Notes: generated by a model from the letters alone, not told the origin. Shown: positions 1-64,000, numbered from the stretch's first letter. The stretch is 64,000 nucleotides of DNA from an uncultured Pelagibacteraceae bacterium (GCA_902570125.1 CACFXK010000002.1:18380-82379); one strand, 5' to 3'. A program made the numbers and translations.

Positions 1-741
1 ATCTAAGACTGGACTAGGAGTTTCTTCTATTAGCTTTTGATGTCTTCGCTGAACAGAACAATCTCTTTCATGTAAATGAACAGTTCTATTTTTGCCAGAT
101 AAAACTTGTACTTCAATATGTCTTGGATTTTGAAAAAATTTTTCAATATAAACCTCATCATTTCCAAAAAATTTTTTAGCCTCTTGCTTTGCTGTTAAAA
201 ATAAAGTTTCAAAATCTTCTAACCTAGTAACGATTTTCATTCCTTTTCCACCACCACCACCAGATGCTTTAATTAAAACTGGAAAACCTATCTTTTGACA
301 TATTTTTTTTGCTTCATTAAAATCTTTAATACCACCTTCTGAACCTTCTATTACTGGAAGCCCGTATTCTTTAGCTACTTTTTTAGCTTCAATTTTGTCT
401 CCCATCATTTTTATTAACTTAGATGAAGGACCTATAAATTTTATATCATTTTCTTCTAATATTTTTGCAAACTCAAAATTTTCTGATAAAAAACCATAAC
501 CAGGATGTACAGCCTCAGCTCCTGTAAGTTCAATTGCTGACATAATAGCAGGAATATTTAAATAACTAAAGGTTGGTTGATGAGGACCTACGCAAATACT
601 TTCGTCAGCTAATCTAACATGCATACTCTCCCTATCAACATCTGAATGAATAGCTACAGTTGAAATACCCCATTCTTTACATGCTCTTATTATACGGACT
701 GCTATTTCACCTCTGTTAGCTATAAGTATTTTTTTAAACAT
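1..741 (-). CDS. accC: Acetyl-CoA carboxylase biotin carboxylase subunit (5' part; runs off window edge)
   Basis: Minus-strand ATG at 741 reads MFKKILIANRGEIAVRIIRACKEWGI..., with HPGYGFLSEN and KASGGGGGKGM; follows accB. Not in the ORF track because it is truncated. Confidence 0.97.
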   Translation of the reverse strand, partial: MFKKILIANRGEIAVRIIRACKEWGISTVAIHSDVDRESMHVRLADESICVGPHQPTFSYLNIPAIMSAIELTGAEAVHPGYGFLSENFEFAKILEENDIKFIGPSSKLIKMMGDKIEAKKVAKEYGLPVIEGSEGGIKDFNEAKKICQKIGFPVLIKASGGGGGKGMKIVTRLEDFETLFLTAKQEAKKFFGNDEVYIEKFFQNPRHIEVQVLSGKNRTVHLHERDCSVQRRHQKLIEETPSPVLD

Positions 742-745
742 TAAC

Positions 746-1168
746 TTAATCTATGGTCGCAATAGTCTGGCCAAACTCAACTGGTTGGCCGTCTTCAACA
801 TTAATTTCTTTTACAACTCCATCAAGTGGGCTTGGAACATGATTCATAGTTTTCATTGCTTCAACAATCATAACGGTATCACCTTTTTTAATTTTTTGAC
901 CTACCTCTATAAATTTTTTTCCTCCTGGTTCTGGAGCTAGGTAAGCAGTGCCTATTATAGGTGAAGTAATTTTTTTAGAGTTATCAATTGAAACTTCTTC
1001 TTTAATAATCTTTCTTTCAATATTAGGTGTTATGGTTTGTATATTTTTTGTTACTCTAGATTTTGAAACTTTTACTTTAATATCTTTTTCAGTATACTCA
1101 ATTTCTGTAAGATTAAATTCATCTAGATAGTCATTTAACTCTTTTATAATATTTTTATTAATTTTCAT
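746..1168 (-). CDS. accB: Biotin carboxyl carrier protein
   Basis: EAMKTMN biotinylation motif, VEDGQPVEFGQ; aroQ-accB-accC order. Confidence 0.97.
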   Translation of the reverse strand: MKINKNIIKELNDYLDEFNLTEIEYTEKDIKVKVSKSRVTKNIQTITPNIERKIIKEEVSIDNSKKITSPIIGTAYLAPEPGGKKFIEVGQKIKKGDTVMIVEAMKTMNHVPSPLDGVVKEINVEDGQPVEFGQTIATID

Positions 1169-1601
1169 TTTTTAAGATTTCTTGCATAGAATTTATGGCT
1201 AAAATATAGCCATTTATTCCCAATCCACATATTACACCTGTAACGACTGCACTAATAAGAGACTTATGCCTAAAATCCTCTCTTTTATAAATATTAGATA
1301 TATGAACTTCGATAATAGGTTTTTTGAAAATACTCAAAGCATCTCTTATAGCAACTGATGTATGGCTATATCCTGCTGCATTTATTATTATCCCATCATG
1401 AGTTTTTCGAGCATCTTGAATAATATTTACTATATCTCCCTCAATATTTGATTGTTTGATATCTATATCAATTTTTAAATCTTTTGCTCTATTTAAACAA
1501 ATTTCTTCTAAATATTTGTAGTCCTTGCTACCATATTGAGTTTGTTCTCTTTCACCTAATAGATTAAGGTTAGGACCATTAATTATTATTAATTTACTCA
1601 T
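1158..1601 (-). CDS. aroQ: Type II 3-dehydroquinate dehydratase
   Basis: INGPNLNLLGERE, IINAAGYSHTSVAIRDA, EVHISNIYKRE. Confidence 0.97.
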   Translation of the reverse strand: MSKLIIINGPNLNLLGEREQTQYGSKDYKYLEEICLNRAKDLKIDIDIKQSNIEGDIVNIIQDARKTHDGIIINAAGYSHTSVAIRDALSIFKKPIIEVHISNIYKREDFRHKSLISAVVTGVICGLGINGYILAINSMQEILKNEN

Positions 1602-1617
1602 TAAAACTTTATATTAT

Positions 1618-1836
1618 ATGAATAAAAAAAATAAAATAAAAATAGTAGTCAATGGTAAACTTTTGACTGTAAATATAAAATTTTCTTTAAAAAATCTTAT
1701 CGAAAAGTTAAAAACACCAATTAACAAAGTAGCAATAGAATTAAATGAAGAAATAGTTGATAAAAAAAAATTAAATAAAATTTATTTAAAAAATAAGGAC
1801 AAAATAGAAATTGTACATTTTATAGGTGGCGGGTAA
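1618..1836 (+). CDS. thiS: Thiamine biosynthesis sulfur carrier protein
   Basis: 72 aa ubiquitin-like protein ending IEIVHFIGGG; coupled to thiG by TAATG. Confidence 0.95.
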   Translation: MNKKNKIKIVVNGKLLTVNIKFSLKNLIEKLKTPINKVAIELNEEIVDKKKLNKIYLKNKDKIEIVHFIGGG

Positions 1837-2609
1837 TGAAATCAGATATTTTAAAAATTGCAAATAAGAAATTCAAGTCTAGACTTATAGTCGGCACTGG
1901 AAAATATAAAAATATGAAAGAGTGCGCTAAAGCAATTAAAATTTCAGGTGCCGAAATTGTAACAGTTGCTGTTAGAAGAGTTAACATATCAGATAAATCT
2001 AAACCAATATTAATGGATTATATAGATCCAAAAAAAATAATGTACTTGCCTAATACTGCTGGATGTTTTACTTCAAAAGATGCTTTAAGAACATTGAGAT
2101 TAGCAAGAGAAATAGGTGGATGGAAAATAGTAAAATTAGAAGTTTTAGGTGACAAAAAAAATTTATTTCCAGATATGATAGAAACTCTTAAATCAACTGA
2201 AATTTTAACTAAAGAAGGCTTTAAAGTAATGGTATATTGCAACGATGACCCGCTTATGTGTATGAGACTAGAAAATTCAGGTGCTTCTGCAATTATGCCA
2301 CTAGCTGCTCCAATTGGATCTGGTCTAGGAATTCAAAATAAAACTAATATAAAAATTTTAAGGCATCAAACAAAGGTGCCTTTGATAATTGATGCAGGAA
2401 TAGGGCAGGCATCGGATGCAGTTCAAGCGATGGAAATGGGGTGTGATGCAGTTTTAATTAACACAGCCATAGCCAAAGCGAAAAACCCATTTCAAATGGC
2501 AGAGTCTATGAAATATGCAATTATATCAGGAAGAAAATCATATCTTTCAGGCAGGATAAAGCCAAATTTACAGGGGGCGCCTTCTACTTCTAAAAAAGGA
2601 CTAATCTAA
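1836..2609 (+). CDS. thiG: Thiazole synthase
   Basis: SRLIVGTGKY, LPNTAGC, KLEV, MPLAAPIGSGLG, DAGIG. Confidence 0.97.
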   Translation: MKSDILKIANKKFKSRLIVGTGKYKNMKECAKAIKISGAEIVTVAVRRVNISDKSKPILMDYIDPKKIMYLPNTAGCFTSKDALRTLRLAREIGGWKIVKLEVLGDKKNLFPDMIETLKSTEILTKEGFKVMVYCNDDPLMCMRLENSGASAIMPLAAPIGSGLGIQNKTNIKILRHQTKVPLIIDAGIGQASDAVQAMEMGCDAVLINTAIAKAKNPFQMAESMKYAIISGRKSYLSGRIKPNLQGAPSTSKKGLI

Positions 2610-4370
2610 TTTCTTTTTTTTAAAAAATTTTTTTTTTATTTTTTTTCGTTTAAAATTCGATTTTTTCTCTTTTGGTGATTTTGAATTTTTTTCAATTTTT
2701 TCCTCAACATATTTAAGTAAATTTTCAAATTTTTCTACTTTTTCGATAACTTTTCCCGTTTTAGATTTAAACTCAATAGTATATTCTTGAAGGCTAAGAT
2801 TTTGATCAATTTCAAAATTTATTTTAATTTTATTTTTTTTCTTAAAATAGTTTAAATCTTCCTTGAATTGATCTTCAATAAATTTTTGTATTTTTTCGTT
2901 AATTTTTGCATTCACTATTTTTGAGTTTGTATCTAAAGTTTTTATTTCGATAAGTTTTATTATTTTTAATGCCAGTGTTTCATTTGTTAGCTTAATTGAC
3001 CATTTTATATTACTTTCCCTAAGTCTTTGCCTTGACATTTCTAATAATCCAAAATTACTAATTCTTCCTATCTGAATTCTAGCCCTATCATTTCTGCATC
3101 TCTCTTTTAATCTTCTCTCTACTTGTTTACGATTATTAAAACTAAGCATATCTATAAAGTCAATTATTATTAGACCTGATAAGTCTCTGATTTTAATTTG
3201 TCTTGCTATTTCTTCAGCTGCCTCGAGATTTGTATCAAGAGCTGTACTTTCTACATTTTTTTGTTTTATAGATTTACCCGAGTTAATATCTATAGAAACT
3301 AATGCTTCAGTTGGATTTATTACAAGATATCCTCCTGAACTAAGCTTAACCTCACTCTTAAAAATTTCAAAAAGTTTTTTTTCTATATTTTCTTTAAAAA
3401 AAAGAGGAATTTTTTCTCTAAATTTTTTTATTTTTTTTAATTGTTTTGGCATCATTAGCTTCATATAGTTTTTTGCTTTTTGATAACCTTCACTTCCTTC
3501 TATGATAATATTTTGAGTTTCGTCATCATACATATCTCTTATACATCTTTTTATAATATCACTTTCCTGATGTATGATTGCGGGAGCTATTGAATTTAAT
3601 GCACTATCTTTAATAGAATTCCATGTAGATATTAAACTACTTAAATCACCCTCTATTTCATTTTTAGTTTTGTTTGAACCTGCAGTTCTGACAATGATCC
3701 CCATTTCTTTTGGTATTTCAATTTCGTTTAAAATTTTTCTTATTTTTTTTCTATCTCCAGGGTTAAATATTTTTCTTGATATTCCTCCACCTTTGGCTGT
3801 ATTTGGCATTAATACTATATATTTTCCTGCAATACTTATAAATGTACTTAGGGCTGCACCTTTAAAACCTCTCTCATCTTTTAAAACTTGAACTAAAATT
3901 ACTTGATTTGGTTTTATTACTTCTTGTATTTTATATCTTTTAGATGGAAATTTTTTTTCATCTATTTTTTTTAAATTGTTGTCATCATCTAATTTTTCTA
4001 CTGGATCATTTAATTTAATTTCTTTATTTCCTTCTAAGATTTGATTTTCATTATTTTCACTTTCTTTAGAAAGTTCCTCTCTAACTTTTTCTTCTTCTTC
4101 TTTTATTTTTTCTAGGTCACTATGTGGAAGTTGATAATAATCAGACTGGATATCGTTAAAAGATAAAAACCCATGTCTCTCTCTCCCAAAATCAACAAAT
4201 GCTGCTTGGAGCGAGGGTTCTATTCTGCTTACTTTTCCTAAATAAATATTATTTTTAATTAATGTGTTGTTAATACTTTCATATTCATAGTCTTCAATAT
4301 GATTATCTTTTTTAAGAACAACCCTAGTTTCATTTGGATGCGATGCATCAATATATAAGTTTTTTGACAT
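2601..4370 (-). CDS. rne: Ribonuclease E/G family endoribonuclease (short form)
   Basis: NIYLGKVSRIEPSLQAAFVDFGRERHGFL, TEALVSIDINSG, RDLSGLIIIDFIDM, GLLEMSRQR. Confidence 0.95.
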   Translation of the reverse strand: MSKNLYIDASHPNETRVVLKKDNHIEDYEYESINNTLIKNNIYLGKVSRIEPSLQAAFVDFGRERHGFLSFNDIQSDYYQLPHSDLEKIKEEEEKVREELSKESENNENQILEGNKEIKLNDPVEKLDDDNNLKKIDEKKFPSKRYKIQEVIKPNQVILVQVLKDERGFKGAALSTFISIAGKYIVLMPNTAKGGGISRKIFNPGDRKKIRKILNEIEIPKEMGIIVRTAGSNKTKNEIEGDLSSLISTWNSIKDSALNSIAPAIIHQESDIIKRCIRDMYDDETQNIIIEGSEGYQKAKNYMKLMMPKQLKKIKKFREKIPLFFKENIEKKLFEIFKSEVKLSSGGYLVINPTEALVSIDINSGKSIKQKNVESTALDTNLEAAEEIARQIKIRDLSGLIIIDFIDMLSFNNRKQVERRLKERCRNDRARIQIGRISNFGLLEMSRQRLRESNIKWSIKLTNETLALKIIKLIEIKTLDTNSKIVNAKINEKIQKFIEDQFKEDLNYFKKKNKIKINFEIDQNLSLQEYTIEFKSKTGKVIEKVEKFENLLKYVEEKIEKNSKSPKEKKSNFKRKKIKKKFFKKKKLD

Positions 4371-4452
4371 AAAATTTGATTATTTTTCATTGGTTTAATT
4401 TTTAAATTCGGTGCCTTAACTTTAACAAATTCAAACAATAATTTAAACTAAA

Positions 4453-6792
4453 ATGAATAAATTCATAAAAAATCTTATATTAGTTCTCACTTTTTTTTTA
4501 TTGGTAAGTTTTATAACAATTTTTGCAATTCTCTGGTCGTACTCAAATAAATTACCAGATTACAAATTTTTGAAAAGTTATAAACCACCTGTATCAAGTA
4601 AAGTTTACTCAGGTAACGGAGTACTAATTAGTGATTTTTCAACCGAAAAAAGAATATTTGTTCCATATAATGCAATACCAAAAAAGATAATTTATTCATT
4701 TCTATCCTCAGAGGATAAAAATTTTTTTAAACATCCTGGAGTTGATGCTAAAGGGGTTTTAAGAGCAATTAAAAATAACATTTTTAATATAATTAATTCT
4801 AATAGGCTTGAAGGAGCTTCAACAATAACACAACAAGTAGCCAAAAACTTTCTTTTGTCCAATGAAGTAAGTTTAGACAGAAAAATAAAAGAGGCCATAT
4901 TGGCATTTAGAATTGAAAGAGCTTTGTCTAAAGAAAGAATATTAGAACTTTATCTTAACCAAATTTATTTAGGCGAGGGATCTTATGGTATAGCATCTGC
5001 AAGTTTGAGATATTTTGATAAGCCAATTGTTGATTTGAATTATTCTGAATCTGCTTTACTAGCCGCTTTACCTAAAGCCCCAAGTAAATACAATCCATAT
5101 AAAAATAAAGAATTAGCAACCTATAGAAGAAATTTGGTTATAAAAAACCTTTATGATAATTCATATATTTCTAAAAATAAATATGAGGAATTAATTAATT
5201 CACAAATCACTTTAAAAAAGAGAAAAAGAATTTACTTAGAAGATGCAAGATATTTTGTAGAAGATATTAGAAAAAAAGTAATTAAAGATTATGGATATGA
5301 TAAAGTCCACAAACAGGGCTTTAACATCAAAACACCAATTAATCTAGAGCTTCAAAACTTTGCTTCAGCTTCACTAAGAAAGGGATTATTAGAATATGAT
5401 AAAAGAAAAGGTTGGCGTGGACCATTAGATAATCGAAAAATTAAGGACTGGAATAAAAATTTAGATAATTTTATTTTAGAAAAAACTATTGACTGGCAAA
5501 TAGCTATTGTAAAAAGAATTGACAAGTTTGAAACTGTTATACAGACGGCAAATAATGAAAATGGAATTATAAGTTATGAAGATATTAATTGGACAAGAAA
5601 AAATTTTAAAGAAATTTTTAAAATAAATGATCTAATTTATGTAAAAAAAATTTCAGATGGGATTTATAGTTTAAGACAATTACCAAACGTTAATGGAGGA
5701 TTGGTTGCAATGGATCCTTACAGTGGGAGAGTTTTAGCTATGGCAGGAGGCTTTAGTTTTAAAAAAAGTGAATTTAATAGAGTTTCACAAGCAAAGAGGC
5801 AGCCTGGGTCTGCATTTAAACCATTTATTTACGCGTTGGCATTAGAAAATGATTATACACCTTCCTCATTAATTCTTGATGCTCCAATAGTATTAGACCA
5901 AGGAGAAGATCTCAAAATGTGGAAACCAGAAAATTATGGTAAAAAATTTTATGGTTTATCAACATTAAGAACTGGAGTAGAAAAATCTAGAAATCTAATG
6001 ACTGTTAGAATTTCACAAGATTTAGGAATAGATAAAATTATTAACTTTTCCAAAAAACTTAATATTTATGAAAACCCAGATGAATTAATGTCAGTATCTT
6101 TAGGATCAGCTGAAACTACACTATTAAATATTACTAGTGCTTATTGCTCATTTGTAAATGGAGGAAAATTAGTTACTCCAATTATAATCGATAGAATCCA
6201 AGATAGCCAAGGTAATACAATTTTTAACAATGAAAAAAGGTTTTGTGTTAATTGTGATGAAATATCATTTTATGGTAATAATGTACCGGTAGTAAAAAGT
6301 AATTTTAAACAAATATTTTCACCGCAAACTGCATATCAAATTACCTCTATTTTAGAAGGTGTAATTCAAAGAGGCACTGGAAAGAAACTGAGAGAATTAA
6401 ATTTACAATTGGCTGGAAAAACAGGTACAACTAATAATAATACTGACACATGGTTTATCGGATATACTTCAAACCTGGTTGTTGGAGTTTATGTAGGGCA
6501 TGATAATCCTAAAAAATTAGGAAAATATGAAACAGGGTCTAAAACTGCTTTACCAATCTTCAAAGATTTTATTAAAAGGTCAGTTAATAATTTTGAAGCG
6601 AGACCATTTAAAATTGCAGAAGGTATCAAAATGATGGTTATTGATGCAGATACAGGAAAAAAAGCAGATTTTGGATCAAAAAAAACTATCATTGAATCCT
6701 ATAAAAAAGAAAAAATTGAAAAATACGAATTTAGTAGTAAAGATAAGTATAATTTTAATAAATTAACAAATAATATTTTAAAATTTTATTAA
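4453..6792 (+). CDS. mrcA: Penicillin-binding protein 1A (class A PBP)
   Basis: N-terminal TM; EDKNFFKHPGVD, GASTITQQVAKN; transpeptidase SAFK, SRN, KTG. Confidence 0.95.
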   Translation: MNKFIKNLILVLTFFLLVSFITIFAILWSYSNKLPDYKFLKSYKPPVSSKVYSGNGVLISDFSTEKRIFVPYNAIPKKIIYSFLSSEDKNFFKHPGVDAKGVLRAIKNNIFNIINSNRLEGASTITQQVAKNFLLSNEVSLDRKIKEAILAFRIERALSKERILELYLNQIYLGEGSYGIASASLRYFDKPIVDLNYSESALLAALPKAPSKYNPYKNKELATYRRNLVIKNLYDNSYISKNKYEELINSQITLKKRKRIYLEDARYFVEDIRKKVIKDYGYDKVHKQGFNIKTPINLELQNFASASLRKGLLEYDKRKGWRGPLDNRKIKDWNKNLDNFILEKTIDWQIAIVKRIDKFETVIQTANNENGIISYEDINWTRKNFKEIFKINDLIYVKKISDGIYSLRQLPNVNGGLVAMDPYSGRVLAMAGGFSFKKSEFNRVSQAKRQPGSAFKPFIYALALENDYTPSSLILDAPIVLDQGEDLKMWKPENYGKKFYGLSTLRTGVEKSRNLMTVRISQDLGIDKIINFSKKLNIYENPDELMSVSLGSAETTLLNITSAYCSFVNGGKLVTPIIIDRIQDSQGNTIFNNEKRFCVNCDEISFYGNNVPVVKSNFKQIFSPQTAYQITSILEGVIQRGTGKKLRELNLQLAGKTGTTNNNTDTWFIGYTSNLVVGVYVGHDNPKKLGKYETGSKTALPIFKDFIKRSVNNFEARPFKIAEGIKMMVIDADTGKKADFGSKKTIIESYKKEKIEKYEFSSKDKYNFNKLTNNILKFY

Positions 6793-7890
6793 TGGAACAA
6801 GAAGTCGAAAAATTTAGATCTGAAGTTGTTAAAATTAATCAAAGAATTAAGGAGTTTCTTTGAAAAACAAAATATCCAATCGAAAAGAAATAAACTTAAT
6901 ACTCTAATTGAAGACCCAAAATTTTGGGAAAATAAAAAACAAGCTGAAAAAATATTAAAAGAAAAAAAAAGCTACGATAATTTGTTAGAATCTCATAGTC
7001 GGTCAGAACAAGAGATTAATGAATTATATGATATTTTTCAATTAGCATATGAAGAAAATGATAAACAACTTTTAAAGGAAACTTTAGATAAGTTTATTAA
7101 TTTAAAAAAAAATTTTAAAAAATTAGAAATCAAATGCTTTCTTTCAAATGAAAACGATACTTTAGATTGTTATTTAGAATTTCACGCAGGTGCAGGGGGA
7201 ACAGAAAGTCAAGATTGGGCTCAGATGCTTAGACGAATGTATATGAAGTGGGCTTCTGATCGAGGTCACAAAGTAGAATTAATTAGTGAACATAAAGGTG
7301 ATGAAGCAGGAATAAAATCTTCTGTTATTAAAATTTCTGGGGAATATACGTATGGTTTTTTAAAATCAGAGTCAGGAATACATCGTTTGGTGAGAATTTC
7401 ACCTTTTGATTCAGGTGCAAGAAGACATACAAGTTTCGCAAGTGTATGGGTGTATCCAGTAATAAGTGAGGATATAGATATAGAAATATTAGAAAAAGAC
7501 CTTAGAATTGATACTTATAGGTCAAGTGGAGCAGGTGGACAACATGTTAACACAACCGATAGCGCTGTAAGGGTTACACATATACCCAGTAAAATTGTTG
7601 TCCAATGTCAAAATGAGAGATCTCAACACAAGAATAAAGAAACTTGTATGAACATGCTTAAAGCAAGACTTTATGAGCATGAACTTCAAAAAAGAAAAAA
7701 AGAAAGTGATAATATTGAAAGTTTAAAGTCGGATATAGGCTGGGGACATCAAATAAGGTCGTACGTTTTACACCCTTATCGAATGGTAAAAGATAATAGA
7801 ACTAATTATGAAAATTCTAATCCAGACAAAGTATTAGATGGTGAAATTGATGAATTTTTGGAGAACTCTTTATATAAAATAAATGCCTAA
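6792..7890 (+). CDS. prfB: Peptide chain release factor 2, translated via a +1 programmed frameshift (about 365 aa)
   Basis: GGQ and SPF motifs. True start is ATG 6792 (overlaps mrcA stop); frame 0 reads MEQEVEKFRSEVVKINQRIKEFL then CTT TGA at 6858-6863, and the rest is in the +1 frame. Confidence 0.95.
6849..6864 (+). other. RF2 programmed +1 ribosomal frameshift site
   Basis: AAGGAG-TTT-CTT-TGA-A: internal SD 3 nt upstream of the CTT TGA slippery site, the same geometry as E. coli prfB. Confidence 0.93.
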
Positions 7891-10858
7891 AAAAATATTA
7901 TTTATTATTGCATCAATATTCATTATTCTGATTATATGTTTAAGCTATTTAAGTTTTTATGGAATAAAAACATCTAGTTTTAATAATTTCATTAATAATA
8001 AAATTAAAGAGTATAACTCAAATTTAACACTACAACTTGATAAGGTTTATATAAAATTTAATCTTAGAGAGCTTGCCATTAATTTAAACGCTAAGAAAGT
8101 AAGTTTGATTGCAGACTCAAATTCAATTCAAATTTCTAATATTGATGTGAATTTAAATTTTATTAAATTTTTAAAAAATGAAAATTCTATCAAAAATATA
8201 AAAATAAAATCTTCAAATAATTTAATAAATGATATTACTTCTTTTTTAAATGTAATTGATTATAATTTACCAAGATATGTATTTTATAGTCAGATTAAAA
8301 AAGGTTTATTAAATTTTGAACTAGACATTAAATTTAATGATTTTAGCCAGGATATTAATTCTTATCTCATTTCAGGTTCTGTAAATAATGCTAAATTGAA
8401 TGTACCAGGATATGAAAGTCTCGATGAAATTAATTTTAGTTTCCAGGCACAAGACAAAGCAGCAAAAATTTCAAATTTGAATTTTATTTATCAAGATATA
8501 AATTTTGTATCAAATAGTTTAAAGCTAAAAGAAGAAAAAACAGGTTTATATAAAATAAAAGGGGATATTGAGAATACTAAAGCATTAATAAACCCAGATT
8601 TTATATTTAAATTTATAAATTTAAAACAAGATTTTTTATCTAACAAAGATATTTTGGTTACAAGTAAAAATTTTTTCTCATTTAATTTTAATGAAAAAAA
8701 GAAAATTAAAAATATTAAAATTGACTCGGTTTTAAATTTTGATGAAATTTTCTTCAATAATAAATACCAAGATATAATTTTTTTAAAAGAAGGCAAAATT
8801 TACTCAAAATACGAAAATGAAGAATTTACAGCAGATTTGGTATCAAAATTTGCTTTTTCAGAGGAATTGAAATTTAATAATGACTTTAAAAATAATAATT
8901 TAAAACTATCATTAAAGAGTAACAATAATCAAAAATTACAAATTAAAGGAAATATAAGTAACGGAAAAACACTCATAGATCCTAAAATTTTTTTTGATTT
9001 TATAGATTTGGATACCAAATTCTTATCAAATAAAAAAATTAATATTCAGACAGAAAACAAATTTAAATTTGATGTTAATAATAGCAAAATAGAAAATTAT
9101 CTTCTGAATTCCGATATAAATGTAGATAAGTTAGAAGTAAATAAACAAATCCAGGATATTATTTATTTAAAAAACATAGAAACTAAATTAATTTTTGGAG
9201 AAAAATTATTAAATATAGATTTAAAAAGTAATTATTTATTTTTTGATAAAAATTTAAATAACGAGTCAGATAAAAATATTATAAATTTCAAATTAGACAA
9301 AAATGGTAGTAAAATTTCAGATGTAGAAATATTTGTACAGTCAGATAATAATTACATCAATATCAATCAATTCAAAAAATATGTTAATTTAAAAAATCAA
9401 TACAGTTTTATTGAGAATCAAATAATAAAATTAAATTCAAATTTTACAATAAATGCGAAGCTAAATGATAAGTTTAATATTAAAAAACTTGATATAAAAT
9501 CAATATCTAATTTAGATAATTTAAATATTAATTACAAATCAGATCTTATTAAAAAATATATAGATTATGACAATAAATTAGTTATCAATAATCCACAAAT
9601 TATATTTGAATACTCTAATGATATAATAAAATTAACATTAGATGGAAAATATTTATTAAAAGATAAAGCGGATAATATTTTAATTAAATTAACAAGTAAT
9701 GAAAATAATTTTGAACTTTATTCTTTATTAGATTTAGATAATACACATTTAAATCTTAATGAAATACAATATTTTAAGGATAAAAATGTACCTTCTAAAT
9801 TAGAAATTATAATTAATAATTCTAAAAATGGTTTAAACCTAAATAAAATTAATTTTATAGAAAATAAAAATCATATTTTATTAAAAAATCTCACTTTTTC
9901 TGATGATTTCAAAATACAGAGTATCGATGAAATTGATATAAATTTTTTAAATAGTAAAAAGGTTAAAAACAATTTTAAAATTAAAAGAAATTTAGATAAA
10001 TATAATTTAACAGGAAAACAAATTGATGGAGAAAAATTAGTTGAAAAATTAATGAAGAGAAGCAACAAAAATAATTTTTCAAGTTTATTTGACAATATTA
10101 ATACTTCAATAATAGTAAACTTAGACGAAATATATTTAGAAAAAGATGAATATCTAAAAAAAATTATAGGTAAATTAGATATTAAAAATAATAAGTTATT
10201 TTTAGGTAAAATTGATGCTATTTTAGAAAATAAAAATAAACTTTCTTATTCATATAGAACAACATTAAAAAAAGAAAAAATCACGAATATTTTAGTTGAA
10301 AAACCTAGGCCGTTTATAAATAACTATAAATTTATAAAAGGATTTGAAGGTGGTGAATTAAAATTAAACTCAATTAAAATTGATGATACTTCAAGATCAA
10401 ATCTCAGAATTACTAATTTTAAAGTCAAGGAAGTTCCGATTCTAGCTAAAATACTTACACTTGCTTCATTACAAGGTATTGCAGATCTTCTAACTGGTGA
10501 AGGAATAAGATTTGATGATTTTGAAATAGACTTTAAAACAAAAAAAAATCTAACAGAAATTGTAGAGATGTATGCGCTTGGACCAGCTATTTCAATAATG
10601 ATGGAAGGGTTTATTGAAAAAGACAAGTTAACAAGCCTAAAAGGAACCTTGGTTCCCGCAACAACTATTAACAAAACCATAGCCAAAATTCCATTACTTG
10701 GCGATATATTGGTAGGCAATAAAACGGGGGAAGGTATTTTTGGTGTCAGTTTTAAGATTAAGGGACCTCCAAATGATTTAAAAAGTAGCGTTAATCCAAT
10801 AAAAACTCTTACTCCAAGATTTATAACTAGAACTATAGAAAATATTAAGGGAAATTAA
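7883..10858 (+). CDS. AsmA-like / YhdP-type envelope protein with about 129-aa internal repeats
   Basis: N-terminal TM anchor, beta-strand-rich body, C-terminal AsmA_2-like segment (LKGTLVPATTINKTIAKIPLLGDILVG..GEGIFGVSFKIKGP...SVNPIKTLTPRFIT); lies beside tyrS. Confidence 0.75.
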   Translation: MPKKILFIIASIFIILIICLSYLSFYGIKTSSFNNFINNKIKEYNSNLTLQLDKVYIKFNLRELAINLNAKKVSLIADSNSIQISNIDVNLNFIKFLKNENSIKNIKIKSSNNLINDITSFLNVIDYNLPRYVFYSQIKKGLLNFELDIKFNDFSQDINSYLISGSVNNAKLNVPGYESLDEINFSFQAQDKAAKISNLNFIYQDINFVSNSLKLKEEKTGLYKIKGDIENTKALINPDFIFKFINLKQDFLSNKDILVTSKNFFSFNFNEKKKIKNIKIDSVLNFDEIFFNNKYQDIIFLKEGKIYSKYENEEFTADLVSKFAFSEELKFNNDFKNNNLKLSLKSNNNQKLQIKGNISNGKTLIDPKIFFDFIDLDTKFLSNKKINIQTENKFKFDVNNSKIENYLLNSDINVDKLEVNKQIQDIIYLKNIETKLIFGEKLLNIDLKSNYLFFDKNLNNESDKNIINFKLDKNGSKISDVEIFVQSDNNYININQFKKYVNLKNQYSFIENQIIKLNSNFTINAKLNDKFNIKKLDIKSISNLDNLNINYKSDLIKKYIDYDNKLVINNPQIIFEYSNDIIKLTLDGKYLLKDKADNILIKLTSNENNFELYSLLDLDNTHLNLNEIQYFKDKNVPSKLEIIINNSKNGLNLNKINFIENKNHILLKNLTFSDDFKIQSIDEIDINFLNSKKVKNNFKIKRNLDKYNLTGKQIDGEKLVEKLMKRSNKNNFSSLFDNINTSIIVNLDEIYLEKDEYLKKIIGKLDIKNNKLFLGKIDAILENKNKLSYSYRTTLKKEKITNILVEKPRPFINNYKFIKGFEGGELKLNSIKIDDTSRSNLRITNFKVKEVPILAKILTLASLQGIADLLTGEGIRFDDFEIDFKTKKNLTEIVEMYALGPAISIMMEGFIEKDKLTSLKGTLVPATTINKTIAKIPLLGDILVGNKTGEGIFGVSFKIKGPPNDLKSSVNPIKTLTPRFITRTIENIKGN
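8552..9700 (+). repeat. Degenerate intragenic tandem repeat, about 127-129 aa x 3
   Basis: KIKGDIENTKALINP..FLSNK..QDIIFLK at 8552 matches QIKGNISNGKTLIDP..FLSNK..QDIIYLK at 8939 (387 nt apart); a weaker third copy starts near 9320; end coordinate approximate. Confidence 0.75.
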
Positions 10859-12078
10859 TTTGTAATTTTATAATGTTTCTTTTTTCCAATAGATAATTTT
10901 ATAAAGCCTTTGTCTGAGAACAAACTTGGATTAATGATATATTTTTCATCATGTATATTTTTATTATCTATTTTTATAGCGTTTGAATTTATTAATCTTC
11001 TAATTTCAGATTTAGATATATCTTTATTAACATAGAAAATTAGTTCAACTATATTTTTTGATAAAATATTACTATTTAATTTTATTCCTGGAAGATTTTC
11101 ACCTGTAGAATTTTCACTAAAGGTATTTTTTGCGAGTTTCTCAGATTTTTCAGACTCTTTTTTTCCATGCAACATTTCGGTTGCATTATTTGCTAATAAA
11201 ATTTTTAATTCGTTAATGTTTTTTTCTTTTAGAGCGTCTATTTCTCTCAATGGCAAGTCAGTAAACATTTTAATAAACTTAAGTACATCACGATCATCTG
11301 TATTTCTCCAAAATTGCCAATAATCGTATGGTGAAAGCATCTTTTTATCTAGCCAAACTGCTCCTTTTTCTGTTTTACCCATTTTAGATCCTGATGCTAA
11401 AGTTATAAGTGGAGTAGTTAAGCCATATACCTGTCTTCCAGATTCTCTTTTTATAAGCTCAACTCCATTTACTATATTTCCCCATTGATCTGATCCACCA
11501 ATTTGTAAATTACAATCATTCGATTTGTTTAATTCATAAAAATCATAAGCTTGTAAAATCATGTAATTGAACTCCATATAGCTTAAAGATTGTTCTCTAT
11601 CTAACCTTAACTTTACACTATCAAATGTTAACATTTTATTTATCGTAAAATGCTTTCCAATTTCTCTCAAAAAATTTATATAATTTAATTTGCTAAGCCA
11701 TTTATAATTATTAACAAAAACTGGTTTCAATTTAGGATTACTGGTTTTAAGAAATACTTTAAAAACATTTTTTATATTATTAATATTATTTTCTATCTGT
11801 TTCTCAGAAAGAATCTTTCTGGTTTCTTCTTTCCCAGATGGATCTCCTATTCTAGTTGTACCACCACCCAAAAGAACAATTGGTCTATGTCCATGCTTTT
11901 GTAAAAGTCTAAGACACATGATTTGTAACAAACTTCCAACATGTAGACTAGGCGCCGTACTATCAAAACCAATATATGCATTAGTACTTTCTTTAGTTAA
12001 TAAATCTGACAACTCTAATTCATTGGTACATTGGTAATAGTATCCTCTATCTTTAAATTCTTTCAAAAAATTATTCAT
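10855..12078 (-). CDS. tyrS: Tyrosine--tRNA ligase
   Basis: YIGFDSTAPSLHVGS, QIGGSDQWGNI, KMGKT, C-terminal S4 domain. Confidence 0.98.
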   Translation of the reverse strand: MNNFLKEFKDRGYYYQCTNELELSDLLTKESTNAYIGFDSTAPSLHVGSLLQIMCLRLLQKHGHRPIVLLGGGTTRIGDPSGKEETRKILSEKQIENNINNIKNVFKVFLKTSNPKLKPVFVNNYKWLSKLNYINFLREIGKHFTINKMLTFDSVKLRLDREQSLSYMEFNYMILQAYDFYELNKSNDCNLQIGGSDQWGNIVNGVELIKRESGRQVYGLTTPLITLASGSKMGKTEKGAVWLDKKMLSPYDYWQFWRNTDDRDVLKFIKMFTDLPLREIDALKEKNINELKILLANNATEMLHGKKESEKSEKLAKNTFSENSTGENLPGIKLNSNILSKNIVELIFYVNKDISKSEIRRLINSNAIKIDNKNIHDEKYIINPSLFSDKGFIKLSIGKKKHYKITN

Positions 12079-12125
12079 ATGTCTATAATCTTACAATATA
12101 CATATTTTAATAAAAAAAAATAAGA

Positions 12126-13220
12126 ATGGAAAAAAATTTATCTGCACTTGGCTTTATGAGTGGAACATCTTGTGATGGTGTAGACACCTCTGTTATAAAC
12201 TCTAATGGTAAAGACACCATAAATGTTAAATATAATAGATTCGATCCTTATCCTCTTAGTCTCACAAAAAAAATTCACCGAGTAAAAGAGAGAATTTATA
12301 AAATGCAAGATCTTTTAAAATACTCAAAAGAAATCAAAGAAATAGAGAAAGAAATTACGGATTTTCATGCTGATATAGCATGCAAAATATCTAAAAAGAT
12401 TGATTATGACCTAATAGGGTTTCATGGCCATACTATTTACCATAACATGGATGAAAGGATCTCCAAACAAATTGGACTTGGCGACAATTTATCAAAAATA
12501 ATTAAAAAAACTGTAGTTTATAATTTTAGACAAAACGATATCCATAATGGGGGAGAAGGTGCTCCTTTATCACCAATTTACCATCTTGCTCTTATAAGAT
12601 CGTTAAAAAAAAAAAATAAAGTAACAATTCCAATTTCAATATTAAATATTGGTGGAATTGCAAATATTACTGAAATTGATGAGGAATTTAATATATCTAG
12701 TCGAGATATAGGCCCTGGAAATTGCTTAATAGACAAGTGGATAAGAAAAAACTCAGACAAATTTTATGATGATGAGGGTAGTTTTGCTAAAAAAGGAAAA
12801 GTAGATAAATTTATTTTTGATCAATATTTAGAAAATTATTACTATAGCAAAATTAACTCTAAAAGATCTTTGGATACTAATGACTTTGATATTTCCTTTG
12901 CGAAAGGACTTTCTATTGAAAATGGAGCAGCTACAATTACAAGTATAACTTCCGAATTAATATCAAAAAAATTAGGAACTAATAAAATTTATTTATGTGG
13001 AGGAGGTAGAAAAAATAGATTTTTAATAAATTCTTTAAAAGATAAAATTAAAAATCAACTATTTTTGATTGATGATTTAAATATCGATGGTGACTTTATA
13101 GAGTCACAGGCTTTTGCATTTCTTGCAATTAGATCTTATTTAGGTCTACCAATCTCTTTTCCCTCTACAACAAACTGTAAAGAACCCTCACTTGGTGGCA
13201 TTATCACAAAAAGTTTTTAA
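12126..13220 (+). CDS. anmK: Anhydro-N-acetylmuramic acid kinase
   Basis: GFMSGTSCDGVD, GFHGHT, GGEGAPL, LNIGGIANIT, DIGPGNCLID. Confidence 0.93.
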   Translation: MEKNLSALGFMSGTSCDGVDTSVINSNGKDTINVKYNRFDPYPLSLTKKIHRVKERIYKMQDLLKYSKEIKEIEKEITDFHADIACKISKKIDYDLIGFHGHTIYHNMDERISKQIGLGDNLSKIIKKTVVYNFRQNDIHNGGEGAPLSPIYHLALIRSLKKKNKVTIPISILNIGGIANITEIDEEFNISSRDIGPGNCLIDKWIRKNSDKFYDDEGSFAKKGKVDKFIFDQYLENYYYSKINSKRSLDTNDFDISFAKGLSIENGAATITSITSELISKKLGTNKIYLCGGGRKNRFLINSLKDKIKNQLFLIDDLNIDGDFIESQAFAFLAIRSYLGLPISFPSTTNCKEPSLGGIITKSF

Positions 13221-13886
13221 TTAATAAAGAGCAGTTTCTTTTTTAATATATTTATTTAAAGATTTTACTAAAGCCAAATCATTTTTTGAAAAAAAATGAT
13301 TTGCATCTGGAATAGACTCAAATTCTACTTTAATTCCTTTTTGGTCACTTAATCTTTTATTTAGCTCGTGAATATGTTCTACTGGTACTAACTCATCTTT
13401 TTTTCCGTATATCATTGTGCCAGATGTAGGGCATGGTGATAAAAAAGAAAAGTCATAAACATTTGGTTGTGGTGAAACAACTACAAACCTATTTATTTCT
13501 GGTCTTCTCATTAATAATTGCATTGCAATCAAAGAACCAAAAGAGAATCCAGAAATCCAACATTGAGAATTATCAAAGTTTTCTCTCTCCAACCAATCTA
13601 ATGCTGCAGCAGCATCTGCTAATTCTCCCTGTCCATTATCAAATTCCCCATCACTTTTGCCTACCCCTCTGAAATTTACTCTACAAACTGAAAAGTCGTT
13701 ATCAACAAATGTTTGAAATATATCTACAACAACTTTATTGTTCATAGTTCCACCATACTGTGGATGAGGATGCAAAACTAAAGCAATTGGAGAAGTATTT
13801 TTTTTACTTTTATAATATTTGGCCTCTAATCTACCTGAGGGACCTGGTATAAAAATTTCAACAATTTTTTTGTCAGATGATGTCAT
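13221..13886 (-). CDS. Alpha/beta hydrolase (conserved upstream of iscR/suf in Alphaproteobacteria)
   Basis: HPHPQYGGTMNN, GFSFG nucleophile elbow, ANHFF. Confidence 0.88.
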   Translation of the reverse strand: MTSSDKKIVEIFIPGPSGRLEAKYYKSKKNTSPIALVLHPHPQYGGTMNNKVVVDIFQTFVDNDFSVCRVNFRGVGKSDGEFDNGQGELADAAAALDWLERENFDNSQCWISGFSFGSLIAMQLLMRRPEINRFVVVSPQPNVYDFSFLSPCPTSGTMIYGKKDELVPVEHIHELNKRLSDQKGIKVEFESIPDANHFFSKNDLALVKSLNKYIKKETALY

Positions 13887-13963
13887 TGATTATTAATCTC
13901 AAAAAAAAACAAGGTTTTTCTATCAAAAACGAGTGACAAAATGCAAGTTTTTTAATCTTAATT

Positions 13964-13988
13964 AATCTTGACTAAAATAGTCGGGTAT
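13964..13988 (+). promoter_or_regulatory. IscR type-1 binding site overlapping a putative sigma70 promoter
   Basis: AATCTTGACTAAAATAGTCGGGTAT fits the IscR type-1 consensus ATASYYGACTRWWWYAGTCRRSTAT at 23 of 25 positions; contains TTGACT (-35-like) with TATAAG 16 nt downstream. Confidence 0.8.
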
Positions 13989-14015
13989 ATATAAGTCGCG
14001 TAGTTTGCGGAAAAT

Positions 14016-14438
14016 ATGAAATTATCTAGTAAAGGCAGATACGCTGTTATGGCTTTAGCTGATCTGGCAAAATTTAATCTAAATGAGCCAGTATCACTAA
14101 GAGACATATCATTAAGGCAAGGTATATCCTTAGTTTACTTGGAACAATTATTTTCAAAATTAAAAAAAAACAAAATTGTTACAAGCGTTAGAGGAAATAA
14201 AGGAGGTTATATTTTATCAAAAGAAGCCTCAGAAATAAAAATTTCAGATGTACTTATTGCGGTTGATGAAAAAGTTAAAACTATTGGTTGTGAAAAGAAT
14301 TCCGAAAGTGGCTGCAATGGAAAGTCATCAAAGTGTATTACTCATGATTTATGGGATGAGCTAGAGGATTATATAAATAATTTTTTCCAGCAAAAAACAT
14401 TAAACGATTTAATAAATAATAAAACTTTAAATGGATAA
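14016..14438 (+). CDS. iscR: Rrf2 family Fe-S cluster regulator IscR
   Basis: [30 protein letters not shown]; three Cys plus His (C..C..CITHDLW) retained. Confidence 0.9.
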
Positions 14439-15873
14439 CAGACAAAAAGAAATTGATAATTTAAAAGATTATAAGTACGGTTTTACAACTGATATTGAAA
14501 ATACAAGAGCTCCTAAAGGTTTAAATGAGGATGTAATAAAATTTATCTCTAATATTAAAAAAGAACCTCAGTGGATGCTTGATTTTAGATTAAAAGCATA
14601 TGAGAGATTTAAGCAACTAAAAGAACCAAATTGGCAAAAACCAAAGTATCCAAAAATAGATTACCAAGATTTATATTATTATTCAGCTCCTAAAAGCATG
14701 AAAGATAAACCAAAAAATTTAGATGAATTAGATCCTAAACTTTTGGAAACGTATAAAAAATTAGGTATCCCACTTCAAGAGCAAAAAAGACTTAATGGTA
14801 TAGCAGTTGATGCTGTATTTGATTCTGTTTCAGTAGCCACTACATTTAGAGAAGAGCTTACAAAACAGGGAATTATATTTTGTCCAATTTCAGAAGCTAT
14901 ACAAAATTATCCTGAATTAGTTAAAAAATATTTAGGTTCAGTTATTCCAGTCACTGACCATTTTTTTGCAACTCTAAACTCTGCAGTTTTTACTGATGGA
15001 TCATTTGCCTACATACCTGAAGGTGTACGCTGTCCAATGGAGCTTTCAACATATTTTAGAATAAATGCATCTAATACTGGTCAGTTTGAAAGAACATTAA
15101 TCGTTGCCGACAAGGGAAGTTACGTAAGTTATTTAGAAGGTTGTACCGCACCTATGCGAGATGAAAATCAGTTACATGCTGCAAATGTTGAATTAGTTGC
15201 ATTAGATGATGCAGAGATAAAATATTCTACAGTTCAGAATTGGTACCCTGGTGATAAAGATGGAAAAGGCGGAATTTATAATTTTGTTACAAAGCGTGGA
15301 TTGTGCAAAGGAAAGAACTCAAAAATCTCTTGGACGCAAGTCGAGACCGGTTCTGCAATCACTTGGAAATATCCAAGCTGTATTTTAAAAGGTGATAATT
15401 CTGTTGGTGAATTTTACTCTATTGCTATTACTAATAATCATCAAAAAGCAGATACTGGAACTAAAATGTTGCACTTAGGTAAAAACACTAAAAGTAAAAT
15501 AATATCAAAAGGTATTAGCGCTGGCTTTTCAGATATGACTTACAGAGGTTTAGTTGATATTTCTTCAAAAGCTTCAAATTCCAATAATTATACTCAATGT
15601 GACTCTTTATTAATGGGTAATAAATGCGGGGCACATACAGTCCCTTATATTAAAAATAAAAATTCAGAATCAAATATAGCTCATGAAGCAACAACATCAA
15701 AAATTAGTGAGGAGCAATTACATTATTGTCAACAGAGAGGCTTGAGCGCCGAAGAAGCAGTAGGATTAATTGTTAATGGATTTTGTAAAGAGGTATTACA
15801 ACAATTACCAATGGAATTTGCTGTTGAGGCTCAAAAGCTAGTTGGTATCAGCTTAGAAGGAAGTGTAGGCTAA
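14431..15873 (+). CDS. sufB: Fe-S cluster assembly protein SufB
   Basis: [48 protein letters not shown]. Confidence 0.98.
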
Positions 15874-16607
15874 TGTTAAAAATAAATAAATTAAATGCAA
15901 AAATTGATAGCAAAGAAATTTTAAAGGAATTTTCTCTGAATATAAATCCTGGAGAGGTTCATGCTATTATGGGACCAAATGGATCTGGTAAAAGCACGCT
16001 ATCAAATATTTTATCTGGTAAAAAAGGATATGAAGTTTCAGGAGAAGTACTTTTTGAGGAAAAAGATTTGTTTGAGCTTGAAACAGAAGAAAGAGCCCAC
16101 AGAGGTATTTTTCTTGCCTTTCAATATCCATTAGAAATCCCAGGTGTTAATACAAACATATTCCTAAAGACTTCATTAAATGCAGTTAGAAAAGCAAGGG
16201 GTGAGAAAGAGCTTGATGCTATAGAATTTTTAAAACTAGTAAAGGAAAAATCTAAAGAACTTAAATTTGATGAAGAAAAATTAAATAGACAACTAAATGT
16301 TGGTTTTTCAGGCGGAGAAAAAAAGAAAAATGAAATTTTGCAAATGTCGCTATTGGCTCCAAAATTATCAATTTTAGATGAAACCGATTCAGGCCTAGAT
16401 ATTGATGCATTAAGAATTGTAGCTGATGGAGTCAATTCTTTAAGGGATAATAAAAATTCTTTCTTAATTATTACACATTATCAAAGATTACTTGATTACA
16501 TTAAACCTGATTTTGTTCACGTTTTAATGGACGGAAAAATTATAAAATCTGGCGGAGCAGAGTTAGCATTGGAACTAGAAAAAAAGGGGTATGAAAATTT
16601 TCATTAG
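15873..16607 (+). CDS. sufC: Fe-S cluster assembly ATPase SufC
   Basis: [40 protein letters not shown]. Confidence 0.98.
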
Positions 16608-17855
16608 ATGAGAGAGCAACTACAAAAAGATTTTGATAATACTATTAAAAATTTAACTTTATCTCAAAAAGACATTGAAATAAAAAAATTTTATTTAGAT
16701 AACTTTATTAATAAAGGTTTTCCAAATAGAAAAGAGGAAGACTGGAAATTTTCTGATCTTAACCAAATAATAAAAAAAAATATTGGAGAGCTAAGTTTTT
16801 ATAGTGATTATACATCTACAAATAAAGTTGATACTTCCGCATTCGTAGACGGGCTAGAGCATAACAAAATAGTATTTATTAATGGAAGAATAGAAAAAAT
16901 TGATTTTGATTATGAAAAAAAAGACAAAATAGAAATAATTGATCAGTCGGAAAATATTAATAAATTCAATAATAATTGCTCTTTGTCTGACTTAAATAGT
17001 GCCTTTACCAACAAGTCTTTTAAAATAGTGGTTAAAAAAGGTTATCAATTAACAAAACCACTGATTATTTATCATACTACAAACTCTAAAATTTGGTCTA
17101 AAAATATTAATTTAAGACTAAATTTTGAATTATATGAAAATAGCTCATTAAGATTAATTGATCTATTTAGGGATACTTCGGAAAAAAATTTTCTAAATAT
17201 ATTTTACAACTTTGATTTAAAAGAAAATTCTATTTTAAAAAATTACAAAGTAGATAAATTTGAAAATAGAAATATTAAGTATTCCTTCAATAACATTGAG
17301 CAAGATAAAAATAGTATTTCAGAAACATTCATTTTATCTTCAGGATCAAATTTTTGTAAGAATGAAATTAATTGTAACTTAAAAGGAGAATACTCATCAG
17401 CTTTTGTAAATGGTATTTTTTCTATAAATAGTAATAAACATCATGAAATCAGAACAATCATAAATCACTTAACTGAAAATACAAAAAGCTATCAACTTAT
17501 AAAAAGTGTTTTAGAAGATAGTTCTAGAGCAGTATATCAAGGAAAAATATTTGTTAACTCTAAAGCACAAAAAACAGATGGTTATCAACTGAGTAAAGCA
17601 ATTTTGTTAAATAAAGATTCTGAGTTTAATGCTAAACCAGAGTTAGAAATTTATGCAGATGACGTTAAATGTTCACATGGTTCTGCATCAGGTAGTCTTA
17701 ATGAGGACTCGATATTTTATTTAATGTCTAGAGGATTAAATTATCAACAGTCAAGAGAACTTTTGATAAATGGTTTTCTGCTAGATGTTGTTGAAAAAAT
17801 TACTGACCCTGAAGTAAAAAATTTAATTAAAAATATGATTGGAATTAAGGAATGA
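16608..17855 (+). CDS. sufD: Fe-S cluster assembly protein SufD
   Basis: EDWKFSDL, KPELEIYADDVKCSHG, FYLMSRG. Confidence 0.95.
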   Translation: MREQLQKDFDNTIKNLTLSQKDIEIKKFYLDNFINKGFPNRKEEDWKFSDLNQIIKKNIGELSFYSDYTSTNKVDTSAFVDGLEHNKIVFINGRIEKIDFDYEKKDKIEIIDQSENINKFNNNCSLSDLNSAFTNKSFKIVVKKGYQLTKPLIIYHTTNSKIWSKNINLRLNFELYENSSLRLIDLFRDTSEKNFLNIFYNFDLKENSILKNYKVDKFENRNIKYSFNNIEQDKNSISETFILSSGSNFCKNEINCNLKGEYSSAFVNGIFSINSNKHHEIRTIINHLTENTKSYQLIKSVLEDSSRAVYQGKIFVNSKAQKTDGYQLSKAILLNKDSEFNAKPELEIYADDVKCSHGSASGSLNEDSIFYLMSRGLNYQQSRELLINGFLLDVVEKITDPEVKNLIKNMIGIKE

Positions 17856-19072
17856 AAATAGAGAACATAAAAACTGAGTTTCCTATATTTGATGAAAAAA
17901 TACAAAATAATGATTTAGTCTATTTAGATAGCGCTAACTCATCACAAAAACCAAAAGTTGTAGCTGATAAAATAAATGAATTTTATACTAAACAATTTTC
18001 AAATGTTGGAAGAAGTGTTCATTATTTAGCAGTTGCTGCAACAAACTTATATGAAAATACAAGATCGTCTGTTCAAAAATATATTAATGCTAAAGATAAA
18101 AATGAAATAGTTTTCACTAAAGGAGCAACTGAAGCTTTAAATTTAGTAGCTAATACTCTAGGGCAAAAATATCTAAATGAGGGTGATGAAATTTTAATTA
18201 CAGAGCTAGAACATCATTCAAATTATGTGCCTTGGCATTTCTTGAGAAAATCAAAGAATATAAAAATTAATTTTGCAGAGGTAAATGATGATGGAGACAT
18301 TTCTCTGGAGGAGATTGAAAAAAAAATAACATCTAAAACTAAAGTAATAGCAATTACTCATTTATCTAACGTGACGGGAGCAATATTACCTGTTAAAGAA
18401 ATAACAGATTTAGCTCATTCAAAAGGAATAATAGTTGTTATTGATGGCTGTCAGGGAGCTCCTCATCTTAAATTGGATATGCAAGACTTAGATTGCGATT
18501 TTTATGCAATATCATGCCATAAAATGTATGGGCCTACTGGACTTGGTGTTTTGTATGGTAAAAAGAAGTGGTTAGAAGAACTGCCACCCTATCAAGGTGG
18601 AGGTGGAATGATTAGGGAAGTCAAAAAAGATAAAATATCTTACGGTGATTTACCAAATAAATATGAGGCTGGTACCATGGCTACAGCTCAAGTTATTGCA
18701 TTTGATCAGTCAATAAAGTTTATGGAGAGTATCGGTATAGAGAATATAATGAAACATGAAGCTGATTTAGTTGAGTATGGTCAAGAGCTTTTACAAAAAA
18801 ATAATTCTGTTAAGTTAATTGGTAGTCCAAAAAACAAAGGGGGAGTTTTATCCTTCACGTTGGAGGGTGTTCATCCACATGATATTGCAACAATACTTGA
18901 TGAAGACGGAGTTGCAATAAGAGCAGGTCATCATTGCTGTCAAATATTACATGATAAATTAAATATACCTGCTAGTGCAAGAGCGTCAGTCGGAATTTAT
19001 AATACTAAAAATGACTTAGATAAGTTAAATGACTCTATTAATAACTGTAAAAAAATATTTAATTTAAAATGA
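17852..19072 (+). CDS. sufS: Cysteine desulfurase SufS
   Basis: YLDSANSSQKP, EHHSN, SCHKMYGPTG (PLP Lys), RAGHHC. Confidence 0.96.
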   Translation: MKIENIKTEFPIFDEKIQNNDLVYLDSANSSQKPKVVADKINEFYTKQFSNVGRSVHYLAVAATNLYENTRSSVQKYINAKDKNEIVFTKGATEALNLVANTLGQKYLNEGDEILITELEHHSNYVPWHFLRKSKNIKINFAEVNDDGDISLEEIEKKITSKTKVIAITHLSNVTGAILPVKEITDLAHSKGIIVVIDGCQGAPHLKLDMQDLDCDFYAISCHKMYGPTGLGVLYGKKKWLEELPPYQGGGGMIREVKKDKISYGDLPNKYEAGTMATAQVIAFDQSIKFMESIGIENIMKHEADLVEYGQELLQKNNSVKLIGSPKNKGGVLSFTLEGVHPHDIATILDEDGVAIRAGHHCCQILHDKLNIPASARASVGIYNTKNDLDKLNDSINNCKKIFNLK

Positions 19073-19533
19073 ACTTAAAAGAACTTTATCAAGAAATTAT
19101 TTTAGAACATGGAAAAAATCCAAGGAATCTTGGAAAAGTACATGAGTTTAATAAAGATGCAAAAGGTCATAACCCTTTATGTGGAGACAATGTTCATGTT
19201 TATCTTAAATTAAATGGACAAAAAATAGTTGAAGATATTTCATTTGAGGGAAGTGGATGTGCTATTTCAATCGCATCAGCTTCAATCATGACAGATTTAA
19301 TTAAAGGCAAAAATGAACACGAGGCTAAAGAGATAGTAGAAGACTTTTTAGGAATGATAAAAGAAAATCCAGACTTAAAATCAGAATACTTAAAAGAAGA
19401 CGAAAAAACTAAATTAATGTGTTTATCTGGTGTTAAACAATATCCAATGAGAGTTAAGTGCGCAACATTATCGTGGCACACTCTTACATCAGCAATGGAT
19501 AACTCAAAGGAAATCACTAAAACCGAATCGTAA
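19069..19533 (+). CDS. sufU: SUF-system NifU-family sulfur-transfer protein SufU
   Basis: LYQEIILEH, NPLCGD, GSGCAISIASAS, RVKCATL. Confidence 0.9.
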   Translation: MNLKELYQEIILEHGKNPRNLGKVHEFNKDAKGHNPLCGDNVHVYLKLNGQKIVEDISFEGSGCAISIASASIMTDLIKGKNEHEAKEIVEDFLGMIKENPDLKSEYLKEDEKTKLMCLSGVKQYPMRVKCATLSWHTLTSAMDNSKEITKTES

Positions 19534-19537
19534 TTTT

Positions 19538-19834
19538 ATGGAATTAAAAGAAAAAGTAATTGAAGAAATAAAAAAAATTTATGATCCTGAAATACCAGTA
19601 AATATTTACGAACTTGGATTAATATATGATATTGCGGTAGACAAAAAAAATATTAGTGTAAAAATGACACTTACCACTCCAAATTGTCCAGTAGCTGAAA
19701 GTTTGCCTAAAGAAGTTAAAGATAGTATTATGCAATTAGAAGAAGTTGACAAAGTAGATTTAGATTTAGTTTGGGAACCACCATGGGATAAATCTATGAT
19801 GTCAGAAGCAGCAAAATTAGAGTTAAACTTATGA
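19538..19834 (+). CDS. sufT: DUF59 / SufT-like Fe-S assembly protein
   Basis: YDPEIPVNIYELGLIY, MTLTTPNCP, VWEPPW. Confidence 0.88.
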   Translation: MELKEKVIEEIKKIYDPEIPVNIYELGLIYDIAVDKKNISVKMTLTTPNCPVAESLPKEVKDSIMQLEEVDKVDLDLVWEPPWDKSMMSEAAKLELNL

Positions 19835-20166
19835 CAAAACAAGTTATATCATTAAGCGATCAAGCAGCAAACAGGATAAAAGAAATTATGTCTTCAGCTG
19901 AAAATGGATCTATTGGTGTTAGAGTTGGAGTAAAATCAGGTGGATGTGCAGGTATGTCTTATATTATGGAATACACAAAAGAAATTAATCCTAATGACGA
20001 GATTATTGAAGATAAGGGAGTAAAAGTATTCATTGATCCAGCAGCAGTAATGTATCTTTTTGGAACTGAAATGGATTATAAAAAAGAGCAATTTTCTTCT
20101 CAATTTGTATTTAATAACCCTAATGAAACTGAGAGATGTGGCTGCGGAGAATCTTTTAAAGTTTAA
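19831..20166 (+). CDS. sufA: A-type Fe-S carrier (SufA/IscA, HesB family)
   Basis: GGCAGMSY and CGCGESF motifs. Confidence 0.92.
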   Translation: MTKQVISLSDQAANRIKEIMSSAENGSIGVRVGVKSGGCAGMSYIMEYTKEINPNDEIIEDKGVKVFIDPAAVMYLFGTEMDYKKEQFSSQFVFNNPNETERCGCGESFKV

Positions 20167-20304
20167 CTATTGGTAATAGGAAATAAACCAATATTGACCT
20201 CTTTTATTCATAGAATAAGTTTTATTTTTTCTTCTCTTAGACCTCTTGGTTTCTAGTTTTTTGTAACCAATAATATTTTTTAATGTTGATATGATCTTTA
20301 TCAT
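20167..20304 (-). CDS. Putative 45-aa basic small protein
   Basis: ATG 20304 to TAG 20167 reads MIKIISTLKNIIGYKKLETKRSKRRKNKTYSMNKRGQYWFISYYQ; its stop abuts the sufA stop exactly. Confidence 0.5.
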   Translation of the reverse strand: MIKIISTLKNIIGYKKLETKRSKRRKNKTYSMNKRGQYWFISYYQ

Positions 20305-20343
20305 ATCTTTTCATAACAAAAATAAATGAAATTAGAATTCTAA

Positions 20344-20380
20344 TATGGGAATACCTGCTATTACTGCAGGTAATCCCATA
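20344..20380 (-). terminator. Stem-loop downstream of glnA (terminator or mRNA stabiliser)
   Basis: TATGGGA-A-TACCTGC-tattact-GCAGGTA-A-TCCCATA, 12 nt past the glnA stop; U-tract is weak. Confidence 0.7.
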
Positions 20381-20392
20381 AAATTAAGCTGT

Positions 20393-21799
20393 TTAACAGC
20401 TATAATACATGTCGAATTCAATAGGGTGCGGCGTATGTTCAAAATTATGAATTTCCTCATATTTAAGTTCAATATACGCATCTATTTGATCATCAGTAAA
20501 TACATTGCCTTTAGTTAAGAAGCTTCTATCTTTATCCAAAGCTTCCATTGCTTCTCTTAAAGATCCGCAAACAGTTGGTACCTTCTTAACTTGCTTTTCT
20601 GATAAAGCATAAAGGTCTTTGTCGAACGATTTACCTGGATCAATTTTATTTTTTATTCCATCAATACCAGCCATAAGCATAGAAGCAAATGTTAAGTATG
20701 GATTTCCAGATGCATCTGGGAATCTGATTTCGCATCTTGCGCCTTTTTTACTTAATGTGATTGGAATTCTGCATGAAGCCGATCTATTTCTTGCAGAGTA
20801 TGCAAGTAAAACAGGAGCCTCAAATCCAGGTATTAATCTTTTGTAACTATTTGTAGTCGCATTAGCAAATGCATTAATTGCTTTTGCATGTTTTAATACT
20901 CCACCAATATAATAGAGAGCTGTTTGAGACAATCCTGCATATTTGTTTCCAGAAAAAACCGGAGTTTTGCCTTTCCATATTGATTGGTGAGTATGCATTC
21001 CTGAACCATTATCTCCTTTAACTGGCTTAGGCATAAAAGTTGCAGTTTTACCAAAAGAGTGAGAAACCATTTGAACTACATATTTGTATAGTTGGACGTT
21101 GTCTGCTTGATTAACTAAAGTTCCAAATAACATTCCAAGTTCATGTTGACTTGGAGCAACTTCATGGTGGTGTTTTTCTACTGTAATTCCAACATCTCTT
21201 AGTCCTTTAAGATATTCACCTCTCATATCTTGAGCACTATCTACTGGTGGCACAGGAAAATATCCTCCTTTTACTCCAGGTCTATGACCCATGTTTCCAT
21301 TATCATAAGATTTTCCAGAGTTATATGGACCTTCTGAACTATCAATTGAAAAACTTGTTTCATTCATATCATTTTTAATTCTGACGTCGTCAAAAACAAA
21401 AAATTCAGGCTCTGGTCCAAAGTATGCTGTATCACCAATTCCTGTTTTCTTTAAATATGCTTCAGCTTTTTTTGCAATTCCTCTTGGATCTCTTTCATAG
21501 GGATCTCTCTTAACTGCATCTAAAATATCACAAAATAAAATTAAAGTATTATGAGATGTATAAGGATCTATTACTTTTCTACTTAAATCAGGCTTTAATA
21601 TCATGTCAGATTCATTAATTGCTTTCCATCCTGCAATTGACGATCCATCAAAAAATACACCGTCATTTAACATTCCTTCATCTACAATAGTTGTATCCAT
21701 TGTTAAATGTTGAAGTTTTCCCCTTGGGTCCGTAAATCTAAGATCTACAAACTCAATATTCTTAGACTTCATTAATTTTAGTACGTCCTTAGCGCTCAT
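20393..21799 (-). CDS. glnA: Glutamine synthetase type I
   Basis: FDGSSIAGW, HHHEVA, FMPKPVKGDNGSGMH, NSYKRLIPGFEAP, EIRFPD; TAGGAG RBS. Confidence 0.98.
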   Translation of the reverse strand: MSAKDVLKLMKSKNIEFVDLRFTDPRGKLQHLTMDTTIVDEGMLNDGVFFDGSSIAGWKAINESDMILKPDLSRKVIDPYTSHNTLILFCDILDAVKRDPYERDPRGIAKKAEAYLKKTGIGDTAYFGPEPEFFVFDDVRIKNDMNETSFSIDSSEGPYNSGKSYDNGNMGHRPGVKGGYFPVPPVDSAQDMRGEYLKGLRDVGITVEKHHHEVAPSQHELGMLFGTLVNQADNVQLYKYVVQMVSHSFGKTATFMPKPVKGDNGSGMHTHQSIWKGKTPVFSGNKYAGLSQTALYYIGGVLKHAKAINAFANATTNSYKRLIPGFEAPVLLAYSARNRSASCRIPITLSKKGARCEIRFPDASGNPYLTFASMLMAGIDGIKNKIDPGKSFDKDLYALSEKQVKKVPTVCGSLREAMEALDKDRSFLTKGNVFTDDQIDAYIELKYEEIHNFEHTPHPIEFDMYYSC

Positions 21800-21940
21800 A
21801 TTATCTCCTATAATTTTTTAATTTTCTTATCAGTTAAGAAAAGATAAATAATGCCTATTAAATAGATATCACTTATGCTTTTTTTACATGTATATTAACC
21901 TTAAAAAATTAGAATTTTCAATCAATCCTAAGTTGCAATA

Positions 21941-22420
21941 ATGAGTTTATTAAATAAAGAACCAGTTAAAAGAGCTGAAAAAGCATTAAAAGAATTCGAT
22001 GAAACTTTATCAGTCACAGAATTAGAAAATACAGCAAGAACTGCTCTTGACGCAGCAAAATCTTTAAATTGTGAGGTAGGGGCAATTGTAAAAAGTTTAC
22101 TTTTTAAAAATGGTGATAATTATTTTTTATGTTTGGTCTCTGGTGACAAAAGATGTTCATTAAACAAATTAAAAAATTTTTTTAATAGTAAAGATTTAAG
22201 GATGGCATCACCTAATGATGTGAAAGAACAAACTGGATATACAATAGGAGGAGTTTCACCTGTAGGTCATAAAAATACTTTAGAGATTTTAGTTGATAGA
22301 TCTTTAAATAGGTTTAAGGATTTATATGCAGCAGCAGGACATCCAAACTGTATTTTTAAAATTAATTTTGATGATCTTATTAAAATAACAAATGGATCAA
22401 TAGAAGACTTAATTGAATGA
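21941..22420 (+). CDS. YbaK/EbsC aminoacyl-tRNA editing domain protein
   Basis: IVKSLLF, TGYTIGGVSPVG, YAAAG. Confidence 0.9.
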   Translation: MSLLNKEPVKRAEKALKEFDETLSVTELENTARTALDAAKSLNCEVGAIVKSLLFKNGDNYFLCLVSGDKRCSLNKLKNFFNSKDLRMASPNDVKEQTGYTIGGVSPVGHKNTLEILVDRSLNRFKDLYAAAGHPNCIFKINFDDLIKITNGSIEDLIE

Positions 22421-23310
22421 AATCTCCAAACGCTACTGATTATTTTATTCTTACTTTTTTAGCCTTACTTTGGGCTTCAGCTTTTTTTAATATTAAAATT
22501 GCAACATATTCTTATGGACCAATAACTATAGCTTTTTTAAGAATTTTTTTTGGCATGATACCATTATTATTAATTTGTTATTTTAAAAAAATAAAAATTG
22601 AAGCGTTTTCTAAAGATTGGAAATGGTTTGCAGCAATTGGTATCATTAATTTAGTTATACCTTTTTTCCTAATAGCATACGGGGTTCAGAAAGTTCAAAG
22701 TAACTTAGCAGCAATTTTAATGTCAACTACACCTATAAGTGCAACAATACTCGCACATTTCTTTGCAGAAGGAGAGAAAATAAATATAATAAAAATATTT
22801 GGAATAGTATTAGGTTTTTCAGGAATTGTTTATTTATTCTCAGAAAATTTACTTATAAATAGTGAAAATTTATTTTCTGCTCTAATGATTCTTTTGGGAT
22901 CCACTTTTTATGTTATTGGAGGAATTTTAACATTAAAAATTAGTAATAAGAAAAATGAAAATGTAACTGCATCAATTCTTATTTGGGGTGCTTTAATCGT
23001 TTGTCCAATATCACTAATAATTGAGCAACCTTGGAATTTAAATCCATCATTTGGGTCTACATTATCTCTAATTTATCTTGGTATTTTTCCAACGGGGATA
23101 GCATGGTTATTAAGATTTATGATTTTAAAGAAAAATGGCTTAGTTTTTCAAAGTCAGGTCGCTTATCTAATACCGATTTTTGGTGTTATTTTAGGATTTA
23201 TTTTCCTAAACGAGTTAGTAACACCTAAAATTTTAATAGCTTTATGTGCTGTTGTCTTAGGAATTTATTTTGTAAAAAAAGCAGGAGATAAAAAAATACA
23301 AAGTATATAA
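22417..23310 (+). CDS. DMT/EamA family transporter
   Basis: About 10 hydrophobic segments, two EamA repeats (LALLWASAF...; YLIPIFGVILGFIFLNE). Confidence 0.88.
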   Translation: MKSPNATDYFILTFLALLWASAFFNIKIATYSYGPITIAFLRIFFGMIPLLLICYFKKIKIEAFSKDWKWFAAIGIINLVIPFFLIAYGVQKVQSNLAAILMSTTPISATILAHFFAEGEKINIIKIFGIVLGFSGIVYLFSENLLINSENLFSALMILLGSTFYVIGGILTLKISNKKNENVTASILIWGALIVCPISLIIEQPWNLNPSFGSTLSLIYLGIFPTGIAWLLRFMILKKNGLVFQSQVAYLIPIFGVILGFIFLNELVTPKILIALCAVVLGIYFVKKAGDKKIQSI

Positions 23311-23317
23311 AAAATTT

Positions 23318-24334
23318 CTAATTTTTTTTTAATTTTTCAAATTTTTTTGACTTAACTGATTTTTGTGCAGCTTCTGCTAACATTATAGACTTTCTTCCAT
23401 CTTCAAAAACAGCTCTAGGTTTTATATTTTTTTTGCAAAAGTTTGCAAGGTCAGATAGTTGCAATCTAAAAGCTTCTGCATATCTCTCTATAAAAAAATG
23501 AAGGAGCGGGGATTTATTATTTGTTGAATTTTTTAAAAAGAGATTAGTTTCAGTATCTCTTTTATTATCAGATATCATCATTCCTTTTGTTCCAAAAAGT
23601 TCAACTCTTTGGTCATAACCAAAACTACAATGTCTTGAATTAGTTATAATGCATTGCACTCCTTTTTTCGACTTAAGCACTGTTGTTGCAAGCTCATAGT
23701 CTTTTAATTTATTAAATCTTTGGTCTGATATGTTACTTCCAGTAGCAAATACTGATATAAATTCATCTGAACCTAAGTAATACCTTGCTAAATCAAAATC
23801 ATGTATCATCATATCTTTAAAAATACCTCCAGAACCTTTTAAATAAGATAATGAAGGAGGAGCAGGGTCCCGACTAGTTATAATAATTTTTTCAAGTCTG
23901 CCTATTTTATTTTTTAATAAATTCTTTTTAAGTAAATTATGTCCAGGATCATATCTTCTATTAAAGCCTATTTGAACTTTAGGATTAAGTTTTTTAATTT
24001 TTGTTAATGATGAATTAATTTTTTTTAAATTTAAATCTAGTGGTTTTTCGCAAAAGATTACTTTTTTGTATTTTGCGCCCTTTTCAATAAATTTTAAATG
24101 TGTAGAAGTAGACGAGGCTATAAAAATACATCTAATTTCATTATCTTTAAAAGCTATATCTGGATTGTTTATAGAAATAGAATTAAATTTTTTTGAAACT
24201 TTGTTTGATAGATTCTTATTTAAATCAAAAACATATTTCAATTCAAATTCACTATTTTTTCTTAAATTGTTAGCATGCATCTGGCCAATTCTACCAAGGC
24301 CTAATAGAGCAGTTTTTATTTGATTTTTACCCAT
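23318..24334 (-). CDS. iolG: myo-inositol 2-dehydrogenase
   Basis: GLGRIG, CEKPL, IGFNRRYD, SRDPAPP, SGGIFKDMMIHDFD, NSRHCSFGYDQRVE. Confidence 0.88.
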   Translation of the reverse strand: MGKNQIKTALLGLGRIGQMHANNLRKNSEFELKYVFDLNKNLSNKVSKKFNSISINNPDIAFKDNEIRCIFIASSTSTHLKFIEKGAKYKKVIFCEKPLDLNLKKINSSLTKIKKLNPKVQIGFNRRYDPGHNLLKKNLLKNKIGRLEKIIITSRDPAPPSLSYLKGSGGIFKDMMIHDFDLARYYLGSDEFISVFATGSNISDQRFNKLKDYELATTVLKSKKGVQCIITNSRHCSFGYDQRVELFGTKGMMISDNKRDTETNLFLKNSTNNKSPLLHFFIERYAEAFRLQLSDLANFCKKNIKPRAVFEDGRKSIMLAEAAQKSVKSKKFEKLKKN

Positions 24335-25461
24335 CTTTTTTTTCTATTTGAAACTTTGCATGCATCGATAAATTTTGCAGTTTCCAGTCCTTCGTCCTCA
24401 TTAGGGTAAAAATACCTTTTTTTTACATTATTTTTCAAAGAAGCTGCAAATTCACGATAAATATTTGCAAATGCATCTAAATAACCTTCAGGATGTCCAA
24501 ATTTTAATCTAGAAAATTTTTTAGACAATTCGGCATTAAAAAAACCTCTTTCAATAAATTTAACAGCACCATTAGATGGATTAAGTTTTAAATAGTTTGG
24601 ATCGTTTTGAACCCATTCCAAACTTCCTTTCGTTCCAAATATTCTTATTCGTAATCCGTAAACACCGCCTCTAGCCATCACACTTGTCCAAAACATTCCT
24701 TTAGCTCCATTATTAAAATTAATCATTACTTGAGCATTGTTGTCCATTTTAACTTTATTTGAAACTTGTTTAATATCTGCAAAAATAGTTTTACCTTTTA
24801 AACCTGATATATAAGTTGCCATATGATATGCATGGGACCCAATTTCATTCAGGACCGCTGAAGCTCCAACGATATTTTTGTCTATTTTCCATTTAAACTT
24901 TTTCTTTGCATTTTTTTGAGTGATATTTTCTCCATCTGACCAATCCTGAACATATTCAACATTTATATATTCAACTTTTCCAATTTTACCTTTTTCAACC
25001 AATACTTTTGCTTCTCTAACCATAGGATAAGCAGAATAATTATGTGTCAAAGCATACTTAATTTTTTTATTTGATTTTATTTTTTTAAATAATTTCTTAG
25101 CTTGGGCAAGATTTCCAGCAAATGGTTTATCAGAAATCACATTAATATTTTTATCAATAAATTTTTCAGCAATAATTTGGTGACTTGAAGGAGGTGTCAT
25201 TATAGCCACAACATTAATACCATCTTTTCTTTCCGCTTCTCTTTCAGCCATTTCTCTAAAATTTGAATAGCATCTCTCTTTTAAAATACCTAGGCTTTGA
25301 CCAAAGCTTTTAGATAGTTTTGAATTTCTTGAAAAAACACCAGCAACTATCTCATATTGATTATCAAATCTTGATGAAATTCTATGAACATTACCAATCC
25401 AGGATTTTGGGCCACCTCCAACTACACCAAGCTGGATTTTTTTTCCTTTAATTAATCTCAT
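24316..25461 (-). CDS. Gfo/Idh/MocA oxidoreductase (inositol/polyol-associated subfamily)
   Basis: GVVGGG..SWIG.VH, DKP, EYVQDW, EIGSHAYH, GHPEGYLDAFANIY; start moved to ATG 25461 to remove overlap with iolE. Confidence 0.85.
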   Translation of the reverse strand: MRLIKGKKIQLGVVGGGPKSWIGNVHRISSRFDNQYEIVAGVFSRNSKLSKSFGQSLGILKERCYSNFREMAEREAERKDGINVVAIMTPPSSHQIIAEKFIDKNINVISDKPFAGNLAQAKKLFKKIKSNKKIKYALTHNYSAYPMVREAKVLVEKGKIGKVEYINVEYVQDWSDGENITQKNAKKKFKWKIDKNIVGASAVLNEIGSHAYHMATYISGLKGKTIFADIKQVSNKVKMDNNAQVMINFNNGAKGMFWTSVMARGGVYGLRIRIFGTKGSLEWVQNDPNYLKLNPSNGAVKFIERGFFNAELSKKFSRLKFGHPEGYLDAFANIYREFAASLKNNVKKRYFYPNEDEGLETAKFIDACKVSNRKKRWVKIK

Positions 25462-25492
25462 GATTAAATATATCTTAACAAATAAAAAATTT

Positions 25493-26395
25493 ATGTCAGT
25501 AAAATTAGGTATAGCACCAATTGCTTGGAGTAATGATGACATGCCTGAATTAGGTGGAGATACTCCTTTAGAGCAATGTTTGTCAGAAGCAAGTAAGGCT
25601 GGATATGTTGGTATTGAATCAGGTGGTAAATTCCCAAAAACATCAAACGAATTATTACCAAAGTTAGATAAGTATAACTTAAAATTATGTTCTGGTTGGT
25701 ATAGCGGAAATCTTAGAAAAAATTCTGTTGAACAAGAAAAAAATTTAATTCAAGACCAACTGAAATTATTTAAAGATTGTGAGGCTCCGTGTATCGTTTT
25801 TGCTGAAGTTTTTGGTTCAATACAGGGTGATCCAACAAAAAAACTTTCCAATAGGCCAAAGATGACGGACCAAGAATGGAAAGATTATTGTACAAAAATT
25901 TCTGAACTTGCAAAGTATCTTGAAGATGAAGGTATGCCTTTAGCTTATCACCATCATATGGGTACAGTAATAGAAACAGAAGAAGAAACTATTAGATTAC
26001 TAGAAAACACAGATGATAGTGTAAAATTAACTTTAGATACTGGTCATATGTTATTTGCTAAGGGAAACTCAATTAATATAATTAATAAATTTAAAGAAAG
26101 AGTAATCCACATACACTGCAAAGATATTAGAGAAGAAGTATTAAAAAAAGCCCTTTCTGAAGATTTGAGTTTTAGGGACGCTTTTTTAGAAGGTGCTTTT
26201 ACGGTACCTGGTGATGGGTGTATCGACTACAAACCTCTGTTTGATATTCTAAAAAAAAATAATTATCAAGGTTGGCTTGTCGTAGAGGCTGAACAAGATC
26301 CTAAAAAAGCTAATCCACTTGAGTACGCTATCAAGGGTTACAAATATATTACTGATACTTTAAAGAAATCAAATTTAGAGATTAATAATCTATAA
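25493..26395 (+). CDS. iolE: 2-keto-myo-inositol (myo-inosose-2) dehydratase
   Basis: LGIAPIAWSNDDMPELGG, YHHHMGT, DTGH, HIHCKD, FTVPGDG, VVEAEQDP; start at ATG 25493. Confidence 0.95.
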   Translation: MSVKLGIAPIAWSNDDMPELGGDTPLEQCLSEASKAGYVGIESGGKFPKTSNELLPKLDKYNLKLCSGWYSGNLRKNSVEQEKNLIQDQLKLFKDCEAPCIVFAEVFGSIQGDPTKKLSNRPKMTDQEWKDYCTKISELAKYLEDEGMPLAYHHHMGTVIETEEETIRLLENTDDSVKLTLDTGHMLFAKGNSINIINKFKERVIHIHCKDIREEVLKKALSEDLSFRDAFLEGAFTVPGDGCIDYKPLFDILKKNNYQGWLVVEAEQDPKKANPLEYAIKGYKYITDTLKKSNLEINNL

Positions 26396-27346
26396 TTTTA
26401 CTTTTTTACTGTCTTCAAGTTTACCATCGAAAAAATCAAAAATATTTTGAATAGTTTCTTTTGCCATTCTAGTCATGCATTCCTCAGTGAATGCTGCAGC
26501 ATGAGGACTAAGGAAAACTTTGTCATTTTTTAATAAAGGATTATCAGCCTCTGGAGGCTCTACCTCAAATACATCAATTCCTGCTCCAAAAATCAAATTT
26601 TCATTCAATGCCCTATCTAAATCTTTTTCATTTATAATACCGCCTCTTGCAGCATTTATGATGATGCAGTTTTTTTTCATCGTTTTTAGAAGTTCGTAAT
26701 TTATAATATTTTTAGTTTGATCAGTTAAAGGTATATGGAGTGAGACAGCATCCATGTCTTTAATAGCTTCTGATAAATCTTCAACTTTTTTACCACCCAT
26801 TTTGCTTATTGTTTCTGAGTCTACAAATGGATCGTAAACAAAAACGTTCATTTCAAATCCTAAACATCTTTTAATCAACGCTTTTCCTATTCTTCCAAAT
26901 CCAGCAATAAGAATGTTTTTATCCCAAATCTCTATAGTTTTTGGTAATTTATTTCGTTCAGTAAATTTTCCATTTTTGACTGAATGGTCATACATACTCT
27001 TTCTTTTTGAGATACTTAAAAGCATGAAAAGAACATGTTCTGCAACTGCCACAGCATTTGCTGTTGCGGTTATTGCTACGTCGATGTTTCCTTTTTTACA
27101 GCTATTTAAATCAATATTATCGTAACCAACTCCATGTCTTGAAATTATTTTAAGGTTTTTTGCATTTTCAATTGCCTCAGCAGGTAATATCGAGGTTCTT
27201 AAAGAAACTGCATCTGCATCTACAATTTTTTGTTTCACATTTTCAACACTTAAATCTTCAACAACCTCGTAACTATAGTCGCTATTACTTTTTAATAATT
27301 CCATACCTTTTTCATGAATAGGTTGGACAATGAGAATTTTTTTCAT
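26390..27346 (-). CDS. D-isomer-specific 2-hydroxyacid dehydrogenase (SerA-like, no ACT domain)
   Basis: SRHGVGYDNID, GFGRIG, INAARGG, DVFEVEP, SPHAA. Confidence 0.88.
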   Translation of the reverse strand: MKKILIVQPIHEKGMELLKSNSDYSYEVVEDLSVENVKQKIVDADAVSLRTSILPAEAIENAKNLKIISRHGVGYDNIDLNSCKKGNIDVAITATANAVAVAEHVLFMLLSISKRKSMYDHSVKNGKFTERNKLPKTIEIWDKNILIAGFGRIGKALIKRCLGFEMNVFVYDPFVDSETISKMGGKKVEDLSEAIKDMDAVSLHIPLTDQTKNIINYELLKTMKKNCIIINAARGGIINEKDLDRALNENLIFGAGIDVFEVEPPEADNPLLKNDKVFLSPHAAAFTEECMTRMAKETIQNIFDFFDGKLEDSKKVKL

Positions 27347-27360
27347 AATTTTAAAAAAAA

Positions 27361-28350
27361 TTATATTAGTCTTGCAAGATCTCTTTTACTATTTCTAAAT
27401 GTTGGAAGTGGATATTTAAATGCATACTTTCTTGGAATACATTTATTCTTTGCCTTTTCCCACAAAGCAATCCATTGCTTGTAGTTGTGGATGGTAATAT
27501 TTTTTTTATTTTTACTTCTTACATAAAAATTGGGCAAAGGTTTCCTACCAGATGGGGTTCCAGCTCTATTGTATCTTAAATCAGCGCTAATTCTAAAATC
27601 ATTGGATATATTAGGCAATGAACAGTGAATGGAGTGTTTGTGTAAAATAATAATATCGCCAACATTAGCCTCCAGAAAAACTGGCTTGTAATTATTAAGT
27701 AGTTTACTATCTTTTATTTCTACCTGACCTCTATATCCTGATATATGATTTAATAGTCCCAATTTATTAATTTCTTTTACTGTAATCATGCATCCATTTT
27801 TTTTAGTAGTTTTAGTAAATGGAATCCAAACAGTTACCATATCAGTTAATCTTTGTCCCAAAGATGATAATACTGCTGCATCCTGATGCCATGGAGTTCT
27901 ACCTGAGAGACCATCGTGAACAGAATGTTTAGGTAATTTATTTTCGGGTTGTTTAATTCTTGTATTTTGAACTGGATTTGAGAGAATTTCTGGCCCTAAT
28001 AATTTTTCAACCACATCCAAGATTTTTTTGTGATTAATTAAATTCCATAAAGATTGAGATGCAAAATAATCACTATCTTTTTTCACGTGATCTCTTGGAA
28101 GTCTAGTATTAAAATATTGATCAAGATCGTAAATTTTTAGTTTTGAAATGTATGTGTATTTTTTTTTAAAGCTATATTTAAAAATTTTTTCTTTCAAATG
28201 CTCAGGAGCAAATTTATGAACTAAATTATCCATTACATATTCCATGTCATTTAAAATTGGTTTTAAATCTTTATTGAAATTAAGAACATTTCTTACTCTT
28301 AGGAAGCCATCTCTATCTAAAATACTCTTTAATTTAGTCTTAATTTGCAT
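27361..28350 (-). CDS. PhyH-family Fe(II)/2-oxoglutarate dioxygenase
   Basis: TPWHQD (HxD), VTVWIPF...NGCM, IHCSLPN (distal His), RISADLRY. Confidence 0.85.
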   Translation of the reverse strand: MQIKTKLKSILDRDGFLRVRNVLNFNKDLKPILNDMEYVMDNLVHKFAPEHLKEKIFKYSFKKKYTYISKLKIYDLDQYFNTRLPRDHVKKDSDYFASQSLWNLINHKKILDVVEKLLGPEILSNPVQNTRIKQPENKLPKHSVHDGLSGRTPWHQDAAVLSSLGQRLTDMVTVWIPFTKTTKKNGCMITVKEINKLGLLNHISGYRGQVEIKDSKLLNNYKPVFLEANVGDIIILHKHSIHCSLPNISNDFRISADLRYNRAGTPSGRKPLPNFYVRSKNKKNITIHNYKQWIALWEKAKNKCIPRKYAFKYPLPTFRNSKRDLARLI

Positions 28351-28355
28351 AATTA

Positions 28356-29216
28356 TTAATATTTTAGCAAATAATTCGAATCATGAAAAGATGTAAGCAT
28401 TCTTTTTTTCGTCGCAACAATATGTGGATGATATTCAAGATTTTTATATTTCCATATCACTGGCTTGTTAAGAGCATAACTTCCATAAATAAAAAATCTT
28501 TTTGGACAGTTTTTTTCCTTAAATCTATTTACTCCGTGATAAGAATTTGGAGTAGATTTAAAGAAAATTACACTTCCCTGTTTTGGTGTGAATTCCTTTA
28601 ATTTATCAAGTTCATTAGTCTTAGGAAACCTTCTAAAGCTTTTTCTAGGGTTTTTGTTTACTTTTTTCCTATATAAAGTAAGTGATCCTCCATTTTTTTT
28701 TGGTATGTCGGTTAAATAGATCAAAAAATTATATAGCCTGTTCACATCATCTCTATGTGGTCTCAATCTATATCCTCCTTTAGATACTGAGAAATCAATA
28801 TCTAAATTTAAATTTGGGTTTTTATAATCTTTACCTAGTAGTTTTTTTAGCTCTTGGGAATTTACTTTTCTTTTAAGTGTATATTTTTTTTTATTAAATT
28901 TTTTTGGTTTAAACAAACTTTCCCAAGTATTTGCCTTAAATTCTTTTTTAAATTTTTTATCAATTTTTTTATAAAAGGATTGTGTATTGAAAGTAGCAAA
29001 AAGTTTTTTTGAGATTTTAGAACTTGAGATATATTTGTTGAAATTTTTTGATCCTTTATTAATCCTACTTCTGCCACCCATAATCATATCATCAAAACTT
29101 TTTGAATTAGTTATTTCTTTAATTAAAGAATAACACACTTTTTTACTGATTATTTGTTCTCCAACAATGACTTGGAAGTTTGATTTAATTTTCTTTAGTT
29201 TACTAATTTTCAGCAT
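28356..29216 (-). CDS. 2OG-Fe(II) oxygenase superfamily protein
   Basis: LRPHRD (HxD), NFLIYL..GGSL, NSYHGV (distal His), downstream Arg (KRFFIY). Confidence 0.8.
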   Translation of the reverse strand: MLKISKLKKIKSNFQVIVGEQIISKKVCYSLIKEITNSKSFDDMIMGGRSRINKGSKNFNKYISSSKISKKLFATFNTQSFYKKIDKKFKKEFKANTWESLFKPKKFNKKKYTLKRKVNSQELKKLLGKDYKNPNLNLDIDFSVSKGGYRLRPHRDDVNRLYNFLIYLTDIPKKNGGSLTLYRKKVNKNPRKSFRRFPKTNELDKLKEFTPKQGSVIFFKSTPNSYHGVNRFKEKNCPKRFFIYGSYALNKPVIWKYKNLEYHPHIVATKKRMLTSFHDSNYLLKY

Positions 29217-30161
29217 TTAGCTGTACATGCCCTCTTTTACTTTAATCATTTTGTACATAAGGTCATTTAATGGTGTGGCTATTCCATGTTTTTTTCCTAT
29301 TTTAGACACGGCGCCACTTATGAAATCAATTTCAGTTTTTCTTTTATAAAGCACATCAAAAGCCATTGAAGACTTATTTGTTTGTTTTGAGTCAACAATT
29401 TTATTAAACATAAATAAACACTCATCTTCAGAAACATTAACGCCATCTGCTAAAGCAACGTCTCTTGTTTCTAAAATTATCTTTTTTCCTAAACTTCTAG
29501 AAACGTCGTTGGCATTATTATTTATGTAAAGATCAGTATGATGTAGATCAAAAATAGCTGAAAGTGGGCCTATTGCGGTTAAAGCAAAAAGTTTCATCCA
29601 TTTTCTTTTTTTTACATCCTCAGCAGCAATCATTTCCAAATTATGAGCAGTAAAGGTGTCTGCAATTTCGGTTATTCTATTAGTTATCCCACCATCATAT
29701 TCTCCAATCCAAGAGGGTAGAGAAGCATGATTCATAATATGACCAGGACCTAAGATATTTGATGCTTGAGTTGTTGTTCCTCCGATTACTTTTTCATCGC
29801 CAACAATACTTTTAATTATAGCTTCATGTCCAATTCCATTTTGAAAAGACATAAAAACTGTTTTATCGTTAATAATATTTTTAATACTTTTTAAAGCAGG
29901 CTCTAGAGCTGTTGCTTTACACATCACTATCACAGCATCAACTTTTCCAATTGTAGATGGATCTGATGTTGCTGGTACTTTGATAAATCTATCACCACCA
30001 TGACCATCCATCTTTAGACCATTTTTATTTATTTCATCAACATGCTCTTTCCAAACGTCAATGAGCGTTACATTTAGACCTTTTTCTGCTAGTAGGCCTC
30101 CAAATAGACAACCCATTGCCCCTGCACCAAGAACCGCAACTTTTAAATCTTTATTATTCAT
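29217..30161 (-). CDS. Ketopantoate reductase (PanE/ApbA)-family 2-oxoacid reductase
   Basis: LGAGAMG, FQNGIG, WMKL (catalytic Lys), KSSM, TEIDFISG; substrate-site Asn residues altered. Confidence 0.85.
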   Translation of the reverse strand: MNNKDLKVAVLGAGAMGCLFGGLLAEKGLNVTLIDVWKEHVDEINKNGLKMDGHGGDRFIKVPATSDPSTIGKVDAVIVMCKATALEPALKSIKNIINDKTVFMSFQNGIGHEAIIKSIVGDEKVIGGTTTQASNILGPGHIMNHASLPSWIGEYDGGITNRITEIADTFTAHNLEMIAAEDVKKRKWMKLFALTAIGPLSAIFDLHHTDLYINNNANDVSRSLGKKIILETRDVALADGVNVSEDECLFMFNKIVDSKQTNKSSMAFDVLYKRKTEIDFISGAVSKIGKKHGIATPLNDLMYKMIKVKEGMYS

Positions 30162-30224
30162 TTTTAAAATCGAAATATATTTATGTAAAAAAATTATGCA
30201 ATATATTATGTAACTAATTTATAT

Positions 30225-31193
30225 ATGGAATTAAAAATAGAAAAAGGAATTTTCAAAAAATTTAAGTTAGAAGAAATATCAAACGCATTAGAAAAAGGTC
30301 TGTCAAAGAATTATGACAGTGTAAAAACAGAAGTAATTGATTGTCCAAATTTAAGAAACTGGGATTGTCCGTCTGAAGGCATGAGTGGTAACCAAAGGAT
30401 AATCGATGTTGGAGGAGAGCCTTACATGCATGATCCTAAATATCTTGGAACAGAATTTGATTATTTTGAAATCTCTAAAATGATTGGGTCAGAAAGATCG
30501 TACGCACTTGGCGCTGGATCTGGAGCAATGTCTTGCCTGGATGGACACTGTGGAGAATTGATTATAAATGAAAACTTTATTACAAAAGAAAATAAATCTT
30601 TAATTGCTAGGGTAGGAAAAGATAAAGAATGTATAGTAGAGGACTATACTGCAAGCAAACATGGCGGCCTGGGTAATGTTTATTATTCAGATGGTGTTAA
30701 AGGAAAAGTTATATATTTAAAGATAAAAAAAAGAATTGGAAAACAAGGTTCATTACCTCAATCAATAAGAGCAGTACTTTCAGAAAATCTTAAAATTGGG
30801 AATAAAAATCATATTGCTCTCGCTGGTGTATTTAGAGTTTTGAATGGAAAAATAAGATCACATGTACAACCAGATTATAAGGATATAAAACATGAATATT
30901 ATGATCCACAATTGATGAAATGCACAAAAGATTTTCTACAATTTTATGAGCCTGTTGGACCAAAATTACAATGCTATACTGTTTTATGGACTGGTGATCC
31001 AACGGGAGGAGAATTAAATTTAAGAGAGTCCGGTGAGCATACTCACTTTCACTCATATGAGCATAAGAATGATGCTGGACATTATCATTTTGATGTTTCA
31101 CCAGATGAAATTGAATATGAAGGGTACTTTAATATTGCACAAGAAGTATATAGAGTGAATAATATCTATAAAGAATTAAAAAATATAAAATGA
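30225..31193 (+). CDS. DUF1907 / C11orf54 (PTD012)-family Zn protein, putative beta-keto sugar acid decarboxylase
   Basis: Collinear with human C11orf54 as remembered: LEEI..ALEKGL..NY..V...VIDCPNL, RIIDVGGEPY, HVQP, EHTHFHS...GHYHFD..PD.IEYEGYF. Confidence 0.88.
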   Translation: MELKIEKGIFKKFKLEEISNALEKGLSKNYDSVKTEVIDCPNLRNWDCPSEGMSGNQRIIDVGGEPYMHDPKYLGTEFDYFEISKMIGSERSYALGAGSGAMSCLDGHCGELIINENFITKENKSLIARVGKDKECIVEDYTASKHGGLGNVYYSDGVKGKVIYLKIKKRIGKQGSLPQSIRAVLSENLKIGNKNHIALAGVFRVLNGKIRSHVQPDYKDIKHEYYDPQLMKCTKDFLQFYEPVGPKLQCYTVLWTGDPTGGELNLRESGEHTHFHSYEHKNDAGHYHFDVSPDEIEYEGYFNIAQEVYRVNNIYKELKNIK

Positions 31194-32005
31194 AAAAGAT
31201 TTATACTTGGGCCGCTCAACCTGCTAGCAGAACTCTTACAGTTGATGATCTTAAAAAAGCAAAAGGAAAAAAAAAATTTACTCAAGTCACAGCCAATACA
31301 ATAGATGAAGCTGATGCCGCAGAGAAGGCTGGGTTTGACATGATAATCTGCAATGCTTTTAATGTGAAACAGGTGAGAGAGGGATCAAAAAATCTATTTT
31401 TAACTGCTGCGCTAGTATTAAATAAGTTTGTCACTTCGGAAGATATCATGAGAGGAGCGTTTGAAGCCCTAGAAAATGGAGCTGATGCTGTAATGACACC
31501 TAGAAGTATGAAGATCATAGAAATGCTGGCTAATGAAGATGTTCCAGTTATGGGACATCTTGGTTTAGTTCCAAGAAAATCAACGTGGATTGGTGGTTTA
31601 AGAGCAGTAGGAAAAAATAGTGAAGAGGCACATGAACTTTTTTTAAAATTTAAAAGATTAGAAGATGCAGGAGCTTTTTCTGCTGAATGTGAGGTTATCC
31701 CAGAAAATGTAATGGGAGAAATCTCTAAAAGAACGAATATAGTTACAGTATCTTTAGGTTCAGGAAAGAAAGCTGATGTAATGTACCTGTTCATGGAAGA
31801 CATATGTGGAGATACTTTAAATCCTCCAAGACATTCAAAAGCTTATGGAAATTTATTAAAATTAAAAAATGAAATAAAAGTTGAGAGAGTTCGAGCTCTT
31901 AAGGCATTCAAAAAAGATTCAATGGCAGGAAAATTTCCAGGAAAAAAACAATCTTCAAATTTAAATAAAAAAGAATTCGAGTCTTTTCTTGATAAGCTTG
32001 ATTAA
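31190..32005 (+). CDS. PanB (ketopantoate hydroxymethyltransferase)-like protein, degenerate
   Basis: VPVMGHLGLVP, LEDAGAF, ECEVIP, SLGSG...D retained; GDS, DLPF and KIEGG motifs missing. Confidence 0.8.
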   Translation: MKKIYTWAAQPASRTLTVDDLKKAKGKKKFTQVTANTIDEADAAEKAGFDMIICNAFNVKQVREGSKNLFLTAALVLNKFVTSEDIMRGAFEALENGADAVMTPRSMKIIEMLANEDVPVMGHLGLVPRKSTWIGGLRAVGKNSEEAHELFLKFKRLEDAGAFSAECEVIPENVMGEISKRTNIVTVSLGSGKKADVMYLFMEDICGDTLNPPRHSKAYGNLLKLKNEIKVERVRALKAFKKDSMAGKFPGKKQSSNLNKKEFESFLDKLD

Positions 32006-32793
32006 TAAGTTTCAGATTCTTTTTTGCTTATTGAGCCTTTCATTTTTTCAACAATTGCTTTAGCACCTGCGCTCATAGCTCTTTGATCTGCACCAATAGT
32101 TACAAAGTTAAAACCTTTGTCGATCATTTTTTGTGCGTACTCTGGAGTTCCATTATGAATTCCTGCAAATATATTATTTTTTTTGGCATGCTCTAATATT
32201 CTTAATATTTCTGAATAAGCTTTTGTATCTTCTGCTCTGTCAAACCCAGGCTTTTCTCCTATTGCTAAACTTAAGTCAGCTGGACCAATATATATTCCAT
32301 CTACGCCATCTGTTGACATAATCTCATCTAATTTATCTAATGACTCTTTTGTTTCAATCATAGCTAATTTTAAAATTTCATCATTTGCATGGTCAGCATA
32401 ATCAGCTCCACCATAAATCAATCCTCTAACAGGACCAAAACTTCTATATCCTCTTGGAGGATACATACAAGCTTGAACAAATCTTTCCGCCTCTTCTTTG
32501 TTACTTACCATTGGACATATAATTCCATAACAACCAGCGTCTAAAATTTTCATTATTTGGCCTGGTTCATTCCAATTTACTCTAGCAAGAGGAGTTACAT
32601 CAGTTGATGAAATTGTTTGAAGCATTGGAAGTGCATTTGTGTAATCAACAAGTCCATGTTGCATATCTACAGTTAGAGAGTCCCAACCTTGATGCGCCAT
32701 AACTTCTGCTGATACAGTGCTTGGTATTTGTAACCAACCATTTACAACAGGCTTACCATCAGCCATCATTTGTTTGACTTTATTTTTTCTCAT
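32002..32793 (-). CDS. HpcH/HpaI-family class II pyruvate aldolase (GarL/RhmA-like)
   Basis: VDMQHG, PLARV, ILDAG, CPMV, YPPRGYRSFG, MIET, YIGPADL. Confidence 0.9.
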   Translation of the reverse strand: MRKNKVKQMMADGKPVVNGWLQIPSTVSAEVMAHQGWDSLTVDMQHGLVDYTNALPMLQTISSTDVTPLARVNWNEPGQIMKILDAGCYGIICPMVSNKEEAERFVQACMYPPRGYRSFGPVRGLIYGGADYADHANDEILKLAMIETKESLDKLDEIMSTDGVDGIYIGPADLSLAIGEKPGFDRAEDTKAYSEILRILEHAKKNNIFAGIHNGTPEYAQKMIDKGFNFVTIGADQRAMSAGAKAIVEKMKGSISKKESETY

Positions 32794-34235
32794 TAATAAT
32801 TGAGACCGAAGTGAGTATACTTAACGTTCAAATAATCTTTGATAGCCATTGAACCACCTTCTCTTCCATAACCTGTTTGTTTTATTCCTCCAAAAGGTAC
32901 TTCAGCAAATGCAATTGTTGGATGGTTCACTGCGCATGTTCCAGTTTCCATTTTTTCTGAGACTTTGTGTGCTTTTTCTAAAGAATTAGTGTAAATATAG
33001 CTTGCTAAACCAAGGTCATTATCATTTGCTCTTTCCACAACTTCATCTGTGTCTTTAAAAGTAAGCAATGGAACTAAAGGTCCGAATGGCTCTTCTTTAG
33101 CAATTGTAAAATTATCTTTAACATTGTCAAAAACAGTTGGTTCATAGAAATATCCTTTATTAAAACCAGCTGGTCTCTTTCCCCCACATAAAACTGTTGC
33201 TCCCTCACTTTTAGTTTTTTCTACTAATGCCTCTATTTCATTTAATCTTTTTTCTGTAGTTAAAGGTCCTAGAATTGTATCTTCATCCATTCCGTTACCA
33301 ACTTTCAGTTTAGTAACCTTTTCAACTAATTTTTTAGCAAATTCATCTTTTTTACTTTCATGAATATAAAATCTTGCTGGTGATATACAAACTTGACCAT
33401 TATTCCTAAATTTAGCAGTAATTGCCATGTCGGTTACCTTGTTAATATCTACGTCGTCAAAAACAATGAAAGGTGAATGGCCACTTAATTCCATTGTAAC
33501 TCTTTGGACTTTTTCAGCAGCTTGTTTTAAAATTAGTTTTCCAACTCTTGTTGAACCAGTTATAGAAACCTTTTTTACTATGTCAGATGATATTAATTGA
33601 GATGAGATTTTAGCTGGATCACCAGATAATAAATTTACTACTCCTGGAGGAACGCCCGCATCATTTATAATATTCATAAGTTCCATTACACTACCTGGAG
33701 TAATTACATCAGGCTTACAAATTACTGAGCATCCTGCAGCTAAAGCAGTGGAAATTTTTCTTGAGGATAAAACTATTGGAAAGTTCCATGGTATTAATCC
33801 AGCAACAACTCCAACAGGTTCATATTTTACATACATTCTTGTATGTTCAAATCTACTTTCAACTATCTGACCATAAATTCTTTTTGTTTCTTCAGAGTTC
33901 CACTCAAAAATATCTGCAGCTCCTCCAACTTCCCCTTTTGCTTCTGATAGTGGCTTTCCAACTTCTAATGTTAACCACTTAGCCAAATCATCAGTTCTCT
34001 CTCTCATAAGGTCGGCAATTTTTCTTATAATTTTTGATCTTTGCCAAGGTGGAGTATTTCTCCAAACTTCTAGACCTTTTTCTGCAGACTTAAGTGCTTT
34101 ATTTACATCTTTTTCACCTGCTTTAGATGCTTTACCTAAAACTTCTTCTGTTGCAGGATTTAAAACATCATAAGTTTCATTATTTTGTGATGCTTGCCAT
34201 TTGCCATCAATGAATTGTCCAAATTTGCTATACAT
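32793..34235 (-). CDS. NAD-dependent aldehyde dehydrogenase (SSADH / alpha-ketoglutarate semialdehyde dehydrogenase type)
   Basis: PWNFP, TGSTRVG, TMELSGH, KFRNNGQVCISP, EEPFGP, PFGGIKQTGYGREGG. Confidence 0.9.
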   Translation of the reverse strand: MYSKFGQFIDGKWQASQNNETYDVLNPATEEVLGKASKAGEKDVNKALKSAEKGLEVWRNTPPWQRSKIIRKIADLMRERTDDLAKWLTLEVGKPLSEAKGEVGGAADIFEWNSEETKRIYGQIVESRFEHTRMYVKYEPVGVVAGLIPWNFPIVLSSRKISTALAAGCSVICKPDVITPGSVMELMNIINDAGVPPGVVNLLSGDPAKISSQLISSDIVKKVSITGSTRVGKLILKQAAEKVQRVTMELSGHSPFIVFDDVDINKVTDMAITAKFRNNGQVCISPARFYIHESKKDEFAKKLVEKVTKLKVGNGMDEDTILGPLTTEKRLNEIEALVEKTKSEGATVLCGGKRPAGFNKGYFYEPTVFDNVKDNFTIAKEEPFGPLVPLLTFKDTDEVVERANDNDLGLASYIYTNSLEKAHKVSEKMETGTCAVNHPTIAFAEVPFGGIKQTGYGREGGSMAIKDYLNVKYTHFGLNY

Positions 34236-34290
34236 AATTTTTATTTTGTGGTTTATTAGTTGAATATTTGAAGAGAATATAACTAGAAAA

Positions 34291-36135
34291 ATGAGAAAAA
34301 TAAAGCTTACTTGCGCGCATGCATTGGTTAAACATTTAATAGCTCAGAAAGTCTATATTGATGGTCAAGTTAAGCCTTTGTTTCCTGGTGTATTCGGTAT
34401 TTTTGGACATGGAAATGTAGCCTGTCTAGGACAAGCATTAGAAGAAAATAAAGAGCAACTTCCAACTTTCAGAGGTCATCACGAACAAAATATGGCTTTA
34501 ACAGGTGTTGCTTATGCAAGAGCTAAAAGAAGAAAGCAAATTTTTATTGCAACAAGTTCGGTTGGACCAGGATCTACAAATCTAGTTACAGCATCAGCTG
34601 TAGCAATGAGTAATAGATTGCCAATTTTATTTTTACCTGGAGACACTTACGCAAATAGAATGCCTGATCCTGTATTACAACAAGTGGAACATTTTTCAAA
34701 TCCTGGAATGACTGCTAACGACTCATTTAAACCAGTTACAAAATATTTTGATAGAATTACAAGACCAGAACAAATATTACAGTCACTTCCTCAAGCAATT
34801 CAAATCATGTTAGATCCAGCAGAGTGTGGACCTGCATGTTTATCTTTGTGCCAAGATGTACAAGGTGAAACTTTTGAGTATCCAGAAGAATTTTTTAAAG
34901 AAAGAATTCATTATATAAGAAGACCTAGACCTGACGATTTTCAAATCAAACAAGCAGTAGAAAAAATTAAAAATTCGAAAAAACCTATTATAATTTCTGG
35001 AGGGGGAGTATTTTATTCTGATGCTATGGATGAGTTAGCCAATTTTGCAATTAAACATAATATACCAGTAACTCAAACGGTTATGGGATATTCAACAATG
35101 AAAAAAGATCATTCTCATTTTGTAGGACCAATAGGTGGCTTAGGTGGTAAGGCAGCAAATAACTTAGCAAAAGAAACTGATTTAGCAATCTGCGTAGGAA
35201 CTAAGCTTGCAGATTTTACAACTGGCTCGTGGGCTAATTTTGAAAATCCTAAATTTAAATTAGTTTCAATTAATATAGCAAGACATGATGCTAATAAACA
35301 TTTAGGAGAAGCAGTTATAGGTGATGCAAAAGTTTCCTTAACAGAATTATCTAATGCTGTTGGAGATTGGAAATCATCTGATAGCTGGTATAAAAAATCA
35401 CAAGATGAGTTAAAATCTTGGAATGAATATGTAGATAAAGAAAGTGGCCCAACAAATCAAGAATTGCCAAGTTACGCTCACGCTGTTGGAGCAATTTATA
35501 GGAATTCAGATCCAACTGATATAGCAGTTACAGCAGCCGGAGGTTTGGTCGGAGAAGTTGTTCAAGTGTGGCGTCCAAAAGAGTTAAATACTCATGAAAC
35601 AGAGTGGGGATTTAGTTGCATGAGTTATGAAATTTCTGGTGCTCTTGGTATAAAAATGGCCAATCCTGATAAAGACGTAATTGCTTTTGTTGGCGATGGA
35701 TCATACCTACTTAACAATTCAGATATATATTCTTCAGTAATTACTAATAATAAATTAATAATCATTGTGTGTGATAATGGAGGTCATGCTGTTATAAATA
35801 GACTTCAATTGTTCAAGGGTGGAAAAGAATTTAATTGTTTGTTTAACTCTTCAAATATTCAAAACTCCATAGATGTAAATTTCGCTCAACATGCAGCAAG
35901 TATGGGAGCAAAATCAGAACATGTTTCTAGTATTTCAGAATTAGAAGAAGCATTTAAAAGAGCAAAACAATCAGATGTAACTTATGTTATATCAATTAAA
36001 ACACATAGTTACGAATGGCTTGAAGGATCAGCTTATTGGGAAAGCCCTACACTTGAGATACCAACAACAAAAGAGAACGAGGAAGCATTAAAACTTCACA
36101 AAGAAGGAAAATCAAAACAGAGACAAGGTGTTTAA
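34291..36135 (+). CDS. iolD: 3D-(3,5/4)-trihydroxycyclohexane-1,2-dione acylhydrolase (ThDP-dependent)
   Basis: FGIFGHGNV, TSSVGPGSTN, PDPVLQQVE, NDSFKPV..YFDRITRPEQ, EWGFSCMSYEI, GDGSY...DNGG..VINRLQ. Confidence 0.9.
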   Translation: MRKIKLTCAHALVKHLIAQKVYIDGQVKPLFPGVFGIFGHGNVACLGQALEENKEQLPTFRGHHEQNMALTGVAYARAKRRKQIFIATSSVGPGSTNLVTASAVAMSNRLPILFLPGDTYANRMPDPVLQQVEHFSNPGMTANDSFKPVTKYFDRITRPEQILQSLPQAIQIMLDPAECGPACLSLCQDVQGETFEYPEEFFKERIHYIRRPRPDDFQIKQAVEKIKNSKKPIIISGGGVFYSDAMDELANFAIKHNIPVTQTVMGYSTMKKDHSHFVGPIGGLGGKAANNLAKETDLAICVGTKLADFTTGSWANFENPKFKLVSINIARHDANKHLGEAVIGDAKVSLTELSNAVGDWKSSDSWYKKSQDELKSWNEYVDKESGPTNQELPSYAHAVGAIYRNSDPTDIAVTAAGGLVGEVVQVWRPKELNTHETEWGFSCMSYEISGALGIKMANPDKDVIAFVGDGSYLLNNSDIYSSVITNNKLIIIVCDNGGHAVINRLQLFKGGKEFNCLFNSSNIQNSIDVNFAQHAASMGAKSEHVSSISELEEAFKRAKQSDVTYVISIKTHSYEWLEGSAYWESPTLEIPTTKENEEALKLHKEGKSKQRQGV

Positions 36136-36144
36136 AAACTTTAT

Positions 36145-37302
36145 ATGAATAAAGTTTTTAAAATTGGCTTAATAGGCTGCGGACATATTGCTGAAACATA
36201 TTTTAGAGCTGAAAAATATTTTAATAATATAAAAATTATTAAGTGTGCTGATATTAATATGCAAGCTGCAAAACGTTGTGCATTGAATTATGGGATAAAA
36301 TTTTTAACTGTAAACGAACTTCTTAAAGACAAAGAAATTGAAATTATTTTAAACCTTACAATTCCAAAAGCACATTATCTAATTTCTAAAAAAGCTTTAG
36401 CAAATGGAAAACATGTATACTCTGAAAAGCCTTTAGCAATAAATTTAAAAGATGGAAAAGATTTAATAAAACTTTCAAAGAAAAATAAACTTTATTTAGG
36501 TAATGCTCCTGACACTTTTTTGGGTGGTGGAATACAAAAATCAAAAGAACTCGTTGAAAAAAATTCTATCGGAAAAATAAAATTAGGTAATGCAGTTTTT
36601 GCTTTTCCTGGAATTGAGTCTTATCACCCTAACCCTGAACCTTGGTTTGCAAAAAAAGAAGGAGGTCCTGTTATTGATATGGGACCTTATTATATTACTG
36701 CTTTAGTAAATCTTTTAGGACCTGCAAGAAAAGTAATTAGCACCATCATTCAAGGTCAAAAATATAGGACTATAGGAATAGGACCAAAAAAAGGAAAAAA
36801 ATTTAAGGTAGAATGTCCAACTACATATTTATCCACAATCACTTTTAAAAATAACTCTGTTATAAGATTAACATTATCATTTGATGTAATAGCTCATCAA
36901 AGAAATCATATTGAATTATATGGAGAAAAGGGGTCAATGATTGTTCCAGATCCAAATATGTTTGGCGGATCAGTGTTAATCTGTAATAAATTAGGTGATA
37001 ACTGGAGAGAATTTAAGACCACAAAAATGTCTTTAGGACGTATTAACATTAGAACACAAAGTTCTAGAGCTAACGAAGCGCCAACCAATGCAAACTATCG
37101 AGGAGCTGGATTGTCTGAGATGGCATATTCAATTGAGAACAAAAGAAAACATTTATGTAGTGGTGAAATATCTTTACATGTATTAGAAATTATAACTTCA
37201 ATTATGAAAGCAGCTAAATCTGGAAAATCTGTATCAGTAAATACAAACTGCGCAAAACCAAAAAAGTTTTTAGAAATAGATGCAAAGAAATTACTTAAAT
37301 AA
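36145..37302 (+). CDS. Gfo/Idh/MocA oxidoreductase
   Basis: IGCGHI, NLTIPKAH, YSEKPLA, GNAPDTFLGGG, GGPVIDMGPYY. Confidence 0.88.
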   Translation: MNKVFKIGLIGCGHIAETYFRAEKYFNNIKIIKCADINMQAAKRCALNYGIKFLTVNELLKDKEIEIILNLTIPKAHYLISKKALANGKHVYSEKPLAINLKDGKDLIKLSKKNKLYLGNAPDTFLGGGIQKSKELVEKNSIGKIKLGNAVFAFPGIESYHPNPEPWFAKKEGGPVIDMGPYYITALVNLLGPARKVISTIIQGQKYRTIGIGPKKGKKFKVECPTTYLSTITFKNNSVIRLTLSFDVIAHQRNHIELYGEKGSMIVPDPNMFGGSVLICNKLGDNWREFKTTKMSLGRINIRTQSSRANEAPTNANYRGAGLSEMAYSIENKRKHLCSGEISLHVLEIITSIMKAAKSGKSVSVNTNCAKPKKFLEIDAKKLLK

Positions 37303-37309
37303 ATAGAAA

Positions 37310-38332
37310 GTGAAAAAACATATAGTTATTTCTGATCCATTTCCAAGAAAATTAAACTTAATTTTTTCGAAAAAAAAACTTAAGGAATTAAAATCAAAAT
37401 ATAAATTATTAAAAGCTCCTAAATTAAATAAAAAAAATTTTTATGAAAAAAATATTCATAAAGCTACGTTTATATTGGGTCAACCAGATCTAAATAAAAA
37501 TCTTTTATCAAAAGCTACTAAGTTGAAATGTATTATAAATGTTGAAAGCAATTTTATGGATAATATTGATTATGATTATTGCTTTAAAAAAAAAATTGAT
37601 ATTATTGCTACATCACCAGTTTTTTCAAAGCCTGTTGCTGAAATAGCACTAGGTATGACTTTATCTATATTAAGAAATATACATAATGCTCATTATGATT
37701 TTATAAAAGGTAAAGAAAAATATGGTTTAATGAGTAATTTAAATGCTTCACTTTTGACAAATAAAAACATCGGTCTAGTTGGCTTTGGAGATTTAGCTAA
37801 GGCGCTTTACCCATTGTTGTTACCCTTTACAAAAAACATAAATGTTTATGATCCTTGGGTGCCAAGCAAAATTATTAAGAAGGCTGGCTTTAAATCTATA
37901 AATTTAAATAAAATGTTTAGAAATTGTGAGATTATTTATGTATTGGCTACAATCACAACTAAAAACAAAAATTTAATAAACAAAAAATTATTGAATAAAA
38001 TGAAGCCAAAATCAGTTTTTATTTTAATGAGTAGAGCAGCGATTGTTAACTTTGAAGATCTTAAAAAAAGAATTAAAAAAGGGGATATATATGTTGCAAC
38101 AGACGTATTCCCTGAAGAGCCGGTAAAAAAAAATGATCCAATTAGAAAACTTAAAAATGTATTATTTTCAGCTCATAGAGCTGGAGCTTTAGAACAGGCT
38201 TTTTTTGATATGGGTGAAATTGTTCTGAAAGATATGAGCCTAATTTTGAAAAAAATACCTCCAAAATTCTGCAAAAGGGCTGAAAGAAAAACTGTAAAGC
38301 TATTAGCCTCAAAACCTGTTGCAATTAACTGA
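37310..38332 (+). CDS. D-isomer-specific 2-hydroxyacid dehydrogenase
   Basis: GTG start; GFGDLA, SRAAIV, DVFPEEP, SAHRAG. Confidence 0.85.
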   Translation: MKKHIVISDPFPRKLNLIFSKKKLKELKSKYKLLKAPKLNKKNFYEKNIHKATFILGQPDLNKNLLSKATKLKCIINVESNFMDNIDYDYCFKKKIDIIATSPVFSKPVAEIALGMTLSILRNIHNAHYDFIKGKEKYGLMSNLNASLLTNKNIGLVGFGDLAKALYPLLLPFTKNINVYDPWVPSKIIKKAGFKSINLNKMFRNCEIIYVLATITTKNKNLINKKLLNKMKPKSVFILMSRAAIVNFEDLKKRIKKGDIYVATDVFPEEPVKKNDPIRKLKNVLFSAHRAGALEQAFFDMGEIVLKDMSLILKKIPPKFCKRAERKTVKLLASKPVAIN

Positions 38333-38354
38333 TTTTTTTATATTTTCTTCACTT

Positions 38355-39104
38355 ATGTCATCAATTAATCAACTACTTCTAGAAGCAAAAAGTGTAACAA
38401 AATACTTTGGAACCATAACAGCTCTTGAGAATGTTAATTTAAAGATACATGCAGGAGAATGTCTTGGCGTTGTGGGTGATAATGGAGCTGGAAAATCAAC
38501 TTTAATGAAAGTTTTATCAGGGCTTTACAAACCAAGTGCAGGCTCATTATTCTTTGATGGCAAAGAGGAAATTTTAGAAAGCCCTAAAGATTCTCAAAAT
38601 TTAGGTTTAGAAATGGTATATCAAGATTTGGCATTAGCTGGAAATCTCCCAATAGGCGAAAATATTTTTTTAGGACGTGAGCCAACCAAAAATATTGGAC
38701 TACTTAAATTTCTTGATTATAAAAAAATTAAAGAACTTACAGATGCACATCTTGGTAAACTAAAAATTAATGTAAAAAGTGCTGATCAAAAAGTAGAGGA
38801 ACTTTCAGGTGGTCAAAGACAAGCAGTCGCAATTGCTAGATCAACAGCATTTAATGCTAAAGTTGTAATAATGGATGAACCAACTGCTGCACTTGCAATA
38901 AAAGAAGTTGGAAAAGTTCTAGACCTGATAAATAGTTTAAAGAAAACAGGCGTTGGAGTAATTGTCATCAGTCATAGAATGGATGATATTTTTGCTGTAT
39001 GTGATCGTGTAATGGCATTATTTCAAGGAACAAATTTTGCGGAATCTGAATTATCTAAGACTTCAAGGGACGAAGTTATTGGATGGATAATGGGTAAAAA
39101 ATAA
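38355..39104 (+). CDS. Monosaccharide/polyol ABC transporter ATP-binding protein (single domain)
   Basis: GDNGAGKST, VYQDLAL, LSGGQRQAVAIAR, MDEPTAAL, ISH; ATG 38355 preferred to TTG 38319. Confidence 0.92.
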   Translation: MSSINQLLLEAKSVTKYFGTITALENVNLKIHAGECLGVVGDNGAGKSTLMKVLSGLYKPSAGSLFFDGKEEILESPKDSQNLGLEMVYQDLALAGNLPIGENIFLGREPTKNIGLLKFLDYKKIKELTDAHLGKLKINVKSADQKVEELSGGQRQAVAIARSTAFNAKVVIMDEPTAALAIKEVGKVLDLINSLKKTGVGVIVISHRMDDIFAVCDRVMALFQGTNFAESELSKTSRDEVIGWIMGKK

Positions 39105-39106
39105 TT

Positions 39107-40120
39107 ATGGAAAATAAAGATCAAGAAAAAGAATCATTATATTTAAAAATAATGCCATACCTTGAAAAGTATGGAATACTTTTATTGTTAGTCATAATGA
39201 TTGTAGTGATGCATTTTCTTCAACCAGATGTTTTTTTATCATGGAGAAATGTTACAAATGTATTTAAACAAATTTCTTGGCAATCGATGTTAGCGTTAGG
39301 AGTATTCATGGTTATTGTTACTGCTGGTATTGATCTTTCTGTTGGATCCATCATGATGTTATCATTAATGATCCTGGCAATAGTTGCTAAAGCTGGAGCC
39401 CCTTGGTATATAGTAGTTATTACACCTTTGATTGCAGGTTTTCTTTGTGGTTTATTTAATGGATTAGGAATAACATTGTTGAGGATGCCCCATCCATTTA
39501 TAATGACTTTGGGTACTCTTTATATATTCAGGGGAACGGGAAATTTAATTTCAGGTGGAACACCAATAAGTGGTTTCACAGATGAGGTGAGGTATCTTGG
39601 ACATGGACGAATTGATTTAACTTGGCTTGGCCTTGAAAAATCTCAATACCTTCCAGTGAGCTTAGTTTTAATCGCAATCGTATACATAATTTTCTGGATA
39701 TTTATGAATAAAACACGGACTGGAAAATGGATATACGCAATAGGAGGCAACCCTAATGCAGCAAGAGCTTCAGGTATAAACGTAAATAAAATATTAGTGA
39801 TCGTTTACTCTTTGTGCGGATTTTTATCAGGTATTGGAGCATTAATTTTAGCAGGAAGAACAGACTCAGGATACCCAAATGCTGGTCTTCAATCAGAATT
39901 AGATGCTATTGCAGCCTGCATTATTGGAGGAGCAAGTTTTTTTGGCGGAAGAGGTACAGTGCTTGGAGTATTTGCTGGAGTCATGATTATGGGTATTTTA
40001 CGAAATGGCCTTAATCTCATGGATGTTAGCTCATTTTGGCAACAAGTCTTAATAGGGTCTATAATAGTTTTGGCCGTATATATTGATGTATTAAGAAGAG
40101 ATCTTGGAACAAGAAAATAA
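39107..40120 (+). CDS. Monosaccharide ABC transporter permease (RbsC-like)
   Basis: TAGIDLSVG, PFIMTLGT, YAIGGNPNAARASGI, ELDAIAACIIGG. Confidence 0.92.
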   Translation: MENKDQEKESLYLKIMPYLEKYGILLLLVIMIVVMHFLQPDVFLSWRNVTNVFKQISWQSMLALGVFMVIVTAGIDLSVGSIMMLSLMILAIVAKAGAPWYIVVITPLIAGFLCGLFNGLGITLLRMPHPFIMTLGTLYIFRGTGNLISGGTPISGFTDEVRYLGHGRIDLTWLGLEKSQYLPVSLVLIAIVYIIFWIFMNKTRTGKWIYAIGGNPNAARASGINVNKILVIVYSLCGFLSGIGALILAGRTDSGYPNAGLQSELDAIAACIIGGASFFGGRGTVLGVFAGVMIMGILRNGLNLMDVSSFWQQVLIGSIIVLAVYIDVLRRDLGTRK

Positions 40121-40226
40121 TACACTTTTTGGTTGAACTTCAAAAACATTGTCTTTTATAAACAGTTGAATTTTTTTTAAAAATTTAATTAAATTAATTT
40201 TTAATAATTATTAAAGGGGTAAAAAT

Positions 40227-41159
40227 ATGAGAGAACTAAACAAAAAAATTGTTGTTTTTCTATCAGCAATTTTTTTATTGATAAGCATGGGATCAGTTTC
40301 TTTTGCTGATGGACATGGAAAAAAAATCTTATTCAGTATTAAAGGACCTGGATCAGGAAACCCATTCTGGGCTTCTGTAACTAAAGGTGCTGAAGAAGAA
40401 GCTAAAAAATTAGGTGTTAAACTAATTCTAATTGCACCTCCACAAGAAGGTGATGTACAGGCTCAGATTAACCAAGTAGAAGACCAACTTGCAAAAGGTG
40501 TTGATGCACTAGCTCTAGCACCAGGAGATCCAAATGCTTTTGCACCAATTGTAGATGATGCGATTAAAAGTGGAGTTCCAGTTGTGTTTGTTGATACTAA
40601 AGGAATTAACGAGGGTGTAACTTTTATTGGAACAAACAATATGAATGGTGCAGAGTTAGCTGCTAAATTCATATGTGATAAAACTCCAAAAGGTTCAGAC
40701 GTTGCAATTCTTACAGGAATTGAGTCACAATCAACTGCATTGTTAAGGAGAGACGGCGCAATCAAAGGATTTAAAAATTGTGGTTTAAATCTTGTTGCAA
40801 CACAAACTGCAGAGTGGGATACAGCAAAAGGAAGATCTGTAACAGAGTCAATCATTCTAAAAAATCCAAACATTAAAGCAATATTTGCTTCTAATGACAA
40901 TATGGGTTTAGGTGCAATGCAAGCTTTAAAAGATGCTGACATGAATGATGTTGTCGTTGTAGGTTTTGATGCTACACCTGATGCAGCTACAAGTATCTTA
41001 AAAGGTGAAATGACTGCAACTATCGCTCAGTTCTCATACAACATGGGAGCGTATGGAGTTAAGTATGCACTTGAGTTAGCTAATGGAGGAAGTATTGATC
41101 CTAATATTGATACTGGTACACAATTAGTAACAAAAGAAAACGCTAACGATTTTAAATAA
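40227..41159 (+). CDS. Sugar ABC transporter substrate-binding protein (RbsB-like, type I)
   Basis: Signal peptide (SFA-DGH), NPFW, FIGTNN, ASNDNMGLGA, VGFDA; GGGG SD. Confidence 0.92.
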   Translation: MRELNKKIVVFLSAIFLLISMGSVSFADGHGKKILFSIKGPGSGNPFWASVTKGAEEEAKKLGVKLILIAPPQEGDVQAQINQVEDQLAKGVDALALAPGDPNAFAPIVDDAIKSGVPVVFVDTKGINEGVTFIGTNNMNGAELAAKFICDKTPKGSDVAILTGIESQSTALLRRDGAIKGFKNCGLNLVATQTAEWDTAKGRSVTESIILKNPNIKAIFASNDNMGLGAMQALKDADMNDVVVVGFDATPDAATSILKGEMTATIAQFSYNMGAYGVKYALELANGGSIDPNIDTGTQLVTKENANDFK

Positions 41160-41182
41160 TCTTTAGTTTTACATAGTGATTT

Positions 41183-41215
41183 AAAGGGTGGAATTTTATT
41201 CCACCCTTTTTTTTT
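41183..41215 (+). terminator. Rho-independent terminator after SBP gene
   Basis: AAAGGGTGGAAT-ttt-ATTCCACCCTTT followed by a T run. Confidence 0.88.
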
Positions 41216-41233
41216 ATGTAATATAATCTTTAA

Positions 41234-41695
41234 ATGTTAATTAATATTAATCCTGTACTGAGCCCTGAATTACTATTTCATTTAAGGTCAATGGGACATG
41301 GTGAAAAGCTAATTTTAGCTGATGCAAACTTTCCCTCAAACACTACTAACGAAAAAGTTATTCGCCTTGATGGAGTAAATATTAAAGATGCAGCAACGGC
41401 TATATTATCTGTATTTCCATTAGACAGTTTTGTTGCATCTAAAGGTGGATCACCAGCGATTAGGATGGAAGTAGATGATAAACCTGATGAATTAACTGAA
41501 ACTCATAAAGAATTTATTGAAGCAGTTAAGACAGTTTCAGGTGAAAATTGGAAAGTTGGTTCAATATCAAGAAAAGATTTTTATGAGGAAGCAAAAAAAG
41601 CTTATTGTATAGTAACCACCACAGATGCTAGGCCATTTGGATGTTTTGTGCTTACCAAGGGTGTAATTTTACCAGACGGAAAAGTTTGGACATAA
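41234..41695 (+). CDS. RbsD/FucU family sugar mutarotase/pyranase
   Basis: LSPELL..L.SMGHGE.LILADANFP, R..FYE.AKKAY, LTKGVI. Confidence 0.88.
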   Translation: MLININPVLSPELLFHLRSMGHGEKLILADANFPSNTTNEKVIRLDGVNIKDAATAILSVFPLDSFVASKGGSPAIRMEVDDKPDELTETHKEFIEAVKTVSGENWKVGSISRKDFYEEAKKAYCIVTTTDARPFGCFVLTKGVILPDGKVWT

Positions 41696-41698
41696 TAA

Positions 41699-42613
41699 AT
41701 GAAATCTATTTGTGTTTTTGGTGTCTTTGTTGCAGATCTTTGTTTTGTAGCTAATGCGATTCCTGAAAAAGGACAAACTATTTTAGGCAATAAACATATT
41801 GTTGGCCCAGGTGGAAAAGGATCAAACCAAGCAATTGCTGCAGCTAGACTTGGAGGCCAAGTTAATTTTATAACAAAGATTGGGAATGACCAAAATGCTA
41901 AAATGGCATTAAATCTTTATAAGGAAGTAGGAATTAATAGAGACTCAATAATTCAAGATGAAAATCAGTTAACAGGTGTGGCAGGTATAATGATAAACGA
42001 AAAAACTGGGGACAACGCCATAAACATTGTACCAGGCGCAGCTGGTTCTTTGACCAATAAAGATATTGATAAAAATTTAAGTTTTATAAATAATTCAGAA
42101 ATTTTTTTAACTCAGCTAGAAACACCTTATGAAGTAACTAGTTATGCGCTTAACAAAGCAAAAGAATCAGGTTCAACAACTATTTTCAATCCAGCGCCTG
42201 CATCAAATATAAATGAGAGTGATTATAAACGTATGGATTATTTTACACCTAATGAAACAGAAGCAAGTTTTTATTTAAAAAAAAATGTTGAAACCAAAAT
42301 AGAAATTGAAGAAGCTGCAAAATCTTTTCTTAATAAAGGAGTTAAAAATATTGTTATAACTTTAGGCTCAAAAGGAGTTTACTTTGCAAACTCTTCTGAA
42401 AGCTATTTTATTGATGCCTTTAATTTAAAAGATAAAGTTGTAGATACAACTGGAGCAGGTGATGCATTCAATGGAGCCTTTGCGTATGCTTTGTCTAAAA
42501 ATCATGAGGATAAAGATGCTTTAAAATTTGCAAATAAGGTTGCTGGTATTTCAACTACAAGAGTCGGAGCAGCTAATGCAATGCCCAATCTAGATGAAGT
42601 AGAACTCTATTAG
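41699..42613 (+). CDS. rbsK: Ribokinase-like PfkB sugar kinase
   Basis: GGKGSNQAIAAARLG, TQLET, FNPAP, PNETEA, DTTGAGDAFNG. Confidence 0.8.
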   Translation: MKSICVFGVFVADLCFVANAIPEKGQTILGNKHIVGPGGKGSNQAIAAARLGGQVNFITKIGNDQNAKMALNLYKEVGINRDSIIQDENQLTGVAGIMINEKTGDNAINIVPGAAGSLTNKDIDKNLSFINNSEIFLTQLETPYEVTSYALNKAKESGSTTIFNPAPASNINESDYKRMDYFTPNETEASFYLKKNVETKIEIEEAAKSFLNKGVKNIVITLGSKGVYFANSSESYFIDAFNLKDKVVDTTGAGDAFNGAFAYALSKNHEDKDALKFANKVAGISTTRVGAANAMPNLDEVELY

Positions 42614-43789
42614 CTATTCTATAATTTTGAAATCAGACTTAAATTTATCAGTAATTGTTAAACCTAAACCTGGTTTGTTATCATCTAAATCTATATATCC
42701 ATTTTCTGGGGCAGGATCACCTTCAAATATATAATAAAATAATTCATTGCCAATTTCTACGTCATGGACAGGAAAAAATTCAGATATTGGACAATTAAAA
42801 TTTGACATTGTTAAATGATAATTATGCATTTGACCAGCATGAGGAATAACTGGTACTTGATAAGCTTCTGCCAAAGCATTTATTTTATTTGCAATTGTAA
42901 ATCCACCAACTCTATTATTATCATATTGAATATAACTGACTGCTTTAATGTCCAACAATTGTTTAAACCCAAATAAGTTGAATTCATGTTCTCCACCAGA
43001 AATCGGAATTGCATTCATATTATTTAATTCAGCATATCCATGAATATCGTCTGCTATAACTGGCTCCTCCAACCATCTAGGGTTAAATTTTACCAATTTT
43101 GGTATCATCCTTTTTGCATAATCCAGGTTCCAACCCATATAACATTCCATCATTAAGTCAGTATCATAACCAATAACTTCTCTAACTGCTTCAGCTAATT
43201 CAATATTTTTTTTCATGCCTTCAGGTCCATCTTTTGGCCCCCACCCAAATCTCATTTTAAACATTTTAAAACCTTGCTTAACATAGCTTTCAGCTTCTTT
43301 TTGTAAGTCCTTGATTGGTTGGCTGTAAAGTTTAGATGCGTAAACAGGAATTTTTTCTTTTGTTCTCCCACCTAATAATTTAAATACAGGTTTATTTGTA
43401 ATCTTTCCTATTATATCCCAGAGTGCAATATCAATTGCAGAAATAGCTACCATACCCAAACCTCTTCTTCCCCACGCATGCGTTCTTCTGTACATTTTTT
43501 CCCAGATATAAGAATAATCAAAAGGATCTTCACCTAGAACTAACGGCGTTAAATAAGTATCGATTGTTTTTTTAACCAACTGAGGTGCGAGTGCCGCGTT
43601 TCCAATTCCAATTATTCCATCATCAGTTTCAACTTCACATATTAACCATTCATGAAACCTAAAAGAGCCCATAGCATCTGATTTTTCAAACAAAAGGTCC
43701 GATGCATTTGTGCAAAAATTGTTTTGTGGAGGAACTGTTTTACCATTCCATTGATATACCTTGGTACGAATACTTTTTATTTTAGACAT
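42614..43789 (-). CDS. lyxD: L-lyxonate dehydratase-like enolase-superfamily (mandelate racemase subgroup) enzyme
   Basis: [64 protein letters not shown]; very close to P. aeruginosa LyxD as remembered (usually auto-annotated as L-rhamnonate dehydratase). Confidence 0.78.
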
Positions 43790-44785
43790 TTAATTGTTTT
43801 TATTTTCTGCCATTGTTAATGCAATTTTAAATGAATTCAAAGTAGGTTCTAAATTTGCCACATTTTTACCTGCAATATCAAACGCTGTACCGTGAGCAGG
43901 AGTTGTAATAGGTAAAGGTAAACCTCCTTGAACGGTTACTCCTCGATCAAATCCAAATGCTTTTAAACCTGATTGTAAAGCATCATGATACATACCAACA
44001 ATACAATCATGATTTCCATCTTTATAAGCAGTAATAAAAGAAGTATCACACGGTAAAGGTCCATCAGCATTAATACCTAGTTTTTTTGCCTCTTCTATTG
44101 CGGGTATAATTTCTTCTTTTTCCTCAGTTCCAAATTCAGCATGAGGATTCAGTGCTTGAACTGCTACTCTTGGACTTTTAATACCATTTAATTTCATAGC
44201 TTCATTTATAAGTTTAATTGGCTTAATAATGTTTTCCTTTTTTACATGTTCTGGAACTTCCTTTATTGGAATGTGTGATGATACCCTTGCTGTCCAAAAA
44301 TTATCAATAACATTAAATTCACAAAAAAAATTTTTAACCTCTAACTTTTCAGCCATTAAATGTAATTCATCAGAATATTTATTTCCTCCAAGTTTAAGGC
44401 TTGTTTTATTAAAAGGTCCAAAGTTTATTGCATGAATTTTATTTTCTTTAGCAAGATCTAAAGCTAAATTTAGCGAAGCTAAGACGCTTTCTCCCGCCTC
44501 TTTAGAGCACTCAGATAATTTATAATTATAATTTTTACCATTAGAGATATCTAGAAAAAATTTATCACCCTTCGCAAAATCAATATTATCGAAATCTTCA
44601 ACATAATTTAGATTATGTGATTTGCCTGAAATTTTATTTCCACTTTCAAATATATTTTTTTCACCTATGACAATTAAATTAGCCTTGTTAGTGATTTCCT
44701 CTGACAATAGTTTTGAGACCAATTCGGGGCCTATACCAGAAGGGTCCCCTAAAAGAACTCCTATGTTAATTTTATTTTGAGCCAT
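43790..44785 (-). CDS. PdxA-family protein, probable 2-carboxy-L-lyxonate decarboxylase (ClxD-like)
   Basis: GDPSGIGPE, SSHIP, LNPHA, MYHD, HGTAFDIAG; three metal His kept, several PdxA substrate residues replaced; abuts lyxD. Confidence 0.7.
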   Translation of the reverse strand: MAQNKINIGVLLGDPSGIGPELVSKLLSEEITNKANLIVIGEKNIFESGNKISGKSHNLNYVEDFDNIDFAKGDKFFLDISNGKNYNYKLSECSKEAGESVLASLNLALDLAKENKIHAINFGPFNKTSLKLGGNKYSDELHLMAEKLEVKNFFCEFNVIDNFWTARVSSHIPIKEVPEHVKKENIIKPIKLINEAMKLNGIKSPRVAVQALNPHAEFGTEEKEEIIPAIEEAKKLGINADGPLPCDTSFITAYKDGNHDCIVGMYHDALQSGLKAFGFDRGVTVQGGLPLPITTPAHGTAFDIAGKNVANLEPTLNSFKIALTMAENKNN

Positions 44786-44856
44786 TTTTTACTTTACGCT
44801 ATGTATCAGATTATGTTTATATATTTAAATATAAATTAACTAAAAAGAGGGAAATA

Positions 44857-45831
44857 ATGAAAAAAAGTTTTAAATTATTTTTAGCTGCCGCATTTTTGGT
44901 AACTGAATTTTTTGTTGTTGCACTTCCACTTATGATTACTTCTGCAAAAGCAGATGGTCACCCAATTCAAGCTATTACACACGCTGGTTTTGGTGGTGGT
45001 ACAGACGTAACTACTAGAATGATGTTGTTAAGAACTAGAAGGTATCTAAAACAAGATATGCAATTAGTTAACAAGAAAGGTGGTGGTGGAGCTGCATCTA
45101 TGGATTACATGATGACTTTACCAGCAGATGGTCAACATACTTTAACTTGGACTACAGGACATGCTGTTTCTATGGCATTAGGAAAAACAAAAGTTAAATT
45201 AAGTGATATGCAACCACTTGCTAGAGGAACTGATGATCCTCAATTATTTGTCGTAAATTGTAAAAATGATATTAAAGATGCTAAAAAATTTATTAGCGCT
45301 CAAAAATCAAAATCATTAAAATATGGTACTACTCACGTTGGTGGTATTGATGATGTAAGTGCTATCGCTTTTACAAAAAAAGGAAAATTAACAGACCCAA
45401 CAATTGTTCCTTATAAAGGTGTTGGTCCTATTAAAACTAATCTTATCAAAGGAGATATTGATGTAGGTGTTTTAAACTTGGGAGAAGCTGTAACAGAAAT
45501 TGAAGATGGTACATTGTGTGTTTCAGTTGTACTTGCTAGTAACAGAATGGAAAAATTAAGTAATGTTCCAACTGCTACCGAATTAGGAATTCCAGTTGTG
45601 CTTTCAACAGTTAGAGGTTTTGTAACAAGAAAAGGCGTTCCAGGCGATAGAAAAAAACAACTTGAAGATGCAATGATTAAAGCAATGGAACATAAATATT
45701 TCCAAAGTTTTTTAACTGATATCGGTCTTGATTCAACTAGTGTTGTTGGAGCTGATGAGTGGGGCAAGCAAATGGAAGTCATGCTTGCAGAGATGACTGC
45801 TCAACTTAAAGCTTTGGGTTACATTAATTAG
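44857..45831 (+). CDS. tctC: Tripartite tricarboxylate transporter substrate-binding protein (TctC/Bug)
   Basis: Signal peptide (AKA-DGH), GGGTD, VNKKGGGG, ADG.TL, VPYKG, VPTATELG, RG. Confidence 0.9.
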   Translation: MKKSFKLFLAAAFLVTEFFVVALPLMITSAKADGHPIQAITHAGFGGGTDVTTRMMLLRTRRYLKQDMQLVNKKGGGGAASMDYMMTLPADGQHTLTWTTGHAVSMALGKTKVKLSDMQPLARGTDDPQLFVVNCKNDIKDAKKFISAQKSKSLKYGTTHVGGIDDVSAIAFTKKGKLTDPTIVPYKGVGPIKTNLIKGDIDVGVLNLGEAVTEIEDGTLCVSVVLASNRMEKLSNVPTATELGIPVVLSTVRGFVTRKGVPGDRKKQLEDAMIKAMEHKYFQSFLTDIGLDSTSVVGADEWGKQMEVMLAEMTAQLKALGYIN

Positions 45832-45851
45832 TCATAAGAAAGTACATTTTT

Positions 45852-46358
45852 ATGAATAATGTACGAAATAAAAAAAGGGCAAACAAAAGTTTGCCCTTTT
45901 TTTTTAAAGATGAATTTAAAGTTTTTTTTGTAATAATATTTGTTTCGACAATATTATTAGTAACTACTTTTACATTTGATAAGGTTCCTCCAATTTTAAA
46001 TAGAGGCATACAACCTGCTACTTTCCCAAAAGGATTGTTAGTATTGATAATGTTTTTAACTGCAGTTATTTATTATCTTTCATTCAAAAATCCTTGGAAA
46101 AAAGAAAAAAAACTTCCAAAACCATTTTTTTTAACAATCTTAAGTTTTATTTTATTTATTATAATTTCTAAAACACTAGACTTTTTCTTAGCTATATCAG
46201 TACTCTCAATATTTGTTTCATACAATTGGGGTGAAAAGAGAATTTTTTATTTATTATTAGTTGGAATTTTGTTTCCATTAGTAGTTTTTATATTTTTTGA
46301 AATGATATTGGGACTTAGATTTCCTCCAGGAATAATTACAAACCTTTATTATTACTAG
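45852..46358 (+). CDS. tctB: TTT small membrane subunit TctB (start uncertain: ATG 45852 or TTG 45891)
   Basis: PATFP, about 4 TM segments, F...LGLRFPPG; lies between tctC and tctA. Confidence 0.85.
   Translation: MNNVRNKKRANKSLPFFFKDEFKVFFVIIFVSTILLVTTFTFDKVPPILNRGIQPATFPKGLLVLIMFLTAVIYYLSFKNPWKKEKKLPKPFFLTILSFILFIIISKTLDFFLAISVLSIFVSYNWGEKRIFYLLLVGILFPLVVFIFFEMILGLRFPPGIITNLYYY
45871..45905 (+). terminator. Terminator/attenuator hairpin after tctC, overlapping the tctB 5' end
   Basis: AAAAAAGGGCAAAC-aaaa-GTTTGCCCTTTTTTTTT. Confidence 0.82.
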
Positions 46359-46359
46359 T

Positions 46360-47832
46360 ATGGACAATCTTTTATTAATGATGGCACCTTTGTTTAGTTC
46401 TAAGTTGTTAATTGTTTTAATTTTTGGGACTTTATTTGGACTGATCTTAGGCGTTCTACCAGGATTAGGCCCTACAACTGGTGGTGCATTAATTTTGCCA
46501 TTTACCATGACTTTAGACCCTCTTTCAGCAATAGTTCTCTTAACATCAATTTACTGTGCTGGAACATACGGCGGTGCAATCACTGCAGTTTTAATAAATA
46601 CCCCTGGAACTCCAGCAGCAGCAGCCACTTGTCTAGATGGTTATCCCCTAGCTCAAAAGGGGGAAGCAGGAAGAGCCTTGGGTATGGCAACAGTTTCAAG
46701 CACAGTGGGTGGAATTTTTAGCGTAATAGTTTTGGTATTTTTTGCACCTGTTTTAGCTCAACTTGCCTATGAATTTGGTCAACCAGAATATTTTGCGTTA
46801 GCTATTTTTGGTTTAACAATGCTAGCATCAATTGGTGAAGGAAGTCCGATCAAAAATTTAATCGCTGGTGCATTTGGAATTTTAATTTCTACTATTGGAA
46901 AAGATTTTATGACTTCAATTGATAGATTTACTTATGGTATAAATGAGCTTTCTGTAGGAATAGGATTTATACCAGTTGTAGTAGGTTTATTTGCAATAAG
47001 CGAAATGTTAACTCAGTCTACACTTCTTGATCAAGTTTTTAAAAGAGTTGCACTAAAAGCGGTAAAACTTCCATCCTTAGATGATTATAAAAAAACCTGG
47101 AAAACTATTTTTAGATCTAGTGGTATTGGTTCGTTTATTGGAGTTTTACCAGCTGAGGGTGGGACTGTAGCATCCTTAATTGGTTATTCAGAAGCAAAAA
47201 GATTTTCTAAAGAGCCAGAAGAATTTGGAAAAGGGTCGATAGAAGGTATTGCCGGAGCTGAGGCAGCAAATAATGCTGCTACAGGTGGTGCAATGGTTCC
47301 AACGTTAGCATTAGGAATACCTGGAAGTGCTACAACAGCAGTCATATTAACTGGGCTTATAATTCATGGTGTAAGACCAGGTCCAGATCTATTTAGAGAG
47401 CAACCAGACTTTTTGTATGGAATTTTTGGGGCAATGTTAATTGCTAATGTTTTATTTTTTATATTTGGATTTTTTGGTGCAAAATTATTTGCAAGAATAA
47501 CTTTAGTTCCAAACAAAATTTTATGGCCAATGATATTTGCTGTATCTGTGTGTGGAACATACTCTCTAAGTCAATCTATCATTGATGTTTGGATTATGTT
47601 ATTTTTTGGAGTACTAGGATTTTTCATGAGAAGATTTGGTTTTTCGGTTGTACCTGTAATTATAGGATTAATTTTAGGAGAATTAGTAGAAGGAACTCTA
47701 AGACAATCTTTAGTTATATTTGATGGAAACTGGCTTATGTTTTTAACAAGACCTATAGCTTTAACTTTTTTTATTTTATCTTTAATTGCATTAGCTTTTC
47801 CTTTATTAAGGTCAAAAAAACAAAAAAAATAA
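46360..47832 (+). CDS. tctA: TTT large membrane subunit TctA
   Basis: LGVLPGLG, YGGAITAVLINTPGTP, DGYPLAQKG, EAANNA, PTLALGIPGS. Confidence 0.95.
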   Translation: MDNLLLMMAPLFSSKLLIVLIFGTLFGLILGVLPGLGPTTGGALILPFTMTLDPLSAIVLLTSIYCAGTYGGAITAVLINTPGTPAAAATCLDGYPLAQKGEAGRALGMATVSSTVGGIFSVIVLVFFAPVLAQLAYEFGQPEYFALAIFGLTMLASIGEGSPIKNLIAGAFGILISTIGKDFMTSIDRFTYGINELSVGIGFIPVVVGLFAISEMLTQSTLLDQVFKRVALKAVKLPSLDDYKKTWKTIFRSSGIGSFIGVLPAEGGTVASLIGYSEAKRFSKEPEEFGKGSIEGIAGAEAANNAATGGAMVPTLALGIPGSATTAVILTGLIIHGVRPGPDLFREQPDFLYGIFGAMLIANVLFFIFGFFGAKLFARITLVPNKILWPMIFAVSVCGTYSLSQSIIDVWIMLFFGVLGFFMRRFGFSVVPVIIGLILGELVEGTLRQSLVIFDGNWLMFLTRPIALTFFILSLIALAFPLLRSKKQKK

Positions 47833-47833
47833 T

Positions 47834-48583
47834 ATGATCAATTTTGACTTAAAAAATAGAGTTGCAGTTGTTACAGGTGGAGCGCAAGGTTTTGGTTTAG
47901 CTATTACAGAGAGATTTATTGCTTCAGGAGCGAGCGTAGTAATTTGGGATATTGATGAAGAAGCGATTAAATCAGCTATTAACAAAATTAATTCTGATAA
48001 GGTCTCATATCAAACAGTTGATGTTGGAAATTATGAAAGTATCTTAAAAAATTTAGCTGATGTTGAAAAAACTCACAAAAAAATCGATATTTTTATTAAT
48101 AATGCGGGAGTTGCAGGAAAAAATACTACAGTAGTTGATTATCCAATTGATGAATGGAAAAAGGTAATAGATTTAAATTTAAATGCAGTATTTTATTGTT
48201 GTAAAGCAGTTACCCCCTACATGATAAAGAATAATTATGGAAGAATTGTAAATATTGCATCAATCGCAGGAAAAGAAGGCAATCCTAACGCTAGTGCTTA
48301 CAGCACCTCTAAAGCAGGAGTAATAGGTTTAACAAAGTCATTGGGAAAAGAATTAGCATTAAAAAATATTGCAGTTAATTGTGTTACTCCAGCAGCAGCA
48401 AAAACAAGAATATTTGATCAAATGACCGAAGAACATATAAATTATATGTTATCTAAAATTCCTAGAAATAAATTTGCAAAAGTTAATGAATTAGCATCCC
48501 TTGTGACTTGGTTATCAAGTGAAGAAAATTCTTTTTCAACAGCTGCTGTTTTTGATTTGAGTGGTGGAAGAGCAACTTATTGA
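47834..48583 (+). CDS. NAD-dependent SDR, resembling 2-keto-3-deoxy-L-rhamnonate 4-dehydrogenase (LRA5 type)
   Basis: TGGAQGFG, NNAG, ASIAGKEGNPNASAYSTSK, C-terminus FDLSGGRATY. Confidence 0.7.
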   Translation: MINFDLKNRVAVVTGGAQGFGLAITERFIASGASVVIWDIDEEAIKSAINKINSDKVSYQTVDVGNYESILKNLADVEKTHKKIDIFINNAGVAGKNTTVVDYPIDEWKKVIDLNLNAVFYCCKAVTPYMIKNNYGRIVNIASIAGKEGNPNASAYSTSKAGVIGLTKSLGKELALKNIAVNCVTPAAAKTRIFDQMTEEHINYMLSKIPRNKFAKVNELASLVTWLSSEENSFSTAAVFDLSGGRATY

Positions 48584-48586
48584 TTT

Positions 48587-49489
48587 ATGCAAATAGGTGT
48601 TGATGTTGGAGCTACAAAAATAGAAAGTGTAGTTTTAGATGAAAAAGGGAACGAAAGTCATCGTGAAAGGACTGATTGTCCAAAAGACTATTTTCAAATT
48701 ATAAAAACAATTAAAGAAATTAACAAAATGTTAGAAAAAGAATTTAAAAAAGAACTACCCATTGGTGTTTGTCATCCTGGCATTCATTCACCTCAAACTG
48801 GATTAGTTAAGAATGCTCCAAACTGTTATTGGTTAGAAAAAAAACCATTTCAAAATGATCTAAGAAAAGAATTAGGCAAAGAGGTATTTTGTGAAAATGA
48901 TGCCAATTGCTTTGCTTTGTCTGAAGCTTTAGATGGAGCAGGAAAACATTATAAAATTGTTTATGGAATTATTATTGGCTCTGGTGTAGGCGGTGGTTTA
49001 GTAATAGATAAAAAAATTGTTAGTGGACCAAATGGGGTAGCAGGTGAATGGGGACATAATCAAATTAACCATTTAATTTCCAAAAAAGAAAATTTCGAGT
49101 CTACCAATCTAAGAGAGGGTGAGATTGAGAGTTTTATGTCAGGCTTAAGTTTAGCAAAAAAATTTAATAAAAAATTCAAAAAGAATATAAAGACGAATGA
49201 AATTTTTGATTTATATAGAAAGCATGATTTAGATGCTGAAAATTTAATAGATAATTTTAAAGTAAATTTAGCAATGTCCTTATCAAATATAATTAACATT
49301 CTTGATCCCGATTGTTTCGTTTTTGGCGGGGGTGTTTCAAATGAAATTGATTTTTTAAGTGAAATTGAAACTATCGTTAGAAAATTTGTAACAGGCAGAG
49401 AGTATGATGGTGTTTTTCTTAAACCAAAGTACGGAGATGCTAGTGGCGTAAGAGGTGCTGCAAGATTAGGGAGAAAATCAATCTATTAA
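48587..49489 (+). CDS. ROK family sugar kinase (no HTH)
   Basis: GVDVGATK, ENDANCFALSE, IIGSGVGGG, GEWGH, GGGVS, GDASGVRGAA. Confidence 0.88.
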   Translation: MQIGVDVGATKIESVVLDEKGNESHRERTDCPKDYFQIIKTIKEINKMLEKEFKKELPIGVCHPGIHSPQTGLVKNAPNCYWLEKKPFQNDLRKELGKEVFCENDANCFALSEALDGAGKHYKIVYGIIIGSGVGGGLVIDKKIVSGPNGVAGEWGHNQINHLISKKENFESTNLREGEIESFMSGLSLAKKFNKKFKKNIKTNEIFDLYRKHDLDAENLIDNFKVNLAMSLSNIINILDPDCFVFGGGVSNEIDFLSEIETIVRKFVTGREYDGVFLKPKYGDASGVRGAARLGRKSIY

Positions 49490-49599
49490 TATTACAAATC
49501 AATTATTGGTTGTATTTTTTTTTCTTGTAGTCTTTTAATAAATCAATCTATAATTGTTTTTTTTAAGTTAACTTAATTTAACAAATAAGAGGGAAATAT

Positions 49600-50856
49600 A
49601 TGAAAAAAATGCTAATTGCTTTAATTGCGTTTGCATTCACTTCTACATCTTCTTTTGCAGGACCAAAAATTGAGGTTTTGCACTGGTGGACATCAGGTGG
49701 TGAAGCAGCTGCACTTAAAGTATTAAAAGATGATTTCGCTGCAAACGGTGGTGAATGGTTAGACATGCCTGTAACAGGTGGTGGTGGAGACGCTGCTAAC
49801 GTTGCACTTAAAGCAAGAATAGTTGCAGGAGATCCTCCTTCAGCTTCTCAAATTAAAGGTCCAACAATTCAAGAATATGATCAAGAAGGAGTAGTTGCTC
49901 CATACAACATTGATCCTATTGCTCAATCAGAGGGTTGGGATGGATTATTAGATCCTATGATTGCTGCAGTTCACAAATGTCAGAATAACAGTGGTCCATA
50001 TTGTGCGGCTCCAGTAAACATACATAGAATTGATTGGATGTGGGCTAACAAAGCAGTATTTGATTCTAATGGAATTTCAGTTCCTACATCTTGGGATGAA
50101 TTAAATGCAGCAGCAGAAAAACTTCAAGCTGCAGGTATCATTCCTTTTGCACATGGCGGTCAAGCTTGGCAAGACGCAACAGTCTTCGAAGCAGTAGCTA
50201 TGGGTATTGGTGGAAATAATTATTACAAAAACTGTTATGTAGATCTTAAAGAAACTTGTTTAAGAAGTGAGACAACTGTAAAAGTTTTTGATCAAATGAG
50301 AAAACTTCAAGGTTTCACTGATGAAGGTAGCCCAGGAAGAGATTGGAACGTTGCTACTGGAATGGTTATTGAAGGAAAAGCCGGTTTCCAAATTATGGGT
50401 GACTGGGCAAAAGGTGAATTTACTGCTGCTGGAAAAGTACCAGGTGTAGATTACTATTGTGCTGCAACTCCATCTAATAATGGATACTTGTACAATGTAG
50501 ATAGCTTTATATTCTACAAAACAAGTGACCCAGATAAACAAGAAGGTCAAAAATTATTAGCTAAATTAATGATGGGTAAAAACTTCCAAAAAGTTTTCAA
50601 CTTATACAAAGGATCAATTCCAGCACGTTTAGATGTACCAATGGATGAATTTGATAAATGTGCAAAAACATCAAACTCTGACATCAAAACCGCAGGAGCA
50701 AGTGGTGGATTAGTTCCAAGTTTTGCTCATGGAATGGCTCAAGGTAATACTATGAAAGCTGCTTTACAAGATGTGATTACAGAACACTTTAATTCTGACA
50801 TGTCTTCAGTTGATGCAGCAAATGCTTTGGCTGATTCAGTATTAGATAATATGTAA
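49600..50856 (+). CDS. Glucose-type (GtsA-like) ABC transporter substrate-binding protein
   Basis: Signal peptide; EVLHWWTSGGE, GGGG, PVNIHR, GGQAWQ, QIMGDWAKGEF, PSFAHGMA. Confidence 0.9.
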   Translation: MKKMLIALIAFAFTSTSSFAGPKIEVLHWWTSGGEAAALKVLKDDFAANGGEWLDMPVTGGGGDAANVALKARIVAGDPPSASQIKGPTIQEYDQEGVVAPYNIDPIAQSEGWDGLLDPMIAAVHKCQNNSGPYCAAPVNIHRIDWMWANKAVFDSNGISVPTSWDELNAAAEKLQAAGIIPFAHGGQAWQDATVFEAVAMGIGGNNYYKNCYVDLKETCLRSETTVKVFDQMRKLQGFTDEGSPGRDWNVATGMVIEGKAGFQIMGDWAKGEFTAAGKVPGVDYYCAATPSNNGYLYNVDSFIFYKTSDPDKQEGQKLLAKLMMGKNFQKVFNLYKGSIPARLDVPMDEFDKCAKTSNSDIKTAGASGGLVPSFAHGMAQGNTMKAALQDVITEHFNSDMSSVDAANALADSVLDNM

Positions 50857-50868
50857 AATACAAAAATT

Positions 50869-50902
50869 AAGGCCACCTAATTTTTAGGTGGCCTTTTTTT
50901 TT
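50869..50902 (+). terminator. Rho-independent terminator/attenuator after SBP gene
   Basis: AAGGCCACCTA-atttt-TAGGTGGCCTT followed by a T run. Confidence 0.88.
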
Positions 50903-50926
50903 AATCAAAATTAGAAAATATTTATA

Positions 50927-51802
50927 ATGCTGAAGTGGCTAGAAAAAAACCTACCTAAAATCGTAATGGCTCCAGCTGTTGGATTAATTGGTTGGTTTGT
51001 CTATGGTTTTGTACTTTGGACCTTATATATATCTTTTACAAATTCTAAAATCTTGCCCAAGTATGAACTATGGGGAGTAGGTCAATATGTTAAACTTTGG
51101 GGTTCTAGAAAATGGCTTATTGCAGTTGATAATCTTCTTATTTTCACGGCTTTATTCTTAATTTTTTGTGTTGTGATTGGAATTATTCTTGCAATATTTC
51201 TAGATCAAAAAATTAGGGCAGAAGGTGTCCTTAGAACTATTTACTTATATCCCATGGCTTTGTCTTTCATAGTCACTGGAACAGCATGGAAATGGATTTT
51301 AAACCCAACCCTTGGTATCCAAAAAATGTTTATCGATTGGGGATTTGAAAACTTTACATTCGATTGGTTGGTCAATCGAGAAATGGCCATCTACACCATT
51401 GTCATTGCAGGTGTTTGGCAATCTGCAGGATTTGTAATGGCATTATTTCTAGCTGGGTTGAGATCAGTTGAAGATGAAATCGTTAAAGCAGCCAAAATAG
51501 ATGGCGCAAATTTATTTACAGTTTATTGGAAAATTCTACTACCAATGATGAGACCAGTTTTTTTTACAAGTTTTGTAATTTTGGTTCATATATCAATTAA
51601 AAGTTATGATCTTATTGTTGCATTAACCCAGGGTGGCCCAGGCATATCTACAACTATGCCTGCATTATATATGACACAAACTGCATTTCACAAAAGTCAA
51701 GTTGGTTTGTCAGCAGCGAGTGCGATGATGATGTTTATGGCAGTAGCAGCCGTGATTATACCTTATTTATATTCTGAATTGAGGAGAGAAAATGCAAGAT
51801 AA
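50927..51802 (+). CDS. Carbohydrate ABC transporter permease (GtsB-like)
   Basis: YPMALSFIVTG, EAA-like loop IVKAAKIDGA. Confidence 0.92.
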   Translation: MLKWLEKNLPKIVMAPAVGLIGWFVYGFVLWTLYISFTNSKILPKYELWGVGQYVKLWGSRKWLIAVDNLLIFTALFLIFCVVIGIILAIFLDQKIRAEGVLRTIYLYPMALSFIVTGTAWKWILNPTLGIQKMFIDWGFENFTFDWLVNREMAIYTIVIAGVWQSAGFVMALFLAGLRSVEDEIVKAAKIDGANLFTVYWKILLPMMRPVFFTSFVILVHISIKSYDLIVALTQGGPGISTTMPALYMTQTAFHKSQVGLSAASAMMMFMAVAAVIIPYLYSELRRENAR

Positions 51803-52694
51803 AACACACTCTTCATATAAACAGCTTGAACAAAAATCTAAATATACAAATATGTTTTTGAGATGGTTTTTATATTTTGTTTTAGTAATTTTTGCTTTGT
51901 ATTTTATTTTTCCCTTGTATGTAATGGTTGTTACTTCATTAAAAACTATGGAAGAAATCCGTCAAGGAACACTTCTAACTTGGCCAAGTGGATTAAATTT
52001 TGACTCATGGTTAGTTGCATGGGGTGGAAGAGGATATGGTGCAGGTGATACTTTCTTAAAACCATATTTTTGGAATTCAATTAAAATGGTTGTTCCAGCA
52101 GTATTTTTTTCTACTTTTATTGGTGCGATGGCTGGATATGTTTTAACAAAATGGAGGTTTAAGGGAGATAAATGGGTTTTCCTTTTCTTATTATTTGGTT
52201 GTTTTATTCCTTATCAAGCTATCTTATTACCCATGGCTAGAACTCTTGGAGTTCTAGGAATATCAAATTCTGTAATTGGACTTGTTTTGGTTCATACAGT
52301 TTATGGAATTCCCTTTACAACTTTATTTTTTAGAAATTTTTATGTTTCTATTCCTTCTGAATTAGTAAAAGCTGCTAGAATAGATGGAGCAGGATTTTTT
52401 AAAATATTTTTTAAAATTTTACTTCCAGTATCAACTCCAATCATAGTAGTTACAATAATCTGGCAATTCACACAAATTTGGAACGACTTTTTGTTTGGCT
52501 CAACATTTTCATTTGGAGAGGCAGCTCCAATACAAGTTGCTTTAAACAATATGGTTTTATCAAGTACTAGTGTTAAAGAATACAATGTAGATATGGCGTC
52601 TGCTATTATTGCAGGAATTCCAACACTTATTGTATATGTTCTAGCAGGTAAATATTTTATTAGAGGATTAACTTCAGGAGCAGTAAAAGGATAG
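51792..52694 (+). CDS. Carbohydrate ABC transporter permease (GtsC-like)
   Basis: IPSELVKAARIDGA, WNDFLF, FIRGLTSGAVKG. Confidence 0.92.
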   Translation: MQDKTHSSYKQLEQKSKYTNMFLRWFLYFVLVIFALYFIFPLYVMVVTSLKTMEEIRQGTLLTWPSGLNFDSWLVAWGGRGYGAGDTFLKPYFWNSIKMVVPAVFFSTFIGAMAGYVLTKWRFKGDKWVFLFLLFGCFIPYQAILLPMARTLGVLGISNSVIGLVLVHTVYGIPFTTLFFRNFYVSIPSELVKAARIDGAGFFKIFFKILLPVSTPIIVVTIIWQFTQIWNDFLFGSTFSFGEAAPIQVALNNMVLSSTSVKEYNVDMASAIIAGIPTLIVYVLAGKYFIRGLTSGAVKG

Positions 52695-52696
52695 GG

Positions 52697-53791
52697 ATGA
52701 AAACATTAAAAATAGAGGAATTATCAAAAAACTTTGGATCAACTGAGGTTTTAAGGAAAATTAATTTAGAGATAGATGAAGGTAATTTCTTAGTTCTTTT
52801 AGGTCCTTCTGGATGTGGAAAATCAACCTTGTTGAACATTATTGCAGGATTAGAAACTATTAATGAAGGAAATGTTCACATAGATGATTACAATGTAAGT
52901 AAAGTAGAGCCAAAAGATCGAAATATCGCAATGGTATTCCAATCTTATGCTTTGTACCCATCTATGAATGTACGTGAAAATATGATCTTTGGTCTTAAAC
53001 AAGCTAAAGTTTCAAAGGAGAAAATCGAAGAGCAATTGGAAAAAGTATCAAAATTTTTACAAGTAGATGCTTTGTTAGAGAGAAAGCCATCACAATTATC
53101 TGGCGGACAAAGACAGCGTGTTGCAATAGGAAGAGCTTTAGTGAGAGAACCAAGAATATTTTTATTTGATGAACCTTTATCAAATTTAGATGCAAAGTTA
53201 AGAGTTGAGATGAGACGAGAAATTAAAAAACTTCATCAGCAACTTAAAACAACAGTAGTTTACGTAACGCACGATCAAACAGAGGCTATGAGTTTAGGTA
53301 CAAATATTGCAATTATGAATCATGGTGTTATTCAGCAAAATGATACACCTGAAAATATTTATAATAAACCTAGTAATACTTTTGTGGCAGACTTTATAGG
53401 CTCTCCATCAATGAATTTAATAAAAGGCAATCTAAAAGAGAGTTCAAATAAAGTTTCATTCGTTACCCATGGATCAAATATTGAAATTCCAATAAATGGA
53501 TATGATTTCAAAGAAAAGTCTAATTTAGATAATAAAGAGGTTTTTTTTGGAATAAGACCAGAACATATATTTTTTAAAAAATCTAATGAAGAGGATTTTG
53601 AGATTAATTTAAGAGCAGATTTAAGTGAATATATTGGACATGAACAGATAATGACCTTTAATTTTGAAAATCAAGAGGTGTTAGCGAAATTTCCATCAAC
53701 AGTAAAAATAGATCTATCAAAAAATACAAAATTATTCTTTGATTTAACTCAAATTTCATTGTTTGATGCTAAAACTGAGGAGAGAATTTAA
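52697..53791 (+). CDS. Carbohydrate ABC transporter ATP-binding protein (MalK/GtsD-like)
   Basis: GPSGCGKST, VFQSYALYP, LSGGQRQRVA, FDEPLSNLDAKLR. Confidence 0.95.
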   Translation: MKTLKIEELSKNFGSTEVLRKINLEIDEGNFLVLLGPSGCGKSTLLNIIAGLETINEGNVHIDDYNVSKVEPKDRNIAMVFQSYALYPSMNVRENMIFGLKQAKVSKEKIEEQLEKVSKFLQVDALLERKPSQLSGGQRQRVAIGRALVREPRIFLFDEPLSNLDAKLRVEMRREIKKLHQQLKTTVVYVTHDQTEAMSLGTNIAIMNHGVIQQNDTPENIYNKPSNTFVADFIGSPSMNLIKGNLKESSNKVSFVTHGSNIEIPINGYDFKEKSNLDNKEVFFGIRPEHIFFKKSNEEDFEINLRADLSEYIGHEQIMTFNFENQEVLAKFPSTVKIDLSKNTKLFFDLTQISLFDAKTEERI

Positions 53792-54553
53792 ATGAAAGTA
53801 AAATATTTTGACTTAAAAAATAAAAAAGTTTTTATTACTGGAGGTGGCTCAGGTATTGGAGCTTCAATTGTTGAACATTTTTGTGAACAGGAATGTGATG
53901 TTTATTTTGTTGATATCAATAAGAAAGACTCAAATAAATTAATTAAAGATCTTAAAAAAAAAGGTCTTAAAGTACCTCATTTTATTGAATGTAATCTTAT
54001 TAAAATTAAAAAATTACAAACTATCATTCAAAAAATAATTAAATCAAAAGGTCCTATCGATATTTTAATAAATAATGCAGCTAATGATGACAGGCACTCC
54101 ACAGATCAAGTAGATGAAAAATATTGGAACAACAGAATGGATGTGAATTTAAAACATTTTTTCTTTACAATTAAAGCAGTTTTAAAAGGAATGATTAAAA
54201 ATAAAGGTGGAGCTATCGTAAATTTAAGTTCAGTTTCATGGATGTTAGGAGAGGGTGATAAAGTTGCTTACGAGACAGCAAAGTCTGCTGTTATTGGTCT
54301 GACTAGATCATTTGCTAGAGAATTTGGTAAATATAATATTAGATGTAACTCAGTTACTCCTGGATCAATTGCTACTGAGAGACAAATAAAGCATTGGCTT
54401 ACTCCAAAGTATAAAAAATTTATTATTGATAAACAGTGCTTGAAGAGGCAGCTTAAACCTGATGATGTGGCAAGTTTAGTTGTTCATCTTTCATCTGATG
54501 TATCGTCAGGATGTACGAAACAGAACTTTATTATAGACGCTGGTATAACTTAA
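53792..54553 (+). CDS. SDR aldose 1-dehydrogenase (Caulobacter XylB D-xylose dehydrogenase-like)
   Basis: TGGGSGIG, NNAANDDRH, YW..RM.VNLKH, AYETAK, TERQ...W. Confidence 0.78.
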   Translation: MKVKYFDLKNKKVFITGGGSGIGASIVEHFCEQECDVYFVDINKKDSNKLIKDLKKKGLKVPHFIECNLIKIKKLQTIIQKIIKSKGPIDILINNAANDDRHSTDQVDEKYWNNRMDVNLKHFFFTIKAVLKGMIKNKGGAIVNLSSVSWMLGEGDKVAYETAKSAVIGLTRSFAREFGKYNIRCNSVTPGSIATERQIKHWLTPKYKKFIIDKQCLKRQLKPDDVASLVVHLSSDVSSGCTKQNFIIDAGIT

Positions 54554-54564
54554 AACTTATATAA

Positions 54565-55605
54565 GTGTCTAAGAAAATTAAAATATCTGTTGTTGGAATA
54601 GGTTTAATGGGACTGCAACATATTAAAGCTATTCAAAAATCAAAATTAGCATCTCTTCACTCAATTGTTGAAATAAAAAAAACTGGAATAGAATTATCTA
54701 AAAAATTCAATGTACCACTTTATAAAAATATCAAAATTTTATTAGCAAAAGATAAACCCGATGCAGTAATAATTGCAACACCCAATGCTCTTCATGAAAG
54801 TGATACTGTTCGATTTTTGAAATATAAAATTCCTGTATTATTAGAGAAGCCGATTTCAGATAATATTAAATCTGCAAAAAAAATTATTAATAGTGCACAC
54901 TCAAATAAAACTTCATTACTGATAGGATATCATAGACGCCATAATGCCATTGTTAATAATGTTAAAAAAATAATAGAAAATAAAAAACTTGGAAAAATTG
55001 TATCTGCAAATATTTTATGCTGGCTATATAAACATAAAAAATATTTTAATGAAAAATGGAGAGTAAGAAAAGGCGGTGGCCCATTAGGTATTAATTTAGT
55101 TCATGATATTGATATGATTTGTTATTTACTTGGTCCTGTTAAGTATGTTCAGGCATTTAAATCAAATAATATTAGGAAATATAAGGTTGAGGATACAGCT
55201 TCAATTAATTTATTTTTTAAATCTGGAACTTTATGTACTCTAAATGTATCTGATACTATAACTTCACCATGGAGCTATGAATTAACAGCTGGAGAAAATC
55301 CTGCTTATCCAATAACTGACCAATCTTCATATTTTATTGGAGGAACAAGAGGCTCTGTTCAATTTCCAAATTTAAAGTTATGGTACTATAAAAAAGAAAG
55401 AAGTTGGTGGAATAATATTTTTAATAGTAAAATTAAAGTTCAAAAAAGTAATGAAACTTTAATTAATCAGATCGATCACTTTTCTAGAGTAGTTTTAAAA
55501 AAAGAAAAACCAAAAGTGACTGGTAAGGATGGTTTAAATTCTTTAATAATTTTTGATGCAATAAACAAAAGCTCTAAATCAGGCAAAAAAATAAGAATTA
55601 GTTAA
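54565..55605 (+). CDS. Gfo/Idh/MocA oxidoreductase
   Basis: GTG start; GIGLMG, ATPN, LEKP, GYHRRH, GGGP..INLVHDID, PWSYELTAGENP. Confidence 0.88.
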   Translation: MSKKIKISVVGIGLMGLQHIKAIQKSKLASLHSIVEIKKTGIELSKKFNVPLYKNIKILLAKDKPDAVIIATPNALHESDTVRFLKYKIPVLLEKPISDNIKSAKKIINSAHSNKTSLLIGYHRRHNAIVNNVKKIIENKKLGKIVSANILCWLYKHKKYFNEKWRVRKGGGPLGINLVHDIDMICYLLGPVKYVQAFKSNNIRKYKVEDTASINLFFKSGTLCTLNVSDTITSPWSYELTAGENPAYPITDQSSYFIGGTRGSVQFPNLKLWYYKKERSWWNNIFNSKIKVQKSNETLINQIDHFSRVVLKKEKPKVTGKDGLNSLIIFDAINKSSKSGKKIRIS

Positions 55606-56482
55606 TTTTTTTAACCTTCTTTGTACCCTCAACTCTAATAAACAAAACTCCAAAAATGATAATTCCAATAAGACCAACTATTTTACTTATATCTGCTGGA
55701 ACCCCAAAAATTAAAAAATTAATTATTGTTGACCAAAGCAACTGAGAATACTGAAAATTAGTTACAAATGACAAATTAGATAATTGAATTGCATAAATAA
55801 TTATAAAATGACTTATAAAACCAAAAATTCCCATTGCAACTAAACCAATCCAATAAATATTATTTTCAATTGGTACCCAATTGAATGAAATATAAATTGT
55901 AAATATCAAAGCTCCAGTAACTGCCGTATAAAAAACTGCTGAGAAAGGTTCATTGTTTCCTGAAATAAGCTTTGTAAAAAATTGGTAAAGTGCCCAACAT
56001 AATGGTGGCACAATAGGAAAGATTAATTCTGGGGATAATACTTTCATACTGGGTCCTAGAGCATAAATAATTGATCCAAAACTTAGCAACATCAAAATTA
56101 TACCTTTAGGAGACAATATATCTTTTAAAAAATATGCTGATAAAAGTGAAACAATTAATGGAGCGCTAAAAAAAACTACGTATATGTCAACCAAGTCAAA
56201 TCTTTGTAATGAGTTAAACATAAAGAAAGTTGCAGTAACCATTAATAATGACCTAATAATTTGAATTTTAAAATTTCTAGTTAAGTTTAGTTTTGGTTTA
56301 AAGACTACAAAATAGACACAAAGAGCGACAAAGTGAAAAAAAAATCTTCCCCACACGGCTTGTGTAACTGGCATAACATTTCCTAAATATTTTGCAGTTG
56401 AGTCCATACAAACAAATAAAAAAAACCCTGAAGCTGATAGAAAAACAACCTTAATTAAAGAGGTTTTTTGATTTTTTGACAT
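55598..56482 (-). CDS. DMT/EamA family transporter
   Basis: About 10 TM segments; MDSTAKYL, IIRSLL, F.APL, FQYSQLLW. Confidence 0.85.
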   Translation of the reverse strand: MSKNQKTSLIKVVFLSASGFFLFVCMDSTAKYLGNVMPVTQAVWGRFFFHFVALCVYFVVFKPKLNLTRNFKIQIIRSLLMVTATFFMFNSLQRFDLVDIYVVFFSAPLIVSLLSAYFLKDILSPKGIILMLLSFGSIIYALGPSMKVLSPELIFPIVPPLCWALYQFFTKLISGNNEPFSAVFYTAVTGALIFTIYISFNWVPIENNIYWIGLVAMGIFGFISHFIIIYAIQLSNLSFVTNFQYSQLLWSTIINFLIFGVPADISKIVGLIGIIIFGVLFIRVEGTKKVKKIN

Positions 56483-56510
56483 GATAATTTATGAAAAATT
56501 TATCAAAAAG

Positions 56511-58016
56511 TTACATCACCACGCCTACTTGCCAAGGATTAAACTCCTCGTCACCGTAGCCGTTAATTTCACTTTTCGATTTATTTCCTGAAGCAGTTTT
56601 TACAACTAGATCAAATATTCTATTTCCAACTTTTTCAATGTCTTCTTTACCTTCTGCAATAGTCCCACAATTTATATCCATATCTTCTTCCATTTTTTCA
56701 TACATCGCAGTATTTGTAGATAATTTTAAACTTGGAACAGGTTTACATCCGAAACATGAACCTCTACCTGTTGTAAAACAAATTATATTTGCACCTGAAG
56801 CGACTTGACCTGTTACAGACACGGGGTCATACCCTGGTGAATCCATAAAGTTAAAACCTTTATTTTTTAATGGTTCTGCATATTCAAGCACATCCTCTAG
56901 AATTGATTTACCACCTTTAGCAACTGCACCCAGTGACTTTTCAAGTATGGTAGTTAAACCACCTCGTTTATTCCCAGGAGCAGGATTATTATCCATTGTG
57001 CTATTATTAATTGAAGTATAGTTTTTCCACCATTTTAATCTTTCAATTAATTTATCTGCTGTTTTTTGACTGTTTGCTCTGTTAATTAGAAGATGCTCAG
57101 CCCCATAAATTTCAGGAGTTTCAGATAATATTGAACTTCCACCTTTTTTAACTAACAAATCAGCTGCAACACCTAAAGCTGGATTTGCAGTAATACCAGA
57201 GTACCCATCTGATCCTCCACATTGAAGAGCTAAAGTTAAATGACTTACAGACTGAGGAGTTCTTTTAATTTTGTTAGCTTCAGGTAATAAATTTTTTATT
57301 TGCAATAGAACTTTTTCGACAATTTTTTTAGTTCCACCTTCGTCCTGAATTGTTAAAAAATGAATTCTATTATGTTTTTTTATAGACTCATCAAACAAAC
57401 TCACTTGCGCACACTCACAACCTAAGCCAATAACAAATACATGAGAAAAATTTGGATGGTTCTTAAAACCGTCAATTGTTCTTTGAAACATTTGCATTCC
57501 TTCGCTTACAGTATTCATTCCACATCCAGTAGAGTGAGTAATCGGAACTATGCCATCAATATTAGGATAATCATTTAGAATGTTAGAATATTTTATTTTT
57601 TCAACAATCATTTTAGTAACAGTTGCTGAACAGTTAACTGTACTAACGATACCTATATAATTTCTAGTAGCTACTTGACCGTTATCTCTTAATATTCCAT
57701 TGAAAAAGGTATCAACTTTTTCATCAACAATTGTTTTTTTATTTTTTACTTGAAATTCTCTATCAAATTCTTTGAATTCTAAATTATGAGAATGAACATG
57801 TTCACCAGCGGTAATATTTTTTGACGCAAATCCAATTATCTGATCATACTTAATTATAGGATCACCTTTGTTTATGGGTTTTAAACAAACTTTGTGTCCA
57901 AATGGTATAGGATCAATAGTACTTATCTCTTGACCATTAATTTTCGTTTTTTCTGGTATAATAAATTGACTTACGCCTACATTATCATTTTTATTGAGTA
58001 CAATTAGACTATTCAT
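56511..58016 (-). CDS. UxaA/GarD-family sugar-acid dehydratase (SAF + altronate/galactarate dehydratase domains)
   Basis: IPFGHK, HVHSHN, TRNY, TVNCS, H..GCG, GLGCE, QCGGSD..SGITANP, NPAPGNKRGGLTTI.EKSLG, FTTGRG. Confidence 0.9.
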   Translation of the reverse strand: MNSLIVLNKNDNVGVSQFIIPEKTKINGQEISTIDPIPFGHKVCLKPINKGDPIIKYDQIIGFASKNITAGEHVHSHNLEFKEFDREFQVKNKKTIVDEKVDTFFNGILRDNGQVATRNYIGIVSTVNCSATVTKMIVEKIKYSNILNDYPNIDGIVPITHSTGCGMNTVSEGMQMFQRTIDGFKNHPNFSHVFVIGLGCECAQVSLFDESIKKHNRIHFLTIQDEGGTKKIVEKVLLQIKNLLPEANKIKRTPQSVSHLTLALQCGGSDGYSGITANPALGVAADLLVKKGGSSILSETPEIYGAEHLLINRANSQKTADKLIERLKWWKNYTSINNSTMDNNPAPGNKRGGLTTILEKSLGAVAKGGKSILEDVLEYAEPLKNKGFNFMDSPGYDPVSVTGQVASGANIICFTTGRGSCFGCKPVPSLKLSTNTAMYEKMEEDMDINCGTIAEGKEDIEKVGNRIFDLVVKTASGNKSKSEINGYGDEEFNPWQVGVVM

Positions 58017-58063
58017 TTTTTAATTTAGGTTTTATATATCATTATAATATATTTTATTAATTT

Positions 58064-59839
58064 ATGAAAAAGAAGAATTTAAGAAGTAAACAATGGTTTG
58101 ACGACCCAAAAGATCCGGGTATGACAGCTATGTATTTAGAAAGATATCTAAATTATGGTCTTACAAGAAAAGAACTTCAATCAGGAAATCCAATAATTGG
58201 AATAGCCCAATCAGGGAGTGATTTATCTCCATGTAACAGACATTTTTTGGATTTAAGTAAAAGAATTAAAGATGGAATTAGAAGAGCAGGTGGTATTCCG
58301 ATGGAATTTCCTACTCACCCAATTCAAGAAACTGGAAAAAAGCCTACTGCAATGTTGGACAGAAACTTATCATATTTATCTTTGGTTGAGATACTTTATG
58401 GATACCCACTTGATGGAGTTATACTTACAACTGGATGTGATAAAACTACCCCAGCAGCGTTAATGGCAGCTGCAACAGTTAATATTCCTGCAATTGTTTT
58501 ATCTGGTGGTCCAATGCTTGATGGAAATTATAAAGGTAAGAAAGCTGGTGCAGGAACCATTATTTGGGAAGCAAGAAGATTACATGCTAAGGGAGAAATT
58601 AATTACGAAGAATTTATGGATATGGCAGCAGCATCTTCGCCAAGTCCTGGTCACTGTAATACAATGGGAACAGCTTCATCAATGAATTCTGTTGCTGAGG
58701 CATTGGGAATGTCTTTACCTGGATGTGCAGTAATACCAGCTCCTTATAGAGAAAGAGAGCAAATTTCTTTTGAGACTGGATCGAGAATTGTAAAAATGGT
58801 TCACGAAGATTTAACTCCTTCAAAAATTATGACAAAGAAAGCTTTTGAAAATGCAGTTATAGTTGCAAGTGCTATAGGAGCATCTAGCAATTGTACCACA
58901 CATTTAATTGCTATCGCAAAACATATGGGTATTAAATTTGATTTATCTAATTGGCAAAAACTTGGGCACAAAATACCTTTGTTAGCAAACTGCCAACCTG
59001 CAGGTGAACATTTAATGGAGGGTTTTTATCGAGCTGGAGGAATACCAGCAATCATGAAAGAATTAATGAAGAATAATAAAATTCATCAAAACTTAATTAC
59101 TGTAACTGGTAAAACAGTTGCGCAAAATTTAAGAAAAAAAATCGATGTGGATAGAGATGTGATTAAAACTTTTAAAGATAATTTGACTGATAAGGCAGGG
59201 TTTCTAGTTATGAAAGGAAATTTTTTTTCATCAGCAATTATGAAAACCTCAGTAATTAGTAAAGAGTTTAGAGAGAGATATTTATCAAATCCTAAGCACC
59301 CTAATGTTTTTAAAGGTAAAGCAGTAGTTTTTGAAGGCCCTGAGGATTATCACCACAGGATTAATAGCAAGAAACTAAAAATAGATGAAAATTCTATTTT
59401 AATAATAAGAGGCTGTGGCCCTGTTGGATACCCTGGTTCTGCTGAGGTGGTTAATATGCAACCACCTGATAGACTACTTAAAAAAGGCATTAATGCACTT
59501 CCAACTCTTGGAGATGGAAGACAGAGTGGTACCTCTGAAAGCCCATCTATTCTTCATGTATCACCAGAATCTGCTGTCGGCGGTGATTTAGCTATTGTTA
59601 AGACAGGAGATAAAATGACAATAGATCTAAATAAAAGAAGAGTTGATCTTCAAATATCAAAGTCTGAATTTATTAAAAGAAGAAAAAAGAAAAAGATAAA
59701 GAAACTTACAAATCAAACACCGTGGCAAGAAATATCTAGATCAAATGTTGGTCAACTTGAAGACGGTGCATGTATTATGTCAAGAGATCAGTACTTAGAT
59801 ATCACTAAAACAAAAGGAGTTCTAAGAAACTCTCATTAG
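58064..59839 (+). CDS. IlvD/Edd-family sugar-acid dehydratase (D-xylonate dehydratase XylD-like)
   Basis: RSKQWFDDP..MTAMYLERYLNYG, SPCN, GCDKT, GHCNTMGTAS, SAEVVNMQPP, GDGRQSGTS; resembles Caulobacter XylD as remembered. Confidence 0.85.
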   Translation: MKKKNLRSKQWFDDPKDPGMTAMYLERYLNYGLTRKELQSGNPIIGIAQSGSDLSPCNRHFLDLSKRIKDGIRRAGGIPMEFPTHPIQETGKKPTAMLDRNLSYLSLVEILYGYPLDGVILTTGCDKTTPAALMAAATVNIPAIVLSGGPMLDGNYKGKKAGAGTIIWEARRLHAKGEINYEEFMDMAAASSPSPGHCNTMGTASSMNSVAEALGMSLPGCAVIPAPYREREQISFETGSRIVKMVHEDLTPSKIMTKKAFENAVIVASAIGASSNCTTHLIAIAKHMGIKFDLSNWQKLGHKIPLLANCQPAGEHLMEGFYRAGGIPAIMKELMKNNKIHQNLITVTGKTVAQNLRKKIDVDRDVIKTFKDNLTDKAGFLVMKGNFFSSAIMKTSVISKEFRERYLSNPKHPNVFKGKAVVFEGPEDYHHRINSKKLKIDENSILIIRGCGPVGYPGSAEVVNMQPPDRLLKKGINALPTLGDGRQSGTSESPSILHVSPESAVGGDLAIVKTGDKMTIDLNKRRVDLQISKSEFIKRRKKKKIKKLTNQTPWQEISRSNVGQLEDGACIMSRDQYLDITKTKGVLRNSH

Positions 59840-60808
59840 ATGAAACCAAAAATTTTAGTTTCTCGAAAAATTTCTGATGGCGCAGAAGAAATATTAAAAA
59901 AAGAATTTGATGTAACTCTTAATTTAGAAGACAAACCTTACACATACGAGGAATTAATAAAACTTGCTAATGAGTATGATGGTTTAATCTCTACTAGTTT
60001 TGATAAATTAGATAAAAATTTTTTTGATAGTTTAAATGGAAAATTAAAAATTATTGGTCATGTTGGAGTTGGATATGACAATATTCATACACAATCAGCT
60101 AAAGAAAAAAATATCAAAGTTTCAAATACACCAAATGTATTAAATGATGCTGTAGCAGAAATAACAATTCTTTTAATTTTAGCATCATCCAGAAGAATTG
60201 GTGAGGCTTATAATTTAGTTAAGTCCAATACTTGGAAAGATCATAGACCAGATATAACTAAATTAATGGTTGGTAATGAAATTACAGGAAAAACTTTAGG
60301 CATCATAGGAATGGGAAGAATTGGTCAGATCGTAGCTGAAAGAGCAAGAGCTTTTAAAATGAAAGTAATTTATTTCAATAGAAATAAATTACCTAAAGAT
60401 TTTGAGAAAGATGCTACTTATTATTCAGATTTAAAATCTATGCTACCTAATTGTGATTATATAAGCTTACATACACCTGCTACTGCTGAAACCAAAAACA
60501 TAATTAATTCAGAAACTTTGAAATTATTTCCAAAACATTCAGTATTCATAAATACATCAAGAGGCTCAACCGTAGATGACGATGCACTAATAGAAGCTTT
60601 GAAAAACAAAAAAATATATGGTGCTGGACTTGACGTATTTAATAATGAACCAAATCCAGATAAAAGATATTTAGAATTAGATAATTGTTTTGTCTTACCT
60701 CATATTGGTAGTGCGACACATGAAACACGATTAGCTATGAGCATGCTAGCAGTTAATAATTTAAAGTGTTTTTTCTCAAATAAACCATTACTTTCAGAAG
60801 TGGTTTAA
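59840..60808 (+). CDS. Glyoxylate/hydroxypyruvate reductase-like 2-hydroxyacid dehydrogenase
   Basis: GVGYDNI, NTPNVL, GMGRIG, NTSRG, DVFNNEP, LPHIGSAT. Confidence 0.87.
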   Translation: MKPKILVSRKISDGAEEILKKEFDVTLNLEDKPYTYEELIKLANEYDGLISTSFDKLDKNFFDSLNGKLKIIGHVGVGYDNIHTQSAKEKNIKVSNTPNVLNDAVAEITILLILASSRRIGEAYNLVKSNTWKDHRPDITKLMVGNEITGKTLGIIGMGRIGQIVAERARAFKMKVIYFNRNKLPKDFEKDATYYSDLKSMLPNCDYISLHTPATAETKNIINSETLKLFPKHSVFINTSRGSTVDDDALIEALKNKKIYGAGLDVFNNEPNPDKRYLELDNCFVLPHIGSATHETRLAMSMLAVNNLKCFFSNKPLLSEVV

Positions 60809-60932
60809 TATTCGACTAAAAGTTGTACTATTAAAAATTATATATTTTACAAATATATAAATTCTCTCTTTTATTTGAAATCTTTTTCTCTTTGTGTTTA
60901 AATTTAACTAATAACACAACTGAGAGGAAATA

Positions 60933-61949
60933 ATGTTAAGATTAATAACAAAAATAACTGCTGCTATTGCTGTGGTCTCTATTGCTTTATTTGGTTCTGC
61001 AAATGCAAAAACTTTAAAAATAGAAACTCACTTTACAGCTAGCTCACCTAATGGTGAAGTTGCAGCTCAATTCGCTAAAAACGTTGAAAAGTTTTCTGGC
61101 GGAAGCTTAAAAGTTCAAATGTTCTACTCATCATCAGTTACAGGAAAGTCTGCTGAGGTATTTAACTCTGCACAAACTGGAATTATTGACTGTGATATGA
61201 CAGGTGCTGGATACCAAACTGGTAAAAATGCAGCTTTCCAATTCGCAGGCGATGTAATGGGTGGATATGACAACCCGTATCAACAATATGAATTCTTGAA
61301 TTTCCCAGGAGCTCAAGAAGCTGTTGATGCACTTTACAATAAATATGGAATGACTTTAATTGGTTGGTGGATACCAGGACATGAGTCTTTAATTTCTAGC
61401 AGACCAATTCCAGATGTTGCTTCACTAAAAGACTTTAAATTTAGATCACCTCCAGGAATGGAAAGTATGATCTTTACAGCATTAGGAGCTAAACCAATCG
61501 TTATGGACTTCGGTGAAGTTCCAACTGCTTTACAAACTGGTCTAATTGATGGTGCTGACTATTCTTCATTAGCAACAAACTATGCTGGTGGACACTATGA
61601 GCAAAACAAATATGCTACATATCCAGGTTTCCACTCTATGCCAGCTGACCACCTAGCTTGTAACACAAAAGTTTGGAATAAGTTAAAGCCTCATGAACAA
61701 GGTGCGATGTTAGCTGCAATAGAAATCTGTGGTAGAACTATCACTAGTTTGGTTGAGAGAAAAAATGCCGAAGCTGTAAAAGCTTTAAATGAGATGGGTG
61801 TTACTCTTCATGACTGGTCTAGAGAAGACAGACTTAAATTCAGAAATGCTGCATTAGGAGCTTGGGAAGAATGGAAGAAAAAATCTCCTGAAGCTGCCGC
61901 TCTTATTGAGATACACAAAGCTTACATGAAAGCTAACGGTATCCTATAA
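60933..61949 (+). CDS. dctP: TRAP transporter substrate-binding protein DctP
   Basis: Signal peptide; KFRSPPG (carboxylate-binding Arg), GEVPTALQTGLIDGAD; GAGAGG SD. Confidence 0.92.
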   Translation: MLRLITKITAAIAVVSIALFGSANAKTLKIETHFTASSPNGEVAAQFAKNVEKFSGGSLKVQMFYSSSVTGKSAEVFNSAQTGIIDCDMTGAGYQTGKNAAFQFAGDVMGGYDNPYQQYEFLNFPGAQEAVDALYNKYGMTLIGWWIPGHESLISSRPIPDVASLKDFKFRSPPGMESMIFTALGAKPIVMDFGEVPTALQTGLIDGADYSSLATNYAGGHYEQNKYATYPGFHSMPADHLACNTKVWNKLKPHEQGAMLAAIEICGRTITSLVERKNAEAVKALNEMGVTLHDWSREDRLKFRNAALGAWEEWKKKSPEAAALIEIHKAYMKANGIL

Positions 61950-61971
61950 TAAAAAGCACTTAACAAAATAT

Positions 61972-61995
61972 AGAAGGGCCTTAAATGGCCCTTCT
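61972..61995 (+). terminator. Stem-loop after dctP
   Basis: AGAAGGGCC-ttaaat-GGCCCTTCT; weak U-tract. Confidence 0.75.
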
Positions 61996-62013
61996 TATAA
62001 ATATTTTTTAATA

Positions 62014-62598
62014 ATGAGTGATAAAGAGTTACAAGACAAACAATTACAAGAGCAAAATGAAAAAGTTGCAAGTAAAGATGATTTTCCAATAAATTGGATT
62101 GATAGAATTTCATTATTTTTAAGCCACACAATTAAATATTTAATCCCTGTAATAGTAATCGTAATGATGTATGAAATTTTTATGAGGTACGTGCTATTTA
62201 AACCTACATTATGGGCCAATGAATTATGTTTATGGTTGGCAGGTGTTTGTTATTTAGTTGGTGGAATATATGCTACGAGACTTAGAAGTCATATCAGAAT
62301 TGTCTTATTATATGACTATGTAAGCAGGCCAACTCAGCGTATTTTTGATCTAATTAGTACTCTTATTATTGTTACTTTTGCAGCTGCTGTAATTTATGGA
62401 GGCATGGAAGATGCATATAGATCATTTATAAATTGGGAAAGATTTGCAACTTATTGGGATCCACCAATTCCTGCAACCATGAAGCCACTCACGCTTATTT
62501 GTATATTTCTTATAGCTCTACAATCAATAAATAATTTAATTATTGATTGGAAAAATCCTAAAGAAAAACAGTACCAACCTGCTAAAGATTTAAAATAA
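62014..62598 (+). CDS. dctQ: TRAP transporter small permease DctQ
   Basis: 4 TM segments, MRYVLFKPTLWANE, HIRI. Confidence 0.9.
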   Translation: MSDKELQDKQLQEQNEKVASKDDFPINWIDRISLFLSHTIKYLIPVIVIVMMYEIFMRYVLFKPTLWANELCLWLAGVCYLVGGIYATRLRSHIRIVLLYDYVSRPTQRIFDLISTLIIVTFAAAVIYGGMEDAYRSFINWERFATYWDPPIPATMKPLTLICIFLIALQSINNLIIDWKNPKEKQYQPAKDLK

Positions 62599-62599
62599 A

Positions 62600-63922
62600 A
62601 TGGAATTTGAGATAGGGACACTCTCGATAATACTAATAGTAGGACTATTAGCATTGATATCAATAGGTGTGCCTATGGGTTTTGCTTCAGGTTTTATGGG
62701 AGCAGTGCTTGTATTTTTATACATAGGTGAACATGCTTTAGGAATTTTGCTTTCAAGGTATTATTCTCTTGTTGTAACTTACTCATTCTTATCGGTACCA
62801 TTATTTATATTCATGGCCTCCTTACTCGAACGCTCGAATATTGCAAGAGACTTGTATGATGCCTTAAATGCTTGGTTAAGAAAAACTAGAGGCGGAGTAG
62901 GTGTAGTAACAGCAATCATGGCAACAATAATGGCAGCGATGAGTGGTATAATCGGAGGAGAGATAGTTTTATTGGGGCTGATTGCACTACCCCAGATGTT
63001 GAGATTGAAATATGATCAAGATATGTCGATTGGTATTATTTGTGCATCGGGTTCTTTAGGCACAATGATCCCACCATCTATTGTTTTAATTATTTATGGA
63101 CTAACAACAGAAACTTCAATTACCATGTTGTTTCAAGAAGCAATCGTTCCTGGTTTAATGATATCCGGTTTAATAATTACATACATTCTTATTAGAACAA
63201 GAATACAACCTCATCTTGCACCGTTAAGTGATGAACCAGCTTTAACTTTAAAAGAAAAGATGTCGTATCTCCCTGGTCTTTTACCACCTATTGGTATTGT
63301 TATAATTGTTTTGGGTTCAATTTATTCTGGAATGACTGGTATAACTGAAGCAGCTGGTATGGGTGTAGTTGCAACACTAATTATTATCGCCGCTAGAAAA
63401 GAGCTGACATGGTTTCTATTTAAAGATGCGCTTGTTCGAACTTTTAAAGCTTCAGGAACCATATTAACTATTACTTTTGGTGCTACGGTTTTAGCTGGAG
63501 CTTATTCTTTAGCGGGTGGACCAACCTATGTAGCAGAAACTATTTTAGCTTATGATTTAAAACCAATGTACTTAATCTTTATGATGCAAATAATGTTTTT
63601 AATAATGGGTGCATTCATGGATTGGGTTGGAATAGTTCTATTAGCAATGCCAGTTTTTTTACCAATAGTACTAGCTCTGGGTTTTGATCCTATTTGGTTT
63701 GGAATACTATTCTGTGTAAATATGCAAGTTTCATTTTTAAGCCCACCATTTGGTCCTGCAGCATTCTATTTAAAATCAGTTGCTCCACCACACATTTCAC
63801 TAACTGATATTTTCAGAGGTTTTGCACCATTTATAGTAATTCAATTGATTGTTTTGGCTTGTGTTATGTTCTTTCCAGAAGCAATGACGCAAAACTTCCA
63901 CGATTTTGTTCCTAGAAAATAA
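62600..63922 (+). CDS. dctM: TRAP transporter large permease DctM
   Basis: VPLFIFM, GSLGTMIPPSI, FLSPPFG. Confidence 0.93.
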   Translation: MEFEIGTLSIILIVGLLALISIGVPMGFASGFMGAVLVFLYIGEHALGILLSRYYSLVVTYSFLSVPLFIFMASLLERSNIARDLYDALNAWLRKTRGGVGVVTAIMATIMAAMSGIIGGEIVLLGLIALPQMLRLKYDQDMSIGIICASGSLGTMIPPSIVLIIYGLTTETSITMLFQEAIVPGLMISGLIITYILIRTRIQPHLAPLSDEPALTLKEKMSYLPGLLPPIGIVIIVLGSIYSGMTGITEAAGMGVVATLIIIAARKELTWFLFKDALVRTFKASGTILTITFGATVLAGAYSLAGGPTYVAETILAYDLKPMYLIFMMQIMFLIMGAFMDWVGIVLLAMPVFLPIVLALGFDPIWFGILFCVNMQVSFLSPPFGPAAFYLKSVAPPHISLTDIFRGFAPFIVIQLIVLACVMFFPEAMTQNFHDFVPRK

Positions 63923-64000
63923 TGCAAAATATAGGTTTTATTGGTACTGGCCTTATGGGCTTTCCAATGGCAAAAAATATATTAAAAGCAGGATACAAAG
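63922..64000 (+). CDS. Start of a beta-hydroxyacid dehydrogenase (3-hydroxyisobutyrate DH / tartronate semialdehyde reductase family), truncated by window edge
   Basis: MQNIGFIGTGLMGFPMAKNILKAGYK; ATG overlaps the dctM stop. Confidence 0.82.
   Translation, partial: MQNIGFIGTGLMGFPMAKNILKAGYK

Follow-up and report, generated by a model that had tools for sequence, protein, structure and literature searches.

What does a SAR11 bacterium gain from a PdxA-family gene that abuts an enolase-superfamily dehydratase gene (gap of 0 bp), with a tctCBA-SDR operon divergent from both? The genes lie in a 64,000-nucleotide stretch of DNA (the window) from a Pelagibacteraceae genome of 1.27 Mb and ~30% GC that is 86% complete. 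The features are listed in Table 1; the six open reading frames of the sequence-only reading, and its gaps, including the one of 0 bp, proved exact. That reading took the genes for a module that scavenges a breakdown product of vitamin C (ascorbate). Linkage to LyxD, residue changes and an orthologous TTT transporter agree with it in silico, and from these we infer the substrate. The balance tips, if slightly, toward the module being a shortened form of the bacterial L-ascorbate/L-lyxonate pathway that is fed by a transporter.

Table 1. Features of the locus and of the upstream aldolase pair (window coordinates).
Feature	Position	Strand	Basis
Predicted L-lyxonate dehydratase (LyxD), enolase superfamily, mandelate racemase subgroup	42614..43789	-	Pfam MR_MLE_N + MR_MLE_C
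PdxA-family paralogue, probably 2-carboxy-L-lyxonate decarboxylase forming L-lyxonate	43790..44785	-	Pfam PdxA, 248 bits
Divergent intergenic region, 71 bp, between PdxA-family gene and tctC; presumed promoters	44786..44856	.	position only
TctC, periplasmic binding protein of TTT	44857..45831	+	Pfam TctC
TctB, small membrane subunit of TTT	45852..46358	+	Pfam TctB
TctA, large membrane subunit of TTT	46360..47832	+	Pfam TctA, 527 bits
SDR, probably L-2-keto-3-deoxypentonate (L-KDP) 4-dehydrogenase	47834..48583	+	Pfam adh_short; PDB matches
ROK-family sugar kinase, uncertain module member	48587..49489	+	Pfam ROK; fructokinase-like, below cut-off
HpcH/HpaI-type aldolase	32002-32793	-	Pfam HpcH_HpaI
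Aldehyde dehydrogenase	32793-34235	-	Pfam Aldedh

A promoter scan of the divergent intergenic region gave no signal above chance in such AT-rich DNA. The roseobacter module includes a GntR gene; its SAR11 counterpart has no regulator gene. The ROK kinase gene often adjoins the SDR gene in SAR11; its identity falls to 40-54% at some loci at which the module is still conserved.

By homology and conserved residues the dehydratase is an orthologue of LyxD, for which dehydration of L-lyxonate is predicted. Both the N- and the C-terminal enolase domains (MR_MLE_N/C) are found by Pfam search, and PDB entries 3SSZ, 3STP and 3SQS are matched over the full length (phmmer E-values 1e-198 to 1e-204). (We take 3STP to be the Labrenzia LyxD, a point on which its PDB title is silent.) Identity to orthologues at at least 593 loci is 66-77%, and K178-x-R180, D290 and H317 are invariant in an alignment of 10 orthologues. 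In 2014 Ghasempur and colleagues reportedly ascribed to LyxD, besides the enolase domains, a KxR motif where strand 2 ends and a His-Asp dyad.

The PdxA-family gene had been read as neither a B6 PdxA nor a threonate-4P PdxA2, and alignment with E. coli K-12 PdxA bears out the residues cited. The metal histidines H166 (SSHIP), H211 (NPHA) and H266 (YHD) and the equivalent of K274 are kept, and the phosphate-site changes are as described: GHTE135-138 to DELH, N283 to T and R292 to I. The DELH, T and I changes are common to the SAR11 copy and the LyxD-linked PdxA-family genes of complete ascorbate clusters. The gene reaches none of the NCBIfam equivalog cut-offs. Housekeeping PdxA (216 bits, cut-off 290) is rejected: H136/T137, N283 and R292 are replaced, and the pdxA position, in an lptD-surA-pdxA-rsmA-like row of the same genome, is held by a separate gene. 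PdxA2 (166 bits against 583) is rejected as well: no DUF1537 kinase gene is found anywhere in the 86%-complete source genome, and a DUF1537-linked representative falls outside the clade. In the tree, too, the gene groups with neither housekeeping nor DUF1537-linked PdxAs, so that the original denial of both roles stands on score, gene content and phylogeny.

The SAR11 clade lies inside a 98%-supported clade that holds all LyxD-linked PdxA-family enzymes. Its stem is long, at 0.86 changes per site, and the free tree places it in a polytomy; a single LyxD-linked clade that includes SAR11 is not rejected by an AU test (p-AU 0.74). Identity of the SAR11 enzyme to other LyxD-linked enzymes is 38-45%. 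All SAR11 copies have a 4-residue deletion directly after the NPHA metal histidine and YHDAL in place of YHDQG, changes that could alter the substrate pocket. Not every member of the clade is tied to L-lyxonate: P0134, a related PdxA-family gene accompanied by a similar TTT (48% and 57% identity), is linked to Dak1/Dak2 and not to LyxD. This Dak-linked cluster represents at least one other pathway served by the clade and, together with the long SAR11 branch, would suit a module that acts on some other sugar acid, branched or dicarboxylic, that has nothing to do with ascorbate, with pathway likeness at the family level only. Such a substrate seems to us very improbable, given that LyxD shares 66-77% identity with its orthologues from complete ascorbate clusters and keeps its catalytic residues, that the PdxA-family gene is coupled to LyxD at 0 bp, that the transporters are orthologous, and that L-KDP is the start of both SAR11 lower routes. 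Within a pathway derived from that of ascorbate, the PdxA-family enzyme probably makes L-lyxonate by decarboxylating 2-carboxy-L-lyxonate, a reaction reportedly described by Stack and colleagues in 2020.

Gene neighborhoods argue in the same direction. A PdxA-family gene is near LyxD in all 48 non-SAR11 LyxD loci examined, and at every SAR11 locus with intact flanks. In six of the 48 a YncE-like propeller, cytochrome b561 or both are encoded as well, alongside an SGL lactonase, KdlD and α-ketoglutarate-semialdehyde dehydrogenase (KGSADH), which we take to be the gene set of the published ascorbate pathway. Eleven non-SAR11 loci have the order TctCBA-LyxD-KdlD-GntR-PdxA-family gene, with KGSADH next in 8 of these. 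The truncated, TTT-led form of the module, found in roseobacters and others, is not unique to SAR11; within the Pelagibacteraceae, ~40% of the high-quality genomes sampled have the module. Strains HIMB1517 and Uisw_127 are among its carriers. A literature search found no paper describing such a module in SAR11, in keeping with the novelty that had been supposed.

The upper steps of ascorbate breakdown, previously noted as missing from the window, are absent genome-wide, and from a complete SAR11 chromosome as well. Cytochrome b561, the YncE-like propeller and Amidohydro_2 are not found in the 86%-complete source genome, whose single SGL lactonase is distant (27% identity) and lies in a neighboring cluster. 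Two further SAR11 strains, one with a complete genome, likewise lack propeller and cytochrome b561 throughout their genomes, as do two non-SAR11 organisms with the truncated form.

What enters the pathway is presumably what the transporter brings in. The TctC, TctB and TctA genes stand in a row, each above its Pfam cut-off. TctC shares 50-55% identity with its counterparts in most roseobacter TTT-LyxD-PdxA modules (43-55% overall), against only 26% with the source genome's other TctC; for TctA the values are 57-63% with LyxD-linked modules outside SAR11 and 35-38% with the genome's two other TctA genes. TctB is syntenic at all SAR11 loci. At the level of sequence the SAR11 transporter is orthologous to that of the truncated roseobacter module. 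Because this TTT-led form lacks the upper ascorbate genes genome-wide, the imported substrate is most likely 2-carboxy-L-lyxonate. It is unlikely that the TTT instead imports L-lyxonate, or L-lyxonate and L-xylonate, with the PdxA-family enzyme in an accessory role (for example, epimerizing L-xylonate through transient oxidation): a TTT that delivered L-lyxonate would make the PdxA-family gene useless, yet that gene is kept at every LyxD locus, whatever the transporter. The roseobacter TTT-linked PdxA-family enzymes are, moreover, nearly the same in the tree as those of full ascorbate clusters, and the TTT binding proteins that have been studied mostly bind di- or tricarboxylates, as does the SAR11 citrate binder. 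Import of the monocarboxylates would nonetheless fit the lineage-specific changes beside a metal ligand of the SAR11 enzyme and the origin of both compounds as slow ascorbate decay products, arising from the 2-carboxy compounds; L-lyxonate also supports growth of P. aeruginosa (PMC6336799).

Below LyxD, the favored pathway appears to take a different course in SAR11. KdlD (DHDPS-type) and the matching α-ketoglutarate-semialdehyde dehydrogenase are present at most orthologous LyxD loci outside SAR11; they are absent from the source genome and from most SAR11 genomes, which have the SDR and an FAH hydrolase instead. We infer, as a new feature, that SAR11 mostly swaps the usual lower route for an L-KDP 4-dehydrogenase (the SDR) and the FAH hydrolase. 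The SDR matches PDB entries 6D9Y, 9JVE and 9KQ1 with E-values of 4e-82 to 7e-89 (4e-82 for 6D9Y); 6D9Y is a putative L-KDR 4-dehydrogenase, 51-54% identical to characterized L-KDP/L-KDR enzymes (PMC11199699). The substrate-side Lys of SKIP and Arg of GGRATY are kept, and the SDR gene is syntenic with TctA at nearly all SAR11 loci. The FAH hydrolase gene directly adjoins the SDR gene at three loci (L057, L087 and L092) and is nearby at two more (L044 and L079). The only FAH hydrolase gene of the source genome (G000:C2:83920-84762) is 17 kb from the SDR gene, in a separate cluster with an SDR and a dehydratase of its own; its best NCBIfam model is 2,4-didehydro-3-deoxy-L-rhamnonate hydrolase (408 bits). 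Conversion of L-KDP to pyruvate and glycolate by a dehydrogenase and a hydrolase is an established route (PMC6336799). One cultured SAR11 strain, HIMB1517, has AraD1-like (FAH-superfamily) and α-ketoglutarate-semialdehyde dehydrogenase-like genes beside the module and, also new, appears to keep an α-ketoglutarate-type route.

An aldolase and aldehyde dehydrogenase pair 9.8 kb upstream offers a possible alternative. With the same upstream steps, the HpcH/HpaI aldolase would cleave L-KDP to pyruvate and glycolaldehyde, the aldehyde dehydrogenase would yield glycolate, and the SDR would serve another substrate. That the SDR, and not the aldolase, stays attached to the transporter operon across SAR11 and falls in the L-KDR/L-KDP 4-dehydrogenase group makes this doubtful, as does the setting of the window's aldolase pair among inositol-type genes, even though aldolase routes are known for keto-deoxy-pentonates and an orthologue of the aldehyde dehydrogenase gene is directly beside LyxD at six SAR11 loci (L057, L058, L060, L087, L092 and L093). 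The NCBIfam matches of the aldolase are keto-deoxy-acid aldolases, all below cut-off.

The dehydrogenase/hydrolase route completes a pathway that can be laid out as follows. The dicarboxylate 2-carboxy-L-lyxonate (2-carboxy-L-threo-pentonate) would arise from dehydroascorbate via 2,3-diketogulonate without enzymes; non-enzymatic formation of 2-carboxy-pentonate from diketogulonate is on record (PMC11066805). TctCBA would take it up, and the PdxA-family enzyme, with bound catalytic NAD+, would form L-lyxonate by C3 oxidation, decarboxylation and re-reduction. LyxD would dehydrate L-lyxonate to L-KDP, the SDR encoded after tctA would oxidize L-KDP at C4, and the FAH-family hydrolase would split the resulting diketo acid into pyruvate and glycolate, compounds that relieve the known growth requirements of SAR11. 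Many SAR11, then, carry a module by which a vitamin C decay product is most likely imported and converted to pyruvate and glycolate; the enzymes that attack vitamin C itself are missing. More tentatively, and with a confidence that stops somewhat short of even, we propose that SAR11, roseobacters and other marine bacteria harvest the spontaneous product of phytoplankton vitamin C, 2-carboxy-L-threo-pentonate, by a dedicated high-affinity TTT, and that SAR11 turn this compound into pyruvate and glycolate precisely. If so, the labile dissolved organic carbon of the sea would include vitamin C decay products as a widely used component that has gone unrecognized.

With housekeeping PdxA and the PdxA2/DUF1537 pathways the SAR11 gene has the fold and the three metal histidines in common; it differs in its replaced phosphate-binding residues, its scores below cut-off, its clade and the absence of DUF1537. 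The closer relative is L-ascorbate catabolism in Ralstonia eutropha H16 and Pseudomonas aeruginosa, in which a PdxA-family decarboxylase reportedly acts ahead of LyxD (Stack et al. 2020, J Am Chem Soc 142:1657). The pair of PdxA-family gene and LyxD is the shared element, also present in marine clusters with cytochrome b561, SGL lactonase and the YncE-like (WD40-like) propeller. In contrast, SAR11 lacks cytochrome b561, the pathway lactonase, the propeller and the amidohydrolase genome-wide; its TTT would feed in at the decarboxylase step, and its PdxA-family enzyme is set off from other LyxD-linked ones by low identity and the loop deletion. The L-lyxonate pathway of P. aeruginosa PAO1, reportedly described by Ghasempur et al. 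2014 (Biochemistry 53:3357), is matched by the SAR11 LyxD orthologue with its KxR motif and His-Asp dyad, and by the AraD1-like and semialdehyde dehydrogenase-like genes of HIMB1517; unlike it, most SAR11 have no KdlD, and have the SDR and FAH hydrolase. Non-phosphorylative Route III of pentose, L-rhamnose and L-fucose metabolism (Watanabe et al. 2019, PMC6336799; PMC11199699) differs in that SAR11 L-KDP would derive from L-lyxonate made by decarboxylation and not from L-arabinose, and in the 17 kb that separate hydrolase and SDR genes in the source genome; the likeness lies in an SDR of the L-KDR/L-KDP 4-dehydrogenase group, an LRA6-like FAH hydrolase, and pyruvate and glycolate as the predicted products.

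Comparative genomics lends support to the sequence-only reading of this SAR11 gene module as one for scavenging breakdown products of ascorbate, a reading to which we give, overall, a little better than an even chance. ORF calls and Pfam bear out its gene positions, the direct abutment of the PdxA-family gene on the gene of an enolase-superfamily dehydratase (LyxD, L-lyxonate dehydratase), the divergent orientation of the genes for the tripartite tricarboxylate transporter (TTT; TctCBA) and the SDR, and all of the protein families named. A scan of the divergent region between the PdxA-family gene and tctC for promoters and terminators yielded nothing above chance. The window (~30% GC) belongs to a 1.27 Mb genome in 38 contigs that is named Pelagibacteraceae or Candidatus Pelagibacter in database sources, and the module's surroundings constitute a sugar and sugar-acid island (ribose-type ABC genes, a ribokinase, inositol-type genes and more dehydratases). 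The gene directly 3' of the SDR in SAR11 often encodes a ROK-family kinase, which in some loci has diverged (40-54% identity); none of the proposed steps calls for a kinase.

Positions of the module genes, the adjoining kinase gene and a second acid-sugar cluster
Feature	Position	Strand	Remarks
Enolase-superfamily dehydratase (LyxD)	42614-43789	-	ORF and Pfam
PdxA-family gene	43790-44785	-	0 bp to dehydratase gene; ORF and Pfam
tctC, tctB, tctA, SDR	44857-48583	+	divergent from PdxA-family gene; ORF and Pfam
ROK-family kinase	48587-49489	+	3' of SDR
Second acid-sugar cluster	G000:C2:79312-86844 (contig coordinates in source genome)		window 60933-63922 plus 4.5 kb past window end; L006:301-4844

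Along its whole length the dehydratase aligns with three solved chains, 3SSZ, 3STP and 3SQS (phmmer E 1e-198 to 1e-204); 3STP is presumably the Labrenzia L-lyxonate dehydratase. Orthologues at 66-77% identity occur in at least 593 loci of species-representative genomes. K178-x-R180, D290 and H317 are invariant in an alignment of 10 orthologues and presumably correspond to the KxR motif and His-Asp dyad reported for L-lyxonate dehydratase by Ghasempur et al. 2014. SAR11 has two classes of LyxD: in seven loci (L079, L082, L087, L090, L092, L093 and L096) it shares just 70-72% identity with the window protein and is as distant from it as the roseobacter enzyme is. In these loci the PdxA-family gene beside LyxD (83-86%) and TctA (92-95%) are still close, which suggests that LyxD alone has been replaced, or has undergone ancient allelic divergence.

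The PdxA-family gene of the module is one of two such genes in the source genome; its counterpart, the housekeeping copy, adjoins surA-, lptD- and rsmA-sized genes as it does in E. coli. The window gene scores under every NCBIfam cut-off (216 against 290 for pdxA; 166 against 583 for D-threonate-4-phosphate dehydrogenase). Alignment with E. coli PdxA confirms what had been compared by eye, namely that its product keeps the three metal histidines and K274 and has GHTE replaced by DELH, N283 by T and R292 by I; these replacements are also present in LyxD-linked PdxA-family genes of other bacteria. The sub-cut-off score, the replaced residues and the separate housekeeping copy lead to rejection of the window gene as a housekeeping PdxA. 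Identity with PdxA2 is rejected on its score for that family and on the absence of a DUF1537 kinase, noted before for the window and now extended to the whole source genome (86% complete). SAR11 copies have features of their own: all lack four residues immediately C-terminal to the NPHA metal histidine and, beside the third metal histidine, have YHDAL (YHDQG in almost all relatives).

Outside SAR11 the nearest PdxA-family representatives are only 38-48% identical and were found by exhaustive search, a word-index protein search having been swamped by SAR11 sequences of 94-100% identity, with no distant relatives among its matches. In a tree of 163 rows (without the R. eutropha and P. aeruginosa reference enzymes) SAR11 forms a clade with 100% support and a long stem, placed in a polytomy from which the free tree does not resolve a sister group. 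The other representatives in the polytomy are P0129 (context SGL-YncE-PdxA-enolase), P0128 (DctM-PdxA), P0126 (enolase/Aldedh/TctCBA-PdxA), P0127 (a fungal gene) and P0134, of differing context (PdxA-Dak1-Dak2-TctCBA). This polytomy is nested in a 98%-supported clade containing all LyxD-linked enzymes; housekeeping PdxAs and one DUF1537-linked representative fall outside. Monophyly of SAR11 together with all LyxD-linked enzymes, set against Dak-, DUF1537- and PdxA-type rows, was not rejected in an AU test on 63 rows (p 0.74), and the constrained tree scored better than the quick free tree. This outcome is consistent with orthology of the SAR11 and LyxD-linked enzymes, without proving it.

In locus L111:6001-12606, a PdxA-family gene that falls in the same large clade precedes Dak1, Dak2, TctCBA (TctC 48% and TctA 57% identical to the SAR11 counterparts) and genes for a xylose-isomerase-like TIM barrel and a SorC-type regulator. 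The pathway encoded there is a different one, as yet uncharacterised, in which this type of TTT is again combined with this type of PdxA-family enzyme. The non-SAR11 representative most identical (48%) to the SAR11 enzyme is fungal (L109:6001-7157), and its gene adjoins a fungal-type transcription factor and an MFS transporter.

LyxD loci were taken from 9 of 400 sampled Pseudomonadota genomes and, with 10 kb flanks, from named genomes (80 loci), their neighbour genes being labelled by BLAST and Pfam. A PdxA-family gene lies near LyxD in all 48 non-SAR11 loci, for which three layouts recur. Full clusters, exemplified by Sedimentitalea, Pacificibacter, Pseudoruegeria and a Methyloligellaceae MAG, in their fullest form run YncE-like propeller, PdxA-family gene, LyxD, DHDPS-type KdlD, aldehyde dehydrogenase, LacI, ABC transporter, eukaryote-type cytochrome b561 and SGL lactonase. 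(The propeller has no Pfam match; its language-model neighbours are YncE/WD40-like clusters.) The ascorbate pathway published by Stack et al. 2020 reportedly has this same gene set. An amidohydrolase is also said to be among its enzymes; no amidohydrolase-family lactonase was found in the contig parts read around the Sedimentitalea cluster (L095, L107 and L108). TTT-led clusters (11 loci in roseobacters, an Oceanospirillaceae MAG, Nitratireductor and others) comprise TctCBA, LyxD, KdlD, GntR and the PdxA-family gene, with aldehyde dehydrogenase next in 8 of the 11 and upper-pathway genes nearby in none; TRAP-led clusters are otherwise of the same kind. The SAR11 layout (47 loci) has a core of SDR-TctA-TctB-TctC divergent from the PdxA-family gene and LyxD, with varying flanks. 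TctC is 43-55% and TctA 57-63% identical between TTT-led clusters and SAR11; the TTT is orthologous across SAR11 and other marine bacteria.

The upper steps, noted before as lacking in the window, are absent from the source genome, genome-wide searches of which detected no propeller, cytochrome b561, Amidohydro_2 or close lactonase. Protein searches with the full cluster's propeller and cytochrome b561 likewise found neither in four whole genomes, those of Pelagibacter sp. Uisw_127 (a complete chromosome), HIMB1517, Pseudopelagicola nBUS_19 and Ruegeria Alg231-54, and recovered the positive control's own genes. PF01292 (prokaryotic cytochrome b561) was discarded as a search model, the marine cluster's cytochrome belonging to another family, and the PF03188 blank counts for little, this model being without a match in any control genome; the absence of the cytochrome rests on the protein searches. 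Because the upper genes are missing genome-wide and the control was positive, the truncated form is real and common to SAR11 and other marine bacteria. Import of L-lyxonate would leave the PdxA-family gene pointless, yet the gene is always kept; the simplest reading is therefore that the TTT delivers the substrate of the PdxA-family enzyme. The transported compound, proposed to be 2-carboxy-L-lyxonate, is inferred, as is the reaction that the divergent enzyme of SAR11 would catalyse. 2-Carboxy-L-pentonate and its lactones arise non-enzymatically from diketogulonate and decay slowly to L-lyxonate and L-xylonate (PMC11066805). Citrate uptake was rejected as the role of the window TTT on two grounds: its TctC is only 26% identical to the genome's other TctC, and the citrate binder of HTCC1062 is that strain's only TTT binding protein.

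For the lower route, a genome-wide search of the source genome found no orthologue of KdlD or of the full cluster's semialdehyde dehydrogenase. The SDR following tctA matches 9JVE (E 7e-89), 9KQ1 (E 6e-86) and 6D9Y (E 4e-82), the last a putative L-KDR 4-dehydrogenase that is 51-54% identical to characterised enzymes including C785_RS20555 (PMC11199699), which acts on L-2-keto-3-deoxypentonate (L-KDP) and L-KDR (PMC6336799). The Lys and Arg named in PMC11199699 are conserved in the window SDR. (A literature search on 9JVE and 9KQ1 turned up nothing relevant, and published work on L-threonate 3-dehydrogenase proved to have no bearing on the SDR.) The genome's FAH protein best fits the model of 2,4-didehydro-3-deoxy-L-rhamnonate hydrolase (408 bits; cut-off 500), and its orthologue directly adjoins the SDR in SAR11 loci L057, L087 and L092 and lies close by in L044 and L079. 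The SDR would thus convert L-KDP to 5-hydroxy-2,4-dioxopentanoate, and the FAH hydrolase would split this to pyruvate and glycolate, a route supported by the SDR's family match, the FAH model fit and the FAH-SDR adjacency. A GlcD-like oxidase in the source genome scores under its cut-off. It is possible that L-KDP is instead cleaved by an aldol route, through the HpcH aldolase that the same island holds together with an aldehyde dehydrogenase.

Besides this dehydrogenase/hydrolase route, SAR11 has a second lower route. In the cultured Candidatus Pelagibacter sp. HIMB1517 (L059:3366-5904) the module genes are all co-directional, the SDR is absent, and an AraD1-like FAH-superfamily gene and a semialdehyde-dehydrogenase-like gene stand beside TctCBA, the PdxA-family gene and LyxD; this route is probably alpha-ketoglutarate-forming. 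Both would begin at L-KDP and so fit with L-lyxonate as the LyxD substrate. The source genome's only FAH hydrolase is encoded in the second acid-sugar cluster, along with TRAP DctPQM, a 3-hydroxyisobutyrate-dehydrogenase-like gene, a second SDR, an SGL lactonase and a second enolase-superfamily dehydratase, which shares 36% identity with LyxD. The cluster resembles a dehydrogenase/hydrolase pathway of the fuconate or rhamnonate type, and its FAH hydrolase may be shared with the LyxD module.

SAR11 is the most abundant bacterial group of the surface ocean and has few known carbon sources. The SAR11-type PdxA-family gene is present in 67 of 300 sampled Pelagibacteraceae species genomes (50 of the 123 of high quality; 6 of 19 genera), and near-identical copies are very common in marine metagenomes. 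If the scavenging reading is true, ascorbate decay products would be a new substrate class for SAR11, the TTT would have a new transporter specificity, and these streamlined cells would possess a route to pyruvate and glycolate; cultured strains bearing the module (HIMB1517 and Uisw_127) make the reading directly testable. Papers on SAR11 transporters, one of which inferred substrates for several SAR11 TTT versions and another of which characterised the citrate-binding TTT protein of HTCC1062, mention neither the module nor ascorbate products, and no description of it was found in the literature on L-lyxonate, or on ascorbate with SAR11.

An ascorbate pathway has been proposed for SAR202. New here are the truncated, transporter-fed form that is common to SAR11 and other marine bacteria, the orthology of its TTT among them, and support from gene content for a SAR11 version running mostly on the dehydrogenase/hydrolase lower route; if the scavenging reading holds, ascorbate-type pathways are evidently reducible to a scavenging lower half. 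The transporter-fed versions differ in that the TTT-led clusters outside SAR11 have KdlD and GntR in the row, whereas in the SAR11 core it is the SDR that follows TctA.
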